A program made the translations under genes and the position numbers. The notes beneath the pieces are model-generated. The model was given only the letters and a program-made list of their open reading frames with translations, was not told the origin of the DNA and made no database searches. A stretch of 48,841 bases of DNA from positions 1 to 48,841 of the forward strand of contig DASRGZ010000133.1 of assembly GCA_035650735.1 (NCBI GenBank), written 5' to 3'. Positions 1-48,841 of the stretch are shown piece after piece. Source of the stretch: Chthonomonadaceae bacterium. Its GTDB lineage: Bacteria > Armatimonadota > Chthonomonadetes > Chthonomonadales > Chthonomonadaceae. Position 1 is the stretch's first letter, and the number at the start of each line of letters is the position of its first letter.

Positions 1-102
1 AGGGACTACGAACGTCTTGATGAGACCTTAACGGCTTACCACTTCGTAGTGTTTGCTATCCTGATGCTCGTCAGGGCGGCAGTCCTGCTCAATAGTTCAT
101 AA
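1..102 (+). CDS. IS5-family transposase, C-terminal end (truncated by window edge)
   Basis: Frame 1 reads RDYERLDETLTAYHFVVFAILMLVRAAVLLNSS*, matching the typical 'RDYER...H..A.I.LM' C-terminus of IS5-family (IS1031/IS427-like) transposases. Confidence 0.85.
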   Translation, partial: RDYERLDETLTAYHFVVFAILMLVRAAVLLNSS

Positions 103-112
103 CACGCTCTAG
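1..112 (+). mobile_element. Right end of IS5-family insertion sequence
   Basis: Transposase stop overlaps TCATAACACGCTC (97-109; reverse complement GAGCGTGTTATGA, an IS5-type terminal IR), followed by TAG (110-112), a plausible target duplication. Confidence 0.7.
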
Positions 113-207
113 GTAAGCCGCAAGTATTTTTGCGCCAGGCCGAAGGAGGTTTGACCGCCAGCCTGGAATCCTTGTGCATCTGCTCCCTTCATCGCAGCGA
201 GGTCACC

Positions 208-1269
208 ATGGGCCATATCAACGTCGCAGATCATCCCGTCCTTAGCCTCTTCTCGAAGCTTCTGGCCGCGCCCTCTCCGTCGGGATGCGAAAGTCGCCTC
301 GCGCAGGGCGTCCGCGAACACCTGGAATCCTGGGGCTATAGCCCTCAAACGGATGGGGTGGGGAACCTGTTCGTTCGGCTAGAAGGCCGCAACGTTGATG
401 CTCGGCTCTGTTGTCTGGCCGCTCATATGGATGAAATTGGCGTGGTCGTGACCAGCATAGAGCCGGACGGCTCCTTACGCGTAGACCGCTCCGGCGGGCT
501 GCATCCCTGGAAGATCGGGGAAGGTCCTCTCGAGATCCTGGGCGAGGAGCGGACCGTCGTCGGCGTCCTGTCTATGGGATCGGCCCATGTGTCCGGAGCC
601 GCCAACCACAGCCTCTCCTGGTCGGAGGTTCGTGTCTTGACCGGCCTGTCCCCGGCGGAACTGAGAGCGGCGGGCGTGCGGCCCGGTTCGACCGGCGTTC
701 CGCTGCGCTCTCTGTGCGGCCCGGTACTCTTCGGGGATCCCGAGGACCCTCTGGTCGGCGCCTGGACCTTTGACGACCGCATGGGCGTCGTGGCCCTGAT
801 GCGTCTGCTGGAGACGATCCAGCAGCAGGGACTGACACCGTACCATCCCACCCTCGTCGCCTTTACAGTCCGTGAAGAGATCGGTGGACAGGGCGCCCTG
901 GTGCTCGCGCAACGCGAGAGGCCGGAGATTTTCATCGCCATTGACGGCTGTCCCATGCCACCCGGCACGCCTTTGCAGCTGGACAGTCGGCCCGGCATCT
1001 GGAGCAAAGATTCGCGGTCGCACTATGACCAGGGATTGATACGGGACTTGTGTCGGGCGGCGGAGGACGCGGGGACGCAGTTGCAACCCGTCGTCTATGA
1101 GGCCGCTGCCAGCGACGCCAGCTTGGTCTTCTCCGCAGGCGGCGCGGCGCGGGTCGCCTGCTTTGGGCATGTGCGCGAGAACAGCCACGGCTATGAGGTG
1201 GCACGGTTATCCAGCTTTGAGAATGTATATCGGACGCTGGTTCAGTTCATCACCGCCTGGGAAGGCTGA
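208..1269 (+). CDS. M42-family metallopeptidase (aminopeptidase/endoglucanase-like)
   Basis: Motifs SPSGCE, AAHMDEIG, FDDRMG, TVREEIG, AIDG, NSHGYE; GAGG RBS before ATG 208. Confidence 0.85.
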   Translation: MGHINVADHPVLSLFSKLLAAPSPSGCESRLAQGVREHLESWGYSPQTDGVGNLFVRLEGRNVDARLCCLAAHMDEIGVVVTSIEPDGSLRVDRSGGLHPWKIGEGPLEILGEERTVVGVLSMGSAHVSGAANHSLSWSEVRVLTGLSPAELRAAGVRPGSTGVPLRSLCGPVLFGDPEDPLVGAWTFDDRMGVVALMRLLETIQQQGLTPYHPTLVAFTVREEIGGQGALVLAQRERPEIFIAIDGCPMPPGTPLQLDSRPGIWSKDSRSHYDQGLIRDLCRAAEDAGTQLQPVVYEAAASDASLVFSAGGAARVACFGHVRENSHGYEVARLSSFENVYRTLVQFITAWEG

Positions 1270-1310
1270 ATCAAGTCGCCTGTTTGGCAGAACGGATTTA
1301 GGAGCACCGC

Positions 1311-3995
1311 ATGAGGAAGAACGTCATCTACGCTCTGCTGATGCTGGCCTTCTGGCTCGCTCCATGCCAACTGAAGGCCGCCCCAAGCCGAATCGCGCGG
1401 ATTGGGAGCAGCGCCCGGATAGACCTGGACAAGGGATGCTGGATCCAATCCTCCGTGAAGGTGCCGGAGAAGGGCGACGTCATCTCAACCAGCCAGTTTC
1501 AACCCCACGGCTGGTATTCCGCCCATGTCCCTGCGACGGTACTGTCGGCCCTCGTAGCGAATAAGGTCTATCCCGATCCCTACGCCAGCATGAATCTCCG
1601 CTCGATTCCGGGAACCAGCTACCCCATCGGCCAGAACTTCTCCAATAGCCCTATGCCGCCGGACAGCCCGTTTGCCGTGTCGTGGTGGTATCGCCCACAA
1701 TTTAGACTTCCGGCGTCGGTGAAGGGCAAAAGGCTCTGGCTGCACTTTGACGGCATCAACTACCGGGCCAATATCTGGCTGAATGGGCATTCGGTGGCTA
1801 GCTCAGACCAGGTCGCAGGCATGTACCGCATGTTCGAGCTCGACATCACGGACCTGGCCCTGACCGGCGACGTCAATACGCTTGCCGTCGAGGTCTTTCC
1901 ACCGACGCCGACCGATCTTTCGATCACCTTCGTGGATTGGAATCCCCTGCCGCCCGATAAGGACATGGGGCTTGTGCGCGACGTCTATCTCCTGACCAGC
2001 GGCCCGGTGGCGGTGCGCAATACACAGGTGATCACCAAACTGGACACGCCTTCGGAAGGAGCTTTGCTTACCCTTGCCACCGACCTGCGGAATGCGACAG
2101 GTCGGGCCGTCGTGGGGACGCTCAGGGCCGTCGTCGGAAACATCGTCCTGGCGCGCAAAGTGCGGTTAGCTCCCCGCCAGGCGGCGCGGGTGGAGCTCAC
2201 GCCGGCAGATTATCCGCAACTCCATATCTCGCATCCGAAGCTGTGGTGGCCCTATCCGTTCGGCCCGCAGACTCTCTATCGCCTGCGCATGGAATTTGAG
2301 ACCGGCGGGCAAGTTTCCGACCGGCAGGAGGTCCGATTCGGCATTCGCGAGATCACCTCCGAGATCGATTCCCAACAGCACCGCCTCTTCAAGATCAACG
2401 GCAAGCCGATCCTGATCCGGGGCGGCGGGTGGACGCCCGATATGATGCTTCGCTTCTCGCCGGAACGCGAGGAGAACGAGCTGCGCTACGTCCGCGACAT
2501 GCACCTGAACACCATCCGTCTCGAAGGCAAGATGATGAACGATCACTTTTTTGAGACGTGTGATCGGTACGGAATCCTGGTAATGGCGGGCTGGTGCTGC
2601 TGCTCGTATTGGGAGCGATGGAGATTCTGGAAGCCTATAGACTACACCATCGCCGGTGAATCGCTGCGGGATCAAGTTCGCCGTCTGCGCAATCATCCTT
2701 GCCTGCTGGCCTGGCTCTACGGCAGCGATAATTCTCCCACCCCGGAAGCAGAGGCGGTTTACCTGAAGGTCCTGCAAGAGGAGCACTGGCCCAATCCCTA
2801 CGTGTCCTCCGCCGCCGAGCGGACCACCGTGGGCGCTGGGCCGACCGGAGTCAAGATGACCGGGCCTTACGACTACGTCGCCCCGAGTTACTGGCTGCTC
2901 GATCAGTACCGAGGCGGCGCGTTCGGATTTAATACCGAGACCAGTCCGGGACCTGCTATTCCGGAGATGGCGAGCCTACTTGAGATGCTGCCCAGGGAAC
3001 ATCTCTGGCCCATAGACGAGTTCTGGAACTTTCATGCGGGCGGCGGCGGGTATCGGAATGTCCAGAACTTCACCGATGCGCTGGAGGGCCGCTATGGGAA
3101 AGCCAGAAGCCTGGAGGATTACGTCAAGAAAAGCCAGCTTATGACCTATGAGGGCGAGCGCGCTATGTTTGAAGCCTTCGGTCGGAATAAATACACGGCC
3201 ACCGGAGTCATTCAGTGGATGATCAACAACGCTTGGCCTTCCTTGATCTGGCACCTCTATGACTACTATCTGCGGCCCGGCGGAGGCTACTTCGGCACGA
3301 AGAAGGCCTGTGAGCCCTTGCACGTGCAATACTCTTATGACGACCGCTCGATTGTCGTCGTCAATTCTTACTACCGCGCCTTTCCAGGCTACAAAGTGAC
3401 CGCCAGGGTCTATAACTTTGACCTCACCGAGAAGTTCTCGAAGGATGCGGCGGTGGATATTGCCCCGGATAGCTCCACGCGAGTCCTTGCGATTCCCGAC
3501 CTGTACGGGCTTTCTCGCGTCTATTTCATTCGGCTCACCTTGCAAGACGAGGCTGGAAAACCGGTCAGCTCGAATTTTTATTGGCTTTCCACGCAGCCGG
3601 ATATTACCGACTGGTACGCCGCAAACGGGCACCACACGCCTATCCAATCGTATGCGGACCTTACGGACCTGGAGAAACTGCCGGAGGTAACGGTCACAAT
3701 TACCTCCCGGTCGGAGCGCCGGGGCGCGGCTCAGATCGAGCACATGACGGTAGAGAATCCGACCTCCCATCTCGCCTTTTGCGTCCACCTGCGCGTGACG
3801 AAGGGCAAGGACGGGGCCGACATCGCGCCGGTCTTCTGGGAGGACAACTATTTTGAGTTGATGCCGGGGGAAAAGCGCGAAATTACAGCGACCTATCCGC
3901 GCAAGCTGCTCGGCAGTGCCCGACCCTTTATCCAGGTGGAGGGATGGAATGTAGCGCCCGCTTCGATATCCCGGTTCTTCCCTCATCGTTCGTAG
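1311..3995 (+). CDS. GH2 glycoside hydrolase, exo-beta-D-glucosaminidase (CsxA-like), secreted
   Basis: Signal peptide; FDGINYRANIWLNG, IRGGGWTPD, IRLEGK, WLYGSD, GFNTETSPG, WHLYDYYL motifs. Confidence 0.85.
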   Translation: MRKNVIYALLMLAFWLAPCQLKAAPSRIARIGSSARIDLDKGCWIQSSVKVPEKGDVISTSQFQPHGWYSAHVPATVLSALVANKVYPDPYASMNLRSIPGTSYPIGQNFSNSPMPPDSPFAVSWWYRPQFRLPASVKGKRLWLHFDGINYRANIWLNGHSVASSDQVAGMYRMFELDITDLALTGDVNTLAVEVFPPTPTDLSITFVDWNPLPPDKDMGLVRDVYLLTSGPVAVRNTQVITKLDTPSEGALLTLATDLRNATGRAVVGTLRAVVGNIVLARKVRLAPRQAARVELTPADYPQLHISHPKLWWPYPFGPQTLYRLRMEFETGGQVSDRQEVRFGIREITSEIDSQQHRLFKINGKPILIRGGGWTPDMMLRFSPEREENELRYVRDMHLNTIRLEGKMMNDHFFETCDRYGILVMAGWCCCSYWERWRFWKPIDYTIAGESLRDQVRRLRNHPCLLAWLYGSDNSPTPEAEAVYLKVLQEEHWPNPYVSSAAERTTVGAGPTGVKMTGPYDYVAPSYWLLDQYRGGAFGFNTETSPGPAIPEMASLLEMLPREHLWPIDEFWNFHAGGGGYRNVQNFTDALEGRYGKARSLEDYVKKSQLMTYEGERAMFEAFGRNKYTATGVIQWMINNAWPSLIWHLYDYYLRPGGGYFGTKKACEPLHVQYSYDDRSIVVVNSYYRAFPGYKVTARVYNFDLTEKFSKDAAVDIAPDSSTRVLAIPDLYGLSRVYFIRLTLQDEAGKPVSSNFYWLSTQPDITDWYAANGHHTPIQSYADLTDLEKLPEVTVTITSRSERRGAAQIEHMTVENPTSHLAFCVHLRVTKGKDGADIAPVFWEDNYFELMPGEKREITATYPRKLLGSARPFIQVEGWNVAPASISRFFPHRS

Positions 3996-4000
3996 GAGCA

Positions 4001-5470
4001 ATGCCCATGCCTTCGCTTTCGCAACCATCCTTCGATTCGCAAGCCCTGGATGCGCTCGTCCGGGCTGCCATGGAGGCGTGCCAGGTTCCCGGCGCGTCCG
4101 TCGGCATCGTTCACGGCGAGGAGGTCGTCTATCTCAAGGGGTTCGGCGTCAAAGAGGCGGGCAAGGAGGACGAAGTTACGCCGGATACCCTGTTCGCCAT
4201 CGGCTCGACCACCAAAGCGTTCACCACGACCGCAATTGCAATGCTGGTGGACGACGGCAAGATGGCCTGGGATGACCCGGTGCGCAAGCATATTCCGTTC
4301 TTCCGGCTGTCCGACCCGCTGGCAGATGCGAACGTGACGCTGCGCGATCTGGTGACCCATCGCACCGGCGTTAGCCGCCACGACCTGCTCTGGTATGGCT
4401 CCTCCCTGGATCGCGAGGAGATTCTACGGCGTATTGGGCTGGTCAAGCCCAACACTTCCTTCCGCTCGACCTGGGAATATAACAACATCATGTACCTTGC
4501 CGCCGGGGTCGCCATCGGGAAGGCTAGCGGGGGCACCTGGGAAGCGTTCCTTCAGCAGCGCATCCTGGACCCGCTGGGAATGACCGGAGCCTGCTTTAGC
4601 GTCAAGGACGTGCAGCAAGCGCCCGACCGCGCTACCCCGCACGAAAAGGACAAGGAGAAGAACCTCAAGACCGTTCCCTGGCGCAACCTGGACAACGTGG
4701 CCCCGGCAGGTTCCATCAACTCTGGAGCGCGCGACCTGACCAAATGGGTGCGGTTCAACTTAGGAGACGGCACCTTTGCGGGCAAGCGGCTGCTCTCCGC
4801 CGCCAGGCTGGCCGAGTTGCACACGCCGCAGATGGTCGTGGGCCGGGATGAGCAGGCGCGAGCCTGGGAGCCGGAGACCAATATGACCAGCTACGCGCTC
4901 GGCTGGGGCGTGCAGGACTACCACGGCCTCCTGATGGTCCATCACGGCGGCGGCATTGATGGGATGCGCGCGCAGATCAGCCTGATCCCGGCGGCGAAGC
5001 TGGGCGTCATCATCCTGGCGAACGTGGGCAATACCTGGATGCCGGAGGCGCTGCGCAACAGCCTTCTCGATACCATCCTCGGCCTGCCGCAGCGGGACTG
5101 GAACACTCTCTATACCGAACTCGCCGATAAAATGGAGGCCGAGGAAAAGAAGAAAGAAGCCGAGCGGGATGCGAAACGCCACAAGGACACGCGGCCTTCC
5201 CGCGAGCCTGCCGCCTATACCGGAGCTTACGAAGAGCCTGCCTATGGGACGGCCCGCGTCTCGCTGGAAAATGGCTCTCTCGTGGTGCAGTGGAACTGCT
5301 TTCACCTCCCGCTCGAACATTTCCACTTCGATACCTTCCTGGCGAAGAAAGACGATCCCCCGCGCGTCAATGAGCTGGTGGCCTTCACGCTGGATGCCAA
5401 CGGCGATGTGGATACCATGATAGTCCTGGGTATCGAATTCAAGAAGGCCAAGCCCAACCCTGGTGATTAG
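4001..5470 (+). CDS. Serine hydrolase, beta-lactamase/AmpC-like family with C-terminal DUF3471-like domain
   Basis: SxxK (GSTTK), YxN (EYNN), HHGG triad; C-terminal YTGAYEEPAYG; AGGAG RBS. Confidence 0.85.
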   Translation: MPMPSLSQPSFDSQALDALVRAAMEACQVPGASVGIVHGEEVVYLKGFGVKEAGKEDEVTPDTLFAIGSTTKAFTTTAIAMLVDDGKMAWDDPVRKHIPFFRLSDPLADANVTLRDLVTHRTGVSRHDLLWYGSSLDREEILRRIGLVKPNTSFRSTWEYNNIMYLAAGVAIGKASGGTWEAFLQQRILDPLGMTGACFSVKDVQQAPDRATPHEKDKEKNLKTVPWRNLDNVAPAGSINSGARDLTKWVRFNLGDGTFAGKRLLSAARLAELHTPQMVVGRDEQARAWEPETNMTSYALGWGVQDYHGLLMVHHGGGIDGMRAQISLIPAAKLGVIILANVGNTWMPEALRNSLLDTILGLPQRDWNTLYTELADKMEAEEKKKEAERDAKRHKDTRPSREPAAYTGAYEEPAYGTARVSLENGSLVVQWNCFHLPLEHFHFDTFLAKKDDPPRVNELVAFTLDANGDVDTMIVLGIEFKKAKPNPGD

Positions 5471-5656
5471 AATCCACAGATTACACCGATTAAAAAACAA
5501 AGACAAAAGCCTTTGGACAGGATGAACAGGATTTACAGGATTACACAAAGGCAGAGAAGCAAGGCTTGTCCGTGTGGTTGAAATCCGGTTCCTCCCGTTA
5601 ATCCTATCTAAAATCGTGTCTTTTTCGGTGTTAATCGGTGTAATCTGTGGATTCTA
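5468..5656. repeat. Nested palindromic intergenic element
   Basis: Perfect 26-bp inverted repeat 5468-5493 / 5631-5656 enclosing a second imperfect IR (ACAGGATGAACAGGATTTACAGGATT ... AATCC...AATCCTATCT) homologous to 38731-38822. Confidence 0.85.
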
Positions 5657-5744
5657 TCGGGCAATTTGTGAAAAAAGGTTCAAAGGGAAGCGTGTGAACC
5701 TGGCACTTAATAATGAAAACATCTCTGGCGGGAGTTCACACCGA

Positions 5745-7364
5745 ATGGAATTGGGGACACTGGTCTCTCGAATCAGGGCGGGCGATATCTGCGCGTTCAC
5801 CGAACTGGTGCGGCGCTATCAGGATATGGCTTTCGGCTATGCGTTTTCTATCCTGCATGACTTTCAGCTTGCCGAAGACGCCGCCCAGGAAGCCTTCCTC
5901 GCCGTCTATGCCGATCTAGGCGCTCTGGCGGCGCCGGAAGCGTTTCCCGGCTGGCTGCGCGGGATCGTCCGGCATCAGTGTCAGCGGATTCTGCGCAAGC
6001 GACGGCTGCGCGTCGTTCCGCTGGCGCAGGCGCGCGACATGGCGGAGTCGGCGCCGGGGCCGGAGCGGCAGGCAGAGCGGAAGGAGATGCAGGAGCGCGT
6101 TCTAGCCGCCATCCGTGCGCTGCCCCGAGCGGAGCGCGAGGTGACAACCCTGTACTACATCCAGGAGTACTCCCAGCAGGAGATCGCCGCGTTTCTGGAG
6201 GTGCCGGTTTCCAAGGTCAATAACCGGCTGCACGCGGCGCGCGCCAGACTGAAACGGAGGATGCTTCCCATGGTGAAAGAGACCTTTCAAGAACACGCCC
6301 TGCCGGAGGATTTCGCGGAGAGAGTCGGCAGGATCGTGCAGGTGCAGGGGCCGCTTGTGGACGCGCAGTTCGCGCCCGAAAAACTGCCGGCTGTCTTCAG
6401 CGCACTGACCGTCCAGGACCCGGCGCACAAGCAGCCGGTTACGGTGGAGGTCGCGCAGCATCTTGGCAACGGTGTGGTGCGCTGCATCGCTCTCGCTCCC
6501 GCCGCCGGGCTGAAGCAGGGCATGGAGATCATCAATACCGGCGCTCCGGCCAGCCAGCCGGTCGCTTCGGAGACACTACATCAACTTGCCCAGGCGCTGG
6601 GCAAGGAGCGCACGGAGAAGCCGGAACTGCTGGAAACGGGAATCAAGGCGCTCGATCTGCTCTGCCCCTATGCCCGTGGCGGCAAGGTCGGGCTGTTTGC
6701 GGAGTGGGGACTGGGGCTGCTGGTTCTCATCCCGGAGATCATCCACAATATCGCCACACACCAACCGGGCGTTTGGCTGTTCACCTTCGTGCAGCCGATG
6801 GCAAACCCGAAGGACTGGCAGCAGGTGACGGCTGAGATCGCCGTGCCGGAGGGAGAGATACAGACGATCTATATTCCCACCGCCGACCCTAACGATCCCG
6901 TTATCCCCGCGCAGTTTGATTTTCTGGACGCCAGAACGTACCTGGCCCGCCATCGGGCGCGGCAGCGTCTCTATCCCGCGATAGACCCGCTGCGCTCAAA
7001 CTCGCGCCTGCTTGACCCGGCCCTTGTCGGCCAGGAGCATGTGGAGGTGGCGAACGGCGTCCGGCAGCTTTTGCAGCGCTGCCAGGAGCTACAGCCGCAC
7101 CTGGAATCCACCGGCAGGGAAGCGCTCTCGGAAGAGGAAAAGACGCTGGCGGCGCGCGGCCGTCGGGTAGAGCGCTTCCTGACGCAGCCGTTCTTTGTCG
7201 CCGCGCCCTTTACCGGTGTGCCGGGCCAGTATGTGCCCGTCCAGGAAACCGTGCGGGACTTCAAGGCGCTGCTCGCCGGGGAGTACGACGCCCTGCCGGA
7301 AGAGGCGTTCCTCTATTGCGGCACGCTGGCCCAGGTCGTCGAAAAGGCGAATGCCGCCCGGTAG
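5745..7364 (+). CDS. ECF sigma-70 factor fused to a degenerate F1-ATP synthase beta-subunit (AtpD-like) domain
   Basis: Residues 1-~172 carry sigma2 (AEDAAQEAF, FPGWL) and sigma4 (YSQQEIAAFLEVPVSKVNNRLHAARARL). From ~195 on: GRIVQVQGPLVD, EVAQHLG, LETGIKALDLLCPYARGGKVGLF, YPAIDPLRSNSRLLDP, RFLTQPFFVA..FTG.PGQYV, GEYDALPEEAF. Confidence 0.9.
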   Translation: MELGTLVSRIRAGDICAFTELVRRYQDMAFGYAFSILHDFQLAEDAAQEAFLAVYADLGALAAPEAFPGWLRGIVRHQCQRILRKRRLRVVPLAQARDMAESAPGPERQAERKEMQERVLAAIRALPRAEREVTTLYYIQEYSQQEIAAFLEVPVSKVNNRLHAARARLKRRMLPMVKETFQEHALPEDFAERVGRIVQVQGPLVDAQFAPEKLPAVFSALTVQDPAHKQPVTVEVAQHLGNGVVRCIALAPAAGLKQGMEIINTGAPASQPVASETLHQLAQALGKERTEKPELLETGIKALDLLCPYARGGKVGLFAEWGLGLLVLIPEIIHNIATHQPGVWLFTFVQPMANPKDWQQVTAEIAVPEGEIQTIYIPTADPNDPVIPAQFDFLDARTYLARHRARQRLYPAIDPLRSNSRLLDPALVGQEHVEVANGVRQLLQRCQELQPHLESTGREALSEEEKTLAARGRRVERFLTQPFFVAAPFTGVPGQYVPVQETVRDFKALLAGEYDALPEEAFLYCGTLAQVVEKANAAR

Positions 7365-7431
7365 AGCTTGCCGGCTGGCGCCGGCGTCGCTCAACGGCTT
7401 GCACGGGCGCGATGGGCGGCGCTCCCCTTTG

Positions 7432-7461
7432 TTGACGCCGAAGCGAACCAGGTGCTATACT
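7432..7461 (+). promoter_or_regulatory. Sigma70-type promoter of ndk
   Basis: TTGACG-18-TATACT with extended -10 TG. Confidence 0.6.
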
Positions 7462-7537
7462 CCCTCGAAACAACATCGCGCCGCCGGTGCGCTCTCCGGC
7501 GGCGCGAACCTTTGCCATCGGGAGGAGTTAAAAGGGA

Positions 7538-7954
7538 ATGGAGCGGACTTTTGTCATGGTCAAGCCGGACGGCGTACAGCGCCGACTGGTGGGGGAGATC
7601 ATCCGCCGCTTTGAGACGCGCGGGCTGCGGTTGGTCGGCTTGAAGCTGTTGCAGCCGTGCCGGGATCTGGCCGAGGCGCACTACGCCGTGCATCGCGAGA
7701 AGCCCTTCTACGGCGAGTTGGTCGGCTTCATCACCTCCGGGCCGGTCGTGGCGATGGTCTGGGAGGGCAACGAGGCGATCCGGCTGTGCCGGAACATGAT
7801 CGGGGCGCTCAAGCCGGTGGAGGCGCAGCCTGGCACCATTCGCGGCGACTTCACGACGGAGGTACAGACCAACCTTGTGCATGGCTCCGATGCGCCGGAG
7901 ACCGCGCAAAGCGAGATCGCGCTCTGGTTTCGCCCGGAGGAACTGCTGTCCTGA
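7538..7954 (+). CDS. ndk: Nucleoside diphosphate kinase
   Basis: [36 protein letters not shown]. Confidence 0.97.
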
Positions 7955-8022
7955 GCGCTCAGTCAGAGGAACGGCGTCGTTCTCCGCGAGGGAGAAGCGC
8001 CGACAGGACTCTGCGCGCGTGT

Positions 8023-8826
8023 CTAACGGCTCTCTGCGGAGCGGCGGCTTATCGGCTGCCAGGCGCGGCTGACTTCGGCCCCGCGCCCATCGCCCTTATA
8101 GCCGCGCTGCTCGCTCAGGCTTACCCAGAGTAGGATAAACGTGCCCAGGCCCACCACGCAGCAAAAGATCAGGTGCAGCCCGGACATAAAGCCCGGGCCG
8201 ATTGGATCGGCAGCCGTCCGCAGTATCTCGGTGTCGCCGGTGGCGTAGGCTTCATTCTGGGCGAACTCCTGGCCTGTCGTGGCCCAGACCGCCGCACCCA
8301 GCAGACCATAGAGGAACAGCGCGATATAGCTCCACACCAGCGCCGTGCGTCGGTTGCTGCTGTAGCGTGAGCAGGTCATGCCCAGCAGCACGTACAGGCT
8401 CGCCGACAGCAGCAGCTTGAGCGTCACGGTGATCATCCACCAGCCCGGCTCCGCCGCCCAGCGGGAGCCTTCGCGCAGCAGCATTAGCAGCATCGCCGGC
8501 ACGCAGGAGAACACCGCCAGCCCGACGAGCAGCAGAGAGGCGCAGAACTTACCGATAACCACCTGCGCGTTGGTCAGGCGGGTCAGGTAGAGGTCTTGCC
8601 AGGTCTGCTGCTCATATTCTTTGGCGAAGGCGCCGGCGGCAAACGGAGGCACGATCAGGGGCAGCGCGAAGGCGGGAATCCAGGATAGCGGATAACGCGC
8701 CAGCCCGGCGAACTGGGACAGCCAGATAAGCAGCGCCGTCACCAGCGCCCACAGGCCGATAGCCAGCAGTGGTTTACGGCGAAAAAGGCTCTGGCGGAGT
8801 TCGTTCAAAAAGACCGGGTTTTCCAT
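8023..8826 (-). CDS. ABC-2 type transporter permease-like membrane protein
   Basis: NPVFLNELR N-terminus, AGAFAKEYEQQTWQDLYLTRL..QVVIGK, several TM segments. Confidence 0.75.
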   Translation of the reverse strand: MENPVFLNELRQSLFRRKPLLAIGLWALVTALLIWLSQFAGLARYPLSWIPAFALPLIVPPFAAGAFAKEYEQQTWQDLYLTRLTNAQVVIGKFCASLLLVGLAVFSCVPAMLLMLLREGSRWAAEPGWWMITVTLKLLLSASLYVLLGMTCSRYSSNRRTALVWSYIALFLYGLLGAAVWATTGQEFAQNEAYATGDTEILRTAADPIGPGFMSGLHLIFCCVVGLGTFILLWVSLSEQRGYKGDGRGAEVSRAWQPISRRSAESR

Positions 8827-8851
8827 CGCCGCCTCCTCAGAGAACCATGAA

Positions 8852-8936
8852 ACCTCATCCCTCTCCCGCAGCGCGGATCGCTAGGCGGAGGCGCGAACCA
8901 TTGCAGCGCCGCCCCTGGTAGTAGGCCGGGGTGAGG
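8852..8936. repeat. REP-like modular repeat
   Basis: CTAGGCGGAGGCGCGAACCATTGCAGCGCC..CCCTGG.AGT shares modules with 16906-16960, 24330-24455 (reverse) and 48690-48841; bracketed by CCTCA..C / G..GTGAGG. Confidence 0.6.
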
Positions 8937-9035
8937 TCTTTAGCCGCCTGTAAAGCTGCCGCCGGCTATCTCGTAAGATACAGACACCGGCGGCGCGGCA
9001 AAGGGTTCATAAAGATTCACAAGGTAGGCGTTGGC

Positions 9036-9374
9036 TCAGGGAAGGTAGTCCTGGCGGGCCGGGGTGAAGCAATCGAGCACGACGCTGGCCTCCAGTGCTA
9101 CGGCCTCATGCGCCACGTTCCCGAGGATGACGAAGCTCTCGCCCGTGCTTAACTCAAAGGGCGGCTCGTCGGCGATGGTGAAGCGGAGCCGCCCGAAGAC
9201 GACATAGACCAGTTGTTCGTGCGGGTGGGCGTGGCGCGGCAGCAGCGCTGCCGCCTCAAATTGGTGCTCCACCAGCATTATCTGCTCGCTATGCGCGAGC
9301 ACGCGCCGCTGCACGCCCGGCAAGACGGTCTCCAGCGGGCTATCCAGACGGCGGACAATACGCGAGCGGTTCAT
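9036..9374 (-). CDS. Cupin domain protein
   Basis: HAHPHEQ..YV..G and H...A......D.F.P.R.DYL cupin motifs. Confidence 0.85.
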   Translation of the reverse strand: MNRSRIVRRLDSPLETVLPGVQRRVLAHSEQIMLVEHQFEAAALLPRHAHPHEQLVYVVFGRLRFTIADEPPFELSTGESFVILGNVAHEAVALEASVVLDCFTPARQDYLP

Positions 9375-9396
9375 ATTACAATTTGAGGACTAACGT

Positions 9397-11475
9397 TTAA
9401 GGCGCACCGTTATCGGCGTCCGGCGCGTTGGTCTGCGCCGATTCGTCAGTCGGCTTCACGCTGGGCACGGCACGGCTAGCGTTCAGGCGGTGGCTGGCGG
9501 TGTTGAGCTCCCGGCGGGCGTCGGCGTGCGCGCCCTTCATCGTCTCTTCCGCATGGATGTCGTTATTGGCCACGTAGTCCCGGAACAGGCTGAGCGATTG
9601 CAGCAGAAACGCCGCTGCCTGCTGATAGTGCGCGTGTGTCCCATCCTGCCCCGCGCCCGGAGGCAGTTTATCCAGGTAGTCGCCGGCAGCTTCGGCCCGC
9701 AGGCGCATATCCGCCACCAGACGTATCAAATCCTCGCGCGTGCGCTTTCCGGTCAGCGCCGCCTGATAGGCCGCCTGTAGTTCATCCAGCAGATCGCTCA
9801 GGCGTCCCGTCATCAGGCGCATTAGCGCCACGTAATCTTCCTGATAGGTCTCCGTATCTGTCGGCGGTATCAGCGAGCGGGCCGTCTGTATCTCCGCCAG
9901 GCTCTCGGCGTAGCGCGCCGGGTCAGCGGCGGCGCTGCGGGCCAGGGCACGCGCCTTATGGCGGTGCGGCAGCGGGCTTTTGGGGTCGTTTTTGGCGGCG
10001 ACCTCGTAAGCGCGCATCGCCTCGCCGTACTGGTTGTCGGCCAACAGCGCATCGCCCAGCGCTACCTGCGTCAGCACATCGCCGGGATCGATCCGCGCGG
10101 CTTCCTGATAGGCTTTCAGCGCCCCCGCCGCATCCCCCTTAGCCAGCAGCGCATCGCCGGAGAGACGCCGCAGGCTGGCATCGTTGGGCGCCAGTTGCAG
10201 GGCACGGTTTACCTCCGCCAGAGCAGCATCGGGCAGTTGCCGGTCCTGATACGCCTGGATTAGTTGGCGGCGCAGGCCCATATCGCGCGGCCGCTCGTTG
10301 ATGGCGCGGCGAAGGGAGGTAATGAGGTTGGCAAGGTCGCCGCTCTGCCGGAAACGCAGCGCCAATGCCTCGTAATCTACCTTCGGGGCCGCAGACGCTC
10401 CGGCGTGATCCGGTGCCCCGTCGGGAGCCAGATCCGCCAGCGGCGGATTCCCGCCGGGCAGGGGACGGGCAGGCCCGACGTCCTGCGCCGCTGCTTTGCC
10501 GGGCTGGCTCGTGGCGGGTTTCTTGTTGGTGTCGGTCTTATCGCCCTTTGCGGCGGGCGGCGGGGTCGGGAGAGAAGGCTGGGTTGGCTCTGTGCCCTCG
10601 CTGCCGGGCTGCGCTGCCGTGTTGGATGGTTTGCTTTCCTTATCGTTCTTCGGAGAGGCCGAGTCGGGCGGCGTTTTCCCCTTCTGAGGCGCTTTGTTGA
10701 ACGTTTTAGACGGGCCGGCTGTATTATCTCCATTATTATTGCCGGTCGTTGCGGTAGGCGGCTGCGTCTCGGCCCGGCTTTTTTCGCCCTGGGAGGCGGC
10801 GCCGGCCCCAGTCTCCTCGATATGGAGATTTGCGGCCAGGCGCGCGGGCAGGTTCATGCGCATCGCGAAGGTATCCACCGTGAGGCGGATCATGTCTTCG
10901 CGTTTCAGCCGCCGCTTCCCGCTGGTTGCCGGGATGGCGATCTGTTCGCTGAAGAGGGTGCGCCATTCTCGCTGCCCCATGCTCTCCTGCAGCAGCGCGT
11001 CAGTCCGCAGGCCGTTCTTGTCGGCGTTAGCCAGGAACGAGAGGACAAAGTGGGCGCCCAGCGTGCGGCCTAGAAGCTGGAGCGTCTCCGGCTTCATCGG
11101 CTCGATGAGATCCGCGGTGGAGAGCGTCCCTTCCAGCAGAGCGCGCCGTACCGTCGGGTGCTTGGGCGCGTAGAGGACGACATGGAACCGCCCGGAATCG
11201 CGCAGCATCCCGCTCAAGGTCGTCAGGAGCTGGATGTTGGGGTCGTCACGGCGGACGGTCGCGGGCGCAGGGCGCTGCACCACGATCAGCACCGTCGGCA
11301 GTTCCGCCGCCTGCGTCGTGCCGGTTTGCGCCTGTAGCGGCGCGGCCTCCTGGGCCAACGTCCCCAGTTGCGGGCCGGCGATCAGCGCCAGCAGGATCGC
11401 CGCCAGCATCCCGACCGCGCGTGCAGGGTGTAGGGTGCAGGGTGTAGGGAGCAGGGCCCTCATTCGCTGCCGCAT
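9397..11475 (-). CDS. Secreted TPR-repeat protein with Pro/Thr/Lys-rich linker (true start may be ATG 11409)
   Basis: Hydrophobic signal MLAAILLALIAG; low-complexity linker; TPR motifs (ALAEVNRALQLAPND, ALKAYQEAARIDPGD). Confidence 0.75.
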   Translation of the reverse strand: MRQRMRALLPTPCTLHPARAVGMLAAILLALIAGPQLGTLAQEAAPLQAQTGTTQAAELPTVLIVVQRPAPATVRRDDPNIQLLTTLSGMLRDSGRFHVVLYAPKHPTVRRALLEGTLSTADLIEPMKPETLQLLGRTLGAHFVLSFLANADKNGLRTDALLQESMGQREWRTLFSEQIAIPATSGKRRLKREDMIRLTVDTFAMRMNLPARLAANLHIEETGAGAASQGEKSRAETQPPTATTGNNNGDNTAGPSKTFNKAPQKGKTPPDSASPKNDKESKPSNTAAQPGSEGTEPTQPSLPTPPPAAKGDKTDTNKKPATSQPGKAAAQDVGPARPLPGGNPPLADLAPDGAPDHAGASAAPKVDYEALALRFRQSGDLANLITSLRRAINERPRDMGLRRQLIQAYQDRQLPDAALAEVNRALQLAPNDASLRRLSGDALLAKGDAAGALKAYQEAARIDPGDVLTQVALGDALLADNQYGEAMRAYEVAAKNDPKSPLPHRHKARALARSAAADPARYAESLAEIQTARSLIPPTDTETYQEDYVALMRLMTGRLSDLLDELQAAYQAALTGKRTREDLIRLVADMRLRAEAAGDYLDKLPPGAGQDGTHAHYQQAAAFLLQSLSLFRDYVANNDIHAEETMKGAHADARRELNTASHRLNASRAVPSVKPTDESAQTNAPDADNGAP

Positions 11476-12839
11476 AGCTTGATCCCTCTCTCGCAGACCC
11501 GGATGCCGTCGCGCGCCCGGTCTGTCCGCCGCCCGCCGTCTATCAATTTCTGATACTCGTTGATGGCGCTCTGGTAGTTGGCGATGGCAGAATGCTTGTC
11601 GCCCTTCTGCTGATAGCAGACTGCGATCTGCTGGTAGATCAGGCCGCTATCGTCTCCCGCCGTCGGCAGCGCTCGGCGATAGGCGTCAATGGCGGCGTTG
11701 TAGTTGCCTTTGAGCTTGAGGTCGGCGGCCATCGCCATCAGGGAGTGGGACTCCCCGCTGACGGGCCGGGTTGCGCCCCCGTCATTTCCGGCTGGCCCCT
11801 GGCTGATTTTGATGACTGGTGGCGGATTGTTCTCGCCCTCCTTCGCGCTGCTACCTTTGGCGGGGCCGGTCGCCGCCGCATCCGTGCCGCCCCGGCCCTT
11901 GCTGCCCTCATCGGTGACGCGAATGATGTAAGGCTGGCTATCGTCCGCTCCCCCCTCGCCCGGCAGCAGAATATGCGCTCCTCCCCGGCTCGCTCCGGTC
12001 GGACGGGAAACGGGATTAGCGTGGATAGCGGCCAGGTGTCGGATGCCCAATGCCGGGCGCGGCGCCTCCGCAGTCTCGCGCTGGGCACGGCCGGAAACCC
12101 GCGTCGGCGCCAGGAGCGGAGAGGCATAGTAGGGCGGGGGGAAGTAGTAGGCCAGAGAGTTAGGCGCGTTGGCCTCCGCCTTCTCCGCTGCGGCGGGCGG
12201 CTTACTAGAGGTATCGTTTTTCCCGTCGCTCTGGGCAACGCCGACAGCCGGGTTAGCATTGGCGGCAGGAACGACGGGCGCCGGGCTTATCCTGACCACA
12301 GTAGGATGGGAGCGGCCCAGCAGCGCATACAGGCCGCCGAGCGCTATCGCCAGCGCCGCCACACCCACCATCGCGCTCCAATGCGGGCCGATGGGGCCGC
12401 GCCGGCTGTCCAGCAGTGCCACGTTCGGCGAGACGATCTGATGGCGGGCGGGCGCCCTGCCGTCGCGCAGCTCGTCGAGTTTGACGCGATCAGCGATGCT
12501 GCCAGGATTAAGGCGCAGCACCGCTTCTAATTCACGGATGGCGTCCTCACGCAGCCCGCTCTGCTCAAAGAGCCGGGCCAGCAGCGAATGCGCGGAGGTG
12601 CTTTCCGGGCGCAGGCGCAGCGCCTCTTCGCAGAGCGCGATGGCTGCCGCCATGTCGCCTCCAGAGCGCGCCCGATAGGCGCGCTCCAGCAGTGCGCTTA
12701 CCTGCTCGTCCTCCGGCAGGGCGCGCTCGTAGTCCTCCTCGCGAATTTTGGGGGAAACAGCCTTTTCCAGCTTCTGACCGCACTCGCGGCAGTAGTTGCT
12801 GTCGGCCTGGTTCCGGGTACCACACGCAGTACAGTACAT
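11460..12839 (-). CDS. Zinc-ribbon + TPR membrane protein
   Basis: CTACG...YCRECG N-terminus, TPRs, one TM segment, C-terminal TPRs. Confidence 0.8.
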   Translation of the reverse strand: MYCTACGTRNQADSNYCRECGQKLEKAVSPKIREEDYERALPEDEQVSALLERAYRARSGGDMAAAIALCEEALRLRPESTSAHSLLARLFEQSGLREDAIRELEAVLRLNPGSIADRVKLDELRDGRAPARHQIVSPNVALLDSRRGPIGPHWSAMVGVAALAIALGGLYALLGRSHPTVVRISPAPVVPAANANPAVGVAQSDGKNDTSSKPPAAAEKAEANAPNSLAYYFPPPYYASPLLAPTRVSGRAQRETAEAPRPALGIRHLAAIHANPVSRPTGASRGGAHILLPGEGGADDSQPYIIRVTDEGSKGRGGTDAAATGPAKGSSAKEGENNPPPVIKISQGPAGNDGGATRPVSGESHSLMAMAADLKLKGNYNAAIDAYRRALPTAGDDSGLIYQQIAVCYQQKGDKHSAIANYQSAINEYQKLIDGGRRTDRARDGIRVCERGIKLCGSE

Positions 12840-13008
12840 GGTTTATCACCTATTTTGAGTTACGCACTATGCGTCCCGCAAGAGGCAACAATGGACGGAG
12901 ACGGGGCGCAGTTGGGTGGAGTCGGGCCGGCAGAGTAGAAGCGGCGAGGCTTATCCCCGGCGCGGCGCACGCAGGAAGGCGGAACAGAAGCAGCCAAAAC
13001 ATCGCTCT

Positions 13009-13037
13009 ATTATAGAGGAAAGCGCCGCTTTTGGCAA
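13009..13037 (-). promoter_or_regulatory. Sigma70-type promoter for the zinc-ribbon/TPR operon
   Basis: Minus strand TTGCCA-17-TATAAT. Confidence 0.65.
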
Positions 13038-13066
13038 GCAAAACCTTAAGAGCGGGCCGGAAGCAA

Positions 13067-13095
13067 TTGACAAAATTGCCCCTGGCGACTATAAT
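13067..13095 (+). promoter_or_regulatory. Consensus sigma70 promoter (divergent partner)
   Basis: TTGACA-17-TATAAT, perfect consensus. Confidence 0.75.
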
Positions 13096-13201
13096 GACGC
13101 TGGGTGAGTCGGCAGAAAGTTCGCTCCTGCCTCGCCTCTGTTTGCCGATTGCAATGAAATAAAACGATACAACCGTTGTGCGTTTTCGTTACGTATAGGT
13201 A

Positions 13202-13304
13202 ACTCAAGTTGCTACCTTGCCTCTTCGAGAAGGCAAACGGTGATGCAAAAGCCGGTTTCCAGAGCGATTCTCTCTCAAACGTGTTCCTAGGTAGCAACTT
13301 GGGT
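13202..13304 (+). mobile_element. 103-bp MITE-like element, copy 1
   Basis: Terminal IR ACTCAAGTTGCTACCT / AGGTAGCAACTTGGGT; flanked by direct repeat TAGGTA (13196-13201, 13305-13310); identical to reverse complement of 21221-21323. Confidence 0.9.
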
Positions 13305-13445
13305 TAGGTAGTTATCTGGCGAGTGAGTTGAGCGCCCTCTTCCCGGCGCCGCCTTCTACCTGCCGCATTATCTATACCGCACCGCCGGCCGCTCCCCTGG
13401 CCCCGTCGTCAGCGGCCTGGCCCCTGTGCGGAGAGAAAGTTCAGA

Positions 13446-15158
13446 GTGTCTATGTCCTCTACGGTGCCTGACGTGCAGAAAATCGTCGTCAGCCTCTCCA
13501 CCCCGGAAGTCGTCATCGAGCCCGGCAGCGTCGCCCAACTGGTGGTCACGATGACCAACCAGCAGGAGACGCCCGACCGCCTCTCGCTGGAGGTTGAGGG
13601 CGTGGATGTGGAGTGGTATGCCATCCCCGTTCCCGCCGTCAACGTCGCTCCGGGCACCCATGCCAGCGAGCGCATCCTGTTCAAGATAGCCCGCAGCAGC
13701 GAGAATCGGGCCGGCACCTATCCGTTCCTGGTGCGCGTACAGGCGATGGAGACCGGCGAGATCGGGGTGGCGCAGGCGACGCTAGTGGTCAAGCCCTTCA
13801 GCGCGCTGCAAGTCGAGCTCAACCCCAAGCGGGCCGTGGCGACCTTCTTCCACCCGCTGCAAGACTTCGACGTCGCCGTCTCCAATCTGGGCAACGTGGA
13901 CGAAACGCTGGATCTCTATGCCAGCGACCCGGAGGACGGCTGCGCCTACGAGTTCGATACGGACCGCATCACGCTCAAGCCGGGGCAGTCCCAGGTGGTG
14001 CCGCTGGCCGCCCGTCCCCGCACGATGACGCTGCTGGGGGGGATGCGCCTGTATGGGTTTACGGTCTCGGCGCGCTCGGTGGAGGATAGCTATGTCTCCG
14101 CCAACGCGCACGGCCAGATCGAGCGGCATGCGCTGATCTCGCCGCTGCTTGGCATCTTCCTGCTGCTGCTGGGCTTTGGCGGCCTGGGCTGGTGGATCTT
14201 CCACCCGCGCCCGCTGCCGCCTGTCGCCATCAATGAGTTTAAGGTCTCGGATACCCACGTCAAATACGGGCAGGACGTGACCCTGACCTGGGACGTCTCG
14301 CCCTACGCCCGCCAGATTATCCTGTTCAAGAGCGGCAAAAACGGGGTCAATGTCGCCGTGCCGCCCGGAGAGCAGCGCAGCCCGGTCAATAGTCTCCAGG
14401 ACAAGCCGGAGTACTGGCCGCAGACGACCTACACGCTGGTGGTGCGCGGGGATGGCGATAAGCGCAACGAGGTTTCTCGGAAGGTGACGGTCACGGTGGA
14501 ACCGCCGCCGCGCCCCAAGCCGCCGCGCATCGAATTCTTTAGCGCCGACCCGTCGGTGGTGCATCAGGGGGAGCCGGTCATGCTCTCCTGGAAGGCGAGC
14601 AATAGTTCTGAATTTATTCTCGATCCAGGCAGCATCCGCCTGAGCCAGTACGAGCAGACGCATCAGGTGACCCCGGATCAGGATACCACCTACACGCTGC
14701 GCGCCCTGGGCCAGAACGAGCAGACGGCCCCGGCGCATAAGACGATCTCGGTGCATGTCGTCTCCAAGGATACCCCGCTGGCTAAAATCACGCGGTTTGT
14801 GGCGTCCCCGGAAACCATCTATATCGGAGATCGATTCCGGCTCAGGTGGAAGGTGCGATCTGCTAGGGGCATCCGCATCACCAGCGATAAGGGGGAGACT
14901 ATCGGCACGGATCTGCCCGCTTCCGGCAGCCTGGAGGTCCCGAATCCGATCAGCGATCCCACCACGTACACGCTGACGGCGACCGACAGCCTGGGCAACC
15001 CCACTACGCAGGCCATCACCGTCACGCCCAAGCCCAAGCCTGAGCCGCCGCCACAGCCGGAGACGCCGCCCTCGGAGACGCCCAACGGCGCCGCGCCCGC
15101 GCCCGACCAGGGCGGGCAGACCGGGCAGCCTGCTCCCACCACGCCCACCAGGCCCTGA
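13446..15158 (+). CDS. Membrane-anchored protein with N-terminal COG1470-like beta-sandwich repeats and C-terminal Ig-like repeats
   Basis: 570 aa; TM LLGIFLLLLGFGGLGWWIF; repeated 'I..F.A.P.....G..V.L.W' and 'TTYTL.A' units; Pro-rich tail. Confidence 0.7.
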   Translation: MSMSSTVPDVQKIVVSLSTPEVVIEPGSVAQLVVTMTNQQETPDRLSLEVEGVDVEWYAIPVPAVNVAPGTHASERILFKIARSSENRAGTYPFLVRVQAMETGEIGVAQATLVVKPFSALQVELNPKRAVATFFHPLQDFDVAVSNLGNVDETLDLYASDPEDGCAYEFDTDRITLKPGQSQVVPLAARPRTMTLLGGMRLYGFTVSARSVEDSYVSANAHGQIERHALISPLLGIFLLLLGFGGLGWWIFHPRPLPPVAINEFKVSDTHVKYGQDVTLTWDVSPYARQIILFKSGKNGVNVAVPPGEQRSPVNSLQDKPEYWPQTTYTLVVRGDGDKRNEVSRKVTVTVEPPPRPKPPRIEFFSADPSVVHQGEPVMLSWKASNSSEFILDPGSIRLSQYEQTHQVTPDQDTTYTLRALGQNEQTAPAHKTISVHVVSKDTPLAKITRFVASPETIYIGDRFRLRWKVRSARGIRITSDKGETIGTDLPASGSLEVPNPISDPTTYTLTATDSLGNPTTQAITVTPKPKPEPPPQPETPPSETPNGAAPAPDQGGQTGQPAPTTPTRP

Positions 15159-15258
15159 GACCTTCTGGCAGCCACCCCTCAAGGGCCGGGCCGATTCATG
15201 ACCCGGCTTGCAACATGGAAGACACCTTTTGTATCCCACCGGAGGAGAAAGCCTCTCG

Positions 15259-16617
15259 ATGACCATACCCCCTGCCGACACACCCTCGCCTGAAACCCGT
15301 CTGGCTGTCGCCGAACCGCCTAAGCCGCTGGATGGCTTTGCGCCGGAGGAGTTCCAGGCACGCCGCAAGGCGCTGCGCGCCGCCTGCCCCGACGGGCTGA
15401 TCCTGATACGCGGCACCACGGAGGACGAGGTTTCCGCTTCCGCCGCCACCTATCGCCAGAATAGCGCCTTCTTCTATCTGACCGGCGTGGACACGCCCGG
15501 TGCCTACCTCGTGCTGCTGCCGGAGAGCGTGCCGGCCAACGCCGGGATGCGCGACCTCGCGCCCGACCTGCGTGAGATCCTCTTTCTGCCGGCCCGCAAC
15601 CCCTCGGGAGAGACCTGGACGGGCCCCAAACTCGGCCCCGGCGAAGAGACGGAGAAGCTGACGGGCATCCCCAAAGTGGCGGAGGCGGGCGGACTCTGGA
15701 ACGCGCTGACGGGCTGGCTGCGCCGCAATCCCCTCCTCTACACGCTGACGCCCTACGGCGAGCGGGCCAAACTGACGCGCGAGTACGCCCTGATGCAGAA
15801 AATTGCCGACGTGGCCCCCGCCGTTCAGTTCCGGGACTGTTCGCTGGCGTTAGGGCAACAGCGCGTGGTTAAATCCCCTACCGAACTGGAGCGGATACGC
15901 CAGGCCATCGCCATCACTGCAGAGGGGCAGCGGGCAGCGCGGGCCTTCATCGCGGCAGGCGCGGGGAAGTGGGAATATGAGGCGGAGGCGCGCGTTTTCG
16001 AGGCGTTCCGCAGCCGGGGCGCGACCCTGGCGTTCGCCTCTATCGTCGGCGCAGGACAGCGCGGCACGGTGCTGCACTACGAGCACAATCAAGAGCAGAT
16101 GCAGGATGGGGAGCTGGTAGTCGTGGATATTGGCGCGCGCTGGGGCCACTACTGCGGCGATCTGACCCGCACCTATCCGGTCGGCGGCGTCTTCTCCTCC
16201 CGACAGCGCGAAATCTACTCCCTGGTGCGGGAGGCGCACGAGCGGGCTGTCGCCGGATATCGGCCTGGCGAGGACACGCTCAAGAGCCTGAGCGACCGCT
16301 GCAAGGAGTTCCTGAAGAACTCGCCACTACGCGCCAAAGATGCCGACGGCGCGGAACAGACCATGGATGTCTTCATGCCCCATAGCCTGAGCCACTATCT
16401 TGGTCTGGATGTACATGATGTCGGCGATCCCCTGCCGCCCATCCCCCCCGGCAGCGTCATCACCGTCGAGCCGGGCATCTATATTCCTTCGGAGGGTATC
16501 GGCGTCCGCATCGAGGACGACTATCTGGTCACGCCTGCTGGCCTGGAGCGACTCGGCCCACCGCTGGAAACGGATCCAGATGCCATTGAAGCCGCCATGC
16601 GCCGGACAGAACTCTAG
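15259..16617 (+). CDS. pepP: Xaa-Pro aminopeptidase (M24B)
   Basis: YRQNSAFFYLTG, LHY, VDIGA, GDLTRTYP, HSLSHYLGLDVHD, TVEPGIY, GVRIEDD; GGAGG RBS. Confidence 0.9.
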   Translation: MTIPPADTPSPETRLAVAEPPKPLDGFAPEEFQARRKALRAACPDGLILIRGTTEDEVSASAATYRQNSAFFYLTGVDTPGAYLVLLPESVPANAGMRDLAPDLREILFLPARNPSGETWTGPKLGPGEETEKLTGIPKVAEAGGLWNALTGWLRRNPLLYTLTPYGERAKLTREYALMQKIADVAPAVQFRDCSLALGQQRVVKSPTELERIRQAIAITAEGQRAARAFIAAGAGKWEYEAEARVFEAFRSRGATLAFASIVGAGQRGTVLHYEHNQEQMQDGELVVVDIGARWGHYCGDLTRTYPVGGVFSSRQREIYSLVREAHERAVAGYRPGEDTLKSLSDRCKEFLKNSPLRAKDADGAEQTMDVFMPHSLSHYLGLDVHDVGDPLPPIPPGSVITVEPGIYIPSEGIGVRIEDDYLVTPAGLERLGPPLETDPDAIEAAMRRTEL

Positions 16618-16712
16618 TAGTCCATCCAGGTAGAACGTTGGCATAGCCTTGAGATAGACGGAATGCTAGGCTTATCTCATTACCCATACAAACTTTCTAC
16701 CTGGATGGACTA
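16618..16712. mobile_element. 95-bp MITE-like element inserted at the pepP stop codon
   Basis: Perfect 18-bp IR TAGTCCATCCAGGTAGAA / TTCTACCTGGATGGACTA flanked by CTAG on both sides (16614-16617, 16713-16716). Confidence 0.8.
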
Positions 16713-16746
16713 CTAGAGCACCGAGGGTTGAAAACCTCCGATCCGT

Positions 16747-17002
16747 GCCGGGCACGGAAAGTACCCGGCTCAGGGGCGGCGTTGCCGCCAACCGTCCTTC
16801 GGACGGGAAAACGGGCCTATCGGCAGGTGGCTGCCTTCGTAGAGCGGGAAGAACCTGCCGCTACGGAGCGTCCGCCAGTCGCAAGGCAGAGGCGCGAGTA
16901 TCGCCAGGCGGAGATCGCCAGGCAGAGCCGCGAACCGTTGAGCGGCGTCCCTTGCAGTCGCTTGGCCGTAGGCCCTAGAGCCGGGTACTTTCCGTGCCCG
17001 GC
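16747..17002. repeat. REP doublet (REPIN-like) with internal repeat modules
   Basis: Perfect 25-bp IR GCCGGGCACGGAAAGTACCCGGCTC (16747-16771) / 16978-17002; internal 16906-16960 matches 48733-48787 at 54/55. Confidence 0.8.
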
Positions 17003-17036
17003 TAGGGCAGGGTGCGACTTTTCATGGGTTTCCCTC

Positions 17037-17978
17037 TTAGCTTGTCAACGGGCGAATCGTGTTGAGAGTTTCTTCGCCTGTCTCTGCGCTTGCTGTAGAA
17101 AGAGAAGGTGCGTGCGGTGGCTCTTCCAGGGCCCCTTGCGGCGTGCTGGCGCGAAGGAGCTGCTCCGGCGCGGTGCTGGAAACGCCGCCCTCCGCAGGAC
17201 GCAGCAGCACATCGGGCGGCGTTTCGGCAGCGTCCGCAGCCCGTAAGAGCGTTTGAGATGCGCGCTGCTGCGCGACTAGCTTTTCCAGGTAAGGCAGGCA
17301 CTCCTGCGCTGCCGTGCGGATAGAGGCATCCTTCGCAGCCCGGCCTTCGCCCGCTGCCAGTTTTTGCACGAAGGGCAGCGCCTTCTCATCGCCGACCTGT
17401 TCATAGGCTTTCAATATGGCCTTGGCGAGCGCGCCATTTTTGCCCTTTAAGGCGCGGTTCAGGCAGGCGCGCTGCTCCTCATTTAACAGGGACGCATCCG
17501 AGGCTTGCAGGCGAGGAAGCAGCTTGATTAGCGCGTCCTCGGCAACAGCACGGATGTTTTTATCCCCAAACTCTAACGCTTCTGCCAGAGGCCCGACCAC
17601 GCGGATGTCCTCGAACTCTGCCAGCTTTTTCGCGGCATTCCTCTGTGCCTGTGAGACTGCAAACGCCGCTCCAATCAGTCCGCTCATGCTGCCTATCGAG
17701 TTAAACAGGGCCGGATCGAGCTTTCCCTCAAAAATTATCGCCATACCAAGTACGAACACGATATAGCAGACAATGATGGTAACGAAGATTCGCCGCCTCT
17801 TCTTGCGCTTAGCAGCCTCTTGCTTGACCAGGGCGAGAAGCGAGTCGAGGGCTTCCGGCCCCAACTGGGCAAGCCGGGCCTCCGCCTCCAGGCGTTCGCG
17901 TTCCTTCTTGCTGCTTAACTTTTCTACCACTTTAGCATCCAGTTGTGGCGTATTTTGTTCGTGCGGCTGTGGCTGCAT
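17037..17978 (-). CDS. HEAT-repeat membrane protein
   Basis: Two TM segments, HEAT-like 'DIRVVGPLAEAL', 'VGDEKALPFVQKLA'; C-terminal repeated LLR(A/P)(A/S). Confidence 0.7.
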   Translation of the reverse strand: MQPQPHEQNTPQLDAKVVEKLSSKKERERLEAEARLAQLGPEALDSLLALVKQEAAKRKKRRRIFVTIIVCYIVFVLGMAIIFEGKLDPALFNSIGSMSGLIGAAFAVSQAQRNAAKKLAEFEDIRVVGPLAEALEFGDKNIRAVAEDALIKLLPRLQASDASLLNEEQRACLNRALKGKNGALAKAILKAYEQVGDEKALPFVQKLAAGEGRAAKDASIRTAAQECLPYLEKLVAQQRASQTLLRAADAAETPPDVLLRPAEGGVSSTAPEQLLRASTPQGALEEPPHAPSLSTASAETGEETLNTIRPLTS

Positions 17979-17981
17979 CCT

Positions 17982-19103
17982 CTACTCCATTTCATTTGTG
18001 ACGGTAAAGGGTAGACGGAAGCGCTGGAGGATTTCCTTTGCCAATTCGGTTGCGCGCTGCTTCTTGGCCTCGCTTTCTGCCCTACCGGTGAGATGAACGA
18101 CGTCTCCTTTCACGGACGCATCTATGTAATTGAGCGCACTGGCTTCATTGTCGGAGAAACCCTCATCCGAAAAAACGATGTGGTGGGTGACAAAAGCACT
18201 GATAGCGCCGTTTGTATCAGGAACATCGATCCCTTGCAGAACGCTCGTGGCTCCTTCCGCCGCCGCGCCATTCGGTGTGTAACCCTTGATAGGCGATGCA
18301 AAGGATGCAAACGGTGATGCAAAGCGGTAGAGAGGCAGCTGTATGGGCACGACATTGGCGGAGGGCAGCCAGGCGGGACGGTTGGAGAACACGGTCGCCT
18401 GCTGGTTATTGCTGGATTGTAGCGCTTGATCCGCCCTGGCCCACGCGCGGACAGAGAGCAGGTCTTCTGATTTGACGATAGTCCATTCGTTATTGAACAT
18501 GCCGCTGCGCCGCCCTCTCTCGCCCATATCCGGACGTGTATCTACGAAAACGAAAACTTTATCCGGCGTGGTATCGCCGGAAGCTAAATTGATGAGCATC
18601 GCAGAGTCGATATGCACAGGAACATTGTCGGGAACGAGGGCAAGGGGTTGAATGGGCAGTGTCGCAGGATGAAGCGCCCGATGCAGCGCGCGCAACTGGA
18701 TCAACAAGCCCGCGAATACGCCTGCTATCAGGAGGCACACCAGGGATAGTACCAGCCCTCCCATGAACAGGGCCCGGCGATAGTGGCGCAGTTTGCGCTC
18801 CTGTTCCTTTTTGGCGGCGCGTTCGGCGCGAATGGCCTCTACTTCGGGACACAGCTCTTCGGGCGTGACGTTTAAGCCAAGCTGTTCAATCGCTTCTTCC
18901 AGGGGCAGGGTCTTCTCGCGCCAGGTATGTTCCGCGTCACGCTTGCTTTCCAGAGACGCTGCGGCCAGCGCCAACTCCTCCGGAGTGACGCGCATCGGTT
19001 CGTGCTTCGCATCGGCAGAAACAGAAGGGTTCGCAGGCGCGGAATCGGTACTTGGTGTTACATCTAATCCCCGTTGGATCACATCTAATCCCCGTTGGAT
19101 CAT
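17982..19103 (-). CDS. Membrane protein with C-terminal BON domain
   Basis: One TM segment; IDASVKGDVVHLTGRAESEAKKQRATELAK...VTNEM resembles BON. Confidence 0.65.
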   Translation of the reverse strand: MIQRGLDVIQRGLDVTPSTDSAPANPSVSADAKHEPMRVTPEELALAAASLESKRDAEHTWREKTLPLEEAIEQLGLNVTPEELCPEVEAIRAERAAKKEQERKLRHYRRALFMGGLVLSLVCLLIAGVFAGLLIQLRALHRALHPATLPIQPLALVPDNVPVHIDSAMLINLASGDTTPDKVFVFVDTRPDMGERGRRSGMFNNEWTIVKSEDLLSVRAWARADQALQSSNNQQATVFSNRPAWLPSANVVPIQLPLYRFASPFASFASPIKGYTPNGAAAEGATSVLQGIDVPDTNGAISAFVTHHIVFSDEGFSDNEASALNYIDASVKGDVVHLTGRAESEAKKQRATELAKEILQRFRLPFTVTNEME

Positions 19104-19113
19104 GCCCGTTCTC

Positions 19114-20451
19114 CTATCCGAGCGCGCAGAGCTCCACCTGGACGCCCTGTTTGGGGCGCAGCGTCATCGCAGGCAGCGGCGTAACCGTCTGCCCAGGTTG
19201 TAGGCGCATCTGCCATCGCTGCGCGATGGCCGCCAGCAGCAGCACGGCTTCCGTCATCGCAAAGGTATTGCCGATACAGATGCGCGGCCCCCCGCCAAAA
19301 GGGAAGTAGGCAAAGCGCGGCAGCGTCCTGGCAAAGTTATCGGCCCAGCGCTCCGGGCGAAACGCCTCCGGCTCCGTGAAAAAGCGATGGTCGCGGTGCA
19401 TGACGTACTGGCTCAGGATGACGGTCGCGCCCGCAGGAAGGGTATGCGCGCCGAGCATATAATCCGCGAGCGCCGTGCGTCCAATGGCCCAGGCGGGCGG
19501 ATAGAGCCGCATAGCCTCCCGGATCACCTGTTCGGTATACTTGAGCGACGGCAGATCGGCAAAGGTCGGCATACGGCCGTTCAAGACCGTGCGCAACTCG
19601 GCCCGCAGCGTCGCCTCCGTTTCGGGATGCTGCCCCAGCAGGTACCAGGCCCAGGTCAGCGCCAGCGCCGTCGTCTCGTGGCCTGCCAGAAACAGCGTCA
19701 GCGCCTCATCCCGCAACTGCTTATCGCTCATCTGCCCTCCGTCGTCCTCATCCTGGGCCAGTATCAGCAGCGAAAGCAGGTCGCCCCTATCGTCTCCACT
19801 CGCCCGCCGGCTGCGGATCAACTGGTAGACGATGGCATCCAGTTGGCGCACCGCCTGCGTCAGTCCGGGCATCGTCGGGGTCGGGCACCAGGCAGGCAGC
19901 AAGGTAACGTAGTGAATCCAGCGCGCGAAGGCGTCCTGCGCCACTTCCAGCGCCTGCGCTACCTGCCAGCCCGCCTCCAATTCCGCCCCAAACAGCGTGC
20001 GGACGGCAATCTGCAAGGTAAGCTGCATCATCTCCGCGTGAATGTCGCAGGTTTGCCCCTCTTGCCAGGCCGTCATCCGCCGCTTCACGCAATCGCTCAT
20101 CACCTGGCTATAAGCCTGGATACGCTCGCGGTGGAAGGCGGGCTGGGCCAGCTCGCGCTGCCGCCGCCAGAAATCGCCTTCGCTGGTCAGCAGGCCGTTG
20201 CCGAACACGCAGCGGCTGCGGCGCAGGGCCGGCCCTTTGATGAAATTGCGGTGGTCCGTCACCAGGATCTTCTCTATGCTGGCCGGATCATTGACGAAGA
20301 AGGCGCGGCGCGTGGCAAAGCGCAGGGGAACGAAGTCGCCATAGCGGCGGGCGCATTGCAACAGGAAATCCAGGGGGTCGCGCTGGAACGCCGGAAGATG
20401 GCCCAGAAACCTGTGGCCTGGCGGCGAGGCGGGAAGAGCAGCAACAGCCAT
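19114..20451 (-). CDS. Cytochrome P450
   Basis: AGHETT, EAMRLYPP, FRPERW, FGGGPRICIG heme-Cys motif; AAGGAG RBS before ATG 20451. Confidence 0.95.
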   Translation of the reverse strand: MAVAALPASPPGHRFLGHLPAFQRDPLDFLLQCARRYGDFVPLRFATRRAFFVNDPASIEKILVTDHRNFIKGPALRRSRCVFGNGLLTSEGDFWRRQRELAQPAFHRERIQAYSQVMSDCVKRRMTAWQEGQTCDIHAEMMQLTLQIAVRTLFGAELEAGWQVAQALEVAQDAFARWIHYVTLLPAWCPTPTMPGLTQAVRQLDAIVYQLIRSRRASGDDRGDLLSLLILAQDEDDGGQMSDKQLRDEALTLFLAGHETTALALTWAWYLLGQHPETEATLRAELRTVLNGRMPTFADLPSLKYTEQVIREAMRLYPPAWAIGRTALADYMLGAHTLPAGATVILSQYVMHRDHRFFTEPEAFRPERWADNFARTLPRFAYFPFGGGPRICIGNTFAMTEAVLLLAAIAQRWQMRLQPGQTVTPLPAMTLRPKQGVQVELCALG

Positions 20452-20473
20452 GACGCGGCTCCTTTGGAATGGG

Positions 20474-20866
20474 CTAACTGGAAGGGGACGCGCTGGCGCG
20501 CAGGATCTCCCGGATGCGCTCGGCCAGCACGCGGTTCTGGTAAGGCTTCTGCACGATGCCGACGACGTTGGGCGGCAGGGAGGTTCCGGCACTCTCGGCG
20601 TCATGGCCGGTGGCGATCAGCACCGGCAGGTCCGGCTGGCGCTGCGCCAGGATCTGGGCGATCTCTATGCCATCCATGAGGGGCATCATCATGTCGGTGA
20701 TCACCAGCTTGACCGCCCCGGATTCCGCCGCAATGGTATCCAATCCAGCCTGGCCGCTGGTGGCCGTCAGGACGCGAAAACCCTGTCTGGTCATAAACTG
20801 GCGGAACAGCTCGGTCATGAGGGGATCATCGTCTATCATGAGAAGGGTGGGCGGCGTGGCTTCCAA
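20474..20866 (-). CDS. Stand-alone response regulator receiver domain
   Basis: LMIDDD, VITDMMMPLMDG, IATG, QKPY; GGAGG RBS before TTG 20866. Confidence 0.88.
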   Translation of the reverse strand: MEATPPTLLMIDDDPLMTELFRQFMTRQGFRVLTATSGQAGLDTIAAESGAVKLVITDMMMPLMDGIEIAQILAQRQPDLPVLIATGHDAESAGTSLPPNVVGIVQKPYQNRVLAERIREILRASASPSS

Positions 20867-21220
20867 GGTATCTCTCCTCCAGGGTCTGGGCTGCGTCGAA
20901 GGCAGCCGGTTATGCGCTTCCGAGCCAACCATCCGAGGCTTCGCTGCCTCAAGATCAATTCGGTTGCTTTTGGATCTTAATTCTACCTTGTTTTAGGGCT
21001 TTGTTGTCGGATGTGCCAAAACCGAGCGTTGGATCACACCGAGACCTGGTGACTTAGCACCCTGGCACCCTGATCCCTAAGTTTGCTTAGGCATCAAAAC
21101 CGAGTATCGAACCGCGCCGGAGGATCGCAGAACTTTGCGCCTGCGGCTGCGTATAAATTCTGGCGTATCAGCTTACTCTACCCTGCAATATAAGCGCAAC
21201 ATCACCGTAATATAGTAATA

Positions 21221-21323
21221 ACCCAAGTTGCTACCTAGGAACACGTTTGAGAGAGAATCGCTCTGGAAACCGGCTTTTGCATCACCGTTTGCCTTCTCGA
21301 AGAGGCAAGGTAGCAACTTGAGT
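21221..21323 (-). mobile_element. 103-bp MITE-like element, copy 2 (inverted relative to copy 1)
   Basis: Identical to reverse complement of 13202-13304; flanked by 8-bp direct repeat TAGTAATA (21213-21220, 21324-21331). Confidence 0.9.
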
Positions 21324-21468
21324 TAGTAATAATGCCGGGGCCTGTTCCGCCAGGGAAGGGCGCGGCGTACTCATCACGCCCTGCTTTTTCGCCACGCGGC
21401 CTGGAGCGGCGTCTGGCTTAAGCACCTGTCTGTTTAGATTTCCCGATAAACCGTTTTGAGGACCGATT

Positions 21469-24309
21469 ATGACCGTTGAGACTGCGACTGCGCCTTTCGC
21501 GGGAGACCGCTCCCAGCCTGCGCCTTTTACCGCCGCCGCCTATGGCACCCCCAGCTTTGGCCCGCGCTCCCATATCTCGCTGGATGGCGAATGGACGTTC
21601 CAGTTCGGCGATGAGACTCCGGGCACCATTCTCGTTCCCGCGCCCTGGGAAAGCCAGCGCCACGATCTGCACAATCGCGCCGGCACCGCCGTCTATGAGC
21701 GTCGGTTTACCGTCCCGGCGGAGTTTGAGGGGCGGCGCGTGCTGTTGCGCTTCGGCGCCGTGGACTACTTTGCCGAGGTCTGGGTCAACGGCATCCTCAT
21801 CGGCACGCACGAGGGCGGCTATACCCCCTTCGCCTTTCCCATCGAGCACGCCCTGCACGGCTACGGGCCGGATGTCGTGCATACGGTGCTGGTGCGCGTT
21901 ACCGACGCGACCGTAGACCAGGACGCAGTCCTGCCCAATGGGGAAGTGCTGCGTTTCGCCGAAATACCCCACGGCAAGCAGAGCTGGTACACCAGCGTCG
22001 GCGGCCTCTGGCAGAGCGTCACCGTGGAGGCCCGCGCCAGGACCAATATCGTGCGCGCCGCCTTCCATCCCGATATTGATGCCGGCATGGTGATCACCTA
22101 TATCACCCTGGAAGGGATGCCGGAGCGGCCGGATGCGAGCTGGCAGGTGCGCCTCAACGTCAATGGTCCTACCGGGGCGGTGGCCGTGGAGACCTTCTGC
22201 ATTCCGGTCTCCAGCGGCTCTCGCAACCCGGATGGACAGACCACGCTGATCTCCACCTTCCGCATTCCTGACGCCCTCCTCTGGAGTCCCGATCAGCCCA
22301 ATCTCTACACGGCGGTCGTCAGCCTGGAGGAGGACGGCGAGATCGTGGACGCGATCTCCCAGCGCTTCGGGATGCGCAAAATCGAGACGAAAGAGGGGCG
22401 CGTCTGGCTCAACAATCGCCCGATTTTCCTGATCGGGGCGCTGGATCAGGCGTTCTACCCAAAAACCATCTACACCCCGCCCTCGGAGGAGTTCCTGCGC
22501 GACCAGTTCCGCAAGGCTAAAGAGATGGGCTTGAATCTGATGCGCTGCCATATCAAGGTGCCCGACGAGATCTATCTGAATCTGTGCGATGAGATGGGCC
22601 TTTTGGTCTGGTATGAACTTCCCAACGGCGCCCGGCTCTCGCACGCTTTTCGGGAGCGCGCCCGCCAGACGCTGCGGGAGATGTGGTGGCGCGACGCCAA
22701 CCATCCGTGTATCGTCATCGTCTCTATCATGAACGAGTCGTGGGGCATTGACCTCAACGACGGCGAGCAGCGCCGCTGGCTGGCCGCTACTTACCGCTGG
22801 ATGAAGGAGATCGCGCCCACCTGGCTTGTCGTGGATAACTCAGCCTGTATTCCTAACTTCCATGTCATCAGCGACCTGGATGACTACCACGTCTATTTCA
22901 ACATCCCCGACCAGGCGGAGGACTTCGCTGAGTGGATGGACTCGTTTACCATCCGTGAGGCCGGAACCTACACGGGCTATGGCGACGCGGAGCATCAGGC
23001 CAGCGAGCCGCTGCTGATCTCAGAGTTCGGCAACTGGGGCCTGCCGCGCGTGGATAAGATTCTGGAAGCCGAAGGCGGGCAGCCTTACTGGTTCAAAACG
23101 GGGGACGGCCCGGCCCGCCCGAACAAGGTGCTGGAGCGTTTTGAGATGCAGGCGCTGGGGCGTGCCTTTCAGGACTACAATGCCCTGGCCGAGGCGTCCC
23201 AGGAACAGGAGTGGCTCTCGCTCAAGTGGGAGATCGAGGAGATGCGGTTGCACCCGCAGGTCGCCGGCTACGTCATCACCGAGTTCACCGATATTAACTG
23301 GGAGTGCAACGGCCTGCTGGACATGGGCCGCAACCCGAAGGTCTTCTATCACCGCCTGAAGGACATCCAGGCCCAGGATGTGCTCATCCCACGCCTCTCG
23401 CCGCGCACGGCGTTCTGGGAGGGGGAGACCGCCGCGCTCATGGTCGGCTTCTCCTGCTTTAGCGGCTGTCCCGTTGCCGGCGGCACGCTCGTTTGGGAGG
23501 TGGAGGGCTGCGCGGAGCTGGGCGGCCAGGAGCCGGTGCATCTCAGCCCCCAACTAGACACGGAGCCGCAGTACGGCTCCTACCAGATAGCCCAGATCTG
23601 GATTACCGCCCCGCCGGTCGCAGAGCCAAGCAAGCACGTTATCCATCTGACCCTGAAGGATGCCAACGGGAAGCCTATCGCCCACACCACCCAGAACATT
23701 GTGTTCGTTCCCACCCGCCTACGCGCCGCCGGACGCAGCCAGGCGGTCTGGCTCTACGACCCGCTAGGCACCGCCATCGGGCTCTCTTCGCTGCTGACGG
23801 GCATCGGCTACCGCGTGGTCTCGCAGCCGGAGCCGGGCACGCTGGGCCTGGTGACGCGCTGGGATCCGACCGTTTCGGCCTTCCTGCGCGGCGGCGGCAA
23901 GGCCGTGCTGGTGGCGACCCATCCCAAGAGCATCACCATCGCCAGCGGCCTGGGCGTGCGCCTGCTGGAGCGCAACACCAACGGCTGGTGGGGCGACTGG
24001 TGCACCTCTAAGATATGGTTCGTGCCGGAGTATTTCCCCTACCTGCCGGATACGCGGCGGTTCGATTTCGAGTATCAGCCCATCGTGCCGGCGCGGGTTC
24101 TCACCGGCCCGCTGACGGAAAACATCGTGGCGGGACTGTTCGTCGGCTGGCTGCACAATCCGGCGGCGCTGGTGGCGCGGCTGCCGATTGGCAAGGGCGA
24201 CCTGATCGTCACGACCTTCGACGTCCTGCCCAACATCGGCAACGACCCCATCGCGACCCTGATGCTGCATAACCTGTTCACGATGCCGCCTGCCGTCCGC
24301 ACGGAATAG
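21469..24309 (+). CDS. GH2 family glycoside hydrolase (beta-galactosidase/glucuronidase-like)
   Basis: LRFGAVDYFAEVWVNG, HEGGYTPF, GALDQAFYP, RCHIK, NHPCI..S.MNESWG, ISEFG. Confidence 0.88.
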   Translation: MTVETATAPFAGDRSQPAPFTAAAYGTPSFGPRSHISLDGEWTFQFGDETPGTILVPAPWESQRHDLHNRAGTAVYERRFTVPAEFEGRRVLLRFGAVDYFAEVWVNGILIGTHEGGYTPFAFPIEHALHGYGPDVVHTVLVRVTDATVDQDAVLPNGEVLRFAEIPHGKQSWYTSVGGLWQSVTVEARARTNIVRAAFHPDIDAGMVITYITLEGMPERPDASWQVRLNVNGPTGAVAVETFCIPVSSGSRNPDGQTTLISTFRIPDALLWSPDQPNLYTAVVSLEEDGEIVDAISQRFGMRKIETKEGRVWLNNRPIFLIGALDQAFYPKTIYTPPSEEFLRDQFRKAKEMGLNLMRCHIKVPDEIYLNLCDEMGLLVWYELPNGARLSHAFRERARQTLREMWWRDANHPCIVIVSIMNESWGIDLNDGEQRRWLAATYRWMKEIAPTWLVVDNSACIPNFHVISDLDDYHVYFNIPDQAEDFAEWMDSFTIREAGTYTGYGDAEHQASEPLLISEFGNWGLPRVDKILEAEGGQPYWFKTGDGPARPNKVLERFEMQALGRAFQDYNALAEASQEQEWLSLKWEIEEMRLHPQVAGYVITEFTDINWECNGLLDMGRNPKVFYHRLKDIQAQDVLIPRLSPRTAFWEGETAALMVGFSCFSGCPVAGGTLVWEVEGCAELGGQEPVHLSPQLDTEPQYGSYQIAQIWITAPPVAEPSKHVIHLTLKDANGKPIAHTTQNIVFVPTRLRAAGRSQAVWLYDPLGTAIGLSSLLTGIGYRVVSQPEPGTLGLVTRWDPTVSAFLRGGGKAVLVATHPKSITIASGLGVRLLERNTNGWWGDWCTSKIWFVPEYFPYLPDTRRFDFEYQPIVPARVLTGPLTENIVAGLFVGWLHNPAALVARLPIGKGDLIVTTFDVLPNIGNDPIATLMLHNLFTMPPAVRTE

Positions 24310-24329
24310 CGCCGGGAGCCTTCGCCCTC

Positions 24330-24708
24330 TCTCGGCAGGTTAAACCCTGCCGCTCGGGGGCGCAAAGCGCCCGCCGACTGCCAGGGTCGGCGCTGCAACG
24401 GTTCGCGCCACTGCGAGGGTCGCAACTGCGCTCGCTCGTTCCTCCGCCTAGCGACACCTGGCGACACCCTTGTGGGCGAAGCTTTCTGCCCGCGTAGGCA
24501 GTGCCCATAGAGAGTGATCGTGACTATTTGGTATCTCATTGGCTCTTCTGCCTGCGTAGGCAGGCAGCGAGCCGTAGGCCCCACAGCGGCAGGGTTCAGC
24601 CTGCCGCGAGAAGGGCCTTCTAGAGCGTAAAGTCCAGGCCGAAATCCAGGCCGATATGCACAAACGCAAGGGTTCAGCCTGCCGCGAGAAGGGCCTTCTA
24701 GAGCGTAA
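24330..24708. repeat. Cluster of REP-like palindromes with a 40-bp direct repeat
   Basis: CGGCAGGTTAAACCCTGCCG and CGGCAGGGTTCAGCCTGCCG hairpins, CTGCC(C/T)GCGTAGGCAG x2, exact 40-bp repeat at 24591-24630 and 24669-24708. Confidence 0.75.
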
Positions 24709-24712
24709 GCGA

Positions 24713-24741
24713 TTGACACTAATCGCGCAAAATGGTACAAT
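24713..24741 (+). promoter_or_regulatory. Sigma70 promoter upstream of dxs
   Basis: TTGACA-17-TACAAT with extended TG. Confidence 0.65.
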
Positions 24742-24988
24742 TGCCGCCGTATATCGCGCGGGTAAGCTGGGAGGCTATCGTGCCCGTCACGTCGGCGTCG
24801 GCGCGGCGTTGTGATAAGGAGGGGAAACCAGGAGGCCCTACTTTCACGCGCTGTCTCTCCGGTGCCGGCAGGTCTGGAGCGCTCGCCTCTGGCCGCCGCG
24901 CACTAGCTCGGATGCGCCAACAGCGTGCGCGGCGTCATCACTGACGCGGTGCCCTGCGCTTGCGCGTCCCTAAAGGGGCTACTATCGC

Positions 24989-26968
24989 ATGTATGAGTTG
25001 CTATCGCGTATTCACAGCCCCGCCGATCTGAAAAGTCTCACCCGAGACCAGCTTAAACAGGTTGCCCGAGAACTCCGTCAGGCCATCATCGACAACCTAT
25101 CCAAGACCGGCGGTCACTTCGCGTCCGACTTGGGCGCAGTAGATTTGATCCTCGCGCTGCATACCGTCTATTCCGTTCCGCAAGACAAGATCATCTGGGA
25201 TACCGGCCATCAGTGCTACGCGCATAAGATGCTGACCGGGCGACTGGATCGCTTCCACACGCTGCGCCAGTACGGCGGCCTGAGCGGTTTCCTGCGCCGT
25301 GAGGAGAGCGAGTACGACCTGTTTGGCGCAGGGCACGCCGGGACCAGCATCTCCGCCGCCTACGGCTTCGCGGTCGCCCGCGATATGGCCGGGCGCACCC
25401 ACGACGAAAGCGTGCTGGCCGTCATCGGAGACGCCTCCATGACCGCAGGGCTGGCGCTGGAGGGACTGCATAACGCCGGCCACAGCGGGCGCAACTTCAC
25501 CGTCGTCCTCAATGACAACGAGATGAGCATTGCCGAGAGCGTCGGCGCGCTGGCGACCTACCTGGCCAAGCTGCGTGTTTCGCGCCTGTATCAGAGCATG
25601 GAGGCGCAGACCCGCTCCGTCCTCAAGCGCGTTCCCGGCACGCCGGGCCGTGCGCTGACCAAAGCCGCCGGCTCGATGCTCAAGCACAACCTGACCCACC
25701 TCGTCTCCACGGATCAGTCCGGCGTGCTTTTTGAGGAGTTGGGCTATGAGTATATCGGCCCGGTGGACGGCCACGACCTCGACCTGCTGATAGACCTGTT
25801 TACGGCCATCAAGCAGATGAGCGGCCCCGTTTTTGTCCATCTGCTGACGGTCAAGGGCAAGGGCTACGACCCCGCCGAAGCCAACGCGCGCAAGTGGCAC
25901 GCCGTCACGCCGCCCATGTTCCAGGAGGCGGTCGTCGGCGCGGGCGGCCCCAGCAAGTCCAGCGGCACGACCTGGACCAACGTCTTTAGCAAGACCATTA
26001 TCGAGCTGGCCGACACAGACCCCAAGATCATCGGCATCACCGCCGCCATGCCCGACGGCACGGGCCTGAATAAGTTCAAGGACGCCCATCCCGACCGCTA
26101 TTTCGATACCGCCATCGCCGAGCAGCACGCGGTCTGCTTTGCAGCGGGGCTGGCGGCGGAGGGCATGAAACCCATCACCGCCATCTACAGCACGTTCTTG
26201 CAGCGCGCCTACGACATCATCCTCCACGACGTCGCCATTCAGAACCTGCCGGTGCTCTTCTGCCTGGATCGCGCCGGCCTCGTGGGCGACGACGGCCCGA
26301 CCCATCACGGCGTCTTCGACATCGCCTACATGCGCTCCATTCCGAACATGGCGCTGCTGGCTCCCAAAGACGGCGAAGAGCTGGCGGCCATGCTGCGCTA
26401 CATGGTGCAGGAGCATGTCGTCGGCCCGCACGCCGGACCCATCGCCATCCGCTACCCGCGCGGCAGTGCGCCCAATATAGATTGGGGACGGGAGAGCGAT
26501 CCCATCGAATACGGCAAGGTGGAAACGCTCTTTGCCGGCGACGATATTGGCCTGCTGGCCTATGGCAACATGGTCGCGCCCGCTTTCGAGGCGGCAAAGA
26601 TGCTGCGTCAGGAAGGCGTGAGCGTGGAGCTGATCAACCTGCGCTGGGCCAAGCCGCTGGATGAGGAGACGATCCTGGAGGTAGCGCGGCGCACGGGGAA
26701 GCTGGTGATCATGGAGGAGGGCGTGATCGCGGGCGGAGTCGGCTCGGCCATCCTGGAACTGCTCGCCGCGCACGGCTTGAGCGATGTCAAAGTCAGGCTC
26801 TTCGGTGTTCCCGATCAGTTCATCGAGCACGGGGCCATCCCGATCCTGCACCGCCTGTGCATGCTTACCGCAGCGGACTTCGCCTCGGCGGCGCGCGACC
26901 TGCTCGGACGCCCGCAGCCGGCACCGGAGCCTCTCGCGCCGGTCAACCGCGAATCGCTGACCGCATAA
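24989..26968 (+). CDS. dxs: 1-deoxy-D-xylulose-5-phosphate synthase
   Basis: GGHFASDLG, WDTGHQCYAHK, GHAGTSIS, NDNEMSI, GPVDGHD, IAEQHAV, YSTFLQRAYD, DGPTHHG. Confidence 0.97.
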   Translation: MYELLSRIHSPADLKSLTRDQLKQVARELRQAIIDNLSKTGGHFASDLGAVDLILALHTVYSVPQDKIIWDTGHQCYAHKMLTGRLDRFHTLRQYGGLSGFLRREESEYDLFGAGHAGTSISAAYGFAVARDMAGRTHDESVLAVIGDASMTAGLALEGLHNAGHSGRNFTVVLNDNEMSIAESVGALATYLAKLRVSRLYQSMEAQTRSVLKRVPGTPGRALTKAAGSMLKHNLTHLVSTDQSGVLFEELGYEYIGPVDGHDLDLLIDLFTAIKQMSGPVFVHLLTVKGKGYDPAEANARKWHAVTPPMFQEAVVGAGGPSKSSGTTWTNVFSKTIIELADTDPKIIGITAAMPDGTGLNKFKDAHPDRYFDTAIAEQHAVCFAAGLAAEGMKPITAIYSTFLQRAYDIILHDVAIQNLPVLFCLDRAGLVGDDGPTHHGVFDIAYMRSIPNMALLAPKDGEELAAMLRYMVQEHVVGPHAGPIAIRYPRGSAPNIDWGRESDPIEYGKVETLFAGDDIGLLAYGNMVAPAFEAAKMLRQEGVSVELINLRWAKPLDEETILEVARRTGKLVIMEEGVIAGGVGSAILELLAAHGLSDVKVRLFGVPDQFIEHGAIPILHRLCMLTAADFASAARDLLGRPQPAPEPLAPVNRESLTA

Positions 26969-27060
26969 CTTTTCGCAGAAAAGGACGGGCACGGGGGGCT
27001 GTCGGCTTCTCTTCGACTCGAAAGCCTCTATGTTATAATAGAGTCATGAGGGAACCGGAG

Positions 27061-27351
27061 GTGAAGGAGATGGTACAGCCCCAAGTGTTTGAAGGAACTG
27101 CGGACGAGATCGCGGAACAACTTCGCAGGAGCAAACTGGCCGGACGGCTGAGAGCCGTTGTGATGCCTGAAGAGATATAGGCGCCTCAGCAGAATGGAAT
27201 GGGGGAGACCCTCGATAAAGCACTTGCGGCCTTGATTGCCGAGGCCGATAGTGGGGAGCGCGAAGCCCCCGTTCCTCATGCCGATCCCCAGGAAGCTGCC
27301 TTCGGAGAGATGGTCACCGAGAAGTACCGGAAGATGGGATTCAAGCTGTGA
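27061..27351 (+). pseudogene. Antitoxin-like small gene with premature stop
   Basis: MKEMVQPQVFEGTADEIAEQL...PEEI*(TAG 27178-80)APQQNG...EKYRKMGFKL*; stop overlaps toxin GTG; paralogous to 35185-35466. Confidence 0.6.
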
Positions 27352-27575
27352 CCCTCACCGATGCCAGTCCTCTGTTTGCCCTCGTGGACAAAAATCAGGT
27401 TCAGGCCCGCGCCCGCTGTGAGGCCGTCCTACCCAAACTCTCGCGTCCATTGATAACGACCTAGCCGGCGTTTACCGAAGCCATGTACCTTGTTTACCGG
27501 GAAGGAGGATGGCCGTTGCAGCGGGTCTTATGGCGATACGTTCTGTACCCAGTCCACATTGATGGCCTGGCTTAG
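27348..27575 (+). pseudogene. PIN-domain (VapC-like) toxin pseudogene
   Basis: MTLTDASPLFALVDKNQ...RCEAVLPKLSRPLITT*(TAG 27462-64)PAFTEAMYLVYREGGWPLQRVLW; internal stop where W is usual; truncated at ~75 codons. Confidence 0.75.
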
Positions 27576-29284
27576 CCGCCCTGCGCCCAATCCAGCCCGA
27601 CATAGCGACGATAGTTGTAGCAGCGGGCGATGTGGAGGAAGCGTATCGGCTCGTTGTAGAGCGGACGCCGCCAGATGGGAAGCGGCAGCTCCCACTCCAC
27701 CCTCTCGAAAACCTCCCGCAGATCGCGGTCGTCCACCTCGCCATCGTTGATGAAGATGGCATCCTGCCCCAGCCGCTGTTTCAGGCGATCCACGTAGGCG
27801 GCGTACATGGTCAGCCGGAAATGCAGAAACATATCGTAGGTTTCCGGATGGTCGGGCAGGTAGAAGGCCATCAGTGCCGGATACTGGTAGCCGTTGCCCG
27901 CGATAAATACCTTCCGGCGTCCTCCCCGCTCCATCTCCTGACGCAACTGCTGCACGCGCGCCGCCAACTGCCGCCATCCGTAGGTCGTATTGGAGAGGTC
28001 GGCGCCTGGAGGCAAACGCAGGCCAAGCCACAGCCGCAGGTGCGGAAAGAGGATCACGGCGGTCAGGAGGCCGCTCGTGGCAGCGGTCAAGGCAAAGAGA
28101 CGCGCCGCCTTCTGCCTCGCCTGCCTGCCGCGCCCTGCCAGCAGTGTCAGCCATATCGCCCAGAGGATGGTTGGCGTCAGCCAGGCATTGGGCGCCCAGT
28201 TGGCCTGTACCTTCGACTTGAAGCTCATCAGGCAGAAGAAGCCCAGCACCGGCAGCCCCATGCAGGCCAGAAATAAGAGCGGGGACGTGGGAACCGGGGA
28301 ATGGGGAGGGGCGGCTCTTTTGCCTGATAGGGCCCCTACTCCCGCCCAGAGCGCTCCGAGAAACAGCACGGGGCCGAACAGTAGCGCCTGGGAGCCGAGG
28401 AACTCCCCCAGGCGGCTCAGGGGCGTGCCGGGAGTCTTGCCGACCAGGATCAGCAGATGCCCGAACGTCCACCAGTGATGACGCGCATTCCACCAGAAGA
28501 CGCCGCTGTAGAGCAGCAAGGTAAGAACAAAGGCGAGATAGGGTTCCGGGCGGAGCAGCCAGCGGCGGTGCGGGGGCGACAGGAGCAGAAACAGCAGCAG
28601 GCAGGGCACGATGAGCAGCATGGTGTGCTTGCTCAACAGGCCCAATCCTGAGGCAAGTCCCGCGCCCAGCCACGCGCTCCGCTGCGTACGTTCCGAGGCA
28701 GCAAACAGGGCGCGCTCCAGTGCCACGAGAGTCAGCGCCCAGAAAAAGACCATCGGCGGATCGTAGGTGGCGATGACGCTGCCGATAGTCAGCATCGGGG
28801 TCAGGCCCAGCAGCACGACGGTCAGAAAGCCGGCCAGCGGCGAGGCGATCCGCCGCGCCAGCGCGTAGCAGCAGAGCAGCGTGCCCAGAGAGGCCAGGAG
28901 CACGCCAAACCGCACGCCCAACGTATTGGTGCCGAACAGGGCCGTCGTCGCCCGGATGAGATAGGCGATCATCGGGCCCTGATCGTAGTAGCCGAGGGAT
29001 AGGTGGCGCGACCAGTCCCAGTAATACGCTTCATCGGGCGCAAGCTCCAGCGTGGGAAGCTGGAGCAGCCGCAGGAGCGTCGTCACGGCCAGGAAAAGGA
29101 GGGTCGCCCTGTGCCAGCGGGGATCGCAGGCGAACGCCGGGAGCCAGGGCGAGATGCCATCAGAGGATTCTGGCGCCGTGCTGCTGGGTGTCGGAAGGGC
29201 CTGGCGGTTGACAAGCGCGCGGTTCGGCGTTTGGGGAGCGCGCTCCTGCGGCGGCAGAGGGGGTCGTGGCTGCTTATTCCTCAC
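27572..29284 (-). CDS. GT39/ArnT-type (PMT_2) membrane glycosyltransferase
   Basis: PDEAYYWDWSRHLSLGYYDQGPMIAYLI, GLGLLSKHT, multiple TMs. Confidence 0.85.
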   Translation of the reverse strand: MRNKQPRPPLPPQERAPQTPNRALVNRQALPTPSSTAPESSDGISPWLPAFACDPRWHRATLLFLAVTTLLRLLQLPTLELAPDEAYYWDWSRHLSLGYYDQGPMIAYLIRATTALFGTNTLGVRFGVLLASLGTLLCCYALARRIASPLAGFLTVVLLGLTPMLTIGSVIATYDPPMVFFWALTLVALERALFAASERTQRSAWLGAGLASGLGLLSKHTMLLIVPCLLLFLLLSPPHRRWLLRPEPYLAFVLTLLLYSGVFWWNARHHWWTFGHLLILVGKTPGTPLSRLGEFLGSQALLFGPVLFLGALWAGVGALSGKRAAPPHSPVPTSPLLFLACMGLPVLGFFCLMSFKSKVQANWAPNAWLTPTILWAIWLTLLAGRGRQARQKAARLFALTAATSGLLTAVILFPHLRLWLGLRLPPGADLSNTTYGWRQLAARVQQLRQEMERGGRRKVFIAGNGYQYPALMAFYLPDHPETYDMFLHFRLTMYAAYVDRLKQRLGQDAIFINDGEVDDRDLREVFERVEWELPLPIWRRPLYNEPIRFLHIARCYNYRRYVGLDWAQGG

Positions 29285-30099
29285 GGCTGGATCGCAAACA
29301 GGTCCTCAGAGAGCCCCTGATTGACCTTCACGTTGTCTACGGTGGTCGCCGCCGCCGTCTGGCCGTCGGCGTTCTGGACTTCCATACGGCCTGGCATCCA
29401 GACGCCTTCCGCCACCTCGTGCGGCTGCTGGTAGTAGAAGGTGGCACGCAGTTGGTTGCGCCGGTCGTACCACTCCCGCTTGCAGGTGATGCGCGTTTTG
29501 GGGTCCACCCACACCCGATAGTGAGCGCCAGCCTCGATGCCCTGATAGGTCATATCGAAGACCAGCACGGGCCGCCCTTCCAGGCTCTCCTCCCGCACGA
29601 AACGCCCCTGCATAAACTGTAGAGTATCCGGGGAAAGCAGTCCGCCATACTCCAACAGCGACAGCCGCCGGGAGGGCGTCTTTTCCAGGTCTTCCACTTT
29701 CTTCTCGACGCGCGGCACGTTGTAATAGCGGGTCGCGCCATTGACAATCATGACGGCTTCTCCGAGCACCGGAATGCGGCCGGAGAGCCGAAGCTTGTCG
29801 GGCTGCTTATACTGGAGGGTCAGATGGGAGATCCGGTAGGTGACGCCGAAATCCTTGCCGATCTTCTCCATCTCCGCGCGGTTAAACCGGGTGACGTGGA
29901 TGCTGGCCTGGAGATCCTGGATTTCGGTGGTCAGCCTGGCGATATCGTGGGGCGCGAGGCTGGCGTAGACAGGCTGCGCCGCCGGGCGCGGCGCCCATCC
30001 CGCCAGTCCTCCCGCCAGAGCCAGCAGCATCCCTGCCAGCATGCCTCTCCGGCCTCGCCGCGCGCGCCGGTTTCCGGGCCTGGACTGTTCCTGTCGCAT
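29281..30099 (-). CDS. LolA-like outer-membrane lipoprotein-sorting protein
   Basis: Signal peptide; YKQPDKLR, RVWVDPKT, VKVNQGLSEDLF. Confidence 0.7.
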   Translation of the reverse strand: MRQEQSRPGNRRARRGRRGMLAGMLLALAGGLAGWAPRPAAQPVYASLAPHDIARLTTEIQDLQASIHVTRFNRAEMEKIGKDFGVTYRISHLTLQYKQPDKLRLSGRIPVLGEAVMIVNGATRYYNVPRVEKKVEDLEKTPSRRLSLLEYGGLLSPDTLQFMQGRFVREESLEGRPVLVFDMTYQGIEAGAHYRVWVDPKTRITCKREWYDRRNQLRATFYYQQPHEVAEGVWMPGRMEVQNADGQTAAATTVDNVKVNQGLSEDLFAIQP

Positions 30100-30241
30100 C
30101 TGGCGCTTACTCCTTGACGTGGGATGAAGTAGGGTATACTAGCCTCGGAAGCGCTTTCCTCTCAGGATCGCTGAGTCAGGAGCCTATCGCTTCGTGCTTG
30201 GCGCGCTCTTGCCGCACCGTAGGCAGTATAACCGAAAGTCA

Positions 30242-30356
30242 GCACAAAAGTCAAAGCCTGCTTCACGAAAGAGAAGCGGTACGGCTCTTTCGTTTCTAAC
30301 ACGTAACCGAGGCTGTTTGAGAACCAGAAGGCGGCACAAAAGTCAAAGCCTGCTTC
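30242..30356. repeat. 23-bp direct repeat in divergent promoter region
   Basis: GCACAAAAGTCAAAGCCTGCTTC at 30242-30264 and 30334-30356. Confidence 0.75.
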
Positions 30357-30497
30357 TGCCGAAAATCAAAGTAGCCGAAACTCCGTGTTGCGCCGCCAAC
30401 GTATTGGCTATTAGTACGCAACGCACCTATTGACTCTGACTCAGCCTGGCTTGTGTCGCTTTTCCCGCGATGGTAGAGCGCCTGGAGAGAACGCGCT

Positions 30498-33400
30498 TTG
30501 CTTGATAATCCTTCCCCTATTTCCACTTCCTCCGGCGTCGCTAACAGGGCAGCCGGGACGCAGTCCCAGGAAGCGGCTGCGGCCCCGCCTGTTCTGGAGG
30601 AGAGGACACTTGTGGCGGCCGGCCCGGCCGGGCCGGCCTCGCCTCTGACCTCGCCGCCGGTCTATCCTGTCTTCTACGACGAGCGGCGGCGGCGCTGGCC
30701 CTGGTTCTTACGTGCCGCGCTGGCCGCCTCCTTGCTCTTTGCGGTGGGCCTGATCCTGCTGATTATCAGCCTGATCGCCCTGCCGTTGATGCCGCGCACC
30801 CCCTTGCCGAAAGTGGCTGTGCCGCTCGACCTGGGCAATCCCGACCCGCTGCTCAACGACCACGAGCGCCGCCAGCTTGGATTCAAGCAGGGACAGGATA
30901 AGCAGCGGCTCAGCCAGCTCGTTCAAAAATGGAACAAGAGGAAGGCCCAGCGCGACCGCATGGCCGAGGAGTTCGTCAACGCCGCGGCACGGGTGACGCT
31001 CCTGGCAGCGCCCCGGCCGTCTGCTGTTACTGGCCGCAATCCGGGAAAGGGAGCGACGACCATTGCGCCCGCGCCCGTGCTCGCCAACGCGCCCCCGGTC
31101 GTCGCCGGGTTCTACGTCAACTGGGAGGAGACCTCGCACGCCTCGGCCCATCGCAACATCGACTTCCTGACCCACTTCATTCCCGAATGGCTGCACCTCA
31201 AGCCCGCCGGCACCGACTACGCCAATCCCAGCCCGAACAACCGGCCCTTTATTGATGCGCGGGAGCCGACCGATAAGCAGGACATCACCCCACTCGTACA
31301 CTCGCACCGCGTCGCCATCCTGCCGCTACTGAACAATTTTACCCGGCCCAAAGGGCAGGAGGAAGGCACCGGAGATTGGGATACGCGGGCCGTGCATGAG
31401 ATTGTTTCCAATCCGCGCGCCCGCGCCAATATCGTTCTGCGCCTGCGCGACTGGCTGCTGCGGGAGCGAATGCAGGGCATCAACATTGACTTTGAAGAGG
31501 TAGATTCCGACGACCGCGACAACCTGGTCCAGTTCATGAAAGAGCTATACGCCGCGCTGCACCCGCGCGGCCTGCTGGTCACCCAGGATGTGCAGCTAGA
31601 GTCCGAGGCGTTCAACCTGCCGGAGCTGGCCAAGTGGAACGACTGGCTCATCCCGATGTTCTATGATGAGCATACGGGCGGCACGCCGCCCGGCCCCGTC
31701 GCCGGGATTGACTGGACGCGGCGCAACTTGCAGCAGCTGCTCCGGCAGGTTCCGGCAGCCAAAATCGTCATGGGGGTCGGCAACCACGCCTACGATTGGC
31801 GCAAAGGCGATAACCGCGCGGAAGACCTGACCTATCAGAGCGCGATTGTCCGCGCCAAAGAGAGCCAGCCGGACGCCGTGATTCATCTCGACTACGCCAG
31901 CCTGAATCCCACCTTCTCTTATTCCGATACGGTACGCGATGCAGACGGCAAGGAGCGCGAGGAGGAGCACGTCGTCTGGATGCAGGACGCAGTGAGCGTC
32001 TACAACCAGTTGTGCCTGGCCAAGCCGCATGGCATTCGCGGCGCGGCGCTCTGGTTTATGGGTTCGGAAGATCCGAGCCTCTGGAGCTTCTACAGCAAGG
32101 CTCATTGGAACGACGATTGGAAACAGATGATCGAGGGCGGCGCGCTCAACCTGATCACCTACGGTGGACAGGCGGAGGTGGACTTCGAGAACGATGGCGA
32201 GCTATTGCAGCCGTTCGCAGGCCCGAGCGACGGACACCGCACGGTCACGCTCGATCCCAAAACCGGGCTGATCACCGCGCAAGCCTACGTGAAAGACCCA
32301 CAGACCGGCCAGCCGATGCTGCCCTCCTCGTTCGTGGTGCGCCGCTACGGCGGCAAGGAGGGCAACCCGGACAAGAAGATCGTCCTGACCTTTGACGACG
32401 GCCCGGACCCGCTCTATACGCCTCAGATCCTGGACATCCTGAAGCGCTATCATGTTCCGGCGGTCTTTTTCGTCGTCGGGGAGAACGCGGAGGCCAACCC
32501 CGACCTGGTACGCCGCATGTGGGACGAGGGCCACGAGATAGGCAACCACTCCTACACGCATCCCGACCTGTTCCGCGTCTCGCCGGAGCGCCAGCGCATC
32601 GAGCTAACGCTGACGCAGCGGGTTATCCAGTCCATTACCGGCCACTCCACGCTGCTGTTCCGCCCGCCCTATGGAGGAGATACGGAGCCCCAGACCGGCG
32701 CGGAAGTGGTGCCGATGCTGCGCGCCGCCGACTTAAACTATATCACCGTCGGCGAGAAGAACGACCCGCAGGACTGGCGGCTCTATTTCACCAAACCCGG
32801 CACGGAGGCGATAGACCACAAGCGTCCGCGTACTGCCGACGATATCGTCAAGAGCGTGGTCGTCAACCGCGATTTTGGCAGCGTCGTCCTGCTGCATGAC
32901 GGCGGCGGCGACCGTACCTTGACCATTGAGGCCCTGCCTCAGATCATCACGCAGTTGCGTCGGCTCGGCTACACCTTCACCACCATCTCGGACATCAGTG
33001 GCTTTCCGCGCGGGCGGCTCATGCCTCCTCTGACCGGCAAGGACACGCTGCTTGTCGGCGCCGACCACTACGTCTTCGAGGTCACCTACTGGTCCCAGCG
33101 CATACTGACGACGCTGTTCACCCTCTCGGTGATCCTGGGCGTCTCGCGCGTGGCGTTCCTGATGGTCTTGGCGCTGATCCAGCGGCGCAAGGAGAAGCGG
33201 CAGGTGTTGTCGGACGGCTATATGCCCTCCGTCTCGGTGGTGATCGCGGCCTATAACGAGGAGAAGGTGATCGCCAGGACGGTGCAGGCCCTGCTCGACA
33301 GCCGCTACCCGAACCTGGAGATTATCGTCGTGGACGACGGCAGCCGCGATTTCACGGCGCAGGCCGTGGAGGAGGCGTTTGCCGGGGAGCCGCGCGTGCG

Positions 33401-34298
33401 CCTGTTGCGCAAGGAGAACGGCGGCAAGGCGTCCGCGCTGAACCTGGGCATTCTGGAGGCGCAGGGCGAAATTCTAGTCGCGCTCGACGCCGACACGCTG
33501 TTTGCCCCGGACACGATCTATCGGCTGGTGCGCCACTTCGCCGATCCGCGCGTGGGAGCCGTCTCCGGCAACGTCCAGGTGGGCAACGCCCATAATCTGC
33601 TGACCCGGTGGCAGGCCCTGGAGTACACCACCAGCCAGAACTTCGACCGGCGCGCTTATGACCTGCTCAACTGCATCACGGTCGTGCCCGGCGCGGTGGG
33701 GGCGCTGCGGCGCACGGCGGTCATCGGCGTAGGCGGCTACACCCACGATACCCTGGCCGAAGACACCGACCTGACCTGGAAGCTGCGGCGGGCCGGCTGG
33801 CGCATCACCAACGACAGCACGGCCATGGCCTATACGGAGGCGCCGGAGACGCTGCGCAATCTGGCCAAGCAGCGGTTCCGATGGGCTTTCGGCACGCTGC
33901 AATGCCTGTGGAAACATCGCGAAGCCCTAGGCCAGCACGGCGCGTTCGGCTGGATCGCCCTGCCGAGTCTGTGGCTCTACCAGATGCTGTTCCCGGCGGT
34001 CTCGCCCTTCATGGACGTGGCGATGCTCTGGTCGTTTTTTGCGGGCAACTGGGCACAGTTGGGCGCGTTCTACCTGCTGATGTTTGCAATCGAGTTCGTG
34101 GCCGCGCTGATTGCGACCCGTCTGGGGCGGGGCAATCCGCGCCTGCTGCCCTGGCTGTTCTTCCAGCGGTTCGTCTATCGGCAGTTGATGTACTACGTGG
34201 TGCTCAAGTCGCTGGTGGCGGCCATACGCGGCGGGGCAGTCGGCTGGAACAAGTTTGAGCGCACCGGCACCGCCCGCATTGAAAGCAATCCCGTCTGA
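30498..34298 (+). CDS. Trifunctional GH18-like / NodB polysaccharide deacetylase / GT2 synthase
   Basis: GINIDFEE (GH18), LTFDDGPD, GNHSYTH, LLHDGGG (NodB), VVDDGS, DADT, TLAEDTD, QRFRW (GT2). Confidence 0.9.
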   Translation: MLDNPSPISTSSGVANRAAGTQSQEAAAAPPVLEERTLVAAGPAGPASPLTSPPVYPVFYDERRRRWPWFLRAALAASLLFAVGLILLIISLIALPLMPRTPLPKVAVPLDLGNPDPLLNDHERRQLGFKQGQDKQRLSQLVQKWNKRKAQRDRMAEEFVNAAARVTLLAAPRPSAVTGRNPGKGATTIAPAPVLANAPPVVAGFYVNWEETSHASAHRNIDFLTHFIPEWLHLKPAGTDYANPSPNNRPFIDAREPTDKQDITPLVHSHRVAILPLLNNFTRPKGQEEGTGDWDTRAVHEIVSNPRARANIVLRLRDWLLRERMQGINIDFEEVDSDDRDNLVQFMKELYAALHPRGLLVTQDVQLESEAFNLPELAKWNDWLIPMFYDEHTGGTPPGPVAGIDWTRRNLQQLLRQVPAAKIVMGVGNHAYDWRKGDNRAEDLTYQSAIVRAKESQPDAVIHLDYASLNPTFSYSDTVRDADGKEREEEHVVWMQDAVSVYNQLCLAKPHGIRGAALWFMGSEDPSLWSFYSKAHWNDDWKQMIEGGALNLITYGGQAEVDFENDGELLQPFAGPSDGHRTVTLDPKTGLITAQAYVKDPQTGQPMLPSSFVVRRYGGKEGNPDKKIVLTFDDGPDPLYTPQILDILKRYHVPAVFFVVGENAEANPDLVRRMWDEGHEIGNHSYTHPDLFRVSPERQRIELTLTQRVIQSITGHSTLLFRPPYGGDTEPQTGAEVVPMLRAADLNYITVGEKNDPQDWRLYFTKPGTEAIDHKRPRTADDIVKSVVVNRDFGSVVLLHDGGGDRTLTIEALPQIITQLRRLGYTFTTISDISGFPRGRLMPPLTGKDTLLVGADHYVFEVTYWSQRILTTLFTLSVILGVSRVAFLMVLALIQRRKEKRQVLSDGYMPSVSVVIAAYNEEKVIARTVQALLDSRYPNLEIIVVDDGSRDFTAQAVEEAFAGEPRVRLLRKENGGKASALNLGILEAQGEILVALDADTLFAPDTIYRLVRHFADPRVGAVSGNVQVGNAHNLLTRWQALEYTTSQNFDRRAYDLLNCITVVPGAVGALRRTAVIGVGGYTHDTLAEDTDLTWKLRRAGWRITNDSTAMAYTEAPETLRNLAKQRFRWAFGTLQCLWKHREALGQHGAFGWIALPSLWLYQMLFPAVSPFMDVAMLWSFFAGNWAQLGAFYLLMFAIEFVAALIATRLGRGNPRLLPWLFFQRFVYRQLMYYVVLKSLVAAIRGGAVGWNKFERTGTARIESNPV

Positions 34299-34377
34299 GA
34301 TTTGCTGAGGCGGCGGCTCGGTCTGCCCAATGCCTGAGTGCCGTCTTCCGGGAGCCCCTTCAGAAGGAGGCAAGAGC

Positions 34378-34674
34378 ATGACCTTGATTATTGAACTTAC
34401 GCCAGAGGAAGAAACGCGCCTGCAAGAAGCGGCGCGGCAGCACGGCTTAGAGATTCAGGAATATGCCCGGCAACGTCTGGGCCTGGTAGAGCCCAGGCTC
34501 ACAGCGCCGGATGCAGAGAACCAAGCCTTGATCGACCTGATGCGCCAGTGGATGGCCGAAGATGCCACCGACGACCTGGAGGAACTGGAGCGGCGTGATG
34601 CGGAGTTGGCAGAGCTAAAGGCCAACCTGAACGCCAATCGCGCTGCGGTGGGCGCGGAGCCGATCTTTCCATGA
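34378..34674 (+). CDS. Putative antitoxin
   Basis: MTLIIELTPEEETRLQEAARQHG; ATGA overlap with downstream PIN gene; GGAGG RBS. Confidence 0.65.
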   Translation: MTLIIELTPEEETRLQEAARQHGLEIQEYARQRLGLVEPRLTAPDAENQALIDLMRQWMAEDATDDLEELERRDAELAELKANLNANRAAVGAEPIFP

Positions 34675-35130
34675 TTCAAGCCGTCTTCCTGGATGAAGGA
34701 CCGCTCTCCCTCGTAACTCAGCGCCGAGGCAAATCATCAGAGGTAGATGCCTGTCGCTTATGGATGGAGATGCTTCTTGCCAACGGCCTGCGCGTCTACG
34801 TGCCAGAAATCACTGATTACGAAGTGCGGCGTGAATTGATCGGAATCAGGGAAGACCGCTAGTATTGCCCGGCTGGATAGTCTAAAGAAGTCGGCACGCT
34901 ATCTGCCTATTACCACGGATGCTATGCTGCTGGCTGCTGACCTATGGGCGCAAGCGCGCAATCAAGGGATTCCGACTGCTGATGCACGAGCACTGGATGC
35001 TGATGTTATCCTCGTGGCCCAGGCTTTGACGGCAGGATTACCAGCTTCCGAGATCATCGTCGCTACCTCCAATATCCGCCATATCGGGCGCTTTATCGCT
35101 GCCGATCTATGGAGCAACATTCATCCATGA
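34671..35130 (+). pseudogene. PIN-domain toxin with +1 frameshift
   Basis: VFLDEGPL...PEITDYEVRRELI, then in the +1 frame SGKTASIARLDSLK...AADLWAQAR...ALDADVILVAQA...VATSNIRH; shift near 34839-34850. Confidence 0.8.
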
Positions 35131-35184
35131 AGGAAAACTCGTGGAATGGCTCCTATGTTATAATGGAAGGCAATCGAACCGGAG

Positions 35185-35466
35185 ATGAGGAAGAGGATAC
35201 AGACCCAGGTATTTGAGGGCACGTGGGAAGAGATTAAACTTCACGAGCAGGAGCTTATCGGGAAGCGCCTGCGCGTCATTGTCGAGCCAGAGGAGAGGAA
35301 GATGCCTGCGCGGAAGGGAACTCAGGCACAAGGCTCGGAGCGTCAACCTAAGAACCGCGAGCGACCCTCCATCCTGGGCAAGTACGCCTTTGTTCCTGGC
35401 GGCTCAGAGGAGTTTATGCGAGAGAAGCAGGAAGAGATTGCGCGCGAGGATAGACCGCGCTCATGA
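35185..35466 (+). CDS. Orphan antitoxin-like protein
   Basis: QVFEGTWEEI..., GKYAFVPGGSEEFMREKQEEIARE; extended -10 TGTTATAAT upstream; paralog of 27061. Confidence 0.6.
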   Translation: MRKRIQTQVFEGTWEEIKLHEQELIGKRLRVIVEPEERKMPARKGTQAQGSERQPKNRERPSILGKYAFVPGGSEEFMREKQEEIAREDRPRS

Positions 35467-35506
35467 ACCATGCTTTTTCCTCACCTTCATCCTTTAAGGG
35501 GAGCCG

Positions 35507-36676
35507 TCACGCCTGTTGCAGCGCGCGGCGGGCCTGCAAAGCCATCTGGCCGTTGGGAAACAGACGCAGCATCTCCGCATAGATGGCGTGCGCGTAGGGG
35601 TGGTTGGCGTAGACGCGCTCCATCAACTGCCCCAACCGGAAGAGGGCCATTTCCGTATCGGGCGCCGTAGGATAGAGGTCATAGACGCGCCGGTAGATCT
35701 GACAGGCTAGCTCGTTGGAGGCGATCTGCTCCAGGCGGGAGGCCAGCCGCAGATAGAAGACGGGCGGCATGCCTCCGACGGTGACGGGAAGCTGCAAGAG
35801 AATCTGGGCCAGCCGGTTGAGGTCCGCGCGCTCGATGAGCGTCTGGCCGTAGTGGTTCAGCACCGCCAGGCAATGTTCGGTACGCCCGCTGGTGAAGAGG
35901 GCCGCCTTCTCGCAGTAGGCCAGCACGAGATGCATGTCTTCGGTGGGCGTCTGGAGTAGGGTTTCCAACTCGGTCAGGGAGAGCAGTGCGTAGTCTTTCA
36001 TCTCGGCGCGCACCGCCTGGATGTTGGAAACGTCCACGCTGTCCCGGCGCGAGCGCAGCAGGAAGGCGTAGAGGAAGCCGGTGGCGAAGCCGCCCAGGTG
36101 CGCCAGGTGGCCGACCCCATCCTTGCTGCCGAAGAGGAAGACCGACAACAGGTCCATGCCGACATAGAGCAAGACGACATAGCGGGCCTGCCACTCCACC
36201 ACCCCGCCATAAAAAACCGTCAGCCGCCAGAAAACGCAGATGGTAGAGTAGGGGAAGAGATACAGGTAGGCCCCGGCGACGCCCATGATGGCCCCGGAAG
36301 CGCCCAGGCTGGGAACGTTGGGGTGCGCTGCGCCCCAGATAAGATCCTGTAGAATCCCGCCCGTCAATCCGGCCACAAAGTAGATAGCCAGGTAGGGAAT
36401 GGGCCGTACCCGTCCCTCCACGGAGGCGCCAAAGATCCACAGGAAGAGCATATTGCCGGCAAGGTGGAGGAGGTGGGCGTGCAGGAACATAGCCGTGATC
36501 AGCCGCCACAGGGTCAGGTTTTCGTGCGAGACGGCATAATTAGCCACGACCGGGCGCTGAATGATGAGGAAGTACTGGCTGGTCAGCGCGAAGATGAGCG
36601 TGTTGAGGGCGATCAGGCCAATGGTGACAAAGGGGAAGTGATCCGGAGGGTTTTTGGCGCGGTAGGGTAAGAGCAT
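35507..36676 (-). CDS. Rhomboid-family intramembrane serine protease with C-terminal TPR-like domain
   Basis: TAMFLHA..LHLAGNMLFLWIFG, GASGA, AHLGG; AGGAGG RBS. Confidence 0.9.
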   Translation of the reverse strand: MLLPYRAKNPPDHFPFVTIGLIALNTLIFALTSQYFLIIQRPVVANYAVSHENLTLWRLITAMFLHAHLLHLAGNMLFLWIFGASVEGRVRPIPYLAIYFVAGLTGGILQDLIWGAAHPNVPSLGASGAIMGVAGAYLYLFPYSTICVFWRLTVFYGGVVEWQARYVVLLYVGMDLLSVFLFGSKDGVGHLAHLGGFATGFLYAFLLRSRRDSVDVSNIQAVRAEMKDYALLSLTELETLLQTPTEDMHLVLAYCEKAALFTSGRTEHCLAVLNHYGQTLIERADLNRLAQILLQLPVTVGGMPPVFYLRLASRLEQIASNELACQIYRRVYDLYPTAPDTEMALFRLGQLMERVYANHPYAHAIYAEMLRLFPNGQMALQARRALQQA

Positions 36677-36818
36677 GGCAGCCTCCTGATAGGTCGGGCC
36701 TCCGCCTTTTGCCAGAGAGCACACGATAGGCGCAAGGGACACTGCCGAAGGTCACTCTGCGGTGGATGCTCCGTGACGATGGATCTCCGCGGAAAGCAAG
36801 AGCGCAAGCGTTGATACT

Positions 36819-36847
36819 ATTCTACAGGCAACCCCGGTAGGCGTCAA
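36819..36847 (-). promoter_or_regulatory. Sigma70 promoter of rhomboid gene
   Basis: Minus strand TTGACG-17-TAGAAT. Confidence 0.6.
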
Positions 36848-37017
36848 GACAACCGCTCAAAAAGGCGCGGGCATGCGGAAGAAGCAGCCCGGCCCTAATG
36901 CTGTTTGAAAAACTGGCGCGGTATTGAATCCAGCGTCTATCATTACCGAAAGAGAAATTCAAAGAGCATTGAGACCGAGCTACGCATAGAAAACCCGGTT
37001 CTTCAGGGCCGGGCTAT

Positions 37018-37257
37018 TTACCCGGAGACCTCCAGCAAGCCCAGGCTGGAAGCGCGCTTGATAGCCTGCATCCGATTCGAGACCTGGAGCTTCTCGTAGA
37101 TGTTATCCAGGTGGAAGTCCACCGTGCGCTTGCTGACAAAGAGCATCTCCGCCACCTTTTTGCTGGGATGGCCCTCCAGGATGAGGGAAAGGATTTCCAG
37201 CTCCCGCTTGGTCAGCCGCACCGTTTCATTAGATGGAAAGCCCTTCTGTTCCGGCAT
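37018..37257 (-). CDS. Stand-alone LuxR-type HTH regulator
   Basis: LTKRELEILSLILEG...VAEMLFVSKRTVDFHLDNIYEKLQVSNR; GGGGG RBS before ATG 37257. Confidence 0.88.
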   Translation of the reverse strand: MPEQKGFPSNETVRLTKRELEILSLILEGHPSKKVAEMLFVSKRTVDFHLDNIYEKLQVSNRMQAIKRASSLGLLEVSG

Positions 37258-37291
37258 AGTTCGATCCCCCTGCATAGATGTTTTCCTATTC

Positions 37292-37394
37292 ACTCCAGTG
37301 GCTCCCTTGCCATCTCGTAACGGCCAGAAGCGTCGCAAAAGCCGGCTTCCAGAGCCGTCCGCTCTCAAACGCGCGCACAGGCAGCCACTGGAGT
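37292..37394 (+). mobile_element. Diverged third copy of the 103-bp element
   Basis: Gap-free hand alignment to 13202-13304 gives about 73/103 identities; terminal stem ACTCCAGTGGCT / AGCCACTGGAGT. Confidence 0.75.
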
Positions 37395-37529
37395 TGTTAT
37401 CCATAGGCCTGTGCCCATCGGACGGAACGGCGCCGTGAAGCACTCGATTGCGCGGCGCCTGTCAGGTATTTCTTCCATAACAGGCGCCTTTTTATGCAGG
37501 GAAAATTGCGGGTCTGGGGTAGGGGCGGC

Positions 37530-38669
37530 TCACTCGCTCTTGCGGAGCACGTACAGGCCCAGCAAGAAGAAGAGCACGTTTTGGGACCAGGCGGCTACCG
37601 GCGGGGCCAGCAGCGGCGCGCTGCCTTCCGGGCCGGGCGAGCCCAGGATGCGCGCCAGCAGCAGCGTATTCCAGTAGACGAAGACCAGGCAGATGGAGAG
37701 CAGCGTGCCCATAAACCCGCCGCCGCGCGCAAATCGCAGGGCTAAGGGCGGGCAGCAGATGGCCATCACCAGGCACGAGAAGGGGACGGAGAGCTTGAAA
37801 TGGTAGTCCAGCAGCGCGTAGGAGTCCAGAAAGCCCTGGGCGCGCTCGCGCTTGAGGTCTTCACCCAACTGGGAGAAGGTGCGCGTGGAGGAGTTGGCCA
37901 TGGTGCCCATCGGCATCTGCATCAGGAAGCCGCTCTGAAACGCCTGTGGGTCCACCGTGATATAGATGGTAGCCTTGCCGGGGCGCGCGGGCAGCAGCTC
38001 CTTGCCGTCCAGGCTGTAGTAGAGCAGAAAGGCGTTCTCCAGCGTCCAGATCCCGTCCTTATAACTGCCCTTATCGGCGGTCATCAGGAACGGTTTAGAT
38101 TGGCCGCCGAAAGCCGCTTTCGGGCTGCCGATGATCTGGACGCCGTGCAGCTCAATGTAGCCGGGCCGGGGGATCATGGTTTGGACGAAGAGCGCAAAGG
38201 ATTGGTCGGTCGAGATGATATATTGCCCGGTCTGAGGCGTCAGGCGTTTGATGTGCAGGGGCAGTTCGGCTCGGACGGCGTTGAAGCGATTCATCGAGGC
38301 GGGGACGACGTACTCCCCAAAATAGAAGTCGGCCAGGCTGGTCAGCAGGCCCACCACGAAGATGGGCATAAAGATCCGTATCAGGCTGACGCCGGCGCTG
38401 CGCAGGACGGTGATCTCCGAGTCGCGTCCGAGGCGGCTGATGGACAGAGAGGCAGCGACCGCCATCGCGACCGGCATGGTCATGTGGACGAGGAAGGGCA
38501 GGAAATAGAGCACCAGACGCGCGACATCCGCCACGGGAACCTGGTGCGCCAGAAATAGCTCGGCGTTGTTGTAGAGGACGGTTCCCGTCAGCATCAGGAC
38601 AATGGCGGCCTGCCCGATGAGGAACGGCACGACCATTTCGCGCACCAGATAGCGATCCAGTAACTTCAT
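37530..38669 (-). CDS. LptF/LptG family permease
   Basis: KLLDRYLVREMVVPF, RLGRDSEITVLRSAGVS, KLSVPFSCL, AAWSQN. Confidence 0.88.
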   Translation of the reverse strand: MKLLDRYLVREMVVPFLIGQAAIVLMLTGTVLYNNAELFLAHQVPVADVARLVLYFLPFLVHMTMPVAMAVAASLSISRLGRDSEITVLRSAGVSLIRIFMPIFVVGLLTSLADFYFGEYVVPASMNRFNAVRAELPLHIKRLTPQTGQYIISTDQSFALFVQTMIPRPGYIELHGVQIIGSPKAAFGGQSKPFLMTADKGSYKDGIWTLENAFLLYYSLDGKELLPARPGKATIYITVDPQAFQSGFLMQMPMGTMANSSTRTFSQLGEDLKRERAQGFLDSYALLDYHFKLSVPFSCLVMAICCPPLALRFARGGGFMGTLLSICLVFVYWNTLLLARILGSPGPEGSAPLLAPPVAAWSQNVLFFLLGLYVLRKSE

Positions 38670-38730
38670 CTATATTTGAACCACCCGCTGCGCTAGAGGC
38701 ACAGAGACACGGAGGAAAAGCCAATGCCCA

Positions 38731-38822
38731 ACAGGATTAACAGGATTTACAGGATTACGGATAGAGACAGAAGCAGGGATTGGATTGGTTTGTAGAAATC
38801 CGGTTAATCCTGTTAATCCTGT
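38731..38822. repeat. ACAGGATT-type palindromic repeat
   Basis: ACAGGATTAACAGGATTTACAGGATT (38731-56) pairs with 38797-38822 at 24/26; homologous to 5510-5614. Confidence 0.8.
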
Positions 38823-38978
38823 CTAAAATTGAGGTTAGCATAGCATAGGTGGGCCTTCGGCATTTGCCGGGTAGAATAAGAGCGTGCGGCGAAAAAACGG
38901 AGAAGGCGGTCGCCGCGCTTCTCAGAAGGTGCACGAACACCCTCTGGGCGACAACCGCCCCCTAGAAAGGCGGGGCAC

Positions 38979-39159
38979 ATGGCAGGCCAGATCTACCCAT
39001 GCGCTGGAGGGGCTGTTTTACGCGGCTGGAGCTGCGTATTATCTAACAGCCCTCTACTTGCTCCTCGCTGACCGGCGCAAGCTCAAGCAGCGAGAGCTAG
39101 GTAAAAACAGCGACGCTGGCGCAGACTCATTCGTCTGCGTCGGCGTTGCTCCCCTTTAA
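38979..39159 (+). other. Candidate small hydrophobic peptide gene (type I toxin-like), apparently frameshifted
   Basis: AGAAAGGCGGGG then ATG 38979 (MAGQI); hydrophobic THALEGLFYAAGAAYYLTALYLLLADRRKLK is in the +1 frame. Confidence 0.4.
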
Positions 39160-39275
39160 TATACCACGAAGGGCGGGACAATGGCAAGCGCGGCTACATT
39201 ATCAGAACCGCTTCATTATGACGCAACGCTGAGCCATCGCTTTCATCATCGGGTACTTTCGCCATAAGGAGGGCG

Positions 39276-40100
39276 CTAGAAGATGTGCTGGTGGATGCCC
39301 AGCGTGTCGCAGATCATGCGTATCTCGTGCTGAGTCAGGCCGTCGGCGAGGCCGTGATTGGTCAGATTCAGGTACTCGTAGCGGGCGCCGGTCTCCGCGT
39401 ATTCGATCAGGTCGCACGCCTTCTTGACCGAGCTATCCGAGCGCACGATCACGCCGTGCTTGGCCCACAGGACGATGCGGTGGTCGCGCATGGCCTTGAC
39501 GGTAGAGAGCATCAGTTCGGGAGAGCCGGGCAGCATGAAGCGCAGGAAGCCGATGCCCTCCGGGATGTTGACGACGGTTTCCGGCTGCCAGCGCAGGACG
39601 TGCCGGCTGAGGTAGAGCGTGTCCTGATAGCGCGGGATGTGGCTCAGGTAGACCAGATGCAGCGGCTGGGCATGGATGATGGCGTGGAAGTTGAGGCTGT
39701 TCCGGGAAATCTGGTCACGGTGAACGGCCAGGTGCGAGTTGAATTCGCTGGTAGGCTGCTTAAACAGCCGGTTGGGCGAGGTGAACAGCGTTCCCGCCCT
39801 GCCGCCGGGCTCCACGCGCACGAAGCCCAGGTTTGCCTCCGGGCTGCGGGCGATCTCGCGCAGGCGGCGGCCCGCTCCGGTGACCAGGAAGGCGTTCCCG
39901 GCCAGTTCCGGCGCGGCGGTGGGCAGCGTGTAGGGCTCTGCGATGGGAAAGTAGGGTTCCGGGTTTACGTCCCAGCCTATATAGACGGAGATGTTGCCGG
40001 CGGCGCCCTCGCTGGCTTCGATCTCGGCCAGGCGCTGCCCGGTCTCCCCGATGAGACTCATAAGCTCTTCGAGCGATGGATAAGGGGGCGAAATAGGCAT
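39276..40100 (-). CDS. Class II aldolase/adducin family protein (rhamnulose-1-phosphate aldolase-like)
   Basis: EGAAGNIS, PTSEFNSHL, IIHAQP, VLWAKHG. Confidence 0.85.
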   Translation of the reverse strand: MPISPPYPSLEELMSLIGETGQRLAEIEASEGAAGNISVYIGWDVNPEPYFPIAEPYTLPTAAPELAGNAFLVTGAGRRLREIARSPEANLGFVRVEPGGRAGTLFTSPNRLFKQPTSEFNSHLAVHRDQISRNSLNFHAIIHAQPLHLVYLSHIPRYQDTLYLSRHVLRWQPETVVNIPEGIGFLRFMLPGSPELMLSTVKAMRDHRIVLWAKHGVIVRSDSSVKKACDLIEYAETGARYEYLNLTNHGLADGLTQHEIRMICDTLGIHQHIF

Positions 40101-40211
40101 GTAGCTTGCTCCTGGGTAGACACTCCCAGCCGTGTGGATCAATCTCACGCAGCCTGCTGCTGAGGAGATACGTCAACACCGTTGGGAGGGATTACCGCTC
40201 CTGCTGCATCG

Positions 40212-40505
40212 CTAAAATTCGTAATCCAGGGCCAGCACATCGGCTTTGATGGGATTGATATAGTTCTGTACGACGCGCTGATGTATCGGGTGGGGGCCAT
40301 ACGCTTCGAGGGCCGCACGGTCGGCAAAGCGCACGGCCTGGTCGTGCGTAAAGCCCTGAGAGCGGGGAGAGAAGTTCTCGCCGCAGGAAAGATCGAGGAT
40401 GCCCTCAATCTGGCCTTTCAGTCCACGCAGCTCCTTCACGACCTTGTTGATGGCTTCCGGCGTCGCCGACTCAATCCACTTGAACAGCACAACATGCTCG
40501 ACCAC
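40212..40505 (-). CDS. Dabb family (stress-responsive A/B barrel) protein
   Basis: VEHVVLFK, GENFSPRSQGFTH, YGPHPIHQ. Confidence 0.85.
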   Translation of the reverse strand: MVEHVVLFKWIESATPEAINKVVKELRGLKGQIEGILDLSCGENFSPRSQGFTHDQAVRFADRAALEAYGPHPIHQRVVQNYINPIKADVLALDYEF

Positions 40506-40617
40506 GGGCTTCGCTCCTTTTGTGTCTTTCCTCTCATTTTACCTGGAAGGCGGGAATTTCTGTGTCGCGCGTCGAATGGAACCATAACTTCACTTGCAAG
40601 GAAAGGAGAGGATGCCG

Positions 40618-41505
40618 ATGTCTCAGCCTGCCTATAAAGTGGTGCCGCCCGGTTTCACACCGGAACAGTGGGAAGCGTTCGACCGCGATGGTTATTTGAT
40701 CTTCGAGAATGCGCTCTCACCCGAAGAGGTGCGCCGGTACATCGAGGCCATTGATCGCGTCGTCGCCAAACATCCGGACTACGTGGCTGGCAAGCCCTTC
40801 ACCCCATGGAGCGGCGTGGCCCACCTGGACCCGGTGCTGACCGAACTAATCGACCACCCGCGCCACGTCGGCTACGCTTATGACCTCTATGGCGAGCTCC
40901 TGAAGCTGCATAACTCCCAGGTCTTCCTGCGCCCGCCGGGCAAGTCCGGGACGAAATGGCATAACGACGGCGCGCGGGCCGTGCCCTACACCGCCTACGC
41001 GCCGACCATTCCGCTTCAGTTTAAGGTCGCCTACTGGCTGACCGACCTGCCGCACGAGCACATGGGCAACCTGGTCGTGGCGCCGGGCAGCCATAAGAGC
41101 CCCTATTTCGACGCTTACACCCAGCCGGTAGACGTGCCCGGCCAGATGGCTGTCTGCGTGCCTGCCGGAACCATGATGTTCATGAATGGCAATATCTTCC
41201 ACACGGTCCAGGATAACGAGAGCGACGTCACCCGCTACAATATCTTCTATACCTACTGCCCGTCCTGGGTATGCGAGGCGGATCGGCTCTGTTGCGATGA
41301 GGCGTGGCTGGCTACCTTGACGCGCGAGCAACGGATCATCATGCGCTCGTATAAAAATCCCTATGACCGCACCAAGCCTCCGGCAGAGGATTTCCCGCTC
41401 TATCTGGATCGCGATACGGGTCTGGATCACGACCTCGACGCCGATCTGGAGGTGCCGCTGGCTATCCGCAAGCGTCGCGTTCTACACGAGAAGATCGGTA
41501 AGTGA
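40618..41505 (+). CDS. Phytanoyl-CoA dioxygenase (PhyH) family 2OG-Fe(II) oxygenase
   Basis: FDRDGYL, WHND, VAPGSHK, IFH motifs. Confidence 0.85.
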   Translation: MSQPAYKVVPPGFTPEQWEAFDRDGYLIFENALSPEEVRRYIEAIDRVVAKHPDYVAGKPFTPWSGVAHLDPVLTELIDHPRHVGYAYDLYGELLKLHNSQVFLRPPGKSGTKWHNDGARAVPYTAYAPTIPLQFKVAYWLTDLPHEHMGNLVVAPGSHKSPYFDAYTQPVDVPGQMAVCVPAGTMMFMNGNIFHTVQDNESDVTRYNIFYTYCPSWVCEADRLCCDEAWLATLTREQRIIMRSYKNPYDRTKPPAEDFPLYLDRDTGLDHDLDADLEVPLAIRKRRVLHEKIGK

Positions 41506-41560
41506 GGGCTACCGAGAGAGAGGCCGGGGGTGAGGTCTCTTTCTCCCCTCTCCTTTAGGA

Positions 41561-41589
41561 TTGACAGAAAACAGACCTGCCGCTATACT
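41561..41589 (+). promoter_or_regulatory. Sigma70 promoter
   Basis: TTGACA-17-TATACT. Confidence 0.65.
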
Positions 41590-41714
41590 TAACTTGCTGG
41601 CAATTGATTTCGAAGCACTTCTGCTTGCACTCTTGCCCGCCATCGCCGCGCGCTGGATTTGCGGCTTTCCGGGCAGCCAGCGCGCCGCGACCAGAAAGAA
41701 AGGAACGTCGTGGT

Positions 41715-42404
41715 ATGGGAGCCTCGGTACATTGGACGTTGCTCAATATCGGCACGCTGGGACAGAACCGGCTCTGGGGCGAAACCACCCGCCGCCGCCC
41801 GCATATCTGCACGATGACGGCGCTGCGCTCCGGGAACCTCACCATCCTCGTCGATCCCTCTCGCGATCCGAAGGATATGCCCCGCTATCTGGATAACGCC
41901 TGCGGCATCGCGCCCGCGCAGGTAGATTTCGTCTTCCTCACGCATTTCCATGGTGACCACAGACGCGGCATTGAGGCGTTTCCCAGCGCCACCTGGCTGA
42001 TGGCCGACGACGAGATCGCCTACTGGTGGGAGCACACACGCGACGATACGCCGGAAGGCGCGCTGCTGGATCGCCTGGAGCGCGCCGACGACCGCCTGGC
42101 CGACGGCATCGAACTGCTGCCCACGCCTGGCCACACGCCCCACCATACCGGCCTGCGCGTGGAGGCTGAGGACAGCCTACGCGTCATCGTCGCGGGCGAC
42201 GCCATCCTGTCGCGGGCGCACTACCTGGCACGCCAACCCTACGCCGACAAAGCCCACTGGGACACGGCCCTGCGCACTATGGATCAGGTCGTCGCCGATT
42301 CGGACATCGTTATTCCGGGCCACGATAACTACTTCTGTACCCACCTGCTGCCGCAAAATCGGGCGGAGGCTGCCCACAGCCTCGCCGGAGTAAAGAGAGG
42401 CTAG
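41715..42404 (+). CDS. Metallo-beta-lactamase fold hydrolase
   Basis: THFHGDH, TPGHTPHH, AGD, IPGHD. Confidence 0.85.
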   Translation: MGASVHWTLLNIGTLGQNRLWGETTRRRPHICTMTALRSGNLTILVDPSRDPKDMPRYLDNACGIAPAQVDFVFLTHFHGDHRRGIEAFPSATWLMADDEIAYWWEHTRDDTPEGALLDRLERADDRLADGIELLPTPGHTPHHTGLRVEAEDSLRVIVAGDAILSRAHYLARQPYADKAHWDTALRTMDQVVADSDIVIPGHDNYFCTHLLPQNRAEAAHSLAGVKRG

Positions 42405-42504
42405 ATAACGCCCCGCAAAAAGAGAACGCCTCCTGCACACAGGATGGATATAGCAGGCTCTTTGTGGGCGAATACCGCAGGCACTATGTAGAGTCGCGAA
42501 GGGG

Positions 42505-43095
42505 TCAGGAGGTGGCGGCGGTGAGGGAGCGGCTACCGGGCTCACGGATGGGGAGGCCCTGCGCGCAGAGCGGACACTCCTCCGGAGCATAGGTTTCAGC
42601 CTCCACGGTAAGCAGGGCTTCCTGGCGATAGCCTAAATCCACCGTGCCGCCGCTGCGATCCACCAGTACCGCCGTCCCCACGATATGCGCCTTGCGCGCC
42701 TCCGCCAGCGCGATACATTCCCGCACCGCCCCGCCCATAGTCATGACATCATCCACGATGAGGGTGCGGGCGCCGGGCTCCAGCGCCAGGCCGCGCCGCA
42801 GCATCCGCTGGCCTTGCTCCTTCTCCGCGTAGAGGGCGCGCACGCCCATCTGGCGCGCTACCTCGAACGCCAGCAGAATGCCTCCTGTGGTCGGCCCCAG
42901 CACGACCTCTACGTTCTCGTTCTGATACCGGCGCGCGATCTCAGAGCACAGTCTCTCCACGCTGCGGGGCCATTGCAGCACCCAGAACTTCTCCCAGTAC
43001 TCGCCGCTGTGGCGTCCCGAGGAGAGCCGGAAGTGGCCTTTCTGCCACGCCTGGGCCTCCAGGAAAATCTGTCGCACCTCTTCTTGGGTCAGCAA
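42505..43095 (-). CDS. pyrE: Orotate phosphoribosyltransferase
   Basis: GHFRLSSGRHS, IVDDVMTMGG, VDRSGG, CPLC; GGAGG RBS before TTG 43095. Confidence 0.92.
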   Translation of the reverse strand: MLTQEEVRQIFLEAQAWQKGHFRLSSGRHSGEYWEKFWVLQWPRSVERLCSEIARRYQNENVEVVLGPTTGGILLAFEVARQMGVRALYAEKEQGQRMLRRGLALEPGARTLIVDDVMTMGGAVRECIALAEARKAHIVGTAVLVDRSGGTVDLGYRQEALLTVEAETYAPEECPLCAQGLPIREPGSRSLTAATS

Positions 43096-43232
43096 AGTCT
43101 CTCTCCTCCGCCGCAAGCCGAAGAAAACGCAAAATACAAAGGGAAGGCTGACAGCCTTCTACGTCCTCTCTGCGGCAAAGTATAGCGCGCCGACGATGCA
43201 AATGTAAAGGCTGTCGTATGGCAATGGGATTT

Positions 43233-44693
43233 TCAATGCCCGGCGGGCTGTTGCCCACCCACGGACTGCGCGATCAGCCGGTCGAACTCCTCGGCGCTCA
43301 GGATGCCCTCCTCCAGCACGACCTCCTTGATGGATTTGCCTTCCGCTTGGGCGCGCTTGACCACCCTGGCCGCGTTGATGTAGCCGATGACCGGGTTGAG
43401 CGCCGTTGCCAGCCCCATGCTGTGCTCCAGATAGTAGGCGCAGCGCTCGGAATCCGCCGTAATGCCCGCCACGCAGCGGGCCGCAAACAGCCGGGTCGCG
43501 TTGGTCAGGATGGTCAGCGATTGGTTTAAGTTGTGGGCCATGACCGGCATCATGACGTTGAGTTCCAGCTGCCCGGCCTGCGAGGCCATGGCGACCACCG
43601 TATCGTTGCCGAGCACCTGATAGCAGACCATGTTCAGCATCTCCGCCATGACCGGATTGACCTTGCCCGGCATGATGGAGGAGCCGGGCTGCACGGGCGG
43701 CAGCTCGATCTCAGCCAGGCCGGTATTCGGGCCGGAGGAGAGCAGGCGCAGGTCGTTGGCGATGCGGTTAAGATCGAGGGCGAGCGTGCGCAGCGCGGCG
43801 GAGACGACGACGAAGGCGTCCGTGTTCTGGCATAGCTCGATCAAGTCTTCGCCGGAGTAGAGGTTGAAGCCGGTATCCTCCATGAGGGCCTGTGCCATCC
43901 GTTGCGGGAAGCCGGGCTGCGTGTTAATGCTGGTGCCGATGGCATTGCCGCCGATTCCAAGCTCCTCTAGCTCCTTCTGCGCAAGTTGCAAGCGCGTCAG
44001 GTTCTTGCGCACGGTGACGGCCCAGGCGTGAAACTCCTGGCCTAAGCGCATCGGTACAGCGTCCTGCAAGTGCGTGCGCCCGGATTTGACGATTTCGTGG
44101 AACTCCTGCCCCTTGGCGTCGAACGCCTCCGCCAGGCCGGCCAGCGCCGGATACAATTCCTGCAGCAGCCGCAGCGCCGCCAGCCGCATCGCCGTCGGGA
44201 TCACGTCGTTGGTGCTCTGGCCCATGTTGACGTGGTCGTTGGGGTCTACCAGCGCGCGGTCGCCCGGCTGCCCGCCCAGGATCTGGATGGCCCGGTTCGC
44301 CAGCACCTCATTGACGTTCATATTATGCGAGGTGCCTGCGCCGGCCTGGTAGACATCCACCACGAACTGCTTGCCGTAGACCGCGCCGTGATTGTCGGTC
44401 AGGTCGCGCATAATCTCGTCCGCCGCCTGGATGATGGCGTTGGCAACCTCATCGGGGTTGCGCCCGCGAAAAGCATCGGGGTTGCGCTCCTGGCGGGCGC
44501 GAAACTCGCCCAGGTCGCGGTTGACGCGCGCCGCCGCCTTCTTGATCGCCAGCGTCGCCCAGAGGAAAGCCGGGTGCGCGCGCATCCCGCTGACCGGAAA
44601 GTTGACGACGGCGCGGGCGGTGCTTGCTCCATACAGCGCATCGGCAGGAACCGTCATCTCGCCCAGAGAGTCGCGTTCGATCCGTGTCTCCAT
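43233..44693 (-). CDS. aspA: Aspartate ammonia-lyase / class II fumarase family lyase
   Basis: RIERDSLG, GAGTSHNMNVNEV, QSTNDV, KSGRTHLQDAVP, GSSIMPGKVNP. Confidence 0.8.
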   Translation of the reverse strand: METRIERDSLGEMTVPADALYGASTARAVVNFPVSGMRAHPAFLWATLAIKKAAARVNRDLGEFRARQERNPDAFRGRNPDEVANAIIQAADEIMRDLTDNHGAVYGKQFVVDVYQAGAGTSHNMNVNEVLANRAIQILGGQPGDRALVDPNDHVNMGQSTNDVIPTAMRLAALRLLQELYPALAGLAEAFDAKGQEFHEIVKSGRTHLQDAVPMRLGQEFHAWAVTVRKNLTRLQLAQKELEELGIGGNAIGTSINTQPGFPQRMAQALMEDTGFNLYSGEDLIELCQNTDAFVVVSAALRTLALDLNRIANDLRLLSSGPNTGLAEIELPPVQPGSSIMPGKVNPVMAEMLNMVCYQVLGNDTVVAMASQAGQLELNVMMPVMAHNLNQSLTILTNATRLFAARCVAGITADSERCAYYLEHSMGLATALNPVIGYINAARVVKRAQAEGKSIKEVVLEEGILSAEEFDRLIAQSVGGQQPAGH

Positions 44694-45075
44694 GCTCTCC
44701 CTCCTCTTCTATAACCATTTCTATTTTGCCCATAACCATCTACGCAGCGGCGCGGTGCGCCGTGCGCAGCATTCAAAACGGCCCCTGGCCAATGGTCGCA
44801 TGGGTTCCCGAGGGCACCCGGTCAGGCTCTTCGCGATGAGAACGGCGATAGGAACGACGAAATTCTCGTGCGGATAGCAGGCGGTTTTCTCTATTGCCTG
44901 GCTCCAGGGAGGTAGATTTTTGGTACAATGCAGTCATCTACTGTGAATGAGAAGCGAGGAAGATCATGAGCATAATCCGCTTTGAGCTCCAAAAAGGTTG
45001 AACCCGGAGGCGCGCTTTCGCTGGCCGCAGCCTTCGGGCCATTGGGTTTAATGCAACAAGAGAGGCGAGGAGCAG

Positions 45076-45390
45076 ATGAGAATTCCTACCAACAAGCGTG
45101 CATCCAGGATGCACATCGGGGTCGGTTTCTACCGCCGGGAGGAGGAGTGGGAATGGCTTAAGGCGATCAGTATTGATAGAGAAGCATTGCACGCTTCCTA
45201 TGATGAGTGGCAGCGCGATTTCGAGGCGAGACTTTCTGACTTACAACGCCAGGGTGTGAAGGCCAAGAAGGTAGAAGTGGAGGTAATGGAACTTCTGGCG
45301 TGGTGTGAGCAGCAGGCACGCCCTGTCTGTGCCGAGACACGCGCTCAGTTTGTCGCTGTTAAGCTCCAAGAGGAGGATGTGGCAAAATAG
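45076..45390 (+). CDS. Hypothetical protein
   Basis: GAGGAG RBS; GVGFYRREEEWEWLKAISIDREALHASYDEW...WC. Confidence 0.6.
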   Translation: MRIPTNKRASRMHIGVGFYRREEEWEWLKAISIDREALHASYDEWQRDFEARLSDLQRQGVKAKKVEVEVMELLAWCEQQARPVCAETRAQFVAVKLQEEDVAK

Positions 45391-45408
45391 GCAGTGAGGA
45401 GGAGCGCT

Positions 45409-46507
45409 ATGCTACGAAATTGCGTGCTTCTGGTGTGTGCCCTTACGGCAATGGCATTCGCGGGAGCGCCGGTTCCTGCCGCAGAGCAGGGGAAGGTGCG
45501 TCTGCTCCACCTGCCTCCAGAGGCGCATGTGTACGTAGATGGTCGGCCTGTGGCGGCGCAGAAGGATGCGCTCCTCCTGGCGCCCGGCTGGCATGAGATC
45601 CAGGTTGAGACGTTGCAGGACCGGCTGGTATCGGCCTGTCGTCGGCGCCTGCACATCGCGGCACGCCAGATCCAGACGCTCACCCTGACCATGCTGCCGG
45701 TTCGCCAGCCGGCCATACATCGCGGTGAGGAAGTTCTGCTGCCTCCCGGACCGCCCGGCGCCGTCGGGCCCGCCCGGACCGCCCGCGCAAAGCCTCGCGC
45801 TCTCTTCCTTCCGGGCAGATACGCAGGCGTTAAGCCAGCCGCTGCGGAAAGCCCTGCTGGCCCTGTTGGGCGAGTTAAACGCGCGGGCCACCGCTATTGA
45901 ACACAGGCTGTTTTACGATATCCCGCAGTTCTACTGGTACAGCCCGGCAAAGCAGATTGCCTTTGGGCCGCCAGGCAATCCTGGGCCTCCCGGACCGCCG
46001 GGCGCTCCCGGACTGCCCGGCGAACTCTGGCTCATTCAGGACGACCGGAGTCAGCCGCTGCTGGAGAGCTTGAAAATGCAGCTTGGAATGCGCTCCGTTG
46101 CCGCATCGCTGGAGGCTCTGGAATCGCGCGCCGCACGGCTGCGCGGGAGGGGAATTGGCGGCTGGCGCATCCAGGTGCTGACGCCGGAGTGGAGGGCTAT
46201 GCTAGACTGGCAAAGGCAGCAGGCTCTGGCGCAGCCACAGGCTCCGTTTCCTGGACCCGACGATTTCGGATTGGGCGGCTGCGTGGGGTTGCAGGGACCG
46301 CCGGGAGCGCGCGGTGAGGATGGGCACGCGCCCGCTAATGCGGAGCCTGTGCGCCTGACGCCGGAGCAGTGGAGGCAACTGCGGACCCTGCTGAGCCAGG
46401 ACAAAGCAATCCAGGAAGGGCTTCAGGGCTTGCGGGCGCAGAGAGCAGACCTCTCCTTATGGGTGGCTGAGGCCGAGCACGAAAGCAACAGCGAAGGGAA
46501 GCGGTGA
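45409..46507 (+). pseudogene. Secreted PEGA-like + collagen-like (GPP) protein with apparent +1 frameshift
   Basis: Signal peptide, PPEAHVYVDG..LAPGWHEI; GPPGAVGP continues as PGPPAQS in the next frame after an extra C at 45769-71; later GPPGNPGPPGPPGAPGLPG. Confidence 0.65.
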
Positions 46508-46724
46508 GCTTTAGCCGGTGAGTGCGTTTCCAGGCTGAAAAAACTGTAACCACCGGCGAAGACGGCACTCTATAATAACTGTACCTCCAACGAGAAAATT
46601 CGCTGCTCTGGAGGTACGACCGGAGTTGCGCATACACCTGACCACTGGCTGCTGACCACCGTTGGAGGTAAAATTGGGGTTGCGCGTGCACCCTGCGAGC
46701 GTCGTCTGTTTGTGAGCCTTATCT

Positions 46725-48632
46725 ATGCCTGTCTTGCCTGATATTCGCATACGTCCTCAAAAATCGTTCCTGCTTCGGCTTCCTCCCTTGCTTTTACCGG
46801 CCTTATTGCTGGGCGCGGGATTGGCGCGCGGCGCGGATACGCCGCCAGCGGCCTCGAAACAGGCGGCCTATGAAAAACAGATACGCCCGGCGCTACAGCA
46901 GTTCTGCGTGGGCTGTCACGGCGGGCCTAAGCCCAGCGGCAGCATTAACCTGGCTGCGTTCGCGGATGTGACGGCCATTCAGCGCGATCAGGCCACCTGG
47001 CGGAAAGTCCTGACGCAGTTGCGCGAGCGGACTATGCCGCCGCGTGGGATGGCCCAGCCGACCGCCGAGCAGCGGGATCGCCTGATCGAGTGGCTGGCGC
47101 ACACGCTTAATAACGCGGATGACAGCCTGCTGCCGCAAAACCCCGGACGGGTTCTTATCCGCCGACTGAGCCGCACCGAATACAACAACACCGTGCGCGA
47201 CCTGTTCGGGATACACTCGAAACCGGCGGATAGCTTCCCGGCGGACGGCGGGGGCGGCGGCGGCTTCGACAACAACGCGGATACTCTCTACGTTCCGCCG
47301 ATCCTGATGGAGCGCTACCTGGAGGCGGCGGGCCAGATCTTGCAGGAGGCCCGTCCTGAGCGCCTCTTCTTTGTCCGGCCCGGCAAGGGAGTCTCCAGGC
47401 GCGAGGCGGCGCGCATGATCCTGGCGCATTTTGCCCTGCGTGCCTATCGGCGGCCCGTCGAAAAGGCGGAGGTAGATCGCCTGATGCGCCTCTACGATCT
47501 TGTCTCCAGGCGGCCGGAGTCCTTTGAAAACGCCGTGAAGTTTGCGCTCAAGGCGGTGCTCATCTCACCCAACTTCCTGTTTCGCGTGGAGAAGGAGCGG
47601 AATACGACCCAACCGTATCGGATCAGCGACTACGAGCTGGCAAGCCGCCTTTCCTACTTCCTGTGGGCCTCCATGCCGGATGAGGAGTTATTTCGGCTGG
47701 CCGGGCAGAACCGCCTGCACGATCCTAGAGTGCTGGATCAGCAGGTGCGGCGTATGCTCCAGAGCCCGAAATCCTACGCGCTGGCGGACAGTTTCGCCGG
47801 GCAGTGGCTGCGGGTGCGCGACCTCTATACCTCCGCCCGGCCTGACCCTCGGCGCTATCCGGGCTTCACGCCCTCGCTGCGCGATGCGATGTACCAGGAG
47901 ACGATAGAGTTCTTCTATTCGCTTCTGCGCGACGATGCCAGTCTGCTCAACCTGTTGGACGCCAATTATACCTATCTTAACGAGGAACTGGCCCGGCACT
48001 ACGGCATTGAGGGCGTACAGGGGCCGAATATGCGGCGGGTCTATCTGACCGACCACCGCCGGGGCGGGGTGCTGACGATGGCGAGCGTGCTGACCCTGAC
48101 CTCCTTTCCGCAGCGCACCAGCCCGGTGCTGCGCGGCAAGTGGGTGCTGGGCGAGATCCTGGGCGCGCCTCCATCGCCGCCGCCGCCTAATGCGGGCGGA
48201 CTGCCTGCCGACGACGCGCCCAAAGAGGGACTGACGTTCCGGCAGCGGCTGGAAAAGCACCGGGAAAAGCCCCAATGCGCTTCCTGTCACAGCCGCATGG
48301 ACCCTATCGGCTTCGGCCTGGAGAACTTCGACGCTATCGGGCGCTGGCGCACCGACATTGGCGGGCAGCCCGTGGACTCTTCCGGCGTGATGGCTACCGG
48401 CGAGAAGTTCAGCGGCCCGGTGGAGTTGAAGCAGCTTCTCTTAAAGCAGAAGGACGAGTTCATTCGCAACCTCACGGAGAAGATGCTGGCCTACGCGCTG
48501 GGGCGCGGCCTGGAACCCTACGACCTTCCCGCCGTACGGAAAATTACGACGGCGGTCGCCACAGACGGATATCGCAGTTCCACGCTCATTCGGGAGATCG
48601 TCAATAGCTATCCTTTCCAATATCGGAAGTGA
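46725..48632 (+). CDS. Planctomycete-type cytochrome c / DUF1587-DUF1592-DUF1588-DUF1585 (PSD) protein
   Basis: CVGCH, RRLSRTEYNNTVRDL, YELASRLSYFLW.SMPD, RTSPVLRGKW, CASCH, GLENFDAIGRWR. Confidence 0.9.
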   Translation: MPVLPDIRIRPQKSFLLRLPPLLLPALLLGAGLARGADTPPAASKQAAYEKQIRPALQQFCVGCHGGPKPSGSINLAAFADVTAIQRDQATWRKVLTQLRERTMPPRGMAQPTAEQRDRLIEWLAHTLNNADDSLLPQNPGRVLIRRLSRTEYNNTVRDLFGIHSKPADSFPADGGGGGGFDNNADTLYVPPILMERYLEAAGQILQEARPERLFFVRPGKGVSRREAARMILAHFALRAYRRPVEKAEVDRLMRLYDLVSRRPESFENAVKFALKAVLISPNFLFRVEKERNTTQPYRISDYELASRLSYFLWASMPDEELFRLAGQNRLHDPRVLDQQVRRMLQSPKSYALADSFAGQWLRVRDLYTSARPDPRRYPGFTPSLRDAMYQETIEFFYSLLRDDASLLNLLDANYTYLNEELARHYGIEGVQGPNMRRVYLTDHRRGGVLTMASVLTLTSFPQRTSPVLRGKWVLGEILGAPPSPPPPNAGGLPADDAPKEGLTFRQRLEKHREKPQCASCHSRMDPIGFGLENFDAIGRWRTDIGGQPVDSSGVMATGEKFSGPVELKQLLLKQKDEFIRNLTEKMLAYALGRGLEPYDLPAVRKITTAVATDGYRSSTLIREIVNSYPFQYRK

Positions 48633-48636
48633 GTAG

Positions 48637-48841
48637 ACCTCACCCCCGATTAAGGCCCCCATCCCCTTACCCACTGCCAGGCGGAGGCCCGAACCATTGT
48701 AGGCCCGACCCTGGCAGTCAGCGGGCCTGGCTAGGCGGAGATCGCCAGGCAGAGCCGCGAACCGTTGAGCGGCGTCCCTGGCAGTCGAGCGAGCGCAGCG
48801 CCGACCCTGGCAGCGCCCCACAGCGGCAGGGTTTAGCCTGC
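48637..48841. repeat. REP-like modular repeat cluster
   Basis: 48733-48787 matches 16906-16960; GCAGCGCCGACCCTGGCAG and CAGCGGCAGGGTTTAGCCTGC match the 24330-24600 modules. Confidence 0.75.

Follow-up and report, generated by a model that had tools for sequence, protein, structure and literature searches.

A gene in a 48,841-nucleotide stretch of DNA from a Chthonomonadaceae bacterium (the window, meaning the whole stretch analysed) encodes an ECF sigma factor fused to an F1-ATPase beta subunit that has been shortened and is catalytically dead. This arrangement raises the question of whether the fusion is genuine and, if it is, what a disabled ATP synthase subunit would do on a sigma factor. 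Counted from the first GTG, the open reading frame occupies 5574-7364 of the forward strand. A likely start lies further in, behind a Shine-Dalgarno sequence (Table 1), and its position is supported by an equivalent MEL... start in a relative from the same bacterial family; from this ATG (5745-7364) the product is 539 amino acids long. A repeat element is found upstream of the gene, at bases 5468-5656.

Table 1. Features of the fusion gene and of the DNA directly upstream, with their positions in the window.
Feature	Positions	Strand	Evidence
Bipartite promoter-like motif: AAAGG (5682-5686), 15-nt spacer, GGCACTTAATAAT (5702-5714)	5682-5714	+	
GGGAG (5730-5734) as Shine-Dalgarno sequence; ATG start (5745-5747)	5730-5747	+	likely start, from sequence
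Sigma region 2, residues 21-87	5805-6005	+	Pfam PF04542 (Sigma70_r2), E 2.1e-11, profile 1-69/71
Sigma region 4, residues 117-169	6093-6251	+	Pfam PF08281 (Sigma70_r4_2), E 1.9e-12, profile 2-54/54
Internal Shine-Dalgarno-like GGAGG (6256-6260); in-frame ATG (Met176, 6270-6272) 9 nt downstream	6256-6272	+	
Linker, residues 173-193: helix, then LPEDFAER	6261-6323	+	model and conservation
F1-beta N-terminal beta-barrel ('crown'), residues 194-270	6324-6554	+	Pfam PF02874, E 5.6e-15, profile 1-69/69
Nucleotide-binding domain remnant, residues 295-424	6627-7016	+	alignment pieces against AtpD
Degenerate Walker A, AEWGLGLL	6699-6722	+	inside nucleotide-binding remnant
22-aa segment standing in for 114 aa of AtpD	6792-6857	+	alignment to AtpD
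F1-beta C-terminal helical domain, residues 425-539, including stop codon	7017-7364	+	Pfam PF22919, E 1.6e-09
DELSEED remnant, EALSEEE	7119-7139	+	inside C-terminal helical domain

The preliminary description of this locus had read the frame as an intact ECF sigma factor followed by AtpD-derived sequence, and Pfam, NCBIfam and solved-structure matches agree that the two form a real fusion. The sigma half carries sigma2 and sigma4 domains only and scores 95.5 bits against the NCBIfam model TIGR02937 (sigma70-ECF; cut-off 42.9), which places it in the ECF group (group 4) of the sigma-70 family. Residues 6-181 are matched by ECF sigma chains of known structure, and mean identity to 119 relatives is 0.65 in region 2 (residues 17-88) and 0.60 in region 4 (residues 106-172). 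The remainder of the protein is matched by solved F1 beta chains in three pieces; in 2qe7_D (E 4.9e-89), residues 3-102, 119-181 and 295-460 align with residues 194-294, 287-349 and 371-536 of the query. With E-values of 1e-89, a chance match to F1 beta can be dismissed. Pfam places ATP-synt_ab_N at residues 197-266, ATP-synt_ab at 372-420 (covering profile positions 165-213 of 213 only) and ATP-synt_VA_C at 428-512, and the barrel aligns with AtpD from residue 4 onward. The NCBIfam model for atpD, TIGR01039, gives 317.3 bits in three separate stretches, below its cut-off of 462.85. Nine of 12 near-invariant AtpD columns are preserved in the short modules, and the module is unambiguously beta-derived.

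One account of such a gene would be an artefact or a decaying fossil: the assembly could be chimeric, or a sigma gene could have fused neutrally with a pseudogene of atpD. The protein is indeed rare in the genomes searched, and the 22-residue replacing segment is its least conserved part (mean identity 0.13). Nevertheless, this account is contradicted by the results and can be given almost no credence. Contigs from runs of three studies span 5650-7450 with no differences, and those of a fourth do so from 5717, some of the matching runs possibly being themselves the source of this DNA; identical DNA across the sigma/AtpD junction, together with relatives of the same architecture, excludes the chimera against which the preliminary description had advised a check. 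All 120 listed relatives of full length, the most distant at 41% identity, have an open reading frame, and the deletion boundaries recur among them. RNA evidence for the locus was also sought, and there was no RNA run among those listed as carrying this DNA.

What the module has lost was established by comparison with the genome's own AtpD (465 amino acids, 834 bits). This canonical copy is encoded on contig C204 and is followed by an ORF at the place of atpC (assigned by position alone). The separate atpD that the preliminary description had asked for is thus present, and the fusion gene lies outside any atp operon, as had been stated, between a beta-lactamase-family gene (3944-5470) and ndk. 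By BLASTP, the module and AtpD are 51% identical over residues 372-537 (166 aa) and 44% identical over 195-349. Two deletions separate them: 24 amino acids are missing after the barrel, and AtpD residues 183-296 (114 aa) are replaced by 22. The latter segment held GERTRE and DVLLFVDN (Walker B), so the deletion described earlier was correctly identified, although the additional loss of 24 residues had been overlooked. The sequence AEWGLGLL stands where AtpD reads GGAGLGKT and departs from the Walker A consensus GxxxxGK[TS]; it and EALSEEE lie exactly where they had been placed. In total, the nucleotide-binding domain has been reduced by about half, Walker B included. Having lost Walker B and the segment with the catalytic Glu and Arg, and with a P-loop that has degenerated, the module lacks the means to hydrolyse ATP, in keeping with the pseudo-enzyme first proposed.

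The structure of the protein was predicted with confidence. The full-length model had a pLDDT of 90.2 and a pTM of 0.74, the latter probably above what the 350-residue module alone could yield, and only the linker between sigma2 and sigma4 (residues 88-102) was disordered. The strands of the barrel comprise residues 194-268, and the nucleotide-binding remnant had a pLDDT of 81-99 per 10-residue block. A Foldseek comparison with F1 beta chains returned an E-value of 2e-30, with TM scores of 0.38-0.47 and an rmsd of about 13 Å, both calculated over the full chain with its sigma domains; the barrel and C-terminal bundle match the beta fold, and the middle domain is reduced. This confident prediction also argues against a decaying fossil.

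A reduced beta fold of this kind might bind ATP or ADP without hydrolysis, in which case sigma activity would follow the energy charge of the cell. The P-loop lysine is present in 83 of the 120 relatives and the glycine before it in all of them, while position 410 is Y, W or F in 119 of 120 and QPFF (481-484) is likewise kept; the last two are what we take to be adenine pocket positions of beta. However, the small clade to which the window belongs has lost Walker A entirely, reading AEWG[LVI]G, with neither the lysine nor a GxxxxGK motif. Most relatives have a hydrophobic residue in place of the Mg-binding threonine (threonine in 9/120), the loss of Walker B and about half of the domain applies here as well, and the motifs may owe their conservation to structure alone. 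A nucleotide sensor is therefore considered very unlikely. The same counts qualify the loss of Walker A reported earlier, which holds for the window's clade and not for the family, where the lysine mostly persists and the threonine is nearly always gone.

The module was then considered as a family. The best 120 database relatives are 41-70% identical to the query over 94-100% of its length and have the same architecture, and none of them spans the catalytic core. Under a strict boundary rule, satisfied by 93 of the 120, a median of 115 AtpD residues is replaced by a median of 23. These relatives therefore have the architecture in common and likewise the core deletion, for which the preliminary description had wanted homologues checked. 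Near-invariant family motifs include ETGIKxxDLLCP, YPAIDP..S.SR and RFLTQPFFVAE. In the module, pN was smaller than pS in 21 of 21 gene pairs, although pS (0.57-0.71) is near saturation and the ratios (0.31-0.60) are accordingly rough. By this rough measure the purifying selection anticipated earlier is borne out, and selection would appear to maintain the barrel, the reduced nucleotide-binding fold and the C-terminal bundle.

The short module is also found without a sigma domain, either by itself or attached to a membrane anchor of two helices. In a tree of 77 rows, the 28 canonical AtpD rows fall on one side of a branch with 100% support and all short modules on the other, which is consistent with a single origin of the short modules. 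On this tree the free and anchored modules branch from within the fusions, and the window's clade is their sister (98% support). The short beta forms its own protein family, with free, membrane-anchored and sigma-fused members. Pfam matched nothing in the N-terminal domain that anchors the membrane form; a protein atlas offered a candidate Ycf4-like lead for it (0.92).

The distribution of these proteins is patchy. Within the window's order, the fusion occurs in 3 of 68 genomes and the anchored module in two more, and a genome of the same genus (89% complete) has neither. A sample of 401 genomes from the window's phylum contained the full-length fusion in the window's own genome only, and 400 other genomes from the phylum of a Chloroflexi relative gave no match at E 1e-70; in these phylum samples three candidates were scored per genome, so that copies may have been missed. 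A single-protein locus scan yielded one full-length locus among 10, and a metagenome alignment scan at least three among the 80 matches listed. No genome searched carries both the fusion and a free or anchored module.

These sigma-free forms bear on the possibility that the fusion gene has two products. An in-frame ATG behind a Shine-Dalgarno-like sequence lies at the beginning of the linker (Table 1), and initiation there would also give a free short beta of 364 amino acids, which would pair with the fused module as an anti-sigma or competitor; in other genomes, this partner would be the separately encoded or membrane-anchored short beta. Of the 120 relatives, 106 have retained Met176, and the two codons under GGAGG encode RR, GG, ER, GD or EG, pairs that are chemically unlike and have only their purine-rich codons in common. 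Predicted anti-Shine-Dalgarno pairing is stronger at the internal site than at the annotated start in six of six genes, in two of which no other stretch of the gene pairs more strongly, and six cluster representatives start exactly at Met176. Translation may thus start at Met176, and the nesting of free and anchored modules among the fusions, beside the window's clade, would suit such a scheme. However, the same K/R/E-rich stretch and Met are present in sigma relatives with other cargo, so the motif may belong to the protein, its codons resembling a Shine-Dalgarno sequence only incidentally. The six database proteins could reflect the preference of gene callers for such starts where contigs are truncated, and no genome searched has both a fused and a sigma-free form. 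The two-product arrangement is consequently judged improbable.

The linker provides a different indication of how the protein may be organised. In the predicted structure its helix comprises residues 173-183, and the following motif is well conserved among the 120 relatives (L186 in 89, P187 in 91, F190 in 92 and A191 in 91). The pattern M-V-x-[DE]-x-L...LPxDF also occurs in sigma relatives with other C-terminal domains, and those sharing LPxDFAxR carry PheRS-alpha-like, GNAT, ClpX zinc-finger, HEAT or ankyrin domains in place of the beta module. Interchangeable cargo on a shared linker fits a modular 'sigma plus sensor' design. Since the beta module also occurs free of sigma and the sister sigmas carry unrelated cargo, these comparisons point to a more general built-in-sensor design.

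The genes around the fusion show little constancy. No neighbouring gene was conserved across seven loci with flanks, and a beta-lactamase-family hydrolase gene adjoins the fusion in two of the seven, the window and L034; in L034 this gene (8596-10026) overlaps the stop of the fusion. A DUF3471 domain is present on one sister fusion and on the window's hydrolase. On the other side, ndk lies immediately downstream at 7538-7954, as the preliminary description had it. Co-transcription with ndk was considered and is not supported, in view of a sigma70-like promoter (7432-7461, 10/12 matches) and a weak hairpin (7405-7424) between the genes, both of which are consensus matches only.

These surroundings, together with the cargo of the sister sigmas, could be taken to mean that the pseudo-beta is an integrated decoy, which would capture an attacker of ATP synthase (for instance a natural-product inhibitor, a toxin or a phage protein) and trigger a countermeasure, the sister sigmas doing likewise with mimics of other essential proteins. 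The PheRS alpha core, ClpX zinc finger and GNAT are parts of essential or drug-related proteins, and the adjoining hydrolase gene, the DUF3471 shared between hydrolase and sister fusion, and the patchy distribution would all be in keeping with defence. On the other hand, the hydrolase is missing from five of the seven loci, target mimicry does not apply to HEAT and ankyrin cargo, and PADLOC defence models matched neither the fusion nor the free or anchored module nor three neighbours. We regard a decoy as quite unlikely. A wider scheme, to which we assign slightly more weight while still thinking it unlikely, would make the whole sigma clade a surveillance system of 'integrated pseudo-subunits'. 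Inactive parts of F1 beta, the PheRS alpha core, the ClpX zinc finger and others would sit on a common sigma-linker chassis, each reporting the assembly state of its machine or the agents attacking that machine. The free short beta from Met176 would act in trans as an anti-sigma or competitor, and the short betas that stand free or on a membrane anchor would be this partner, encoded by separate genes.

A possible indication of how the sigma factor gene is controlled came from the DNA upstream. A gap-free motif, AAAG[GC]-N15-GGCAC[CT]T, precedes all eight family genes that have upstream DNA to examine. The window's site scored 27.3 bits against a matrix built without it and was the top match in the 6.5-Mb genome; the next-best site scored 18.9 bits, and control spacings peaked at 18.0-21.3. 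Beyond the gene's own site, matrix scores in the genome did not exceed those of control spacings, and no regulon was found. A loose form of the motif was not enriched at the 15-nt spacing (28 matches, compared with 17-48 at other spacings), its 28 matches formed no coherent gene set, and no match of at least 14 bits lay on a contig with an atpD or atpA-like gene. The motif may well be the promoter recognised by this sigma factor itself, but could serve another regulator. None of 39 neighbouring ORFs scanned in the seven loci belonged to an anti-sigma Pfam family, although ORFs lacking any Pfam match could still conceal an anti-sigma.

On balance, the reading to which we lean is a self-contained, probably autoregulated sigma factor with the pseudo-beta as its sensor or regulator. 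The C-terminal extensions of ECF41 and ECF42 control their sigma core, and control here is modelled on them: the linker (helix and LPxDFAxR) and module would set whether sigma2 and sigma4 engage RNA polymerase, and a partner or ligand on the beta-like surfaces would shift the state of the sigma factor. It would then read promoters of the form AAAGS-N15-GGCACYT, including its own (positive autoregulation), and a small set of further targets. Such intramolecular control is inferred, with the conserved linker and the pTM of 0.74 for the full chain as indirect indications, and so is the nature of the signal. The leading candidate for the partner is an F1 subunit normally touching beta (alpha, gamma or epsilon), a sub-claim that is itself rather unlikely; the docking on F1 alpha or gamma by which the preliminary description would couple ATP synthase state to transcription finds neither support nor refutation in these results. 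DELSEED, the gamma-contact loop whose retention had been claimed, is recognisable as EALSEEE in the window, but the family keeps only x-x-L-[ST]-x-E-[ED], and this poor conservation counts against the preferred reading. Moreover, a module that occurs without sigma has a function of its own, which need not be sigma control. Complex prediction between sigma (residues 1-180) and module (190-539) gave a score of 0.00, which, having been obtained without controls, carries no weight either way on the question of binding.

Should the pseudo-beta respond to the state of F1, to its inhibitors or to nucleotides, the fusion would connect the cell's main energy machine to transcription directly and by simple genetics, and would add a new case to the pseudo-enzymes that serve as signalling domains. 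For ATP synthase researchers, the shortened beta also offers a natural 'minimal beta', and the use of one linker for interchangeable cargo domains suggests a general rule for designing one-protein sensors, with possible use in synthetic biology.

Compared with AtpD, the module is homologous and colinear and keeps the N-terminal barrel and C-terminal bundle, but it falls below the TIGR01039 cut-off, carries the two deletions, belongs to no atp operon and is fused to sigma. Non-catalytic members of the alpha/beta ATPase family are known in F1 alpha and the V/A-type B subunits, which provide a precedent for a fold that loses catalysis and keeps a structural or regulatory role. Those subunits, however, retain the whole nucleotide-binding domain within an ATPase ring, whereas the module has shed about a quarter of beta.

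Among sigma factors, the nearest counterparts are ECFs with fused C-terminal extensions, for which Casas-Pastor et al. (2021, PMC7826278), in its main text and the part of its supplement covered, describes SnoaL-like (ECF41), TPR (ECF42), ECF56 and Cys-rich (ECF238/CorE) types, one extension type clustering with one ECF group or with neighbouring groups. An 'ATP synthase' extension does not appear in those portions of PMC7826278. The literature covered, including three ECF papers, likewise contained no description of the sigma-beta fusion family, in agreement with the preliminary description, although later group descriptions in that supplement may mention it. Built-in regulators are thus known in ECF sigmas, and one derived from an ATP synthase subunit was not found described in these sources. 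With an extension of about 350 amino acids (more than 50) and no anti-sigma detected nearby, the fusion has the make-up of the extension-regulated ECFs and would probably belong with them; Pfam shows no SnoaL or TPR domain that would assign it to ECF41, ECF56 or ECF42. As far as those portions go, it resembles the extension-bearing ECFs in its sigma2-sigma4 core, its long C-terminal domain, its lack of an adjacent anti-sigma and its presumed control by the extension. It differs from ECF41, ECF42, ECF56 and ECF238 in that its extension is a pseudo-enzyme from F1-ATPase beta, and from the extension types in the portions covered in that its LPxDFAxR linker is shared by relatives with many unrelated cargo domains.

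The fusion lies in an open frame on the + strand (5574-7364), the first 57 codons of which overlap a 189-bp palindromic repeat at 5468-5656. A relative from the same bacterial family begins at the counterpart of the ATG at 5745, and this codon was therefore taken as the start, giving a product of 539 residues. The product passed the NCBI ECF model (95.5 bits against a cut-off of 42.9), and its top non-sigma match was the NCBI atpD model, at 317.3 bits and below the cut-off of 462.85. When the ORF, the fusion and the lost motifs were re-read, the preliminary description of an ECF sigma factor joined to a catalytically dead F1-ATPase beta subunit proved right in both observation and coordinates.

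Features of the fusion, its surroundings and its relatives
Feature	Position or locus	Strand	Basis or remark
Likely start codon of fusion	ATG 5745	+	Start of relative; repeat overlap of longer frame
Shine-Dalgarno-like GGGAG before start	5730-5734	+	Sequence
Sigma region 2	residues 21-87		Pfam
Sigma region 4	residues 117-169		Pfam
F1 alpha/beta barrel	residues 197-266		Pfam
Nucleotide-binding domain, final quarter of model only	residues 372-420		Pfam; profile 165-213 of 213
F1 C-terminal domain	residues 428-512		Pfam
Beta-lactamase-family (PF00144) gene, window	3944-5470		C-terminal end is DUF3471
Beta-lactamase-family (PF00144) gene, fusion locus L034	8596-10026		Overlaps stop of fusion
Weak hairpin between fusion and ndk	7405-7424
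Sigma70-like promoter between fusion and ndk	7432-7461		TTGACG-18-TATACT with TG; 10/12 matches
Anchored form, genome G379	L114 (G379:C602), frame end 8484		P0154, 582 aa
Anchored form, genome G811	L117 (G811:C151)
PheRS-alpha catalytic-core-like cargo	4 loci, window's phylum		2 of these Pfam-scanned
GNAT cargo	sigma relatives		One with DUF3471 too
ClpX zinc finger cargo	sigma relatives
HEAT repeat cargo	sigma relatives
Ankyrin repeat cargo	more distant sigma relatives		36-40% identical
All cargo fusions together	L020-L023, L024/L025, L037, L038, L039, L041, L042, L044, L011-L017

A separate, normal atpD is present in the genome on contig C204 (465 aa, 834 bits), followed by an ORF that occupies the atpC position. 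Identity of the module to this AtpD is 44% across the barrel and the start of the nucleotide-binding domain, rising to 51% in the final 166 residues. Residues 183-296 of AtpD, which include GERTRE and DVLLFVDN, are replaced by 22 residues, and AEWGLGLL stands where AtpD has the Walker A sequence GGAGLGKT. The reported loss of GERTRE and Walker B therefore stands, with the addition of a second, smaller deletion of 24 residues after the barrel. Solved F1 beta chains align to the fusion as three pieces (2qe7_D, E 4.9e-89). The full-length structural model is of high confidence (pLDDT 90.2, pTM 0.74, disordered only at 88-102) and also resembles F1 beta chains, with an E-value of 2e-30 and a whole-chain TM of 0.38-0.47. 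Contacts between the sigma and module domains are putative, as is the docking on F1 suggested earlier.

An assembly chimera had been named as a possible source of the fusion. However, the junction DNA is identical in contigs from three studies, which cover 5650-7450 with zero differences (some of the runs may be the window's source), and a fourth, covering the region from 5717 onward, likewise shows none. The best 120 database relatives (488-627 aa, 41-70% identity, 94-100% query coverage) all contain sigma and ATP-synt domains, and an ESM Atlas cluster holds 139 such proteins. The few named relatives, from Chloroflexota groups and Chthonomonadaceae, are labelled sigma-70 family factors or 'ATP synthase beta chain'. 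The core deletion is common to these homologues: none of the 120 gave an alignment spanning the AtpD catalytic core. Of these relatives, 93 pass a strict boundary rule, with a median of 23 residues standing in for a median of 115 in AtpD; the remaining 27 align as two segments whose edges are blurred. On average the sigma domains are 0.65 and 0.60 identical to the window, the beta parts 0.43-0.49 and the replacing segment 0.13. In the module, non-synonymous differences stayed below synonymous ones in each of the 21 pairs formed by seven genes, with ratios of 0.31-0.60 that are rough because synonymous sites are near saturation. The joining of an ECF sigma factor to a pseudo-F1-beta extension is real and conserved.

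The erosion of AtpD motifs is less uniform across the family. The Walker A loss read in the window is correct, but complete loss of the P-loop (AEWG[LVI]G) is the mark of its own clade, P0001-P0006. Family-wide, the P-loop lysine is retained in 83 of the 120 relatives and the preceding glycine in every one, while the GKT threonine remains in only nine. Likewise, the reading of DELSEED holds for the window, but the family keeps it only loosely, as x-x-L-[ST]-x-E-[ED]. Among 60 near-invariant canonical AtpD columns outside the large deletion, 25 have their residue conserved in 80% or more of the short modules, with the highest retention in the C-terminal domain (9/12).

The module is not confined to sigma factors. 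A module-only search of 1.84 billion cluster representatives returned fusions and also single-piece alignments to proteins of some 350-370 aa, which therefore have the same deletion. The free forms P0147, P0187, P0188 and P0215 (351-370 aa) share the core deletion, and their N-termini differ from the fusion linker. Two genomes from the window's bacterial family encode an anchored form that lacks a sigma domain; ahead of the module it has a pair of transmembrane helices, then a small conserved domain and a linker rich in proline. The small domain has no Pfam match; the protein atlas lead for it is Ycf4-like (0.92), a candidate only. A quick maximum-likelihood tree was built from 77 rows: 40 fusions (every third of the 120 relatives), seven free forms, two anchored forms and 28 canonical AtpD. 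The canonical rows form one side of a branch with 100% support, a pattern consistent with the short module having arisen once. With 98% support, the window and P0004 form the sister group of P0188, P0147 and both anchored forms, all four of which also have the AEWG-type P-loop; the architecture has therefore changed at least twice. Short betas constitute a new and separate protein family. A further AtpD-like protein, P0148 (358 aa), has an intact GGAGVGKT P-loop but lacks about 100 aa at another internal place; an error of assembly or gene calling, or independent shortening of a beta subunit, may account for it.

The distribution of the fusion is patchy. Within the window's order it occurs in 3 of 68 genomes and the anchored form in 2, and a same-genus genome (89% complete) has neither. 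Among 401 genomes sampled from the window's phylum, the full-length fusion was found only in the window's own genome, and 401 genomes sampled from a Chloroflexi relative's phylum gave no further match, with three candidates scored per genome. The protein of genome G809 has the same sequence as one labelled Chthonomonadaceae, so the window's genome probably belongs to this family.

Sigma relatives 46-54% identical to the sigma domain (50-54% for the four PheRS-like fusions) carry different fused domains. A stretch after sigma4, M-V-x-[DE]-x-L, is common to the PheRS-like, ClpX zinc-finger and HEAT fusions and one unassigned fusion; the LPxDF-like motif that follows is loose, being clear in four of nine sequences compared. 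GNAT fusions have a looser form of the stretch without LPxDF, and ankyrin fusions have no visible Met after sigma4. As the linker is common to sigma relatives with different cargo, it is part of the sigma half of these proteins, to which one cargo or another can be attached.

The linker also bears on a possible second product starting at Met176. GGAGG lies nine bases upstream of this ATG, and Met176 is retained in 106 of 120 relatives. The codon pair under GGAGG encodes RR (57), GG (18), ER (16), GD (5), EG (4) and others, pairs unlike in chemistry yet all purine-rich. In six of six genes the internal site is predicted to pair more strongly with the anti-SD (-7.9 to -12.1 kcal/mol) than the annotated start does (-4.6 to -9.3), and in two of them it is the strongest window of the entire gene. 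Six cluster representatives start exactly at Met176; however, gene callers prefer such starts, and a comparable K/R/E-rich stretch and Met also occur in relatives whose cargo differs.

Upstream of the fusion, all eight family loci with upstream DNA contain a gap-free AAAG[GC]-N15-GGCAC[CT]T... motif ending 20-40 nt 5' of the start codon. A matrix from the other eight sites scored the window's site at 27.3 bits, the top value in the 6.5 Mb genome (next 18.9); eight wrong spacings gave maxima of 18.0-21.3 bits. A ninth copy, at L034 4671-4921, is followed by a sequence resembling the first codons of the sigma gene and precedes a 68-aa ORF overlapping the start of a methyltransferase gene; an oppositely oriented ORF of 459 aa separates this copy from the sigma gene, and the region looks like a partial duplication. 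Read against the consensus sequences, the second half of the motif misfits both a sigma70 -10 box (final position rarely T) and a sigma54 -12 box (no TTGC). The motif is family-specific and promoter-like, and the simplest reading is that the fusion would regulate its own expression through it. Pattern and matrix scans of the window's genome gave no further target that could be named.

No neighbouring gene is conserved across seven fusion loci, and no anti-sigma family was found among the 39 ORFs around the fusion in them. A beta-lactamase-family gene adjoins the fusion in two of the seven, the window and L034, and the DUF3471 ending the window's hydrolase also ends a relative's sigma-GNAT fusion (L041 6983-8791); the adjacency and common domain may reflect a functional link or chance. 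The palindromic repeat between this hydrolase gene and the fusion has two 93-nt arms, 72% complementary, with ends perfect over 24 bp. It has 70 genome matches (E <= 0.001) on many contigs, many sites matching both strands, and looks like a MITE-like repeat. Downstream, the sigma70-like sequence suggests that ndk probably has its own promoter.

No published description of a sigma-pseudo-F1-beta fusion was found by full-text literature searches or by term look-ups in PMC7671368, PMC8999054 and main-text passages and part of one supplement of PMC7826278. New alongside the fusion are the short-beta family, the family-specific promoter-like motif and the candidate internal start. ECF factors with built-in regulators are known, and the fusion is a variant of that class in which the extension is a pseudo-F1-beta.
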